Below, in pieces: positions 1 through 32,932 of a DNA stretch of 32,932 bases. The notes under the pieces are model-generated. The model did no database searches and was not told the origin of the DNA. It worked only from the letters and a program-made list of their open reading frames with translations. Positions within the stretch are counted from its first letter, which is position 1. Each line of letters begins with the position of its first letter. This DNA is from a virus. Lineage: Duplodnaviria > Caudoviricetes. The position numbers and the translations under genes were made by a program. Location of the stretch: IMG/VR virus record IMGVR_UViG_3300011423_000022, positions 1 through 32,932 of that record; one strand, 5' to 3'.

Positions 1-245
1 CGCCTGGGCCGCCTGGGGCCGCCTGGGGCCGCCTGGGCCGCCTGGGGCCGCCTGGGGCCGCCTGGGGCCGCCTGGGTTACAATACCGTTACCGGGGCCGC
101 CTGGGGCCGCCTGGGCCGCCTGGGGCCGCCTGGGGCCGCCTGGGGCCGCCTGGGGCCGCCTGGGCCGCCTGGGGCCGCCTGGGGCCGCCTGGGGCCGCCT
201 GGGGCCGCCTGGGGCCGCCTGGGGCCGCCTGGGGCCGCCTGGGCC
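1..245. repeat. Tandem array of GGGGCCGCCT / GGGCCGCCT units (about 22 copies), interrupted once at about 77-92
   Basis: Directly visible 9-10 bp units; the array runs off the left edge of the window; one further copy at 591-600. Confidence 0.97.
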
Positions 246-270
246 TAACCCTAGCCGGGTCTAGGGGTTA

Positions 271-309
271 CGGCCGGGGCGGGCCGGGGCGGGCCGGGGC
301 GGGCCGGGT
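271..309. repeat. Short tandem repeat of GGGCCGGGGC (about 3.5 copies)
   Basis: Directly visible; the same motif recurs at about 523-541. Confidence 0.9.
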
Positions 310-478
310 AATCCGCGATTTTAGGCGTAAAAACGTGGGCGGCGGCCGTAAGTAGCTGATAGGTAAGGGGTTAACGGGTTCAGGCCCGTAAGTAGTATAC
401 TAGTCAATAGGTTACGGGTAGCGCCGGACGGGGCCGCCGGGGCCGGTTCGATAAAACCCGAGTAAAAGTAGGAATAAC

Positions 479-507
479 TTTACAGACGGGGATAGGCGCG
501 GTAGGAT
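479..507 (+). promoter_or_regulatory. sigma70-like promoter P1 upstream of the ribozyme-punctuated operon
   Basis: TTTACA (479-484), 17 bp spacer, TAGGAT (502-507), with an A-rich upstream tract; same -35 hexamer and spacing as the promoter at 5029-5057. Confidence 0.7.
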
Positions 508-739
508 GAATTTGTTAGTCGCGGGGCCGGGGCGGGCCGGGTTAGTAGGCGGGCCGCTTACGGTTTAGGTAACTAACCGAGTCGGGTGACGGGGCCGCCT
601 GTTGAAGCAATAGCTGAAGCGCCCAGAAAACTCCCGGTTCGATGCGCCGAAAGTTTGGTGCCCAAGTTAACGGGAACGCAGAGATGCGACGCGCCTGTGA
701 CTTCTGGAGCCAGCTTGAAACCCTTAGGGGAGGAGGCGG

Positions 740-811
740 ATGGTCTGGTCAACCATTACTACCCGCGAGAACCCGCGGGCGACGCGAAGATTTGAGAAGA
801 TGGATGAATGA
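740..811 (+). CDS. Putative 23-aa peptide MVWSTITTRENPRATRRFEKMDE
   Basis: GGAGGAGG directly upstream of ATG 740; its TGA (809-811) overlaps the start of hammerhead 1, as the stops of later genes overlap their ribozymes. Confidence 0.45.
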   Translation: MVWSTITTRENPRATRRFEKMDE

Positions 812-866
812 ACCTAGAAACCGGCCGATGGCCGGTCGCGGGAATTTACCCGCCTGATGAGGGTTC
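810..866 (+). ncRNA. Type II hammerhead ribozyme HH1; predicted cleavage after C837
   Basis: GAACCT-A-GAAA, stem III CCGGCC/GGCCGG, TC, stem I GCGGG/CCCGC with loop AATTTA, CTGATGA, GGGTTC closing stem II. Confidence 0.9.
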
Positions 867-871
867 AAATC

Positions 872-1252
872 ATGAAGACCACGCACGCGCGCTTCAACAA
901 CGCCGGATCGATGCTCGTCGTTTCTCTGAAGAAGGGAAAGAAGGCGATTCAGATCTCGGTCAAGCGTCGGATCGCCGGTGAGAAGCTGGCCACGGGATGC
1001 CGTGAAAGCTTCTCGCTCGATCAGGCATCGGAAGCGCAGAAGTCCTTCGAAACGCTCCGCTCCGCGGCGCTCGCGAAGGGTTGGATCGAAGCCCCGCGGA
1101 CGCTGAAGTCGGCGTTTTCGGAGATCCCGGCGCCGCCTGTCGTCGCTGTCGTCGAACCGACACCGGCGCCCGAGCCGGTTCCGGAGCCGGTCGTCGTCGT
1201 CGAAGAGATCAAGCCGGTCGAGAAGCCGGTCGAGAAGAAGTCGAAGAAGTAG
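872..1252 (+). CDS. Hypothetical protein with a Pro/Glu/Val/Lys low-complexity tail; N-terminal part weakly WGR-like
   Basis: ATG 872 follows GAGGG in HH1; EAQKSFETLRSAALAKGW resembles the C-terminal helix of WGR domains (weak). Confidence 0.8.
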   Translation: MKTTHARFNNAGSMLVVSLKKGKKAIQISVKRRIAGEKLATGCRESFSLDQASEAQKSFETLRSAALAKGWIEAPRTLKSAFSEIPAPPVVAVVEPTPAPEPVPEPVVVVEEIKPVEKPVEKKSKK

Positions 1253-1253
1253 T

Positions 1254-1317
1254 GAACCACGAAACCGTCCTCCTTCGGGAGGACGGTCGCCCGAATTGAC
1301 GGGCCTGATGAGGGTTC
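1254..1317 (+). ncRNA. Type II hammerhead ribozyme HH2; predicted cleavage after C1288
   Basis: GAACCAC-GAAA, 9-bp stem III with cUUCGg loop, TC, stem I GCCCG/CGGGC with loop AATTGA, CTGATGA, GGGTTC. Confidence 0.92.
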
Positions 1318-1322
1318 ATCAC

Positions 1323-1523
1323 ATGAAACTGATCAACACGACCACCCGCAACGCGTTCTACACGATCCACCGCTGGAATGCGAACGTCATCGTTCGCTTC
1401 GGCAAGATCGGAACGAAGGGCCAGATTCGTGTGTTTGAATTCGTCGATCCGCGGTCTGCTCAGTGCTTCTTGGAAGAGAAGATCGAAAAGAAGCTGGATC
1501 GGAACTACGTCGTCGCGGCGTGA
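1323..1523 (+). CDS. WGR-domain-like protein
   Basis: FYTI...VIVRFGKIGTKGQ...A...LEEKIEKKLDRNY matches the WGR pattern (FY...WGRIG..GQ...K..KGY). Confidence 0.8.
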   Translation: MKLINTTTRNAFYTIHRWNANVIVRFGKIGTKGQIRVFEFVDPRSAQCFLEEKIEKKLDRNYVVAA

Positions 1524-1526
1524 TCG

Positions 1527-1585
1527 GAACCTAGAAACCGCCCATCGTGGGCGGTCGCCCGAATCGACGGGCCTGATGAGGGTTC
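1527..1585 (+). ncRNA. Type II hammerhead ribozyme HH3; predicted cleavage after C1556
   Basis: GAACCT-A-GAAA, stem III CCGCCCA/TGGGCGG, TC, GCCCG-AATCGA-CGGGC, CTGATGA, GGGTTC. Confidence 0.9.
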
Positions 1586-1590
1586 ATCAC

Positions 1591-1767
1591 ATGACTTTGA
1601 ACGAGATCATCCAGAAGCTTCTGGATGCCAAGCGGCTTCTCGAAGCCGATGGCCGGGATTGCGACACCGTGTGTGTCTTCTCCCAGACCGGAAGCGAGAT
1701 CGTAAAAATCGATCTCAAGGACGACGGATCCGGGATGGATAACCTGGATCTGTATCTCGGAACCTAG
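1591..1767 (+). CDS. Hypothetical acidic protein (58 aa)
   Basis: ATG 5 nt after HH3; TAG stop lies inside HH4. Confidence 0.75.
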   Translation: MTLNEIIQKLLDAKRLLEADGRDCDTVCVFSQTGSEIVKIDLKDDGSGMDNLDLYLGT

Positions 1768-1815
1768 AAACCGCCTCCGGGCGGTCGCCCGAATCGACGG
1801 GCCTGATGAGGGTTC
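1760..1815 (+). ncRNA. Type II hammerhead ribozyme HH4; predicted cleavage after C1786
   Basis: GAACCT-A-GAAA, stem III CCGCC/GGCGG, TC, GCCCG-AATCGA-CGGGC, CTGATGA, GGGTTC. Confidence 0.9.
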
Positions 1816-1818
1816 ATC

Positions 1819-2019
1819 ATGTTTGAAATCGGACAACGAGTTCATCTTCCATCAATCGATGAGGATTTCCCGGAAGCATTCGGGATCGTCGTTGAAGTCG
1901 GAGAAGTGGGCACACCCTGGGCGTGGGCTCGCGTGAAAATCGAAGACGCGTATCTCACCGGGGACGAAGAGCCGGATGGCACCGTGGAAGTGGATTTCAA
2001 GAACATTCGATCGATCTGA
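1819..2019 (+). CDS. Small acidic protein, possible SH3/KOW-like beta-barrel
   Basis: MFEIGQRV...GIVVEV...ARVKI pattern; bounded by HH4 and HH5. Confidence 0.75.
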   Translation: MFEIGQRVHLPSIDEDFPEAFGIVVEVGEVGTPWAWARVKIEDAYLTGDEEPDGTVEVDFKNIRSI

Positions 2020-2077
2020 ACCTAGAAACCGCCGGCGATCCGGCGGTCGCCCGAATCGACGGGCCTGATGAGGGTTC
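2018..2077 (+). ncRNA. Type II hammerhead ribozyme HH5; predicted cleavage after C2048
   Basis: GAACCT-A-GAAA, stem III CCGCCGG/CCGGCGG, TC, GCCCG-AATCGA-CGGGC, CTGATGA, GGGTTC. Confidence 0.9.
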
Positions 2078-2082
2078 ATCAC

Positions 2083-2817
2083 ATGACAAAAGAGAGGATT
2101 CTGGACAAGCTTCAGAAGATCAAGGCGCATCAAGAAAGCGCTGAGGAGATCGGCAACGAGGCCGAGGCTCAGGCGTTTGCCGAGATGCTCCAAAAGCTTC
2201 TCTTCACCCACCGGCTCGAGATGTCCGATTTGGACTTCGAGAAGATGGAGAAAGAGGAGCCGATTGAGAAGCACGCGATCAGGTATCCGGAGGATCTGAA
2301 ACACAAGAAATCCCGGGTGATCTGGCGCGAGCGCCTCACGTCGATGGCCGCTCGGGCGCACTTCTGTCGGATCCTGGTGCATCGCGGAAGTTCGCAGTGC
2401 ACCTTGGTCGGTCGGAAGAGCGATATCGAGATCGCCGAATACATGGTCGTCACGCTCATGTCGGCGGCGCGTCGCTTGTCCAAATCGGCGGATGCAAAGT
2501 ATCGTCGAGAAACGGGTCTTGGGGCGGCTTCTGGCTTCCGGGATTCGTGGCTCGCGGCCTTCATCGGTCGTCTCGAACAGAGGTTCGACGAGCTGCGTCG
2601 TGAGCACGAAACGACGAGTTCGGTGGCTCTGGTGCGAGTCAACAAATCGGAGGCAGCGGTTCTTGGCTTCATGAAGCAATTCGGCAAAGCCAACTCGATC
2701 GGGCAACTCAATGCCAGCAATTCAGAAGGCTGGCATCGTGGAACGGCCGCCGCAAACGCGATCAATCTGAAAGCGAATGCGATGAAGGATGGCGGCACGA
2801 AGAAACAAATCGGATGA
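2083..2817 (+). CDS. DUF2786-domain protein
   Basis: N-terminal ILDKLQKIKA...NEAEAQAFAEMLQKLLFTHRL matches the DUF2786 pattern; later FRDSWLAAF and GWHRGTAAANAINL segments fit this family. Confidence 0.8.
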   Translation: MTKERILDKLQKIKAHQESAEEIGNEAEAQAFAEMLQKLLFTHRLEMSDLDFEKMEKEEPIEKHAIRYPEDLKHKKSRVIWRERLTSMAARAHFCRILVHRGSSQCTLVGRKSDIEIAEYMVVTLMSAARRLSKSADAKYRRETGLGAASGFRDSWLAAFIGRLEQRFDELRREHETTSSVALVRVNKSEAAVLGFMKQFGKANSIGQLNASNSEGWHRGTAAANAINLKANAMKDGGTKKQIG

Positions 2818-2876
2818 ACTCAGAAACGCGGGTTGTCAACCCGCGTCGCCCGAATCGACGGGCCTGATGAGGGTTC
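2816..2876 (+). ncRNA. Type II hammerhead ribozyme HH6; predicted cleavage after C2847
   Basis: GAACTC-A-GAAA, stem III CGCGGGTT/AACCCGCG, TC, GCCCG-AATCGA-CGGGC, CTGATGA, GGGTTC. Confidence 0.9.
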
Positions 2877-2883
2877 AAACATC

Positions 2884-3075
2884 ATGGGAATTCACGACGT
2901 GCGACCATGTCCTTGTGGCTCTGGACAGAGCTCGTGGTGGGAATTGGATGCGCGAGGCATTCCTCTCGATCGAGTGTGCAAGAAGTGCAAGAAAGAGAAG
3001 CTCGCGCGCTACCGCAAGGATGTGCTGGTGAATCCGAATTATCAATCGGACGAGCCGATCTACGAAGACGACTGA
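2884..3075 (+). CDS. Small Cys-containing protein, probably zinc-binding
   Basis: CPCGSG and CKKC motifs; bounded by HH6 and HH7. Confidence 0.75.
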   Translation: MGIHDVRPCPCGSGQSSWWELDARGIPLDRVCKKCKKEKLARYRKDVLVNPNYQSDEPIYEDD

Positions 3076-3132
3076 ACCCAGAAACCTGGCATCGTGCCAG
3101 GTCGCCGGAATCAACCGGCCTGACGAGGGTTC
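3074..3132 (+). ncRNA. Type II hammerhead ribozyme HH7; predicted cleavage after C3103
   Basis: GAACCC-A-GAAA, stem III CCTGGCA/TGCCAGG, TC, stem I GCCGG/CCGGC (compensatory change) with loop AATCAA, CTGACGA, GGGTTC. Confidence 0.9.
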
Positions 3133-3133
3133 T

Positions 3134-3334
3134 ATGGACAAAGAAATCCGGTGGGTGCGCGTGCTTCATCAGGGACGGGATCGGATCCTGTGCTGGGGTT
3201 GCTTCGTGGATCAGAAGGCAACTCTCCTGAACCGGGTGTTCGGTGCATCGCAGACCTGCGAGGTCTGTGGCAAGTCGGACAAGAAGGGCGCGCCGATCTT
3301 CGATACTCGCGAAGAAAGGGATGGTGAGCGGTGA
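3134..3334 (+). CDS. Small zinc-finger-like protein
   Basis: CWGC and CEVC pairs; ATG 1 nt after HH7. Confidence 0.7.
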   Translation: MDKEIRWVRVLHQGRDRILCWGCFVDQKATLLNRVFGASQTCEVCGKSDKKGAPIFDTREERDGER

Positions 3335-3540
3335 GTCCGCTCATCATCACCGGTTCAGACAAGATCCAGTTCGCTCGGGTCTTGGCTCTGAAAGCTCGCT
3401 TGGGTCTCGAAATCAAGGGACTCAGGTTCCGTGGAAGGAGCGCGTATTCCATCCTGAAATCGGAACTCGGGATGCATGGTTCGCGAGAGAAAGTTTACGC
3501 GGATCTGCAGAAAGCTGTCGACGAGGTGCTTGAGCAATGA
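3331..3540 (+). CDS. Hypothetical phage protein
   Basis: GTGA overlap with the upstream stop and ATGA overlap downstream; protein-like sequence. Confidence 0.75.
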   Translation: MSPLIITGSDKIQFARVLALKARLGLEIKGLRFRGRSAYSILKSELGMHGSREKVYADLQKAVDEVLEQ

Positions 3541-3686
3541 GGGACCTGTTCAGGATCATCGAAGCTTACTTCCAGGACAGAAGTCTGGCGAACTACTCAG
3601 ACGATGCTCTCTGGCAGGCAACGAAAACTCTCCGCTCAGTCGCTGACTGGGCGGAGCGGCAGCGGATCGATCGGAGGAGGAATTGA
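3537..3686 (+). CDS. Hypothetical protein (49 aa, MRDLFRIIEAYF...)
   Basis: Translated by hand; ATGA coupling to the previous gene, GAGGTG upstream. Confidence 0.6.
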   Translation: MRDLFRIIEAYFQDRSLANYSDDALWQATKTLRSVADWAERQRIDRRRN

Positions 3687-3811
3687 TCACTCTCATCGAA
3701 TACAATAGACGATTCGACCTCATCGTCGAAGCGTTCAGAACTGGCTACTTCTCTGCGGACGAAGCGTCGGCTGCCATGTCGGAGCTGACGTCGATGGTCA
3801 TCGTGCACTGA
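3683..3811 (+). CDS. Hypothetical protein (42 aa, TTG start)
   Basis: GGAGGAGG upstream, TTGA coupling; TGA overlaps the start of HH8. Confidence 0.6.
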   Translation: MITLIEYNRRFDLIVEAFRTGYFSADEASAAMSELTSMVIVH

Positions 3812-3873
3812 ACCTAGAAACCTGGCTCTTTCGGGAGCCAGGTCGCCCGAATCGACGGGCCTGAAGAGGGTTC
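3810..3873 (+). ncRNA. Type II hammerhead ribozyme HH8; predicted cleavage after C3844
   Basis: GAACCT-A-GAAA, stem III CCTGGCTC/GAGCCAGG with TTCG-containing loop, TC, GCCCG-AATCGA-CGGGC, CTGAAGA, GGGTTC. Confidence 0.9.
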
Positions 3874-3875
3874 AA

Positions 3876-4043
3876 ATGACAATCAAGATCTACATGCGAG
3901 ATGGCACAGAAGATATGCTCATGAATGTGGGCTCATCCTTCGAGCTCCACCAGGGAATCTTCTCAACCACCGATGCTCTCGGCAATCAAATATCGTATGA
4001 CGATGTCGAGAGAATCGTGGTGGTGGAGGACGACGATGAATGA
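3876..4043 (+). CDS. Hypothetical acidic protein (55 aa, MTIKIYMRDG...)
   Basis: Translated by hand; ATG 2 nt after HH8. Confidence 0.65.
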   Translation: MTIKIYMRDGTEDMLMNVGSSFELHQGIFSTTDALGNQISYDDVERIVVVEDDDE

Positions 4044-4299
4044 CGGACGCGTCGTCCAATATCGCACGCTGAGGCGCCATCCGGCGCGGCGTGGTCATCC
4101 TGCACTCGAAGCAGGCACGATCCTGTGGCTGATTGAGTATCCCAATGGGAGACTCTTCACCTATGGATATGTGCTCAAAGTGAGTGCTGCCAAGGTGAAA
4201 GCCAGTCTCACTGGAACTCAACAGGAGATCGATTTCAATTCGGTTTCAGATCCCGAAGCAGTGATGCAATCGTGGATCGATCCTGGAGATGTCCGATGA
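4036..4299 (+). CDS. Hypothetical protein
   Basis: GGAGG upstream of ATG 4036; overlaps both neighbours. Confidence 0.65.
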   Translation: MNDGRVVQYRTLRRHPARRGHPALEAGTILWLIEYPNGRLFTYGYVLKVSAAKVKASLTGTQQEIDFNSVSDPEAVMQSWIDPGDVR

Positions 4300-4517
4300 A
4301 GTGGGCAGTAACGTCCGTCTCGATCTCGGTCAAGACGCGCCGCCGGATGGGCAAGGCGGCCGTCTCTGTGGTGGATGTCGAGAATCTAAGGAGATTCGGC
4401 GTCAAGGAACCACTCTCCACCGCACTTGATGTGGAGAAGTATTTCGAGAAGACTCGTTCAGGGAGAGAGTCAGTCGCGAAGGTCGTGGATGTTCGCTTGC
4501 TGGACGAGAGGAACTAG
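4296..4517 (+). CDS. Hypothetical protein
   Basis: ATGA coupling, GGAG upstream; TAG stop inside HH9. Confidence 0.65.
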   Translation: MKWAVTSVSISVKTRRRMGKAAVSVVDVENLRRFGVKEPLSTALDVEKYFEKTRSGRESVAKVVDVRLLDERN

Positions 4518-4569
4518 AAACCGGGGCTCTGCCCCGGTCGCCAGAATCAACTGGCCTGACGAGGTTCCT
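4509..4569 (+). ncRNA. Type II hammerhead ribozyme HH9; predicted cleavage after C4539
   Basis: AGGAACT-A-GAAA, stem III CCGGGGC/GCCCCGG, TC, stem I GCCAG/CTGGC with loop AATCAA, CTGACGA, GGTTCCT (stem II changed on both strands). Confidence 0.9.
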
Positions 4570-5004
4570 GTGAAACAATCTCGTATCCCGACCATTGAGG
4601 AACTCGATCGCCATGCACACGACTTGGCTGACGCGTTCGATATCCTCTTGCTTCTAGACGAAAAATATCCTCTTGGATACGGTCGTGCTGCGATCGTGAT
4701 TCTTCGGGAGGATGAAATCCCTGAAGATCTACGGTTGCTCGTCGCACCGGACACCATCGTAAAGATCGTCGCAGCACCACCGATCACCGATGAAACTTCG
4801 TATGCTGCTGTGCTGCACGAAATGGGGCACCACTGCAGTCCGACCGGGTTTGACAAGACTCTGGGCACGATGCTCAGAGAAGAGTCCGCGTGGGAGTGGG
4901 CCGAATACTATGCTCTCCACTGGAGCGTGGCCATGGCTCATCTGAAAGAGATCGCACTCGGAACTTACCGTCGAGCAATTGATAAGCGGAACCGGTCTCG
5001 ATAA
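4570..5004 (+). CDS. HExxH zincin-like metallopeptidase domain protein
   Basis: VLHEMGH followed by EESAW, as in ImmA/IrrE-type zincins; GTG directly after HH9. Confidence 0.7.
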   Translation: MKQSRIPTIEELDRHAHDLADAFDILLLLDEKYPLGYGRAAIVILREDEIPEDLRLLVAPDTIVKIVAAPPITDETSYAAVLHEMGHHCSPTGFDKTLGTMLREESAWEWAEYYALHWSVAMAHLKEIALGTYRRAIDKRNRSR

Positions 5005-5028
5005 CGTGGATCGGAACTCAGATTTCGC

Positions 5029-5057
5029 TTTACATCGGAGCTTGTCTGTAGTATAAT
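5029..5057 (+). promoter_or_regulatory. sigma70-like promoter P2
   Basis: TTTACA (5029-5034), 17 bp spacer, TATAAT (5052-5057), intergenic. Confidence 0.85.
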
Positions 5058-5074
5058 GAAGGTAGGTGGTAGTC

Positions 5075-5197
5075 ATGAGAGTCATCGAATATGCGATGCT
5101 GGTGATGATTGGGGCATTTGCTGCTCATCTCATCACCGACCAGATGCTTCTGGCATTTGGCGAGTTCGTGGCACAGGTGGTGAACCTGGTGCCATAG
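5075..5197 (+). CDS. 40-aa hydrophobic peptide resembling a mature Flp/type IVc pilin
   Basis: Translated by hand: MRVIEYAMLVMIGAFAAHLITDQMLLAFGEFVAQVVNLVP; AGGTGG upstream; first ORF after P2. Confidence 0.6.
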   Translation: MRVIEYAMLVMIGAFAAHLITDQMLLAFGEFVAQVVNLVP

Positions 5198-5205
5198 GAG
5201 GTTCA

Positions 5206-5574
5206 ATGGCCAGTAAGACGTGTAACAGATGTGGTGCTCTGAAAGACGATCACATCTACTACCCTGATCGTGGCGGCCTGATTTGCCCCACGTTCGATGC
5301 GTGGGGAGAACAGGGATTCTTCACAGAAAAGTCCAAGGGAATTCGAAGCATCCCGATCATCGGTGGGTTGTGGCCGCTGTGCAAGACTTGCAAGCACATC
5401 GCTCAAGAGCACGACGAAGGTCGCTGTGGATTTCATGGCACTGGTCAGTGCAAAGAATGTGGCCAGTGGGGTGCCAAGATCCAGTGCTCCTGCACGAAAT
5501 ACGATGGTCCCACGTTTGAAGAGTTCAAACGAGACTATCTGACTCCCGAAGAAATCGCTCACTACAAGTGGTGA
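5206..5574 (+). CDS. Cys/His-rich zinc-binding protein
   Basis: CNRC, CKTCKH...H, CKEC and CSC motifs; GGAGG upstream. Confidence 0.75.
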   Translation: MASKTCNRCGALKDDHIYYPDRGGLICPTFDAWGEQGFFTEKSKGIRSIPIIGGLWPLCKTCKHIAQEHDEGRCGFHGTGQCKECGQWGAKIQCSCTKYDGPTFEEFKRDYLTPEEIAHYKW

Positions 5575-5583
5575 GGAGGATGG

Positions 5584-6402
5584 ATGGCTGCTGAGTGGAA
5601 CTTCGTGGCACCGATGCTCTGCCACAAGTTGAAGGACAAGGTGAGCATCAGCAAGGGCGAGTGGGTGGCCGAAGAGAAGTTCGATGGCCACCGACTCGTC
5701 CTCTACAAAGGCGGGTCAGAAGTAGTCGCGTGGAGTCGAGATCTGATTCGACGCGATCTGCCCAAGCAGGTTATTCAGGATGCTCTCCTGCTGCCTGATG
5801 GGACTTACGATGGCGAACTCCTGGCTCCTGGGAAGAGATCCTATGGAGTCACTGACAAGAGCCATTCGAGCTTGCTCGTGTATAACGTGTTCGATATCAC
5901 GAAGATGCACGGGATCGAGCTGCACAAATTGACGTGGCTCGAACGGAGAAACATCCTGATCGAGACTGCGATGCGATCAGGGATTGGGAAAGGGATCGCC
6001 ACCTGTGAGGTGTGGGAAATTGAATCTCGCGAGCACCTGACTGCCATCTGCCAGCGGATCTGGGATAAAGATGGCGAAGGGATCATCGCGAAGCGCAAGG
6101 CCAGTCCATATCAGATCGGATCTCGATCCAGGGATTGGCTCAAGTTGAAGGACAAGAAGACTGCGCTGCTCGAGTGCGTGGGATATCTCCATGGTCTCGA
6201 GGGACCATATGCTCGTGTGCTGTTGCGAGACGAAGAGGGCAACACCACCCGAGCCAAGACTCGTAATTCGAAGGAGAGGGAGAGGCTCGCTGCGACTCCT
6301 GGTTTCTTCGTCGGAAAGAAGCTCTGGATCGAGTTCCAGGAGAGGACTCCTGATGGGAACTATCGTGGTCCTGTAATCTGGGATCGTTGGGAGGACGAGT
6401 GA
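5584..6402 (+). CDS. lig: Minimal ATP-dependent DNA ligase
   Basis: Motif I EEKFDGHR, YDGEL, YNVFDI, EGIIAK and WLKLK, followed by a short OB-fold-like C-terminus. Confidence 0.92.
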   Translation: MAAEWNFVAPMLCHKLKDKVSISKGEWVAEEKFDGHRLVLYKGGSEVVAWSRDLIRRDLPKQVIQDALLLPDGTYDGELLAPGKRSYGVTDKSHSSLLVYNVFDITKMHGIELHKLTWLERRNILIETAMRSGIGKGIATCEVWEIESREHLTAICQRIWDKDGEGIIAKRKASPYQIGSRSRDWLKLKDKKTALLECVGYLHGLEGPYARVLLRDEEGNTTRAKTRNSKERERLAATPGFFVGKKLWIEFQERTPDGNYRGPVIWDRWEDE

Positions 6403-6587
6403 AGGCCAAGATTCATTTCCGAGTTCGATGGAGGAAGATGGGTGGCCACTTCCTCTGCAGGATTTTCTCGGGTGGCACATCGGGAACGTTCGCCAAGATC
6501 GGCGAGCTCACGATGGATGAAGAGGATTTCGCATTCTTCCAGAACGAAGCTGGCAAGACCTGGGAATTCCTCGAGGATGGAAAGTGA
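6399..6587 (+). CDS. Hypothetical protein
   Basis: GTGA coupling, GGAGG upstream. Confidence 0.65.
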   Translation: MKAKIHFRVRWRKMGGHFLCRIFSGGTSGTFAKIGELTMDEEDFAFFQNEAGKTWEFLEDGK

Positions 6588-6847
6588 TCTTCATCTCTGT
6601 GTGCCAGTATTGTGCCTGGACCTGGGAGGAGGTGGACAAGGATGTTGCTGTGGCTCGAGTGCTCACCCACATCGAAGAAGAGCACGGGAACCAGCATTCT
6701 CCGTCGATTCTCATGCACCTGCGAGAGGATCATCCTGACCACTGTTTGTGCGATTATTGCGTCTGCTCTGGATGCGGACGACATAAGCATCCTGGAAAGT
6801 GCCTTCCTCACGGATGGCCATCTTGGCTTCCAATGGAGAGACGATGA
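6584..6847 (+). CDS. Cys/His-rich hypothetical protein
   Basis: CQYC...H...H and CLCDYCVCSGC...H motifs; coupled to both neighbours. Confidence 0.65.
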   Translation: MIFISVCQYCAWTWEEVDKDVAVARVLTHIEEEHGNQHSPSILMHLREDHPDHCLCDYCVCSGCGRHKHPGKCLPHGWPSWLPMERR

Positions 6848-7086
6848 GGCAGTGGCTTCGACGTCTTCTCATCTCATGGATTAAGCCAAAGTGGATTCTG
6901 CGATGCGGAGTCTGCGATGAATATTTGGGAACGATCACAGCTCTGGAGGACGACGTCATCATGCGGACGTCGGACGAGGGATTCTTCATGATCAAGTGCA
7001 GTCGATGCGCGAGTCATGTCGAACCTGAATCCAATATGTCCAAGTGGATCGACACCCATCCCGACTCTGGTTGGAGAAAATTATGA
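6844..7086 (+). CDS. Zinc-ribbon-like hypothetical protein
   Basis: CGVC and CSRC pairs; ATGA coupling. Confidence 0.65.
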   Translation: MRQWLRRLLISWIKPKWILRCGVCDEYLGTITALEDDVIMRTSDEGFFMIKCSRCASHVEPESNMSKWIDTHPDSGWRKL

Positions 7087-7223
7087 GACTCAAAGATGAC
7101 GACGAAAAGAAGTTCTGGATGAAAGTCTACGTGGCCTCGATTCAGTTTGGCATGAACAACATCGAGGCAAAGGATCGTGCAGATAAAGCTGTCGATGACT
7201 ATCGTGAAACAAGATCAGAGTGA
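7083..7223 (+). CDS. Hypothetical protein (46 aa, MRLKDDDEKKFW...)
   Basis: Translated by hand; ATGA coupling, GGAG upstream. Confidence 0.55.
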   Translation: MRLKDDDEKKFWMKVYVASIQFGMNNIEAKDRADKAVDDYRETRSE

Positions 7224-7311
7224 GACGGACACCACCAACGCAAGTCGAGGGAACCTGCGCCGCCCATGATGATGTCCGCCTCGTCTGCTCGACAGACCAC
7301 GGCCGAGCAGA

Positions 7312-9540
7312 TTATTGAGGACCTGTCATATGCCCATCTTCTGGATCCACATATGACGAGAAGTCGTCCTCCAACAAGTCTTTCAGATCAAGCAATTCCA
7401 GACGAACCCGGCGCTCTGCCGGCATGAGAGTGTTCGACAACACCCACATGGGCCTGCCAATCCACCCACCACCTTGCACTCCACGCCAGTGATTCAGAGT
7501 GACATAACTTCCGATGTCGAACTCCGCATTCATCAAGCATAGAGATCCTTCCAACTCGACATAGGTCGGCACTTTGGTCCACCTGCGAGCGACTTCTTCC
7601 AGCATAGATTCCATCAGACTCGCATCGTAGTGATACCAGAATGAGACCTGTCCCTCCCGTCTCTCTCCACCCCAATTCGCAATCGACGTCTCGTTGACAG
7701 TAGTCGAACCAGATCGTCCATTCTCAGGATCCGGAGTGTTGAAATCCTGGACCCAATTTTCTGGGATGACCCAATCCTTGCGATACTGATAGGAGATCAC
7801 ATTGATCAGCTCTTGGAGCTTCGGCTGCGGCTTGAAGGTCCGAGTATGGATCTCGTATGTATCGAGAAGAGGATTCGTATCTTCTGGTCCAATGAATCGA
7901 TTGATCGCATGAATAGACGATTGCCAGAACCGATTTGTCCCCATCCGGAAATCCCCATTCGCCTGCCAGCGAACAAGCATTTCTGGCACATCCACCAACT
8001 CTCCCCACTGACCAGGAACACCGAAGGTCGTGAGAGGCACACCGAGCTGATCGATGCGTTGTGCTTTCAGTGCTTCGAAGGAGACGTAATCGATGATCGT
8101 ATCTTCGTCTGCACCGAATGTTGGCTGATCGTTCCAGGTTGTTCTTGGTCCACCACCAGACACGAACACCACGTTCTCGAGATAGTGGCGGAACTGATCG
8201 TGAAGATCAGTGAGGACCTCTCCAGATGAATCACCAACGGTCTCGATGCCGCGGACTCGAGCTGCGATGTATGCCTCCCTGTTCAGGCACTTGTTGGCTT
8301 TTGGTCCTTGGCCATAGATGAGGGTCCAGCGACGAGCATCCCCATCTCCGCCGATCAGGTCTCGATAGCTGGTGCCTCCAAGAATTGCTGTCCATTCGGG
8401 TGTGTCGGGCACGAGCCATTCGGTGCCAGATCCCTGGTTCTCCTCGATGGCATAGTTCTCGGAACCGTCGACACGAGTGCCACTTGGCAGGATATATGCC
8501 CATGCAAGAACTTCCTTGATGGCCGAACCTGAGAGCAGGAATTCATGCCACACACCAGACGCAGTGGGAAGAACCACATTCTGGCGCATCGGCATGGCCG
8601 AGACATATCCGTATGCGATGATACCAGATGCCACAGGACCGAGATCAGGACTCTCGCCATAGATCAGCTGAGCACCCTTGGACCATGCATCGGCCACGAT
8701 GAGCTCGGCATTCGGGAGACTATATTCACTGATGCGTCGACGAGGCAGCTGGACTTGGCCTTGCTGCGTCCAGCCCATTGCGATGGACAGACGATCTCGG
8801 CAGGTGAACTGGACCTGCATCCCTTCTTCACGATTGTCGAACTGAGGATCCTCATCCACGAATCCGGTGGCGATCTTCTTGGCCACAGCACCCTGAAGAC
8901 GCGCATCAGGTGTGACGAAGAAGAGCTCGACTTCTTTCTTGTACCAGTATTGCGAGTCTCCATTTCCGAGCTGACACCTGATCGTGTAGTCTTCGTCGGA
9001 GAGTTCGAAATTGAATGTCCCTGCTTCGTTCTGCCAATCAGTGGCCGAGAGAGCTCGACGGACTTCTGAGATCTGCAGCAGCCGATCAGGTTTCCACCCA
9101 CCATAATAGCTGAGAGGATCATCAAGCGGAATCTCGGCGAACCAGATCTTCTCGCCAGACACGATTGGCAACCATGAACCGAATGCTACAGGATCATCTT
9201 GCGTGCCACACAGATCCTCTCCCTCAGAAGGAGACAGGATACCCTCAATCGCGATCGCAGTCTCCACACCAAACTGCGTGATGCGGAGACTTGGATCGAG
9301 AATACCTGTTTCAACAGCAAGAGTGGTGACACGAAGACCTGGATCGTGAACAGCTAACTCAACACCAAATTCAGTGATACGCAGATGGTCTGGTGAGAAG
9401 ACTGCTTCAACACCAATCTGAGTGACTTGGGATGGAGAAGGTTCTGCCTCCAGAGATGGCCAGAGGATGATCGTGCTGGCCACCACATCCTGAACACCAA
9501 GGACACCTGGAGGGAATTGTGCAGCCCAGTTGACAACCAT
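7312..9540 (-). CDS. Minor tail / tail-tip (hub-like) protein
   Basis: 742-aa acidic ORF at the end of the tail module; function inferred from position. Confidence 0.65.
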   Translation of the reverse strand: MVVNWAAQFPPGVLGVQDVVASTIILWPSLEAEPSPSQVTQIGVEAVFSPDHLRITEFGVELAVHDPGLRVTTLAVETGILDPSLRITQFGVETAIAIEGILSPSEGEDLCGTQDDPVAFGSWLPIVSGEKIWFAEIPLDDPLSYYGGWKPDRLLQISEVRRALSATDWQNEAGTFNFELSDEDYTIRCQLGNGDSQYWYKKEVELFFVTPDARLQGAVAKKIATGFVDEDPQFDNREEGMQVQFTCRDRLSIAMGWTQQGQVQLPRRRISEYSLPNAELIVADAWSKGAQLIYGESPDLGPVASGIIAYGYVSAMPMRQNVVLPTASGVWHEFLLSGSAIKEVLAWAYILPSGTRVDGSENYAIEENQGSGTEWLVPDTPEWTAILGGTSYRDLIGGDGDARRWTLIYGQGPKANKCLNREAYIAARVRGIETVGDSSGEVLTDLHDQFRHYLENVVFVSGGGPRTTWNDQPTFGADEDTIIDYVSFEALKAQRIDQLGVPLTTFGVPGQWGELVDVPEMLVRWQANGDFRMGTNRFWQSSIHAINRFIGPEDTNPLLDTYEIHTRTFKPQPKLQELINVISYQYRKDWVIPENWVQDFNTPDPENGRSGSTTVNETSIANWGGERREGQVSFWYHYDASLMESMLEEVARRWTKVPTYVELEGSLCLMNAEFDIGSYVTLNHWRGVQGGGWIGRPMWVLSNTLMPAERRVRLELLDLKDLLEDDFSSYVDPEDGHMTGPQ

Positions 9541-9543
9541 GTC

Positions 9544-10182
9544 TTACTGCGATGGGAAGATGGTGAGTGAAGTGCGTCTCGTTCCAGTTGCCAAGAACTG
9601 AAGAGCGATGTTCCTTCCATTGATCTCGGCAGCCAAGAGATTGATCTTGTAGAAACCAGGCATGTCCGATGAATCAACTTCGGTGATGGTGCCAGACAAA
9701 GAGCCATTCGCACCACCACCAATCGAATACTTCTTCAAAGAGAAGTCCCCATCCACAAGACCAGTCACCGGATCGCCGGCTTCGTCGGCCATGAAGAACT
9801 GGAAGTCAGTGAACGCGATGTTCTGGGAGATGCCCACCAGAGACTTCACACGACCATTGGCATCGATCGACAGCAATGAGAAGTTCGCCGGATAAGACAC
9901 AGCAGATACAGCCACAACTTGATCAGCAAAGTCAAGTGGATCAGCACCAGTTCCAGTGATATGAAAGGCGAGTGCCCCAACAGTGTTGGTGTGAGTGGTG
10001 GTCAGAGTTAGATTATACCAGCCGTTCCCGAGATCGGTGACGGTGGGAGTTATCGAGGCGAACGCAGCACCAGCTTTGCCAGCAGTGATGGTGAGAGTGA
10101 GTCCAACCAATCCGGAGATATGGTCTGTCTCATCAACCATAAATATCGGGCGCTCGAACGCAGTCGATTGATCCAGTTGCAT
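9544..10182 (-). CDS. Virion-associated protein with two similar beta-rich domains
   Basis: Internal duplication IFMVDE..SGL...VTDLGNGWYNLTL / FFMADE..TGL...ITEVD...GFYKINL; lies in the tail module. Confidence 0.7.
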   Translation of the reverse strand: MQLDQSTAFERPIFMVDETDHISGLVGLTLTITAGKAGAAFASITPTVTDLGNGWYNLTLTTTHTNTVGALAFHITGTGADPLDFADQVVAVSAVSYPANFSLLSIDANGRVKSLVGISQNIAFTDFQFFMADEAGDPVTGLVDGDFSLKKYSIGGGANGSLSGTITEVDSSDMPGFYKINLLAAEINGRNIALQFLATGTRRTSLTIFPSQ

Positions 10183-13100
10183 TACATGCCTCTCTGCACA
10201 CGCGATCGTGAAAGTCCTGCTCCTGAACCAATAATAACAGTTTCTTCAATGTTCAGGTCAAACCCGCCCACCATGATGCCCGCGCGCAGCATCGTCGTCG
10301 AACTGAGCGAGCCGAACGCACCAGTCTGATCCGTCCGCGATCCTCCCTGTATCGTCGTGCCAAAGGGGAAGGCGGCACGCGAGGCAGCATTTGGCAGATC
10401 GATCTGCCCGATCTGCCGATTTCCAGCACTCGTCGGGCGAACTGCCACCGCATAGTTGGTGTTCGCTGCAAGATCGTAGGTCGTCGTCAATGGGATGATC
10501 GCTGTCGTGCTCGCCGCAGATCCTTGTCCCGTGTTGTCCACACCCAACGATTCCGTGCGCTCGGCCACAGGTGTGCCCAGAGGATCCGAGTAGAGAATGA
10601 TCTCGCCAGTTTCTCCTGCGTCGAATTCTCCGCATGATGCCATCAGCGCCGTCACACGGCACGCTAACGGCACTTGAAAGATCATGGCGTATTCGTCGGG
10701 AGTGCTGCCAGAATTGAACGTCACGGATGTTTCGAGGATCGGCAATGACAAGTCGGTGAAGTAACCGATGGTGCCATCGTCAAATTCGATCATCACAAAT
10801 GGCAACTGTCCATCTCGCAGATAACTCACACCAGTGGAGTTGGTGGCGATGTAGGGAGCAGAAGCTGAAATGGTGGCATTGTATGCAGGACGGATGGTAT
10901 CCGCTCCAGCGTAAGCAATGAATTCGATCACCACTGCGACTGAGTCGCCCCATGCGATCGTCTTGCTGCCACTGGTCATGGTCGTGGTATTGCGCCCACC
11001 ATTAGCGATGCCACCACCGCCACCAACAAGATCTGCGTAGGTATCGAACGTTGTGTCGCCGATGCCTGTCGCTGCAACATCCTGCAATCCGACGCGCACT
11101 GTCGTGCCAACATTGACAAACGTCGAGGTGGACGCAGTATACCAATGCACCTTGCCACTGCCAGCAGCACTGATCGTCTTCGACGTGCCTGGTCCACCTG
11201 GCATACAGATGCGACCGATATACTGCATCCCCTCACCATTGGTGTTGCAGTTCAAACTGCCTATCGTCGCCAGTGACACGATGCCACCCCAGACCGGATA
11301 GAGTGGCAGTCCCAGACTGTTGGGGAACGTGCCAAAATCAGTGCTGACACCTCTGCCATGAGTTATCGGCAGCCCATCGGTCCAGAATTGTTCACTTCCA
11401 CTGGGCGTCGCAGTTCCTGATGTCCACTGGTTGACGAAGACCGAGCCGGCGGAGCCGTCGCAGTCCACCACGAACTCGAGCACACCATCGTCGGTGACCG
11501 CAGCGGTGGTGCCAGTGAGAATCTCCCAGGTGTCGGCTCCGACGGTGAGGGTCGCCAACAACGCATCGGCATTGATCCCGACCGCACTGTTGCCCTTGAC
11601 GAGGAGGCGAGGCTGGTTCCCAGTGTAGGCAGCACTCTTACGGACATAGACACTGACCGTGCAAGTGCTCCCAGATTCGACACCGACCAAGAAACCACGC
11701 CCCGGCTGTCCACCGCTGCTCTCCATCTTCGTCGGCTGCGTGGATCCCTGCCAGGCGATAGTATGCGTCAACAGTGTTGGCGACATCTTCATCCCCGGAG
11801 CAGATTGGACCGTAGTGTTCTCGATCTCGATCAGCCCTTTGGGATAACGGAAACGATGCAGCCCAGCAGTGCCGTCGCGACGCTCCTCCGAGACGAATGC
11901 ATCCATCGCCATCTGCGGCATGTAGGTCGAGAGATTCAGAATCTCGTTCGCACTGCCCAGGACGACATTGCGGAGCCTCAGTTGCAGCCAATACATGCTG
12001 TTGACCGTGATGTCGGCGTTCGTGTGCGCAACCCAGATGCCGCTGACGACCCCGAAGTCGCCACGCAGAATGGTCCAAGACGCCCAATTCGAGGCATCCA
12101 GATCCAACCCAATTGGTTGCGCATGGGTGGTGTCCCCAGCACACATCAGATACTTGAACTGCACCCGAAGACTGAAGTCACTGAGATACGGCGCGGCTCC
12201 ATATTGGATGTTGCCATAGAGGTAGGTGTCGCAATCGAAGATGATCGATCCAGCAGTGATGTCAAGCAGGAGACCGACCTGATTGCGCCAAGAATATACC
12301 ACGCCCTGGAACAGAACGTTGGCGAGATTGGTTCCGTTGAAGACGATGCCGTAGTAGCAAGTGTGGACATAGAGATTAGTGATCGGGCGCATCAAGCAGT
12401 TGCCCATCTCCGGATTGAAACCACTTTCGCAGCAACTGATGCGGATGTCAGTGAATACGAGATTGGGACTGGAGGACTGAATCCAGATCCCTCGTGATCC
12501 GCCGGCGACGGTCAGCCCAACAGCAGTGAAGCGTGTCAGAGTGAAGATCGCCGTGGGATTGAACAGGAAGAAGCGAATCGCCGAACGGGAGGAGGTCCCC
12601 ACGCACCACTTGAAGGCAGTGCAATCGATCATGGACAGCGTGCCGGTAGATCCTGTGCCACCATCGAACCCCCAGCAATCCCCCTCGGTGTCGTAGACGA
12701 CAACGTGGTTCATCGTATGAGACGAAGGAGACACCACCTCCGAGATGCTGATCGCTGCAGAGCCGGAGTTGGTCCCCATGTAACGCAAGCCGACCCAGTC
12801 CCAGTCAGCGGTCGGAAAGATGGTGCTGGTGCTGCCGGGGAAGACGCAGCCGTAGCCCATCGCGGTCGAAGAGGTCGAGCGGATCAGGACGTTGCGCGTC
12901 AGGAGGACGATCTCGGCTTGGCACTTCGCAGTGGTGTCACCCTTCTTCGCGACAGCAAGAGCACTGACAGCAAGAGTTGATGCACCAGCATTTCCAGTCA
13001 GTGCGTTAACTTCACCTTGGGTCGCAGTCTGCGAGGTCGAGGCAATCCCGATGGAGTCACCGGAAAGCCAGCCTGTGTCCTGATCCACAGTCAGCGAGGT

Positions 13101-14057
13101 CGCTCCTCCTGCTGCATCAGCAGTGAGCAGACAAACTGACACGTCCTTGCCCGCGGTGCGTGATTGCCCCTGCGCGACCCAGGTGGCACTCCCGACGACA
13201 TAGACACCGAAGTTGGCATCGGCAGCACAGTCGAACTCGAGGATCATCGTCGAGTCGCGTGGGCACGGAGTGGCAACAGTCCCCATGTTGTAGATGCCCA
13301 AATTCTGAACCACCAGCCAGCCGGAGAGTCGGAGGAGGTAGTTGGTGGCAGCGGCAGGACCGGAAGGAGATGCGCCCCAAGTCAGCGTGCCACCATTCTG
13401 AATGTCCAGTGCCGGAGCGAAGCGGCCGGCCAGTGCGGTGTTGCCACTGCCATAGTCGGTCGCTGCCGTCGAGTCCATGAAGATCGAACGCGCACCCATC
13501 GTCGTGACCGGAGATGCGCTCCCATCGGCGATCCCCATGATGTGCATATCGTCGCCCGCCGCCGGCACCTGAGTCGCATCCGTGACCAAGAGATGCTGCC
13601 AATTATTGGCCGTGCCGTTGGTGGCAAAGGTTGGTCCACCAGCAGTGGTCGAGCAGGTCATGCGGATGACGTAGTTGGTCGCAGCGAGGAGAAGGACTGG
13701 GGCTGAGAACTGCAAGTAGACCCACCCACCAGCATAGAACGTGGTCAGGACTGTGACCGCGTTGCCGAGGATGTCCTTGCGGAAGGTCACTGCAGCCACG
13801 TCCGATCCAGCAGTGGAGTTGCGAAGAGTGACGGTGATGGTGGTCGTCCCGACCGAGGCGAGAGTCAGTGCCCCGAGCTTGACACAGACACCCTTGACAG
13901 TGATCGCCCCTGGAGTGAAGGCGACCGAGTCGAGATTTCCGGTGGTCAGCGCGGTGGTCCCGGTCGAGGTCGAGACCAACGATCCAGTGGCATCGCACAC
14001 TCCCCAGGTCGCCGCAGTGGTCCAGTTGCCGTCGGCAATCGAAACAAGATGCGCCAT
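10182..14057 (-). CDS. Large tail fibre/tailspike-like adhesin with a probable beta-helix region
   Basis: 1291 aa, Thr/Gly/Ala/Ser-rich; central parallel beta-helix-like periodicity (NLYVHTCYYGIVF, YSWRNQVGLLL, LYGNIQYG). Confidence 0.7.
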   Translation of the reverse strand: MAHLVSIADGNWTTAATWGVCDATGSLVSTSTGTTALTTGNLDSVAFTPGAITVKGVCVKLGALTLASVGTTTITVTLRNSTAGSDVAAVTFRKDILGNAVTVLTTFYAGGWVYLQFSAPVLLLAATNYVIRMTCSTTAGGPTFATNGTANNWQHLLVTDATQVPAAGDDMHIMGIADGSASPVTTMGARSIFMDSTAATDYGSGNTALAGRFAPALDIQNGGTLTWGASPSGPAAATNYLLRLSGWLVVQNLGIYNMGTVATPCPRDSTMILEFDCAADANFGVYVVGSATWVAQGQSRTAGKDVSVCLLTADAAGGATSLTVDQDTGWLSGDSIGIASTSQTATQGEVNALTGNAGASTLAVSALAVAKKGDTTAKCQAEIVLLTRNVLIRSTSSTAMGYGCVFPGSTSTIFPTADWDWVGLRYMGTNSGSAAISISEVVSPSSHTMNHVVVYDTEGDCWGFDGGTGSTGTLSMIDCTAFKWCVGTSSRSAIRFFLFNPTAIFTLTRFTAVGLTVAGGSRGIWIQSSSPNLVFTDIRISCCESGFNPEMGNCLMRPITNLYVHTCYYGIVFNGTNLANVLFQGVVYSWRNQVGLLLDITAGSIIFDCDTYLYGNIQYGAAPYLSDFSLRVQFKYLMCAGDTTHAQPIGLDLDASNWASWTILRGDFGVVSGIWVAHTNADITVNSMYWLQLRLRNVVLGSANEILNLSTYMPQMAMDAFVSEERRDGTAGLHRFRYPKGLIEIENTTVQSAPGMKMSPTLLTHTIAWQGSTQPTKMESSGGQPGRGFLVGVESGSTCTVSVYVRKSAAYTGNQPRLLVKGNSAVGINADALLATLTVGADTWEILTGTTAAVTDDGVLEFVVDCDGSAGSVFVNQWTSGTATPSGSEQFWTDGLPITHGRGVSTDFGTFPNSLGLPLYPVWGGIVSLATIGSLNCNTNGEGMQYIGRICMPGGPGTSKTISAAGSGKVHWYTASTSTFVNVGTTVRVGLQDVAATGIGDTTFDTYADLVGGGGGIANGGRNTTTMTSGSKTIAWGDSVAVVIEFIAYAGADTIRPAYNATISASAPYIATNSTGVSYLRDGQLPFVMIEFDDGTIGYFTDLSLPILETSVTFNSGSTPDEYAMIFQVPLACRVTALMASCGEFDAGETGEIILYSDPLGTPVAERTESLGVDNTGQGSAASTTAIIPLTTTYDLAANTNYAVAVRPTSAGNRQIGQIDLPNAASRAAFPFGTTIQGGSRTDQTGAFGSLSSTTMLRAGIMVGGFDLNIEETVIIGSGAGLSRSRVQRGM

Positions 14058-14059
14058 AT

Positions 14060-15286
14060 CTACACAGTCTTCTGATAGCCAATTTCCATGGCATTAAAGA
14101 TCGATTCAGTGATCACCACAGGAGATTCACCAGAGTGGGTGACATTCTCCCAGATCTCGTATTGAAAGATGTATGACGTAGCATTGCCAAGATCGTCGCC
14201 ATCGAAGTCTTCTCCAGCAACTCGAATGAATGCTGCCGTCTTACTCGGACCACCCATCGCTCTCCGAGCAGAATAGATCACCTGAATGGCATCGATGTTT
14301 ACACCAGGCACAGGAGATGGTTCATGATCGAATGAATCACGATCTCCAATAACCCATGAGCCATTGTAGCTCACATTGGCATCATTCGGATTGTCATCCA
14401 CTTCGACATAATGTTCGCCCGAGTGAGATGGCTGCCAATCAGTGTAATTCCCATCGGCCGTTGGCGCGAGATAGTCGATCCGATGGTCTCCCCAGAAATC
14501 AACTAGAGGAGACCGCCCGTCATCCGTCTCGCCATTAGCGATGTAGAGATCCTGCATGATCCATCGGCCAACATCGCCAGAAGACATTCCGATGCCAATA
14601 GATCCAGTGCCCTCGCTCTTCTTGAGATACGTAATCTCGTGACACAAAGCAGGAATTGGTTGGGCAGGATCAGACCGATCATCCTCTCCTTCATAGAGAG
14701 TATTGCCATCGAAACGGAACCACACATCTCCGTCACACCGAAACTCCACCCATCCTGCTCCACCACTGATCTTGATTCCGAACTCGAAGTAATATGTCCG
14801 ACCCCACTGAGCAGCGAAATCTGCGACACCAAGCATCACACGATACTCATCTGGCATGTATTGTCCCTTCCAGAACTCGAAACATCCAGCTGTGGTTGGG
14901 ACCACTGTGAGATGAGCAGCTTCGGCATATCGAAACTGAACGATGTGATGATGACCTCGAGGATTCAGTGAATTGGCACCGACCCATGGATAATAGCTGC
15001 GACCACCAAGAGTCGGAGCCCATCCACCATCTCCTTCTGAGGTGAATCGAAATCCGGTGTAGTAAGTGTCACTCGCAGGAACCACTTGTCCAACAGGTCC
15101 AGCGATATCGTATCCGGTGATGCCATGACAGGTCATCACCATGGCACCAGCACCAGGGCGACCCCATCCATCTTCAATGGTGACATTGGCAGCATTCGGA
15201 GCGTATTGCCCATCGTAGATCTGAGTCCACTTCTCGGTGATTTGAGAAGTGTTGTAGTGACTGAATGAATCAAGCTTTACGAGCAT
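14060..15286 (-). CDS. Minor tail protein, possible ConA/laminin-G-like lectin fold
   Basis: YYFEFGIKI...GWVEFRCDG...DLYI beta-sandwich pattern; position in the tail module. Confidence 0.6.
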   Translation of the reverse strand: MLVKLDSFSHYNTSQITEKWTQIYDGQYAPNAANVTIEDGWGRPGAGAMVMTCHGITGYDIAGPVGQVVPASDTYYTGFRFTSEGDGGWAPTLGGRSYYPWVGANSLNPRGHHHIVQFRYAEAAHLTVVPTTAGCFEFWKGQYMPDEYRVMLGVADFAAQWGRTYYFEFGIKISGGAGWVEFRCDGDVWFRFDGNTLYEGEDDRSDPAQPIPALCHEITYLKKSEGTGSIGIGMSSGDVGRWIMQDLYIANGETDDGRSPLVDFWGDHRIDYLAPTADGNYTDWQPSHSGEHYVEVDDNPNDANVSYNGSWVIGDRDSFDHEPSPVPGVNIDAIQVIYSARRAMGGPSKTAAFIRVAGEDFDGDDLGNATSYIFQYEIWENVTHSGESPVVITESIFNAMEIGYQKTV

Positions 15287-16176
15287 GCCGCCTCCACCAC
15301 TGCCTCTCCAAACGGAAGGCCGCGAGACACTTCCTCGACAGCAAAATTGAATAGGTTCGAATCATACCACTCTTCCGATGCCTCAAGTCGAGCAGCACTC
15401 TCTCGTGTGAATCTTGCCAGAAGCCCATTGTCTTCCTCGTAGCCACCATCTGCGGCCACAAAGAATGGCTTGGCCAGGCCACCAGCATCATCTGCCAGAT
15501 CGTTCAGGTCGTCCCAATCGTCGACGTCCAGCTTGATGTCAAACGAGAAGAAGCGAGACTTGATGCGGCGACGATGCACACGCATGACACCATACTCAGT
15601 CTCGACCGCTTCGAGGAATCGGCGGTTGGTGCCTTTGACACCATTCCACTGGACCCATCGCGAAAACTCACGCAGCTCAGACATGACCAAGAATTCGCCA
15701 ATCTTGATCGGCTCATCGGAGGTCCCGAACACGAGACGCATGTATCGGAATCCCGAGGCACTGTATCCCGCGCGTGAGGTCAGATCCAGCCACGGAGATG
15801 CGCGATGACCATCCAAATGATCATCGGCAGCAACGAGAGCCACAGACATAGTCGGAGCACCCCAAACAGCAGTCGCATTGAGTTGCACCGTGGCGATTGT
15901 TCCGCCACCACTGATGTTATGATTTGGCATCGCAACAGCATCGACTCGTTGCGAATCCAGGAAGTCGAAAGTAATCGTGAGAGGACCGACACCGAGCTTG
16001 GCAGGTTTCGCAGGAATGTCATCGAACATGGACGCCGATCCATATTCGGGATCATCACTGAACGCACTATCAGTGGTGATCACAGCTGTCTTGATCAGAT
16101 CGCTCGGTCGACAGTATTTCAGATTGCCCATCGTTGATGGGCGAGAGCTGATTGTCTGTCCGCTTGGATACGACAT
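15277..16176 (-). CDS. Minor tail protein (distal-tail position), possible discoidin-like domain
   Basis: First gene after the tape measure; ITFDF...FRYMRL..IKIGE pattern. Confidence 0.65.
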   Translation of the reverse strand: MSYPSGQTISSRPSTMGNLKYCRPSDLIKTAVITTDSAFSDDPEYGSASMFDDIPAKPAKLGVGPLTITFDFLDSQRVDAVAMPNHNISGGGTIATVQLNATAVWGAPTMSVALVAADDHLDGHRASPWLDLTSRAGYSASGFRYMRLVFGTSDEPIKIGEFLVMSELREFSRWVQWNGVKGTNRRFLEAVETEYGVMRVHRRRIKSRFFSFDIKLDVDDWDDLNDLADDAGGLAKPFFVAADGGYEEDNGLLARFTRESAARLEASEEWYDSNLFNFAVEEVSRGLPFGEAVVEAACS

Positions 16177-19100
16177 CTAGACCCCCAACACAGTCTTCAC
16201 ATCGCCACGAAGAGTGCCCGATTCTTTGAGAACCTCGAGGAACATTGGCCACAGCTGCTGACGGACCAGAGCCTTCATCTCAGTGGACAGAGTGCCATTG
16301 AACTGTGGCTGGAACATGATTGAAGTTTGCTTGATGTCTTGGCCTCTCTTCTCCCGAGCATTGTCCAGCATCTTCTTGAACTGATCGAGAGGAGCCACAA
16401 CCTCAGCACCATGCAGCATGGCGAGCGATCCCTTGCCAGCATTGACCAAACCACCAAACATCAACTGAGGCATGTTCTTGCCGAGGAGACCTTTGATCTC
16501 GCCGACCACTTTCTTCACAGCCTCTGGTCCCTTGCCTTCTGCTTGCCAGATCTTGTTGGCATACGAGACGCCCATGTCCCCCGGCAATCCAGCTCGAATG
16601 AATGCATCTCGGAGAGCAATGACTGTCGCAGCACCTTTCTCATTGCCCTTCCACGCACCTTCGATGGCGACTCCCAATTCGGCTCTCTGTCCTTTGTTCA
16701 GACCCTTGAGGAGCTTGTCCCGAACTCCTCCAGCCTCTTTCCTGCCAGCAAGTTCTTTCTCAGATGGTCCACCGAACATGCCCTTGAGCTTGTTTCCAAA
16801 GCTCTTGAACATCTTGCCAAGTTTCGGCAGGACCTTCTGCAATCCCTTGCCAAGAAAATCCCCAAGCATACCACCCAAGAGAGTGCCCACACCAGGAATG
16901 ATGGAACCAAGAGTGCTTCCCAGCATCTTGCCCATCTGACCACCAATTTTGCCCTGGATAAGTTTGCCAAATGTGCCACCCAACTTCTCGGTGATATTCG
17001 TGCCAATCTTCGTGCCAACAAGACCACCGATTGACTTGCCAACATCGCCTCCACCCTGGAAGGCGCCCATGATGACGCCAGCAAGATCCTTGCCAAATTC
17101 CGCACCACCAATACCAGAGAAGATCTTCTCGAAGAGCGGCTTCCGCTGCTCCATGATCTTCCGGTCTTGCTCCATCAACCGGAGACCTTCTTCGTTGGCC
17201 AACTCTCGCTGATATGCAGCATAGTCGTCGGCCGTCTTGATCTTCGCATCCATTGCCTTGCGATCGGCTTCCATCTGAGCGACACCAATGTCGTTCAGGA
17301 TCGCCCGCTGGGCAGTGGCATACTCTTGGTCGATCAAGGCTTTCTGGAGATTGCGATGGGCTTGCTCCACACGAGCGAACTCGGTGGAGGTCGTCTTTCC
17401 AAGAAGACGCATCTTGGTCAGGTATGCTTCGAGAGTGCTGACGATTTGCTCGGTCTCGCCACGAGTGAGACCAGTCGTGGTCCCAAGCTTGGCCAGCGCA
17501 TCCATCGTCTTGCGCGCTTCCTTCTGGACACCGTCTCCAGACAGAGCTGCTGTGAGCTCCTTCACTGACTCTAGATATTCGTCGGCAGCAGTCTTGCCCT
17601 TCTTCTGGCCATCCGTCAGACCCCACTGAGCCTGAAGTGCTGTCCTCTGAGCAGCTGTTAGATTGCCAGTGGCAGTCGTGAGATTCTTCGCACCAAGAGC
17701 AGTCCCCTGGAATGCGGTGGTCGCAGCATCTGTAGCATTCTTGATCGGCTGGACCATGTTGGTTTCGAGCTTCTTCGTCTCGGTCCCAACTGTGGCCACC
17801 ATCTTCTTGTAGCCACCAGCCTCAGCGATGCCATTGAACCATCCCTTCACCGCATCAAGTTTTCCTTGCAGCCATGTAAAGATCGGACCCAACTTGTCCA
17901 GGATCCATGTCTTGACTGCGTTGTAAACTCCTGCGACGATATTGGTGATCTGGGTCCAGTTCCTCCAGACCGCAATGATGGCTCCAAGAGGACCCAGGAT
18001 CGGGAGCAGAATGCTCGGGAACGCATCTAGCATCCCAGAGATCTTGGCCCAGGCACCCTTGAAGAATGCCGCAATCCAATCCCAATTCTTCCAGACCTGA
18101 TAGACCGCAGTGACAGCAAGGATAACAGCACCAAGAGCAGGAATCAATCCACCAAGAGCAGCAATCACCGATGTGACAGCACCACCAACGATCCCAGTGG
18201 TGAGAGTGAATGCGCCGAACGTGGTGATGATGGTGCTGATGCTCCCGATCAGGGTTCCGAAGATGACGATTGCTGGACCGAGAGCAGCAAGCAATCCTGC
18301 AACCGCGAAAGCCGCCATCTGCACAGGCTTCGGAAGAGCAGCAAACCACTCCGCAGCTTGGCCAACAGCTTGGACCACAGGAAGAAGCACAGGGATCAGA
18401 TCATGAAATGCCTGGACCAGTTGAATCCCGATCGGAGCGAATGCTGCCATCGCGACGTTCTTCAACTCCAAGAGCTTCTCAGCAAAGGAGTCGGTGTCGT
18501 CGTCGGCCTTGTTGATTGTCTCCGTGCTCTTGCCGATGGCTCCCATGAGCTTATCCACCGACAGTGCGCCGGAGAGGATAGCATCACGCATGGCAAGACC
18601 ATTCTTGCCGAAGGTCGAAAGAGCCAATGATGCGCTCTTCTCGCCAGCACCAAGTCGCACGATTTCTGCGACAGTCGCTGCGATTCCTGCCTTGACTGGG
18701 ATATTGTCTTTCGCGAATTTGAGGGATGCAGCAGAGAGACCTGCCATCACTCCTTTGATACTGACACCACTCTTCTCCATGTTTCCGAGAAGAGCAGTTG
18801 CTTCCTCAAGCGAGAATCCCATCTCGCGAAGCAATGGTCCGAATCGTGTGACGGCCGCCATCAATGGGCCCATCTGGACGCCGGTGATCTGCACGACTTT
18901 CCAGAGATGGTCCAGTTTGCCTGCTTGCTGGTCGGTGCTCACTCCCCACTGATTGAAGACACCAGTCAGCTCCATGATGAGAGGAGCAACATCCGTCTTC
19001 AAGAGACCAGCGAAATTGATGTATTGCCGAGTGAGTTGTTGGAGAGGTTCTCCTGTGAGACTTGTTCGCTTGGCCACATTGGTCAGAGCAGCAGCAACCT

Positions 19101-19428
19101 CCTCCGCGCCCTCTTCTCCAGTGGCCCATGTCTTGCGGAAATCTTCTCCAAGAATCTGGAGTTCTTTGCCTGTGGCTCCTGTGCCAGCACGAATCTGCTT
19201 CAGGGCATCATCGAACTGGAATCCAGCAGTGGTGATGGCTGCACCAATTGCCATGATTGGCACAGTGAGTCCAGCTGTGAGAGCACCACCGAGTGCCTTG
19301 GATCCTTTGGCAATCGTGTCGGTGGCTTTCTCAGATTTTTGAACTCCCTCTTTCAGGTCGTCGTCCAGTTTCGATAGGTCTCCTCGAATCTCGACGAACG
19401 CCTTTCCGAGCAGTCCGCTTATCGCCAT
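16177..19428 (-). CDS. Tail tape measure protein
   Basis: 1083 aa, Ala/Gly-rich; N-terminal LGKAFVEIRGD; LTAGLTVPI; hydrophobic segment and WKNWD-type aromatic repeats. Confidence 0.95.
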   Translation of the reverse strand: MAISGLLGKAFVEIRGDLSKLDDDLKEGVQKSEKATDTIAKGSKALGGALTAGLTVPIMAIGAAITTAGFQFDDALKQIRAGTGATGKELQILGEDFRKTWATGEEGAEEVAAALTNVAKRTSLTGEPLQQLTRQYINFAGLLKTDVAPLIMELTGVFNQWGVSTDQQAGKLDHLWKVVQITGVQMGPLMAAVTRFGPLLREMGFSLEEATALLGNMEKSGVSIKGVMAGLSAASLKFAKDNIPVKAGIAATVAEIVRLGAGEKSASLALSTFGKNGLAMRDAILSGALSVDKLMGAIGKSTETINKADDDTDSFAEKLLELKNVAMAAFAPIGIQLVQAFHDLIPVLLPVVQAVGQAAEWFAALPKPVQMAAFAVAGLLAALGPAIVIFGTLIGSISTIITTFGAFTLTTGIVGGAVTSVIAALGGLIPALGAVILAVTAVYQVWKNWDWIAAFFKGAWAKISGMLDAFPSILLPILGPLGAIIAVWRNWTQITNIVAGVYNAVKTWILDKLGPIFTWLQGKLDAVKGWFNGIAEAGGYKKMVATVGTETKKLETNMVQPIKNATDAATTAFQGTALGAKNLTTATGNLTAAQRTALQAQWGLTDGQKKGKTAADEYLESVKELTAALSGDGVQKEARKTMDALAKLGTTTGLTRGETEQIVSTLEAYLTKMRLLGKTTSTEFARVEQAHRNLQKALIDQEYATAQRAILNDIGVAQMEADRKAMDAKIKTADDYAAYQRELANEEGLRLMEQDRKIMEQRKPLFEKIFSGIGGAEFGKDLAGVIMGAFQGGGDVGKSIGGLVGTKIGTNITEKLGGTFGKLIQGKIGGQMGKMLGSTLGSIIPGVGTLLGGMLGDFLGKGLQKVLPKLGKMFKSFGNKLKGMFGGPSEKELAGRKEAGGVRDKLLKGLNKGQRAELGVAIEGAWKGNEKGAATVIALRDAFIRAGLPGDMGVSYANKIWQAEGKGPEAVKKVVGEIKGLLGKNMPQLMFGGLVNAGKGSLAMLHGAEVVAPLDQFKKMLDNAREKRGQDIKQTSIMFQPQFNGTLSTEMKALVRQQLWPMFLEVLKESGTLRGDVKTVLGV

Positions 19429-19800
19429 GTTTTCGTTTCTTCTTTTCTCGTCGCTTCCGAAGCATCTTTCCGAGATCGTTATCGAGCATCGATCGCTCGC
19501 TTCTCAACCGATCTCGTTCTTTCCCGACCACAGGACGCGTCACTCGATCTTTCATCCACGATGAAAGCACTGGCAATTTCTTCTTGCGACCAAGAGCCAC
19601 ATGAAGATATGCCGCGAGCTTCAGATCATTGATCTCTCGCTTCCTCTTGGTCTCATACAAGAGAATCGCACGAAACCACTGAACCCACGTGAGACCCCAA
19701 AACTCATCTTCCGAGATCCCAATTACTGAGGCAAAGTCGAGGCAGGCATCCCATTCGACGTCGTCGTATCTCCAGTCGACGCTGCCTCCGTCAGAGGGTC
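19331..19800 (-). CDS. Tail assembly chaperone C-terminal (gpT-like) part, probably reached by a -1 frameshift
   Basis: The -1 frame is open from about 19800 (GPSDGGSVDW...GISEDEFWGLTWVQWFR) and continues into ORF 19331-19660; FWxLT is typical of such extensions; the start coordinate is approximate. Confidence 0.7.
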
Positions 19801-20199
19801 CGATGGCTGTCTTGCAGCCTCCGCTCTCCTCTGCTCGAGCTCCTCTGCCTGCCGCATCGTAACAGCGAAACTGTTCTGGAAAGCTTGGACGATCGGCATG
19901 TGATGATGCTGCCAGAACTGCGCAAGATCACCTTCATACTCACCATCAATGAGCTCGGCCACATTATCGATCGTCCACGGAGTTGGTGGCTGATGCTCTG
20001 CTTTACGAGCCGATTCCAATTCAGCCCAGAGAAGAGCATGCAGCTCCATGAATCCGAGCTGATTGTTGTCCACACGATTGGCGAACTCGAGGATCCCGAT
20101 CCCCAATTCTTTCTGGAGAAGAAATGCCCCGAGTGCGCCAAATCGCAGATTGTATTGCTTGCCTCCCAGCGTTATGGGAACGAATCGGTGATTTGACAT
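19723..20199 (-). CDS. Tail assembly chaperone (gpG-like)
   Basis: Between tail tube and tape measure; ITLGGKQYNLRFG..A...LQKELG pattern. Confidence 0.8.
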   Translation of the reverse strand: MSNHRFVPITLGGKQYNLRFGALGAFLLQKELGIGILEFANRVDNNQLGFMELHALLWAELESARKAEHQPPTPWTIDNVAELIDGEYEGDLAQFWQHHHMPIVQAFQNSFAVTMRQAEELEQRRAEAARQPSDPLTEAASTGDTTTSNGMPASTLPQ

Positions 20200-20256
20200 A
20201 TCTCCTCTTCTGCGTCGTGGCGCATCAATGGTTGAGAGTCTTGGTCAGATCAACTC

Positions 20257-20679
20257 CTACGAACCAGCCGGTGCCCACGGACCATCGATATCGATGTCGA
20301 TGGAAAGAACCGATTCTCCCTGATCAGGGAAGTCACTCGAGACACTCGAGATGACACCGAATGCGGTCTCGTAATCCGAGCCGTTCTCCTTGCGAATGAT
20401 CTCAATGATTACGCCATTGCGTGACGCATCCTGGATCGCAAGATATCCCGACGAGTTCGGGACGTAGAGAGCCTCCATCGAGATCGTTGATTCGTAGCGC
20501 CCGTATCCGACGCGGCGCTCACGACGCTCCTTCGAGGAGTAATCGACAGGCTCGTTCGTTTCGGACACGGTCATCCCACGCTGATGCCCGACGATGAGAT
20601 CGTCAATCACCAAGATGACCAGCGTGCCATTGATCGGGACTCCCTGTCCGCTTCCATAGTCAGGTCCGTCGAAAGTCAT
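20257..20679 (-). CDS. Major tail (tube) protein
   Basis: 140 aa; VGHQRGMTVS...VDYSSK...STISMEALY...GVISSVS pattern of TP901-1/GTA-like tube proteins. Confidence 0.85.
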   Translation of the reverse strand: MTFDGPDYGSGQGVPINGTLVILVIDDLIVGHQRGMTVSETNEPVDYSSKERRERRVGYGRYESTISMEALYVPNSSGYLAIQDASRNGVIIEIIRKENGSDYETAFGVISSVSSDFPDQGESVLSIDIDIDGPWAPAGS

Positions 20680-20691
20680 GCTTGTTTCTCC

Positions 20692-21111
20692 TTACGGGAT
20701 ATACCACAAGTTCATTGACACAGAGACCAATCGTCCATAGAGAGTCTTATCGGTCGGAGCGACGATCGGCCCAGAGGAGTTCACGATGATGTTTTCCCAG
20801 CCCTCCACATCTAATGGTTGACGATGTAGCATACCCCAGATACGACCGATGATCTCGTCGACTTTCGAAGTGTCTCCGTTGGCCGACGTGTATGCTGCGA
20901 TGTCCTTCTGGATGACCAGTCCCACAGAGAGCTTCGTGTCGTTGGGCACATTTGAAGGACTCGGATTGATGACGACATATGGATCCGTGACTCCCTGTGG
21001 CAGCTGATACTGAGTGAAGACTTTCGGCAATCCAGCGAATTTGCCAATCAGCCCCATGAGAGTATCATCAGTGATGATCTTATCGAAGAGAGCGTTGTCC
21101 ACTTCAGTCAT
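20692..21111 (-). CDS. Tail terminator / DUF3168-like protein
   Basis: Position, and ALFDKI..D.TLMGLI...PYVVI...LHRQPL pattern. Confidence 0.75.
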   Translation of the reverse strand: MTEVDNALFDKIITDDTLMGLIGKFAGLPKVFTQYQLPQGVTDPYVVINPSPSNVPNDTKLSVGLVIQKDIAAYTSANGDTSKVDEIIGRIWGMLHRQPLDVEGWENIIVNSSGPIVAPTDKTLYGRLVSVSMNLWYIP

Positions 21112-21512
21112 TTACCACTCGTCAGGATCCGCTTGATTATTGCCAGATTGTTGTTGAATCCTGGACGTATGAACGGACGAGGACCTTGCTGAATGCTCCT
21201 GCCCTTCGAGTCCGTCCCTCGAAATCCATATTCAAGACGAGGAGCATATGGACTGTTCGTGCCCACCCGTCCAACGATCTCTTCACCCTCGTCGACTACT
21301 TCTGATGCGATAGATCTCTGGAGATCGCCAGTCACTTTGTGAGGAGGCTCTCCTTCAAGAGATGGAGAACTCCCATCGTGATTACTGATGTTGATCGACC
21401 TCTTGATCTGGTCCCGCACGAAGATCGTGGCCATCATGACACGAGGTCTCATCTCATCTTTGGTGGCACCAATGATCTTCTTGTTGAACCACTGATTATG
21501 TCGTGATGGCAC
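21108..21512 (-). CDS. HK97 gp10-like neck protein
   Basis: TGDLQRSI, VGTNSPYAPRLEYG and PRPFIRP motifs. Confidence 0.85.
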   Translation of the reverse strand: MPSRHNQWFNKKIIGATKDEMRPRVMMATIFVRDQIKRSINISNHDGSSPSLEGEPPHKVTGDLQRSIASEVVDEGEEIVGRVGTNSPYAPRLEYGFRGTDSKGRSIQQGPRPFIRPGFNNNLAIIKRILTSGK

Positions 21513-21843
21513 CGTATTGCCTCTTCTCCAGCATGATCTTGATGTGATGTCTCTTCGACGGAGGCAGCACTGCCGTCACATCGTAAGTGACACCCTCGAT
21601 CAGAAGTCGGTCTCCTCGTTGAATCTCAATTTCTGGTTTCACATAGGTGATGTGAGTGACCTTGGTTTCGAGTCGTGCTGCCAAGATCAACTCTGATCCA
21701 CTCGGTGCGAATGGACGACGACATGAGAACGCACTGATCTGCACGAAGTTATCTTGGAATCGTCCCTTGATGCCGGTCGGATTGCTGCGAAAGAGAATCC
21801 CTCCGCCATCAGCATTCAAGAGATGAAGTCCAATAGTGCTCAC
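21496..21843 (-). CDS. Head-closure / head-tail adaptor (SPP1 gp16-like)
   Basis: THITY..P..EIQRGDRL.IEG.TYDV pattern; GTGA coupling to the connector gene. Confidence 0.75.
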   Translation of the reverse strand: MSTIGLHLLNADGGGILFRSNPTGIKGRFQDNFVQISAFSCRRPFAPSGSELILAARLETKVTHITYVKPEIEIQRGDRLLIEGVTYDVTAVLPPSKRHHIKIMLEKRQYGAITT

Positions 21844-22727
21844 ACGATCCTCACATACTTCTGGAGCGATCCACACACCGACGCAGGAAGATCGTTGACA
21901 TACTCACCAGCTGAAGAATTGCCCCATGATGCAGACCAATCGCCGATCCTCTCAGAACTCACATTCGGATCATGCTCAGCACCAAGCATCCAAGACTTGA
22001 TCGTCTGCACACAGAGCCGTTCCAGACCACGATCCAATGTTCGCACATTGATCCGTGAATCCGCATTACCGACTTCCGAGATCAGGTCTCCAACGACTTG
22101 AATGCCAGAGGCCGTCCTCATCGCGACTGTAAACTGACCATTGTTATCTTCGTTCGCGAATCCGACAGTCTCGATGATGTCTCCGGCAACAAGCAACGGA
22201 GGATCATCAACCACGAATGTATCGTATCCGTCGCCGAGCACAGGCACTCCCGATGCCATGATGTTCTCGGTTGGACTGAAGACTCCTGCCCAATAGTCCA
22301 CCAAGATCTGATGGTGACCGAGATCGTCCGACTCTTGTGGAACGATGAGACCTGCGTGGCGATGAGAAGTGTTGGGCCACCAAGTGTCATTGATGAGGAT
22401 GCCTGCTTTCGCATCCATCTGGAAATCATCCAGATCATATTCCTCGTCGGTCACATTATCGGTGATGCTCACGATTTCCGCGATCGGAGTTCGTGTGAGC
22501 ATCATTTCTGAGCGACCAGAACCAACCACCGTCTCTATCAGCCTCGCACGGAAGAGCTCCTGTTGGATCTCTTTCTGAATGAGATCGCTGGCCTCGAGGA
22601 TCAGGGTCTCCATGAACTCGTCGCGCTCTTCGTCGACATCAGAGGTCGGGATGCGAAACTCCTGTCGAACTCTGGCAACAGTCGTAAGAGCGCGCGAATG
22701 AGGACGGACAGAGACGGTGAGTGGCAC
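21840..22727 (-). CDS. Head-tail connector (HK97 gp6/SPP1 gp15-like) with an inserted domain
   Basis: LTTVARVR...LILEASDLI; C-terminal SSERIGDWSASW...LP..V...LQKY. Confidence 0.8.
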   Translation of the reverse strand: MPLTVSVRPHSRALTTVARVRQEFRIPTSDVDEERDEFMETLILEASDLIQKEIQQELFRARLIETVVGSGRSEMMLTRTPIAEIVSITDNVTDEEYDLDDFQMDAKAGILINDTWWPNTSHRHAGLIVPQESDDLGHHQILVDYWAGVFSPTENIMASGVPVLGDGYDTFVVDDPPLLVAGDIIETVGFANEDNNGQFTVAMRTASGIQVVGDLISEVGNADSRINVRTLDRGLERLCVQTIKSWMLGAEHDPNVSSERIGDWSASWGNSSAGEYVNDLPASVCGSLQKYVRIV

Positions 22728-22729
22728 GT

Positions 22730-22819
22730 CTACCTCTTAGACCTTGGCGGATGCTTCTTCATCCCGCCTGTTTCTTGCTTGTTCATCGGAGGGAGTTGCT
22801 GTTTGGCCATCATTAGCAT
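22730..22819 (-). CDS. Possible small basic peptide (MLMMAKQQLPPMNKQETGGMKKHPPRSKR)
   Basis: GAGGAG upstream; ends 2 nt before the connector start; overlaps the 3' end of the glycosyltransferase. Confidence 0.35.
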   Translation of the reverse strand: MLMMAKQQLPPMNKQETGGMKKHPPRSKR

Positions 22820-23978
22820 ACTCTCCTCTTTTGTGAGTTTGGAGGACTTGATGGAACTGCTCGGCGATGTTGGGCCACTGGAATTCGGGTTTCTTTGCTC
22901 GGGCATATCCCTTTCCTCCAATCAGAGCACACCATTCGGGATCTCGATATCCCTTGTCGATGGTGGCCATCACATGTTCTACAGAAGTGGCTCCTCCGAT
23001 GACATTGATGCCCTTCGCAGTGACGATCTTGTGGGTGACTGGCATGTAATGCACAGCACCCTTGGGCCACTCGCCAAGAGCAGCCCATTCCACGACAGCA
23101 TTCGGAATGCCACAGGCCATGGATTCGTGAGTCGTGAGACCCCATCCCTCGCCAGACGAAGTGCTGATGTGAAGATTCAAGCACTGATACATGAGTCGAA
23201 GAGCCTCTTCCGGAACGAAATCCGATGGCTTCAATTTGACCTTGCTCATGATCATGTGACTAGCAATCCCATGATATCGAGCAAGCTGCATCACGTCGTA
23301 GCCGATGTCGTATCTCGAGCAATGCAAGAAGAGATACGCATTTTCTGGCTTGCCAACATTATGCCACCAACCAGCGAATCCCTCGATCGTCTGATCAAGC
23401 CTCTTGCGAGGCTGATTGCGATTGATGTTGCCGACGATGAAGGCTTTCTCACCGAGTCGATGCAGACCAAGAGTCTCGCGTGCTGTGGCCTGATCTCCTG
23501 GATAGTAGATCTCAGAATCGACTCCATGAGGAATGATGTGTGATATTCCTTTGTAGCCACCATCCTTCGCTTCCTTCTGGCCAAACTCGGTATACCAGAT
23601 GGCTGCTGTGAGACCATTGAGGATCTCTCCTGACGCCATGTTCCGCCCATCTACAGGCATGTATGCCACGATGGGCACGTCAGGTGGTGCGTCGGTGCCC
23701 AGGAACTTGGTGACCAGCCAGGGATCCTGGAGGATGCACACGACATCCGGGTTCACACGACGCACCACCTCACTGAATCGGCCGACTCCGAAGAAGTCGC
23801 CACCGAGTTGCGCAGGATAGATGGGATATTGATGCGGATGGGGATCACCAAGATAATTGATCCCGAGCACATGGATGTCCCATCGATCAGTCAGATGCGC
23901 AAGAACATTGTGAGTGACTCGAGAGAACCCAGTCGGAGTGACTGCATCACCGACCCAGAGGAGACGAGGCTTAGGCAT
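22737..23978 (-). CDS. GT-B fold glycosyltransferase (GT4-like)
   Basis: TGFSRV, IPHGVD, NRNQPRKR and EGWGLTTHESMACGIP motifs; AAGGAGG before ATG 23978. Confidence 0.9.
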   Translation of the reverse strand: MPKPRLLWVGDAVTPTGFSRVTHNVLAHLTDRWDIHVLGINYLGDPHPHQYPIYPAQLGGDFFGVGRFSEVVRRVNPDVVCILQDPWLVTKFLGTDAPPDVPIVAYMPVDGRNMASGEILNGLTAAIWYTEFGQKEAKDGGYKGISHIIPHGVDSEIYYPGDQATARETLGLHRLGEKAFIVGNINRNQPRKRLDQTIEGFAGWWHNVGKPENAYLFLHCSRYDIGYDVMQLARYHGIASHMIMSKVKLKPSDFVPEEALRLMYQCLNLHISTSSGEGWGLTTHESMACGIPNAVVEWAALGEWPKGAVHYMPVTHKIVTAKGINVIGGATSVEHVMATIDKGYRDPEWCALIGGKGYARAKKPEFQWPNIAEQFHQVLQTHKRGEYANDGQTATPSDEQARNRRDEEASAKV

Positions 23979-24801
23979 CGAGAACCTCCTTCTGAGCAGC
24001 ACCATAGGTCCAATCGATGCCACTGAATCCGGACACCTCGTGGAAGCGTCCGAGATGGATGGAGCTCTCTTTGCCAATGTGTTGAGCAAACGATGGCACG
24101 CTGCTCAAGAAGTGCTCTGCTCGCCAGACCATGGTGGCCCAGTCTTTCAACAGGAGATCAAATCCCTGTCCGGTGTCCCATTCTTTCAGGCGAGTGTAGA
24201 TGTAATCGAAGGCAGATGATGCATCAGCTCGAGTGAATGCGAGAGCCTGATTGCCATAGAATCCCTTCACAGGGAAATTCCATGACGTCTGCCCTGCCTT
24301 CCATGCATCGCACACCATCTTGTAGGGAGTGGCGAACGAATACATGTGACGATCACGACGTGCATGTTGGCTGAGCCAGCGATCTACCGAGCCAAGGAAA
24401 TCGCGACACACATCGATATCGTCTTCGAGAAAGAGGATCCACGGAGTTCTCGATTCGATCCCAATCCGGAAACACTCGAGCGCATTTCCGTTTCGCGAGC
24501 GACGCAGATGCCCATCTCGCTTGTCCTTCAGAGCATACTGCGGACTGAGTCGACTGCTCAGGTCTTCCGTGAGAGGATGAAACATCACCTTCTGTGGATG
24601 CACAGCAGGGATCTCGGCCATTGCAACTCGCTTGTATTCATCGAGTCCGATAGATCCAGAGTCAATGATGTCGAGCTGAAATGGGATGGACGATTCCCAC
24701 AACCCAGAGCGCGCCATGTTGCGCAACATCTGAGGCAGATAGTTCTCCTGTGGAGATCGGTTGATGGTCCCGACGACGATGCAGTATTTTGGGGTCTTCA
24801 T
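23971..24801 (-). CDS. GT-A fold glycosyltransferase
   Basis: TINRSPQENYL, WILFLEDD, FYGNQAL, FDLLL and QHIG motifs. Confidence 0.75.
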   Translation of the reverse strand: MKTPKYCIVVGTINRSPQENYLPQMLRNMARSGLWESSIPFQLDIIDSGSIGLDEYKRVAMAEIPAVHPQKVMFHPLTEDLSSRLSPQYALKDKRDGHLRRSRNGNALECFRIGIESRTPWILFLEDDIDVCRDFLGSVDRWLSQHARRDRHMYSFATPYKMVCDAWKAGQTSWNFPVKGFYGNQALAFTRADASSAFDYIYTRLKEWDTGQGFDLLLKDWATMVWRAEHFLSSVPSFAQHIGKESSIHLGRFHEVSGFSGIDWTYGAAQKEVLDA

Positions 24802-25493
24802 GTTCCTTCCTGCTGATATGACCAATCGACACCAGCAAAGTGTCGAGTCCTCATTATTGACCTCTTGCGGAAGGCATGCGTGAGGGACTCATCTCCTGCA
24901 TGCTGGACGAAGTCTGGATGAGATGCCACAAAGGGTTCGTGGGCCCACTGTCGCATCAGCATATCGAATCCACTCGTCCGCCAACCAAGCGAGTATGATC
25001 GTCGCCATTTTGGCAACGCTTTCTTCACATATTTCCCGAAGTCCTTGAGATCAGTGTATCGCATGGCCACACACATACATCCATACGATGTCCTGGGAGA
25101 GAGCCACTCCTCTTTCCCAGGTCTAGATCCTTTGAATGTGATGAATGTATAGACCTTCTGGCGACCAGCATGCTTGTCGAGCCATCGCTTGACGGACCCG
25201 AGGAAGTCAGTGCAGATCACAAGATCGTCTTCCAAGTGGAGCACCCAATCGCATTCTGGCATGCCTTGCAACAGAGCAAGACCATTCTCATTACGAGTGA
25301 GCTTTCTTTCTGGGATATGAACGACGATCCCAGGATGCGATTCGATCTCCATCCATGAAGTTTCTGGCCCACTCACGAAGAGATGCAGTTGGCCATCGCT
25401 GAGACCTTGCTGCACTAATTGATCGACTGTTGCTCGAAGATAGTTCTTTCGAGGTCGTCGATTCGCCGTGGTCATTCCGATGAGCAGATTCAT
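24798..25493 (-). CDS. GT-A fold glycosyltransferase, paralogue of the adjacent gene
   Basis: TANRRPRKNYL, WVLHLEDD, FDMLM and VQHAG motifs align by eye with 23971-24801. Confidence 0.75.
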   Translation of the reverse strand: MNLLIGMTTANRRPRKNYLRATVDQLVQQGLSDGQLHLFVSGPETSWMEIESHPGIVVHIPERKLTRNENGLALLQGMPECDWVLHLEDDLVICTDFLGSVKRWLDKHAGRQKVYTFITFKGSRPGKEEWLSPRTSYGCMCVAMRYTDLKDFGKYVKKALPKWRRSYSLGWRTSGFDMLMRQWAHEPFVASHPDFVQHAGDESLTHAFRKRSIMRTRHFAGVDWSYQQEGT

Positions 25494-26296
25494 GCTGGGA
25501 ATCTTTGTTGGGTTCGGGCACAGAAAACTGGTCCGTGTTTGGAGATAATCGCTGATTGTTTAGCGCAGCTCTCCACGAATAGATCGCCACCGAGTCGACG
25601 ATAATGCATCGCTTTCCATTCGCCATGCTGATTCCACTTCTGCCGAGCTTCAGCACTCGGCATATCAAGCATGATCAGTTCTTTCGTGCGGACATTATGT
25701 CTCTTTAGCCAAGACTCCGTCTCCGCACGATACATCTCCAAACGGCACGTAACGATCGCTTGGACCTGTCGAGTCGGGAGGAATAGAGGCTCCGCGTGAC
25801 GCAAGAACGCTTCGTATTTGCTCCTGTCCGCATTTTCCTCTTTCGTTGGATCGCGGCAGATGACGCCATCCATATCCACCATGATAGAGGAAAGATGCAC
25901 ACTTCGCCAGATATTCCACGGAAACACACGTGGAGTCTGAAGAGTCTCGAAGGCGAAGTCGAGCATATCGTTCTTGCCGGGAGCGACGTAAACAGCAGAT
26001 CGGATGATCTTGACATCAGGTCTGGCTCGGACACATCGTTCCACAGCCATGCCCATTTCAGTGCCACGGAGGAGCGAATCGTCCAGAAGCAAGATCGTCT
26101 TCAGTTCAGATGTCACATTATCGTTGCAGTATTGATCAAGACTCAACACTGTTCTCTGCATGTGAAGACCAAGCATCAACGAAGCCATCAACCCAGATCG
26201 AGGAATGCCAACAATCATATCGAACTGAGGCAGTTCGTGCATTCGACGGACCATGATGTAGTTCAGGTCGGTGATGGTTCGGACACTGATCTTCAT
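25490..26296 (-). CDS. Phosphoribosyltransferase-like domain fused to a HAD-like domain
   Basis: IVGIPRSG and ILLLDDSLLRGT (PRPP-binding loop); VDMDGVIC (HAD motif I DxDG). Confidence 0.8.
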   Translation of the reverse strand: MKISVRTITDLNYIMVRRMHELPQFDMIVGIPRSGLMASLMLGLHMQRTVLSLDQYCNDNVTSELKTILLLDDSLLRGTEMGMAVERCVRARPDVKIIRSAVYVAPGKNDMLDFAFETLQTPRVFPWNIWRSVHLSSIMVDMDGVICRDPTKEENADRSKYEAFLRHAEPLFLPTRQVQAIVTCRLEMYRAETESWLKRHNVRTKELIMLDMPSAEARQKWNQHGEWKAMHYRRLGGDLFVESCAKQSAIISKHGPVFCARTQQRFPA

Positions 26297-26847
26297 GCGA
26301 TGCCACACGCTCCAAGATTAATCCATCCATGATCGGGGCCACGAACACGATCCCGATTGAGGAGTTGAACACTTTTGAATCCTGCCTCGATTAGAGACTG
26401 CTGCAAGAATCGTGGAGTGAACAGACAATGATGCCAGTTTGGATCATTCGCTTTGCTCGTCTTCGCATATGCGAAGATCCGTCCAGCAATCCACAGATAC
26501 GGGTTGCGCTTCTCGTTGAATCGAGTCCAGTTGTCGTGATGAATCGGCGACACATTGTTTTCTTCAAGATCGACGAGAGCCTTCGCGATCTTCAGCCCAT
26601 CGACCGTGAACACCTCAAGAGTCCCATCATCTTTCAAGACTCGATGCCATTCCAGAAGAGTGTCCGCCACCTGATACCACGGAACATGCTCAAGAACATG
26701 TGACGCATAGATCAGGTTGAAGGACCTGTCCGGGAATGGCATCTTGCGACAATCGCCAACATGGTCGACATGAGGACCAGGCAGGATATCCATCGTCTCG
26801 AATCCTTTGAGACGTGAATTCCTGGGACCGATCTCAAGTCGACGCAT
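26293..26847 (-). CDS. Class I SAM-dependent methyltransferase
   Basis: LEIGP, MPFPDRSFNLIYASHVLEH and EWHRVLKDDG motifs. Confidence 0.88.
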   Translation of the reverse strand: MRRLEIGPRNSRLKGFETMDILPGPHVDHVGDCRKMPFPDRSFNLIYASHVLEHVPWYQVADTLLEWHRVLKDDGTLEVFTVDGLKIAKALVDLEENNVSPIHHDNWTRFNEKRNPYLWIAGRIFAYAKTSKANDPNWHHCLFTPRFLQQSLIEAGFKSVQLLNRDRVRGPDHGWINLGACGIA

Positions 26848-26848
26848 A

Positions 26849-27364
26849 TCAGTTCTCGTTCACTGGACCAGTGTCGGTGCCAGCAAGGACGAACATGCCC
26901 GAGATGTGCGCCACATCGGTGTTCGCACGAGACAGATTGACCTTGATATCCTGTCGGATGTATTGCTTGCATCCAGCGAGATCGAGGTTGTCCCGAATCG
27001 TGCGAGGAGCAGGAGTGGTCACCATTTCTGCTGCAGTGACCGTCACATCGACGAAGTCGGCATCCGGATAGGCATCAATTTCCACGAACGTGATGCCATC
27101 ATCCGAGTGACGATATCGACGACTGATGACCACAGATTCTCCAGTGTTCAACACCGGAAGAACACAGACAGCACCCTGAGCAGACAAGAACAATGCCGGA
27201 GTGGTGCGATCGACAGCCACACCACCATGCCAGAAGTTGTCCTGGATGCCAGACGTGACTGATGCTGCCACCACCGATCGTGCTCGACCTGCTGTCACGG
27301 CATAGAGCACAGACCCCGCATTGATATGCGAGGAGTGGGCTGCTCCCATTTCAGCTGCTTGCAT
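26849..27364 (-). CDS. Putative capsid decoration protein 2
   Basis: Shares HSSHINAGS, G..VDR and NLDLAGCKQYIR with the adjacent gene; follows the capsid genes. Confidence 0.6.
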   Translation of the reverse strand: MQAAEMGAAHSSHINAGSVLYAVTAGRARSVVAASVTSGIQDNFWHGGVAVDRTTPALFLSAQGAVCVLPVLNTGESVVISRRYRHSDDGITFVEIDAYPDADFVDVTVTAAEMVTTPAPRTIRDNLDLAGCKQYIRQDIKVNLSRANTDVAHISGMFVLAGTDTGPVNEN

Positions 27365-27377
27365 CTTGACTCCTTGT

Positions 27378-27403
27378 GAAGAGGGCTCCGGAGAGCCCTC
27401 CTC
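27378..27403 (-). terminator. Intergenic hairpin, possible weak terminator or mRNA stabiliser
   Basis: GAGGGCTC-TCCG-GAGCCCTC stem; only a short U run follows. Confidence 0.5.
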
Positions 27404-27406
27404 TAG

Positions 27407-27892
27407 TTAGGGAAACGGAAGAGTCTCGACTCCTCCGAGCACGCAAACACCAGCGAGCGACAACTCGCCAGATGCCATGATATCGGCACGCACGAACCGA
27501 CGAGCGCCTGCCAGATCGACGTTGAGAATGACACAGGTTTCCAGCTCGGAACCTTCGTCATTGCCCTCGAGAGTGACGATCGTGGGATTCGTGTCGCCAT
27601 ACTCGGCAAACGTCCCAGGAGTGCTGGATTCCGGATCAGTGGGAGCAGCCGTCGTTGCGTCCATGACCGTGATTGCGAAGTCCATCGACTCGCCAGATGC
27701 GATGGTGACAGTGACAGGCCACGCGAACTGACATGAGAGAGGCATGCCATAGAGAGCACGATCGATGACACCACCCTCGAGAGTATCGCCACCCGTCAGT
27801 TCCTGTCCAGCCAGGCCAAAGACGGTGAGAATGCGCGAGCCAGAGTCGACCTGACTCGCGTGCGATGCTCCCGGGGCATTCGGAGTTGACAT
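27407..27892 (-). CDS. Putative capsid decoration protein 1
   Basis: Directly after the major capsid gene; GGVIDR, NVDLAGARRFVRA and VLGG...P motifs. Confidence 0.65.
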   Translation of the reverse strand: MSTPNAPGASHASQVDSGSRILTVFGLAGQELTGGDTLEGGVIDRALYGMPLSCQFAWPVTVTIASGESMDFAITVMDATTAAPTDPESSTPGTFAEYGDTNPTIVTLEGNDEGSELETCVILNVDLAGARRFVRADIMASGELSLAGVCVLGGVETLPFP

Positions 27893-27929
27893 ATGTGAAT
27901 CTCCTTCTGCTTCGAGATGATCAGGTGGA

Positions 27930-29132
27930 CTAGTTCGTGATCTCGCCCGGACCCCAGTTGACCCCGGTCAAGACCGCGATGGCTTCTGCGTGGCGAGCAA
28001 CGAGATCGACCTCGCTGATCACACGCATGAAGGTCATGTTCTGCTGAAACGCCGACGTGATGTTGCCCTCGGAGTCCACGATGACGCCCTCTTCCGAGAG
28101 AGCCACCTGAAGCTGCGGACCCTGGCCGAGAGTCATCTCGTCACCGTCGTAGAGCATGATCTCCGACTTCGTTCCATCGACGAGATCCGAAGGCTGATGA
28201 GTGGTGGACACGACGGGGAATCCCCAGAGAGTGCCTCCGAGGAGCTCATCGCGGAACGCATACGGACCATTGGGGATCCGCACCGTCATGAGACCCTGCT
28301 TCTCGCGAGGATTCATGACCCAATACGGAGCCGTCAGGCCCACATGCCCGAGCTCGAGCGCGAGCACAAGATTGCCGAGATCGGATGTCACCTCGTCCAG
28401 ATCCGGAGTTGCCGACGACGCGATGACGTTGGCAGCAGGGATCCAATAGCGAAGACCCTTGGGACGATGCTCGGTGCCAGGAGACCTGAGAAGGACCTCG
28501 TCCTCGCCCAGAGCCATCGCACGGAGCGTATCGAAACGGATCATGTTGCTGACCCGAGGACCACCACGGCGCAGCAGGGTGTTGCTGATGGGCACCAGAG
28601 TCTTCTCCTGGCGCGCACGCAGCGTGAGCATCCCGAAGCCCTGCTGACTCGCAGGAATCTTCATGATCTCTCCGCCCCACGAGACGCTGGCAGACGACGT
28701 GAGCTTGGAGACCTCAGCCACACCAGCCGAGAGATCCGTCACGTTCTTGATCGTCGCACGGATCTTCGCGCGCTCCGTCAGCAGATCGATGATCTCGTCG
28801 GAGTGCTCGACACCGATCGTGAAACCACCCTCTTCGCCGACGCCTGCGGTCAGTGCCTTCACGACACCAGGCATCTTGAGCGTCTTGTCCGCATATTCGA
28901 GAGCGACATCGCGATTCATCTTGCCCTTGGCAAGAGCGGCCACGACGCCACCGAAGACGAGACCCTTCTCGGTCTTCGCGAGCGCGAGACGATCCTCCTT
29001 CGAACCCACGTCAAGCATCGGTGAGTTGTTGGTGGACTTCTCCTTCATCGCCGTCACGATATCGGCGACCACCGGTCCAGCGACTTCCTTGATCTTGTCC
29101 TGGATGAACTTGTCCATCTCTGCTTTCGTCAT
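27930..29132 (-). CDS. HK97-fold major capsid protein
   Basis: EGGFTI, WGGE...PAS...FG, ISNTLL, WVMNP, TLWGFPV and AFQQNMTFMR motifs; AAGGAG before ATG 29132. Confidence 0.95.
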   Translation of the reverse strand: MTKAEMDKFIQDKIKEVAGPVVADIVTAMKEKSTNNSPMLDVGSKEDRLALAKTEKGLVFGGVVAALAKGKMNRDVALEYADKTLKMPGVVKALTAGVGEEGGFTIGVEHSDEIIDLLTERAKIRATIKNVTDLSAGVAEVSKLTSSASVSWGGEIMKIPASQQGFGMLTLRARQEKTLVPISNTLLRRGGPRVSNMIRFDTLRAMALGEDEVLLRSPGTEHRPKGLRYWIPAANVIASSATPDLDEVTSDLGNLVLALELGHVGLTAPYWVMNPREKQGLMTVRIPNGPYAFRDELLGGTLWGFPVVSTTHQPSDLVDGTKSEIMLYDGDEMTLGQGPQLQVALSEEGVIVDSEGNITSAFQQNMTFMRVISEVDLVARHAEAIAVLTGVNWGPGEITN

Positions 29133-29158
29133 TCCATTTCTCCTTGTCGAATCGGCGA

Positions 29159-30397
29159 TCAATCCACCCGTCCGGTGATCGCATTGATCTGCGAGCGCAA
29201 CTCATCGCCGACTGACGCTGCGATGGCCTCGCTGATCTGGGCTTCCGTGATGTCGAGCTCGTTGGGATCCTCGTCGAACTCGAAGAAGCCCGGATCTTCG
29301 TCTGCCTTGGCTGCCTTCTTGCTCTTTTCGTCCTCGGATTCTTCCTCCTCTGTGTCGAGTTGGTCCAGCACTTCGCGAATCAGTGTGACGAGCTCGTCAC
29401 TCTTGGCCATCGCTGAGCGCAATTTTCTCTCGTTCGTGGCTGAGAGGACACGTCCGGCTTTCACCTTCAGTGCCTCGTATCCCTCGATGTCGGTCTCCGC
29501 ATTGATCTTCGCGAACTTGCAGAGAGCTGGGATGATGGTTCGCAGCACGTCTCTCTGAAGATCGCAGGCTTGGGCAGCCTCCGCCGAATCGTGAAGATGA
29601 TCGACCGACTTCGCGAAGGACTCGAACGACTTGCAACGGAACATCTGCAACAAGTTCGAGGTGGTTTCCTTCACTTCCTGCTCCTCGGTGGCACTCTTCA
29701 CATCACCGAGATAGACCATCATGGACTTGCCTTCGACGGTCATGGCTCGGATCTTCTCGAGCACATCCTTCGCATGGCCAGCATCCTTCATCAGCCTCTC
29801 GTCGTCCAAATAGTTCTCGGCCCACGCACGAAGAGGATTAAGGTCGATGCCTTTGGACTTGGCGTCCATGAGAGCATGAGGATTCGATGGGACAGGGACA
29901 CAAGAGTATTCGAGGAGCTCCTGTCCAAGGAAGTCGACGCCAAACTTGCGATCGTCGTTGAACTTCCATTCCTTTGGCTTGAATCCCACCGACGTGGCAC
30001 GCATGAATCCCTTCTCGTAGAACTGGAAGATCATGTCACCGAAGGCATACATGTCCTTGGGAGTGAACTGTGCCTTGCTGCGCAACTGCGTGCCCTGCAT
30101 GGTGAGTGAGAGACTCCTCGCCACAGGTGGCTGCCAATGATCGTGAGCGAACAGGACCACAGGATTGGCTGAGTAATTCGCGATGTCCCAGCCACTGACA
30201 GCGATCGTGTCGTTGTCCCGATCCACGCTCTCGTCCGAGATAATGAAATCCACGGTGCGGAGCTTGGTGTCGACACTCTTGATGTCGACCATCGGACCAG
30301 CCTTCAGGACGCCCATGTCGATTGGGGCATCCGTCTTCTTCTCCTGGGCAAACGACTTGAAGTCTGCCAGGCTGACGAACTTGAGATTCTTCATCAT
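29159..30397 (-). CDS. HK97-family prohead protease with an acidic C-terminal extension
   Basis: VDRDNDTI, NPVVLFAHD, SVGF and ELLEYSCVPVPSNPHAL motifs. Confidence 0.93.
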   Translation of the reverse strand: MMKNLKFVSLADFKSFAQEKKTDAPIDMGVLKAGPMVDIKSVDTKLRTVDFIISDESVDRDNDTIAVSGWDIANYSANPVVLFAHDHWQPPVARSLSLTMQGTQLRSKAQFTPKDMYAFGDMIFQFYEKGFMRATSVGFKPKEWKFNDDRKFGVDFLGQELLEYSCVPVPSNPHALMDAKSKGIDLNPLRAWAENYLDDERLMKDAGHAKDVLEKIRAMTVEGKSMMVYLGDVKSATEEQEVKETTSNLLQMFRCKSFESFAKSVDHLHDSAEAAQACDLQRDVLRTIIPALCKFAKINAETDIEGYEALKVKAGRVLSATNERKLRSAMAKSDELVTLIREVLDQLDTEEEESEDEKSKKAAKADEDPGFFEFDEDPNELDITEAQISEAIAASVGDELRSQINAITGRVD

Positions 30398-30404
30398 TCC
30401 TCTC

Positions 30405-32519
30405 CTAGACAGACTCACCACTGACTTCTTCGAGCGCGGAGAGAACGTCCGCCTGCTGATCAGTGAATCCCTGTCGCAATGCACGTCTCATTGCCCGATC
30501 GAATGGTGCCCTCTCCGCTTCAATCCCTCTCCATCGAGTAGTTCGAGCAGACTTGTCGATGACCGACAGCACTGTGCATCGGCAATTGACGTCCTCTGCA
30601 GGATCCCCAAAATCACCAGGATAGGCAGCAGTGCCTCCAGCAGGAGACTCAAAATCATCGTCTATCCCGACGATCTGACCATCCATCTCCGAGTGAGTGT
30701 CTCTGGTATTTTCATCCTGCGTCGCGAGCCACTCTTTCTTCTCAATTCCTGCCTGAGCCATTCCCTCGATGCTACCAAAGTTGGACGCTCGAGCAATTTC
30801 GGTCCTAGCAATTGTTTCCGCGCGCGAATCAGTGGAATCCTCGAAGACTTCGCGAACTCGTGCGGCAATGTCTTTCGTGGATTCGCCAGCAGCCACTCCT
30901 GCGGACATCGTATCTCGAAGCTTGGAGATCGTGGTTGCATTGACCATATCCTCCATCCGCTCTCCTGCGAACTCCTTGAGGAACTTGGCCACCTTCGGAG
31001 TGCCAACATCGAATGTGATGTTGATAGATGCCTCGGACGCAGTCTTCTGGCCAAACTTCGCCACCGTGGACTTGATCACCTTGCTCGTGGTCTTGGTAAG
31101 TTTCTTCGGATTGACTGCTGCGAGCACCTCGTCGATGTCGTCCTCGTCCAAGTCCTTCCGGACGAATGATCGGGTCTGCTTCGGAGCAGGAGCAGGCTTG
31201 GGAGCGGGAGCAGGAACTGGCTCGTCCTCCTCGTCGATCCTCTTCTTTGGCACCACATTGAATGGCACCATGTGAACATCACCAGATCCGTCTTTCAGAG
31301 GCTCGAATCCAGCCTTCTCGCGATGCTCGTCCACTTTGTAGTTGTGCGGGACTGCTTGCATCGCCTTGAGAGTGAATTCCTTGTCCTCGGGGATCGGTGA
31401 GACGAAGTCGAGGATCAGTCGTTCATCGAACTCTTCTCGTGCGACCTTCTGCAGAGCGGCTCGCTTGAATTCGAGTCTCGGCTCCACCACATGTTCACCA
31501 TAGATGGCCTTTGCTGCCTCGCTGGTGGCTCGATTGGATGATTCGATAATGCCGAAGATCTCAGGAGGGAAGCCATAGATCTGCATGATGGTGTCCCGCT
31601 CGAACTGGCGGATCGGCACCATCTGGAGATTCTGCATTGTCTGACCGAATTCATGGATCTTGAACTCCCGATTGACGAACGCAGGACGCCACCATCGACC
31701 GAATCCCTGGTGCTTGGTTTGCCACCATGTCGCGAGACGATCAGTCTCGGTCTTGTCCACACCAGGAACACTGACCAGGAATGGTGGTCTCGCATCGTTG
31801 TAGAAGAACGATTTCATGTATTTGGCAGCATACTCGTCCGTTTCGAGCTCATCGCCAAGCACATGTCCGATGCCAGATCCACGCTGGTATGGATCACTCG
31901 GATTGGGATAATACATCCAGACGCAGTCCTCGGCATTCACAGTGCGAGAGCCATATGGACCGACGATGTCGAAGAAGGCACTGTTGATCGTGGGCACGGA
32001 CTGAATCCACGAGGGAGGAATGACCCAGTAAGAGATCGGGACTCCTCTCCTGCCTTTCCCACCAACTGATCCTCGCTCCATGACCCAGAGAGATTCGCCG
32101 ACGAGATCCTGATGCTGTTGCGTCAGCTGACCAGCGATCATCCCATCGAAGAAGGGCGGAGTGCCCTGCTGGATGAACTCGAAGAACGCATTGTTCTCTA
32201 CTTCACGGAGATCCCCAGTCTGGAGACCTTGTTTCACGAGAGCATGTCGCTGCTTCGTGTTGTGAGCCTTCGCGAAGATGTCGTCCTTGATCGCTTTGCC
32301 ATTCTTCTGGGCTACGAAGAGCTGCCATCGATTGGTGGCCACAGACCACGAGCTCTTCTGCACACAAGCACGGAGCCATGGCATCGTGCTGTATGCCTTG
32401 AGCAATTGATTCGTGCCGATGCGAGGAGGAGCAGACATCCCATAATTCGAGAGGATCTGTCCGAATGTGTCCCTGCCGATCGCCTTGAGAGCGATGTTGG
32501 CGAGCAGATTACGCATCAT
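30405..32519 (-). CDS. HK97-family portal protein fused to a Mu gpF/SPP1 gp7-like minor head domain
   Basis: Portal motifs (FFYNDARP, IYGFPPEIFG, NRATSE), a PAPAPKP linker, then RAETIARTE, KEWLATQD..TR.TH and NCRC. Confidence 0.92.
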   Translation of the reverse strand: MMRNLLANIALKAIGRDTFGQILSNYGMSAPPRIGTNQLLKAYSTMPWLRACVQKSSWSVATNRWQLFVAQKNGKAIKDDIFAKAHNTKQRHALVKQGLQTGDLREVENNAFFEFIQQGTPPFFDGMIAGQLTQQHQDLVGESLWVMERGSVGGKGRRGVPISYWVIPPSWIQSVPTINSAFFDIVGPYGSRTVNAEDCVWMYYPNPSDPYQRGSGIGHVLGDELETDEYAAKYMKSFFYNDARPPFLVSVPGVDKTETDRLATWWQTKHQGFGRWWRPAFVNREFKIHEFGQTMQNLQMVPIRQFERDTIMQIYGFPPEIFGIIESSNRATSEAAKAIYGEHVVEPRLEFKRAALQKVAREEFDERLILDFVSPIPEDKEFTLKAMQAVPHNYKVDEHREKAGFEPLKDGSGDVHMVPFNVVPKKRIDEEDEPVPAPAPKPAPAPKQTRSFVRKDLDEDDIDEVLAAVNPKKLTKTTSKVIKSTVAKFGQKTASEASINITFDVGTPKVAKFLKEFAGERMEDMVNATTISKLRDTMSAGVAAGESTKDIAARVREVFEDSTDSRAETIARTEIARASNFGSIEGMAQAGIEKKEWLATQDENTRDTHSEMDGQIVGIDDDFESPAGGTAAYPGDFGDPAEDVNCRCTVLSVIDKSARTTRWRGIEAERAPFDRAMRRALRQGFTDQQADVLSALEEVSGESV

Positions 32520-32845
32520 GGCTTGGACACCTGCCACACATCTGGTTGCACACTGTTCGGCACCTTGAACACTCCGCCTTCGTCACTCGTCACGACCCAT
32601 CGCACAGTGTATGGAGACATGGATGCCTTCCACTTCGCTGGATTGGGTGTGAAGGAGATGATGTCGTTCGTGAGCACCTGCACTGTGCCCATCCCAGTGG
32701 CTGGTGCTGCATACTTGTCATACACCTCGATGGTGACAGTGAATGCCTCCAGAGTGAGGTCCACTGGATCTCCTGCATAGTTCTCAGCAGTGAGCTGGAA
32801 CACCTGAGGAGCAGTGGTGCCTTCAGGAAGAGAATGGATAATCAC
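32516..32845 (-). CDS. Small beta-rich protein, BppU N-terminal-like
   Basis: EGTT...FQL....G.PVDLT...VTI pattern; AGGAGG upstream; coupled to the portal gene. Confidence 0.6.
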   Translation of the reverse strand: MIIHSLPEGTTAPQVFQLTAENYAGDPVDLTLEAFTVTIEVYDKYAAPATGMGTVQVLTNDIISFTPNPAKWKASMSPYTVRWVVTSDEGGVFKVPNSVQPDVWQVSKP

Positions 32846-32932
32846 ATCGACCTCCTGGTGGAGTAACGATTGCCCAGAGCTCGTGCCGTGGTCGCGCGAC
32901 CAAGAGGAACCACAGTGGACCCTCCGAGTGGA

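Follow-up and report, generated by a model that had tools for sequence, protein, structure and literature searches.

The closest described systems are the clustered hammerhead ribozymes that, according to the available text of Perreault 2011 (PMC3088659), flank prophage genes in Agrobacterium tumefaciens, Azorhizobium caulinodans and Clostridium scindens. In vitro, three of these tandem arrangements were cleaved at every site, and one of them also cut in E. coli; processing of long phage transcripts by the clusters was proposed, and the screen discarded hits mispaired at 10.1-11.1. The same text describes HHphage of haloviruses HF1/HF2, a hammerhead located 13 nt before the start codon of an early helicase, where the 5' end of the early polycistronic transcript lies within 3 nt of the cut site. 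Three type II hammerheads near phage-like genes have been reported to cut in Desulfovibrio cells. Chrysovirus type I hammerheads combine a bulged A in a 6-pair helix II with fast cutting (2-3 per minute), and the available text of PMC13725137 ties this cutting to translation. The function of prokaryotic hammerheads is still called an open question in the available text of PMC6155905.

The window analysed here, the whole stretch of 32,932 nt from IMG/VR record IMGVR_UViG_3300011423_000022, encodes tailed-phage genes (portal, capsid, tape measure) and contains nine type II hammerhead motifs of 56-64 nt each, all with an intact core and all on the + strand. A GAAAC-gap-GTC-gap-CTGANGA pattern run over the whole record gives nine forward, no reverse and no control matches. 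These are the nine elements that a sequence-only reading had placed at the same starts and on the same strand, and its nine C17 positions (given below with each copy) and eight spacings between successive predicted cut sites (451, 268, 230, 262, 799, 256, 741 and 695 nt) were reproduced. A three-stem descriptor recovers eight of the nine elements and a relaxed descriptor all of them; copy 2 fails the stem II rule owing to a bulge one pair further out. With the three-stem descriptor, 298 of 300 dinucleotide shuffles contain no match and 2 of 300 contain one. CTGANGA by itself is not enriched across the window (31 observed versus 40.9 expected); the signal is the complete layout, not CTGANGA alone. 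Folded singly, all nine copies have the three-way junction as their lowest-energy fold (z -1.56 to -4.94). CUGANGA, GAAA and GUC are intact in every window copy, as is the full hammerhead core (C3 U4 G5 A6 N7 G8 A9, G12 A13 A14 A15.1, U16.1 H17), with N7 being U in six copies, C in two and A in one. Stems I and III are hairpins and stem II is open, which is the type II arrangement.

The array spans 3.8 kb, with ribozymes at 8 of the 13 gene junctions and one ahead of the operon. Several same-strand ribozymes flank single genes or short blocks, as in clustered phage hammerheads. At the remaining 5 of the 13 junctions, stop and start codons overlap and there is no ribozyme. The putative promoter of the transcript is a consensus match only, a sigma-70-like candidate (479..507; TTTACA, 17 nt, TAGGAT) that agrees with the consensus at 9 of 12 positions and is weak alone because the scan found 3 such sites versus 2.8 expected. 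A -10-like hexamer, picked by eye, lies approximately 250-550 nt ahead of the first ribozyme in six related loci. Between the candidate promoter and the array there is a leader of approximately 300 nt (513..809), probably non-coding (longest closed ORF, 69 aa), with no Rfam match and with folding no better than that of shuffles (z -1.22). The first cut would free this leader.

All features of the operon are on the + strand. Hammerhead 1 (810..866; predicted cut after 837), found by pattern, descriptor and fold, is followed by ORF1 (872..1252, 126 aa), which lacks a Pfam or PHROG family and whose Atlas matches all score below 0.9; ORF1 homologs with 29-40% identity are found on five other phage contigs bearing arrays. 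Hammerhead 2 (1254..1317; cut after 1288), in which a G10.1-C11.1 pair is followed by the bulged A, precedes the gene for a WGR-domain protein of 66 aa (1323..1523; PF05406, E 3.9e-10). Hammerhead 3 (1527..1585; cut after 1556) precedes ORF3 (1591..1767, 58 aa, no family), the stop codon of which ends on G12 of hammerhead 4 (1760..1815; cut after 1786). Next are ORF4 (1819..2019, 66 aa, no family), hammerhead 5 (2018..2077; cut after 2048), the gene for a 244-aa protein with DUF2786 and DUF7168 (2083..2817; phrog_421), hammerhead 6 (2816..2876; cut after 2847), the Cys-rich ORF6 (2884..3075, 63 aa, no family) and hammerhead 7 (3074..3132; cut after 3103). Four small ORFs (3134..3811), namely, 3134-3334, 3331-3540, 3537-3686 and 3683-3811, are joined by stop/start overlaps with no ribozyme inside, and the second of them matches phrog_19182. 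Behind hammerhead 8 (3810..3873; cut after 3844), three further small ORFs (3876..4517; 3876-4043, 4036-4299 and 4296-4517) also have stop/start codon overlaps, the latter two having homologs in array-bearing phages. Hammerhead 9 (4509..4569; cut after 4539), with both stem II arms shifted by one base, is followed by ORF14 (4570..5004, 144 aa, GTG start, no family), which contains a HEXXH motif in its translation. A second sigma-70-like promoter match (5029..5057; TTTACA, 17 nt, TATAAT; 11 of 12) precedes a block with the gene for an ATP-dependent DNA ligase (5584-6402). The window contains no tRNA or tmRNA.

The core, stems and order of elements given in the sequence-only reading stand, but that layout omitted an unpaired A on the 5' strand of stem II. 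This A is found in all nine window copies, and the junction therefore departs from the textbook form. In eight copies it immediately precedes GAAA; in copy 2, the only window copy with a 10.1-11.1 pair directly adjoining G12, it is one pair more distant. An A-containing bulge on the stem II 5' strand is present in 52 of 54 family copies, with the A between the last pair and G12 in 24 and one pair followed by the bulge in 25 (the 54-copy counts leave out descriptor rows L034, L045 and L095, dropped as chance matches). A G-A mismatch plus a free bulge at the junction is less likely because the A is preceded by U or C, which pairs with G10.1, in 24 of 24 such copies, a count obtained on related copies with a script that scored for pairing. 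The form with A directly before GAAA appears to be a core variant for which cutting is only predicted, and a literature search found no test of it.

The type II identity claimed earlier is supported: RF02276 is the best Rfam match for five of the nine window copies (20.9-29.6 bits, under threshold), and the stems covary over 62 copies. The proposed check against Rfam hammerhead models gave this family as the best match and, at the gathering threshold, no match in the window (best 29.6 of 37 bits). The top RF02276 score in six related loci, 33 bits, is also under the cut-off. Judged from these sequences, the array copies form a hammerhead subtype that scores under the Rfam threshold, and it may be present in the supplementary alignment of Perreault 2011. 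Arrays are probably undercounted because the subtype falls below this threshold and the A-before-GAAA form would have failed the 2011 filter. Loop I is conserved as AAUNRA, and stem II has 6-7 pairs. A pseudoknot of loop I with the 3' tail was considered and rejected (at least 4 pairs possible in 14 of 54 copies versus 16.9 with shuffled partners), as were pseudoknots with the 5' flank (20 versus 15.6) or the 3' arm (13 versus 12.1 of 54), neither being above shuffled. The AAUNRA loop would likely dock on the bulged A, replacing the usual pseudoknot.

Covariation, also proposed as a check, bears out the fold. Across 62 distinct and mutually related family copies, fitted to the model in alignment A3, 94.8% of cells pair and both partners vary in 15 of 19 pairs; none of 500 shuffles attains this, and slid controls give at most 44.9%. 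Both-side changes affect 5 of 7 pairs in stem II, 6 of 7 in stem III and 4 of 5 in stem I. C3, U4, G5, A6, G8, A9, A15.1 and U16.1 are invariant, and N7 takes all four bases. Stem changes on both sides with pairing kept point to selection on RNA shape.

The novelty attributed to a nine-member array was overstated. Prophage hammerhead clusters were published and tested in 2011, as the available text of PMC3088659 describes, and nine copies are no record, since related uncultured phages carry 13, 9, 7, 6 and 5. Gene families common to these phages stand between ribozymes in different orders. In one ribozyme-free relative (L032), the corresponding region contains four promoter matches on the + strand, two of them behind a repeated terminator-like hairpin; this relative appears to use hairpin-plus-promoter cassettes in place of ribozymes. 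A likeness of ORF1 to L032 5413-5823 is unsupported (E 22). Tight patterns gave no matches against viral contigs, and three scans of bacterial and archaeal genomes yielded 19, 3 and 0 stretches, none of which passed the descriptor; the only model matches among these stretches are L029 (16.9 bits), L130 (21.2) and L131 (31.7). The 42 viral loci with a DUF7168 homolog gave no model matches within approximately 6 kb and no descriptor hits, and four such viral records searched whole gave no matches. The element was not found in cultured phages (best match covers 41%, E 2), and a search with the ligase alone gave no viral loci.

The likeliest reading, in our inference, is that the transcript cuts itself into the fragments listed above. 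On balance, the nine type II motifs with the unpaired A in stem II probably cut a long, presumably early transcript into mRNAs of 1-4 genes with ends that are predicted to be protected. After cutting behind GUC, the upstream piece would carry the stem III hairpin and a cyclic phosphate at its 3' end. The downstream piece would have a 5'-OH on its leading stem I hairpin, with CUGANGAGG and the start codon behind that hairpin. Such hairpin-bearing cut ends are poor substrates for host decay enzymes. The pieces would then be held together by nothing but stem II, whose 6-7 pairs include part of the Shine-Dalgarno sequence, and a ribosome halting at the upstream stop, in or beside the 5' arm, would open this stem. 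Every gene would gain a self-contained start-and-end unit, allowing gene gain, loss and reordering behind a single promoter. The RNA data are assembled contigs of shallow runs, which cannot show ends: among 21 contig pieces (four runs, depth 2-6), one spans the 837 cut with more than 31 nt on each side and one extends 20 nt past 2048. Contigs crossing predicted cut sites may be DNA or uncut precursor.

The elements also overlap with translation signals. In the window copies, CUGANGAGG follows the stem I hairpin and the start codon lies 5-11 nt after it, the Shine-Dalgarno sequence of the next gene overlapping G8-A9 and the stem II 3' arm. G8 is the starting point of the best anti-Shine-Dalgarno pairing in 44 of 54 family copies, and U4 in 8. 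In 50 of 54 copies, a start codon (ORF of at least 30 codons) follows GAGG at a distance of 4-14 nt, versus 24% at random places. The Shine-Dalgarno overlap is partly built in because GAG belongs to the hammerhead core and to the search pattern. By computation, G8 and the 7 bases after it cost a median of 6.1 kcal/mol to open, and 3.55 kcal/mol once the 5' piece is removed. Drops of at least 2 kcal/mol are computed for 2 of 9 window copies when the flanks are long and for 4 of 9 when they are short, and for 29 of 54 family copies; release of the ribosome site upon loss of the 5' piece is thus predicted to be patchy among copies. With 60 nt of flank added, stem II is disfavoured in copies 3, 4 and 5 (pair probability 0.01, 0.05 and 0.14), and the core can pair with its own tail (6 pairs) in window copies 2-5 and in 6 of 54 family copies. 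For 5 of 8 fragments, stem II is predicted to be re-closed over the ribosome site by the 3' end of the fragment itself, which also speaks against the main reading.

It is possible, if unlikely, that the elements act first as a translational coupling switch, in which stem II hides the ribosome site until a terminating ribosome melts the 5' arm, with cutting slow or confined to untranslated message. The upstream stop ends 0-11 nt before G12 at all eight internal window copies and lies near the arm, at positions -16 to +6 relative to G12, in 36 of 54 family copies versus 14% at random places; ribozyme-free junctions use overlapping codons, and the extra A may slow the core. However, a simple hairpin would suffice for such a switch, yet the entire catalytic core and the UH cut site are invariant, and copy 1, like the first copies of several other arrays, is preceded by a leader without a nearby stop. 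Rather improbable is a shut-off timer, with cutting exposing the early message to decay or breaking upstream coupling and so giving a short protein burst. Self-cleavage of mRNA can set off decay in some bacteria (glmS), and the analysis found neither a host nor a cultured relative of the phage (capsid at most 36.5% and ligase at most 26.2% identity among the matches listed). Against a timer, stable hairpins are predicted flush with the cut on both new ends, and each downstream piece retains its ribosome site and start codon.

We give still less credence to a boundary role at the DNA level, with the repeats serving as recombination points for accessory genes and the ribozyme carried along with a copied ribosome-site unit. 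Copies 3-6 have 33-46 identical bases in common, related arrays differ in gene order, and one RNA-run contig (depth 6) departs from the window sequence at the start of copy 8 and enters another overlapping start codon. By contrast, the stems vary on both sides yet stay paired, stem III is different in every copy, and copies 7 and 9 have no more than 12 identical bases in common with the others. This role is compatible with self-cutting, and both can be true. It would be a long shot that the subtype makes each early gene a self-closing module, with fragment ends pairing as a hybrid hammerhead that hides the Shine-Dalgarno sequence, is opened by terminating ribosomes and can be re-ligated, giving a DNA phage ribosome-gated, partly circular single-gene mRNAs without a protein of its own. 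The least probable alternative is that fragment ends rebuild a hybrid hammerhead and ligate to circular mRNA, or that joined halves skip genes: in the window phage, neighbouring arms pair about as well as own arms (-8.3 versus -8.7 kcal/mol), and end closure is predicted with a probability above 0.5 for 5 of 8 fragments, but in three related arrays the pairing of neighbouring arms is weaker than that of own arms and exceeds that of other arms barely or not at all (-4.7 versus -4.8, -6.6 versus -6.8 and -4.4 versus -3.6), four RNA runs too shallow to weigh contain no joints, and Perreault 2011 sought spliced or circular products and, in the available text (PMC3088659), found none.

This phage group allows relatives with 5-13 ribozyme junctions to be compared with a relative that has promoter cassettes in the matching region. 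Should the A-before-GAAA form turn out to cut fast, it would broaden the hammerhead consensus and mean that there is a new loop-bulge contact. Cutting, capping and provision of a ribosome site by one 60-nt part would amount to a natural gene insulator.

In T7, the host protein RNase III cuts the long early mRNA into hairpin-ended units, and RiboJ is a synthetic ribozyme insulator placed once per gene by design. By analogy, the array may be likened to both, with cuts at junctions giving units with defined hairpin-bearing ends. The window copies share with RF02276 (Hammerhead_II, clan CL00010) the order GAAA, stem III, UH, stem I, CUGANGA and open stem II. Unlike that family, they score 20.9-29.6 bits (relatives at most 33; cut-off 37), and they have a bulged A and an AAUNRA loop with no pseudoknot, whereas the majority of type II hammerheads have one between loop I and the tail. 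The HF1/HF2 element, as described in the available text, is a single copy with another core variant in an archaeal virus, compared with nine copies here. Chrysovirus elements are, in the text available, type I, from eukaryotic RNA viruses and bulged mid-stem, whereas the bulge in the window phage is mostly against the core. As in the Perreault 2011 clusters, hammerheads flank single genes or short blocks of a phage operon with varying gene identity. The fragments tested there were of approximately 2 kb (a triple in A. tumefaciens), versus nine one-subtype copies over 3.8 kb here and up to 13 in relatives; the stop codon/Shine-Dalgarno overlap and the bulged A are not described in the available text of that work. 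The layout is already known; the features that the sequence-only reading missed are the subtype with the stem II A, the overlap with stop codons and Shine-Dalgarno sequences, and the putative promoter cassettes of the relative.

All nine hammerhead elements proposed in the sequence-only reading are present on the + strand, starting at 810, 1254, 1527, 1760, 2018, 2816, 3074, 3810 and 4509 (copies 1 to 9). The predicted cuts (after 837, 1288, 1556, 1786, 2048, 2847, 3103, 3844 and 4539) and their spacings (451, 268, 230, 262, 799, 256, 741 and 695 nt) match the positions of the motifs, and each copy folded alone yields the three-way junction of the claimed three-stem layout. A strict descriptor matched eight of the nine copies, and 298 of 300 shuffles gave no match. 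The - strand of the window contains no element. Comparison with Rfam bears out the assignment in part: Hammerhead_II matches five of the nine copies at 20.9–29.6 bits, with none at the Rfam threshold. Hammerhead ancestry and fold of the nine elements are nearly certain.

The elements belong to an apparently uncatalogued subtype, for which our literature search, with most subscription papers outside it, found no paper on the bulged A, although the alignment supplement of 2011 may list the subtype. Eight copies in the window carry an A that separates GAAA from the last pair of stem II, and copy 2 has a normal G10.1-C11.1 pair followed by the bulged A. The commonest form in the window, with A before GAAA, is a core variant of putative activity. 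Among 54 distinct descriptor copies, relatives included, 52 have an A-containing bulge in the 5' strand of stem II, located at the core in 24, one pair out in 25, two pairs out in 2 and three pairs out in 1, a weak case. The bulge was not selected for, since the search pattern started at GAAA; conservation of the loop AAU is partly built in because AAU stood in that pattern, and copies found by descriptor alone include loops of other types. Covariation is found in all three stems (62 distinct copies, in an alignment fitted to the model), and stem II arms form at least five pairs with their own partners in 50 of 54 copies, versus 18.3 with shuffled partners. No loop I pseudoknot is indicated among the 54 family copies. 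Loop I may contact the stem II bulge; in types I and III, PMC6155905 describes a reverse Hoogsteen contact linking helices I and II as conserved. Two related contigs, L102 (near 4660-4739 and 3334-3411) and L106 (7281-7356), hold family copies whose core has gained one extra base (within GAAA, behind A6 or behind A9), and variants of this kind are already on record from 2011 (PMC3088659).

The virus record of 32,932 bases is about half complete. Genes for portal, protease, major capsid, neck, tail and tape-measure proteins lie on the - strand, and the ATP-dependent DNA ligase gene (5584-6402) lies on the + strand. A 60-kb metagenome contig is identical to the window across 7,077 bases. Against cultured phages the capsid reaches at most 36.5% (among the 15 listed of 55 matches) and the ligase at most 26.2% (among the 15 listed of 40 matches), so that no cultured phage is close on this comparison. 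The ribozyme-bearing genes are probably early, judging from their small size, consensus-based sigma-70-like promoter matches and the adjoining ligase. Positions 1-308 contain about 25 copies of a GC-rich unit of 9-10 nt, and the repeats run on upstream in the 60-kb contig; this region is possibly an origin or genome end. Glycosyltransferase, kinase-like and methyltransferase-like genes amid the head and neck genes (22737-26847, - strand) possibly serve virion modification.

A looser pattern found 56 stretches on 43 viral contigs, 14 of which bear true elements by descriptor or by the model, which was built from the nine window copies and two from L009 and applied to 46 of the 59 loci L074-L132. 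L009, a contig of 2 kb from a different phage, carries two copies of this subtype; one has the cut site UUC, and in both N7 is G, so that a GAGGAGG ribosome site runs through the core. Five related records carry 13, 9, 7, 6 and 5 copies. ORF1 (872..1252, behind copy 1) is common to the window and the related array records (five contigs), most of which also encode the ligase, and crude ORF calls indicate that gene order between ribozymes differs among arrays. No element lies near any of the 42 loci found via the DUF7168 protein (2083..2817 in the window), nor in any of the four DUF7168 records searched whole. One of these DUF7168 relatives without ribozymes is L032 (DUF7168 48%, ligase 39%); in the corresponding region its + strand bears four promoter matches, two of them behind a repeated terminator-like hairpin. 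Its hairpin and sigma-70 promoter cassettes lie at 5122-5149, 5844-5933, 6770-6833 and 8939-8967, and the promoter spacers have a palindromic stretch in common (TTTTAAA or TTTAAA), a possible operator. This single example, 38% complete, suggests that early genes obtain their own starts by two routes, ribozymes or promoter cassettes.

Leaders of about 250–550 nt behind a -10-like hexamer precede the first ribozyme found in the window (513-809) and in L106, L111, L117, L102, L081 and L098. In most of them GUU and a hairpin stand at the start; the hairpin has a G/U-rich loop and a stem that varies from phage to phage, and behind it comes a GGUGACGG-like motif. No leader matches Rfam; the two adjacent 5' hairpins may resemble put-type antiterminator RNAs. 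RNA-run contigs from two studies carry a variant at 720-733 that alters both arms of a small hairpin and leaves its UUAG loop unchanged, a hint that leader structure is conserved.

Placement of the elements is tight. The upstream stop codon ends on G12, the first base of GAAA, or 0-11 nt before it in all eight internal copies, and a start codon lies 5-11 nt downstream of GAGG in all nine; at the five ribozyme-free junctions, stop and start codons overlap. Across the family, a comparable start follows GAGG in 50 of 54 copies (versus 24% for randomly chosen positions in those loci) and a comparable stop adjoins 36 of 54 (versus 14%); since the null includes coding DNA, these figures establish only that placement at junctions is tight. 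Most copies probably cut. The transcript would then cut itself at the elements, giving mRNAs that hold one to four genes, are capped by hairpins and open with a ribosome site of their own, and we regard this reading as somewhat favoured; the purpose of cutting is less secure than cutting itself. That the cut frees the ribosome site is only partly supported by modelling: the opening cost drops by at least 2 kcal/mol in 29 of 54 family copies and four of nine window copies with short flanks, and in two of nine with long flanks. In an energy model without tertiary contacts, copies 2-5 can pair core with tail, and the surrounding sequence disfavours stem II of copies 3-5. Ribosome-gated coupling is an unlikely account of the same junctions, and a role in shut-off is more doubtful still.

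Parts of the window occur in 24 runs, mostly DNA from freshwater sediment and soil. Four RNA runs yielded 21 short pieces of contigs, with depths of 2-6; one crosses the cut at 837 and another extends 20 nt beyond 2048. Contigs do not resolve RNA ends and may include DNA, so these pieces, the only direct datum, are compatible with cutting and lean weakly against complete cutting. One leaves the window sequence where copy 8 begins and runs into a different overlapping start codon, which hints that genes have been exchanged at the element; a role of the elements as recombination boundaries is very improbable. Least probable is circle formation: arms of neighbouring copies are interchangeable in the window and end closure is predicted for five of eight fragments, but arm matching of this sort is absent from three related arrays.

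Self-cutting into separate mRNAs is our preferred reading, and its setting has a precedent. In Perreault 2011 (PMC3088659), natural type II hammerheads are reported, their clusters flank prophage genes, and three tandem arrangements cut in vitro with no spliced or circular products; a filter there discarded mispairs adjoining the core. The literature search, with most subscription papers outside it, found no description of arrays with at least nine members or of overlap of stop codon and Shine-Dalgarno sequence with hammerheads. The arrangement of the window array is nonetheless a known one, and the nine elements are a genuine example of it, both clean and large, built from the apparently uncatalogued subtype.

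Follow-up and report, generated by a model that had tools for sequence, protein, structure and literature searches.

Nine hammerhead ribozyme motifs between small early genes

The window, meaning the whole stretch of DNA analysed (32,932 bases), was searched on both strands with a structure descriptor, which found nine type II hammerheads (HH1-HH9), all on the + strand and spanning positions 809-4569, and none elsewhere in the window; a covariance model recovered the same nine. They separate small early genes in an uncultured tailed phage. Cultured phages gave no real DNA match and the capsid relatives are at 36% or below, so that no host can be assigned; no tRNA genes were found in the window. 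The features of the cluster are:

479..507, + strand: sigma70-like promoter match (9/12), upstream of the cluster, weak
740..811, + strand: 23-codon ORF whose TGA opens the 5' arm of HH1
809..867, + strand: HH1, type II hammerhead, predicted cut after 837, GAGG at 859-862
872..1252, + strand: ORF of 126 aa, led by HH1
1253..1318, + strand: HH2, C-GAAA form with a bulged A, predicted cut after 1288, GAGG at 1310-1313
1323..1523, + strand: ORF of 66 aa, WGR domain (PF05406)
1527..1585, + strand: HH3, predicted cut after 1556, best Rfam Hammerhead_II score (29.6 bits)
1591..1767, + strand: ORF of 58 aa, its TAG within the arm-GAAA junction of HH4
1760..1815, + strand: HH4, predicted cut after 1786
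1819..2019, + strand: ORF of 66 aa
2017..2078, + strand: HH5, predicted cut after 2048
2083..2817, + strand: ORF of 244 aa, DUF7168, weak DUF2786, phrog_421
2815..2877, + strand: HH6, predicted cut after 2847
2884..3075, + strand: ORF of 63 aa
3074..3132, + strand: HH7, predicted cut after 3103
3134..3811, + strand: four overlapping ORFs, starts at 3134, 3331, 3537 and 3683
3809..3874, + strand: HH8, predicted cut after 3844
3876..4517, + strand: three overlapping ORFs, starts at 3876, 4036 and 4296, the final TAG inside HH9
4509..4569, + strand: HH9, predicted cut after 4539, GAGGT, GTG start directly adjoining
4570..5004, + strand: ORF of 144 aa, the final ribozyme-led gene
5029..5057, + strand: near-consensus sigma70-like promoter (11/12), directly past the cluster

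The ORFs led by HH1 to HH9 have 126, 66, 58, 66, 244, 63, 66, 55 and 144 codons, respectively, and the first of them (872..1252) had no match in Pfam or PHROG. All five ribozyme-free gene junctions in the cluster overlap, and the inner three ORFs of 3134..3811 (starts 3331, 3537 and 3683) each have their own Shine-Dalgarno (SD) sequence; that of the 740..811 ORF is strong (-11.5 kcal/mol). The promoter match at 479..507 is considered weak because three sigma70-like matches were found against 3.0 expected in shuffles.

In all nine copies stem II is open, stem I and stem III each end in a loop, and the core CUGANGA, the GAA, the A15.1-U16.1 pair and the GUC cleavage triplet are present. In eight copies an additional A separates stem II from GAAA (A-GAAA form), the exception being HH2, which is also the only one with a Watson-Crick 10.1-11.1 pair directly beside G12. 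Since hammerheads deviating at this pair have been found to cleave, according to the accessible text of PMC3088659, its absence marks a variant; no tests of the A-GAAA junction were found in the literature searched. The Rfam model Hammerhead_II (RF02276) matched five of the nine copies at E <1, all below the gathering score (cut-off 37 bits, best 29.6). The window copies have the topology and core of this family and differ from it in a 6-nt loop I (AAUNRA), an extra base in stem II beside the core and the lack of a loop I pseudoknot. A pseudoknot between loop I and the 3' tail was rejected, as at least 4 bp could form in 20 of 88 copies, fewer than the shuffled mean of 26.

Start codons, Shine-Dalgarno sequences and stops in the window

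The first-pass annotation had proposed that the ribozyme doubles as ribosome-binding site and stop signal. As it described, the end of the core and stem II read GAGG at core+5 to +8 in all nine copies (GAGGG in eight, GAGGT in HH9), followed by start codons at 872, 1323, 1591, 1819, 2083, 2884, 3134 and 3876 (ATG) and at 4570 (GTG). These starts do lie close after stem II, but the distance given as 0-7 nt is 0-6 nt on recounting (4, 4, 5, 3, 4, 6, 1, 1 and 0 nt for HH1 to HH9). Pairing of the GAGG begins at G10.1, its GA belonging to the catalytic core, and, at -6.1 to -7.1, the GAGGG sites rank as weak relative to those of most other + strand genes. The upstream stops were likewise found where they had been placed, in the 5' arm or within 3 nt of it in 9/9 cases: TGA at -8 from GAAA for HH5-HH8, TAG at -2 from GAAA for HH4 and HH9, TAG 1250-1252 adjoining HH2, TGA 1521-1523 three nt upstream of HH3 and, for HH1, the stop of the short 23-codon ORF (740-811). 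Each is an ordinary codon of an upstream gene overlapping the arm and not a separate signal. Because the nine copies form one family and G8-A9-G10.1 of the core gives GAG for free, the window alone proves little, and the evidence against chance comes from relatives.

Selection on the ribozyme and on the Shine-Dalgarno sequence in relatives

Relatives were sought in searches blind to stem II, which gave 90 further copies falling into 29 sequence clusters. Excluded from the counts were sequences identical to the window (L092, L094-L096), L001, three near-duplicates and copies too close to contig ends, as well as the nine copies of the phage L147, which served as a contrast. A first viral search pattern was too specific (0 matches), a second was dropped after yielding six loci with one hammerhead of a different kind, and the prokaryote genome collection gave 0 matches. 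The A-GAAA form accounts for 43 of the 90 relatives and is found together with the C-GAAA form in 9 of 19 multi-copy clusters; hammerhead copies of one phage resemble each other. When elements were anchored solely on stem I, 98 of the 102 obtained had a standard core, the other four showing U3-A8 (one) or an insertion after A6 (three), both described in the available text of PMC3088659 as active natural variants.

In an alignment of 28 copies (seven from the window), 95.8% of cells were paired, with two-sided changes at 9 of 12 pairs, stem II included; none of 500 shuffles reached this value and slid controls gave 24-46%. Stem covariation was also seen in the 90 relatives. These comparisons indicate that the ribozyme structure is under selection.

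A start codon lies 6-12 nt past G10.1 in 82 of the 90 relatives and 27 of the 29 clusters, compared with a background of 17-22% (5874/35013 random positions and 1010/4586 other GAGs). The spacer to the start is 4-10 nt with a mode of 6, and a second SD between stem II and the start is absent in 82/82. N7 is G in 8/10 copies where position 10.2 is not G and in 19/78 otherwise (p 0.001), or 7/9 vs 8/26 when counted by cluster (p 0.02). This G tracks near starts (14/25 vs 6/57, and 7/7 for the nearest) and occurs in 0/9 copies of L147, whose SD is separate from the ribozyme. The compensation is clear in the C-GAAA form only (4/5 vs 1/40), and is not significant in the A-GAAA form (4/5 vs 18/38). 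Since the start spacing is kept and a free core base, N7, compensates, the core and stem II are under selection for SD use, and the proposal that the ribozyme supplies the SD is upheld.

Stops gather at the 5' arm in relatives too, at positions -14 to -2 in 49/78 relatives (1-2 of 36-76 when the anchor was moved to six other positions), and in 23/27 clusters; the corresponding count in L147 is 5/9. Compaction also explains this placement, because 5/5 ribozyme-free junctions overlap. The AUG inside CUGAUGA, in frame with the gene in 25/38 relatives, was rejected as a feature, since this does not exceed the count for equal spacing with C or A at N7 (9/19, p 0.25).

Probable constitutive cleavage and competing explanations

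Given the observed anatomy, stem covariation, spacing of starts, placement of stops and SD-preserving compensation, the best explanation, which we consider moderately probable, is that the hammerheads are constitutive cut sites with an in-built ribosome site, making short hairpin-ended early messages. Each would occupy the junction of two genes: its 5' arm would carry the stop of the upstream one, and the core and first stem II bases would serve as the only SD-like sequence of the next. Self-cleavage is likely to be trigger-free and, from hammerhead chemistry, would follow GUC, splitting the early transcript into units of 230-799 nt that would begin with a 5'-OH on stem I and a 30-36 nt leader and end in stem III with a cyclic phosphate. 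The pieces would then be joined by the 6-7 bp of stem II only, which may dissociate or be stripped by a ribosome finishing on the stop, and a 30S subunit could next bind GAGG; release would increase initiation modestly, with no on-switch. The overlap most likely originated when compaction deleted the spacer, selection then holding the SD within the ribozyme. A hairpin at each product end, as the first-pass annotation had suggested, is borne out by the predicted energies (stem I -6.6 to -8.1, stem III -11.4 to -19.4 kcal/mol).

Tandem phage hammerheads in transcripts of about 2 kb were all cleaved, according to the accessible text of PMC3088659. Here, pieces from the RNA runs crossed predicted cut sites in 2/14 cases vs 4.9 expected (P 0.08, at a contig depth of 2-6, too shallow to be informative, and with contigs that may hold DNA), and those from the DNA control in 7/19 vs 7.7 expected; one RNA contig (734-886) crosses the predicted HH1 cut site. 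In the predicted cut product a hairpin remains 5 nt upstream of the SD, and in a similar engineered twister construct poor expression was caused by such a hairpin (PMC5052635, accessible text).

It had further been supposed that the SD is partly paired in the folded ribozyme and freed by cleavage or by a terminating ribosome. Gating of this kind is so far not supported by modelling, in which the uncut site opens no harder than those of ordinary genes: the predicted opening cost with a single footprint is 9.9 kcal/mol for uncut window sites, 9.2 for cut sites and 13.6 for 21 ordinary genes, most window copies gain little on release, and the gain exceeds 1.5 in just 40/82 relatives. True cleavage-gated initiation, with the SD locked by the folded ribozyme and translation following only cleavage and strand release, thus appears unlikely, although G10.1 onward is paired, G8-A9 is held in the core and release is predicted to lower the opening cost in 74/82 relatives when the footprint is narrow (from 7.9 to 5.2 kcal/mol) and in 65/82 when it is wide. 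These folding energies leave out tertiary contacts, the predicted one being between loop I and the outer G-C pairs of stem II, so that the real uncut lock could be tighter than predicted, and engineered twister versions are reported in the available part of PMC5052635 to activate 5- to ~100-fold. Against gating, there is no conserved aptamer-like domain, stem III varies freely, homologous genes are also found lacking an upstream ribozyme, and one relative (L147) has its SD apart from the ribozyme. A terminating ribosome has a footprint reaching about 7-9 nt beyond the stop, and such a ribosome on the 5' arm could melt stem II, block cleavage meanwhile and open the next SD. Coupling of this type would agree with the arm stops of 9/9 window copies (two just before the arm) and 23/27 clusters, and with stem II bridging 51-70 nt to place the stop next to the start. 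We regard it as improbable, however: opening becomes only slightly cheaper in the model (median from 9.9 to 9.0), two strong hairpins separate stop from start, and stable structure downstream of a stop reduces re-initiation (PMC7518266). The arm stops of L147, despite its separate SD, and the sufficiency of compaction for stop placement point the same way. The wider proposition that one 60-nt RNA serves at once for processing, as stop context and as ribosome site, and that self-cleavage, with the terminating ribosome as release factor, licenses translation of each early gene, is doubtful.

That the repeats are mainly recombination joints for gene cassettes, each with a ready stop and SD so that whatever gene comes in would be expressed, like the PeSL elements of T4 (a precedent in the available text of PMC2839356), would fit the common gene families that recur across clusters with differing neighbours and the likeness of copies within one phage. 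Among the homologues listed, the 244-aa gene is ribozyme-led in 3/6 (the U3-A8 variant at L080 included) and the gene at 4296 in 1/6. As a main function this is very improbable, since the core and the pairing are preserved with compensation although recombination could do without a catalytic core, and no inter-repeat joints were listed in four DNA runs, whose contigs drop rare variants; it can operate alongside constitutive cleavage. We consider it extremely improbable that the A-GAAA copies cleave slowly or not at all, serving just as structured intergenic leaders. The non-standard junction in 8/9 copies, the scores under the Rfam cut-off and the RNA contig spanning a cut site would speak for it, but these copies have an intact core, the form is common among relatives, both junction forms co-occur within clusters, and hammerheads with a mismatch or a single pair in stem II were cleaved (PMC3088659, accessible text).

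Relation to known systems

Clustered phage hammerheads are already known. In the available text of Perreault et al. 2011 (PMC3088659), those of prophages are likewise several and of type II, dividing single genes or short blocks, and processing to gene-length mRNAs was proposed; the window also has multiple copies on one strand that flank genes or short blocks, but these are nine of one subfamily, whose core contains the SD and whose 5' arm carries the stop. The words "Shine" and "ribosome" are absent from the accessible text of that paper, whose Dataset S1 may list members, and an overlap of hammerhead core and SD was not found in the literature searched. The same available text describes HHphage of haloviruses HF1 and HF2, a hammerhead 13 nt ahead of the start of an early phage gene with a 5' end mapped near the cut; unlike the window array it is a single copy in an archaeal virus, has a core insertion and comes with no stated SD overlap. 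The role of phage and bacterial hammerheads is still open (PMC6765202).

In RiboJ-type insulators cleavage yields a fixed leader with a 5' hairpin, much as expected here, with the ribosome site outside the ribozyme, unlike the window copies. The engineered SD-masking hammerhead and twister switches of Felletti et al. 2016 (PMC5052635, accessible text) have, like the window copies, an SD inside the ribozyme, there in a stem and freed by cleavage; they are designed, ligand-controlled and pair the whole SD, whereas the window copies are natural, half of the SD is catalytic core, and no ligand domain was seen in them. Sequence evidence of double selection on one base ties the ribozyme of the present family to translation initiation, and the family supplies some 100 natural variants with two forms of junction, plus a contrast phage (L147). 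It would be a very compact insulator and ribosome site for engineering and, if cleavage-licensed translation were true, a natural counterpart of engineered ribozyme translation switches in a widespread phage family.

Likewise, Arbiol et al. 2010 (PMC2839356, available text) described in T4-type phages the PeSL cassettes, a repeated regulatory element amid small variable early genes. PeSLs consist of promoters and terminators, whereas the window repeats are ribozymes, none with a promoter match; terminator-like matches numbered five vs 6.5 expected, one of them falling at HH4.

Nine type II hammerheads among the early genes

809-4569, plus strand: nine hammerhead motifs (HH1-HH9) between small early genes

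All nine elements run in the order 5' arm, GAAA, stem III, UC, stem I, CUGANGA, 3' arm, and are on sequence type II hammerheads; Rfam recovers five of them, all below its cut-off. In eight copies an A stands between stem II and GAAA, while HH2 has the C-GAAA junction form with its A bulged one step out. Cleavage is predicted after positions 837, 1288, 1556, 1786, 2048, 2847, 3103, 3844 and 4539. These cuts would yield units 230-799 nt long, each with a 30-36 nt leader. The first-pass annotation had placed a start codon just past stem II, a stop in or beside the element and GAGG at the end of the core plus stem II; these placements match the positions found for all nine elements, and the observation is real. 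The case for double use from the window alone is thin, since the copies are related and GAG comes with the core.

The hammerhead core as Shine-Dalgarno

Relatives were sought with three patterns that left both stem II and the start codon free, yielding 103 distinct hammerheads outside the window phage. After removal of one unrelated copy, nine copies of the contrast phage L147 and three near-duplicates, 90 were counted; they form 29 clusters, with long alignments between clusters absent. Two-sided changes support the pairing of stems I, II and III. As most loci were picked by an intact core, the share with the standard core (98 of 102) is not an independent measure. Four core variants were seen among neighbours (loci L080, minus strand 1855; L034; L076; L121), one with U3-A8 covariation and three with an insertion after A6, and a start codon still follows each. 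Hammerheads with either change are reported to be active in PMC3088659.

An ATG or GTG (counted if its ORF had ≥30 codons or ran off the locus) lies 6-12 nt past G10.1, the first base of stem II, in 82/90 relatives, as compared to 17% of random positions and 22% of positions after other GAGs. In all 82 of these, the stretch from stem II to the start lacks a second Shine-Dalgarno. Inspected by eye, two of the eight misses have TTG there, five a separate Shine-Dalgarno farther downstream and one neither. Where 10.2, the next base of stem II, is not G, the free core base N7 is G in 8/10 copies, restoring GAGGAG, versus 19/78 otherwise (by cluster, 7/9 versus 8/26). N7 is also G in 14/25 copies with a close start versus 6/57 (by cluster, 11/17 versus 5/21), adding a Shine-Dalgarno register 3 nt upstream. 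G at N7 is further associated with the A-GAAA junction form; the relation to 10.2 is significant within the C-GAAA form (4/5 versus 1/40) and not significant within the A-GAAA form (4/5 versus 18/38). This compensation, at a base left free by the ribozyme, is the best evidence for Shine-Dalgarno use, and judged from these comparisons a ribosome site in the hammerhead core is under selection.

PMC3088659 describes clustered phage hammerheads with processing as a suggested role and one hammerhead 13 nt from a start, and a 2019 review (PMC6765202) gives the purpose of such hammerheads as undefined. Masking of a Shine-Dalgarno by a ribozyme is an engineered design in PMC5052635, whereas in the window family the overlap is natural; a natural overlap was not found in the literature searched (few subscription papers; Dataset S1 of PMC3088659 outside its scope).

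Upstream stops and gating

Flank was long enough in 86 copies and 78 were scored; in 49 of the 78 the longest upstream ORF stops 2-14 nt short of GAAA, as compared to one or two at each of six shifted anchors. Among 52 ORFs traced from ribozyme to ribozyme, 24 end at the arm, one enters the ribozyme and the remaining 27 end earlier, mostly far earlier. Compaction accounts for this placement without any mechanism, since genes overlap at all five plain, ribozyme-free junctions of the cluster and 5/9 copies in L147 have the stop at the arm despite a Shine-Dalgarno outside the ribozyme.

The earlier proposal of a translation switch, in which cleavage and strand release or a terminating ribosome frees the Shine-Dalgarno, holds for the ribosome site within the ribozyme, as argued by the adjacent starts and N7 compensation; tight gating finds little support in the small modelled gain. 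On a narrow footprint, the site is predicted to be cheaper to open after release in 74/82 relatives. On a common footprint, the nine window sites have a predicted median opening cost of 9.9 kcal/mol when uncut, which falls to 9.2 after cutting and to 9.0 if a ribosome occupies the stop; the predicted cost is 13.6 kcal/mol for 21 ordinary genes, and relatives go from 12.1 to 10.1 kcal/mol. In several window copies the core strand can refold onto the spacer after release (probability 0.00-0.72), and some homologues of window genes are preceded by a ribozyme while others are not. As the opening-cost model has no tertiary energy, tight gating could still apply.

A strong anti-core hairpin, which may seal the core after cleavage, is present in four of the eight family copies without an adjacent start (L072, L090, L132 and L136; probability 0.81-1.0) and exceeds 0.5 in 11/80 with a start. 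At least nine related hammerheads with a separate Shine-Dalgarno occur in L147:2200-5430, several followed by a core complement and a second core-like strand.

Proposed mechanism

Most likely, the early transcript would be cut constitutively into short messages, each with stem I capping the 5'-OH and stem III at its end. Stem II (predicted at about -8 to -11 kcal/mol) would then separate, aided by ribosomes terminating on the arm, and 30S would bind GAGG. Host nucleases determine whether a message is protected or exposed by its 5'-OH end. Loop I and the outer G-C pairs of stem II are conserved and the loop I pseudoknot is missing from these hammerheads; loop I probably docks with those pairs in its place.

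Other features of the phage

The window is a single contig from a tailed phage. Its minus strand carries portal, capsid, tail and tape-measure genes; its plus strand has an ATP-dependent ligase besides small genes. Further features were as follows:

1-310, contig end: about 22 tandem copies of a GC-rich 9-10 nt unit, followed by a different unit in three copies
1085-1250: tail of a 126-aa protein rich in Pro/Val/Glu/Lys
19428-20199: gap from the tail assembly gene to the tape measure gene
22737-27892: glycosyltransferase, methyltransferase and two phrog_5707 paralogues, between capsid and head-tail adaptor genes

In run X5, DNA depth peaks at the repeat-bearing end (from 35 down to 11), which may be a genome terminus. 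A programmed frameshift usually sits between tail assembly and tape measure genes. Relatives of the 126-aa protein match its first ~75 residues only, in five groups of loci, most of them not directly ribozyme-led.
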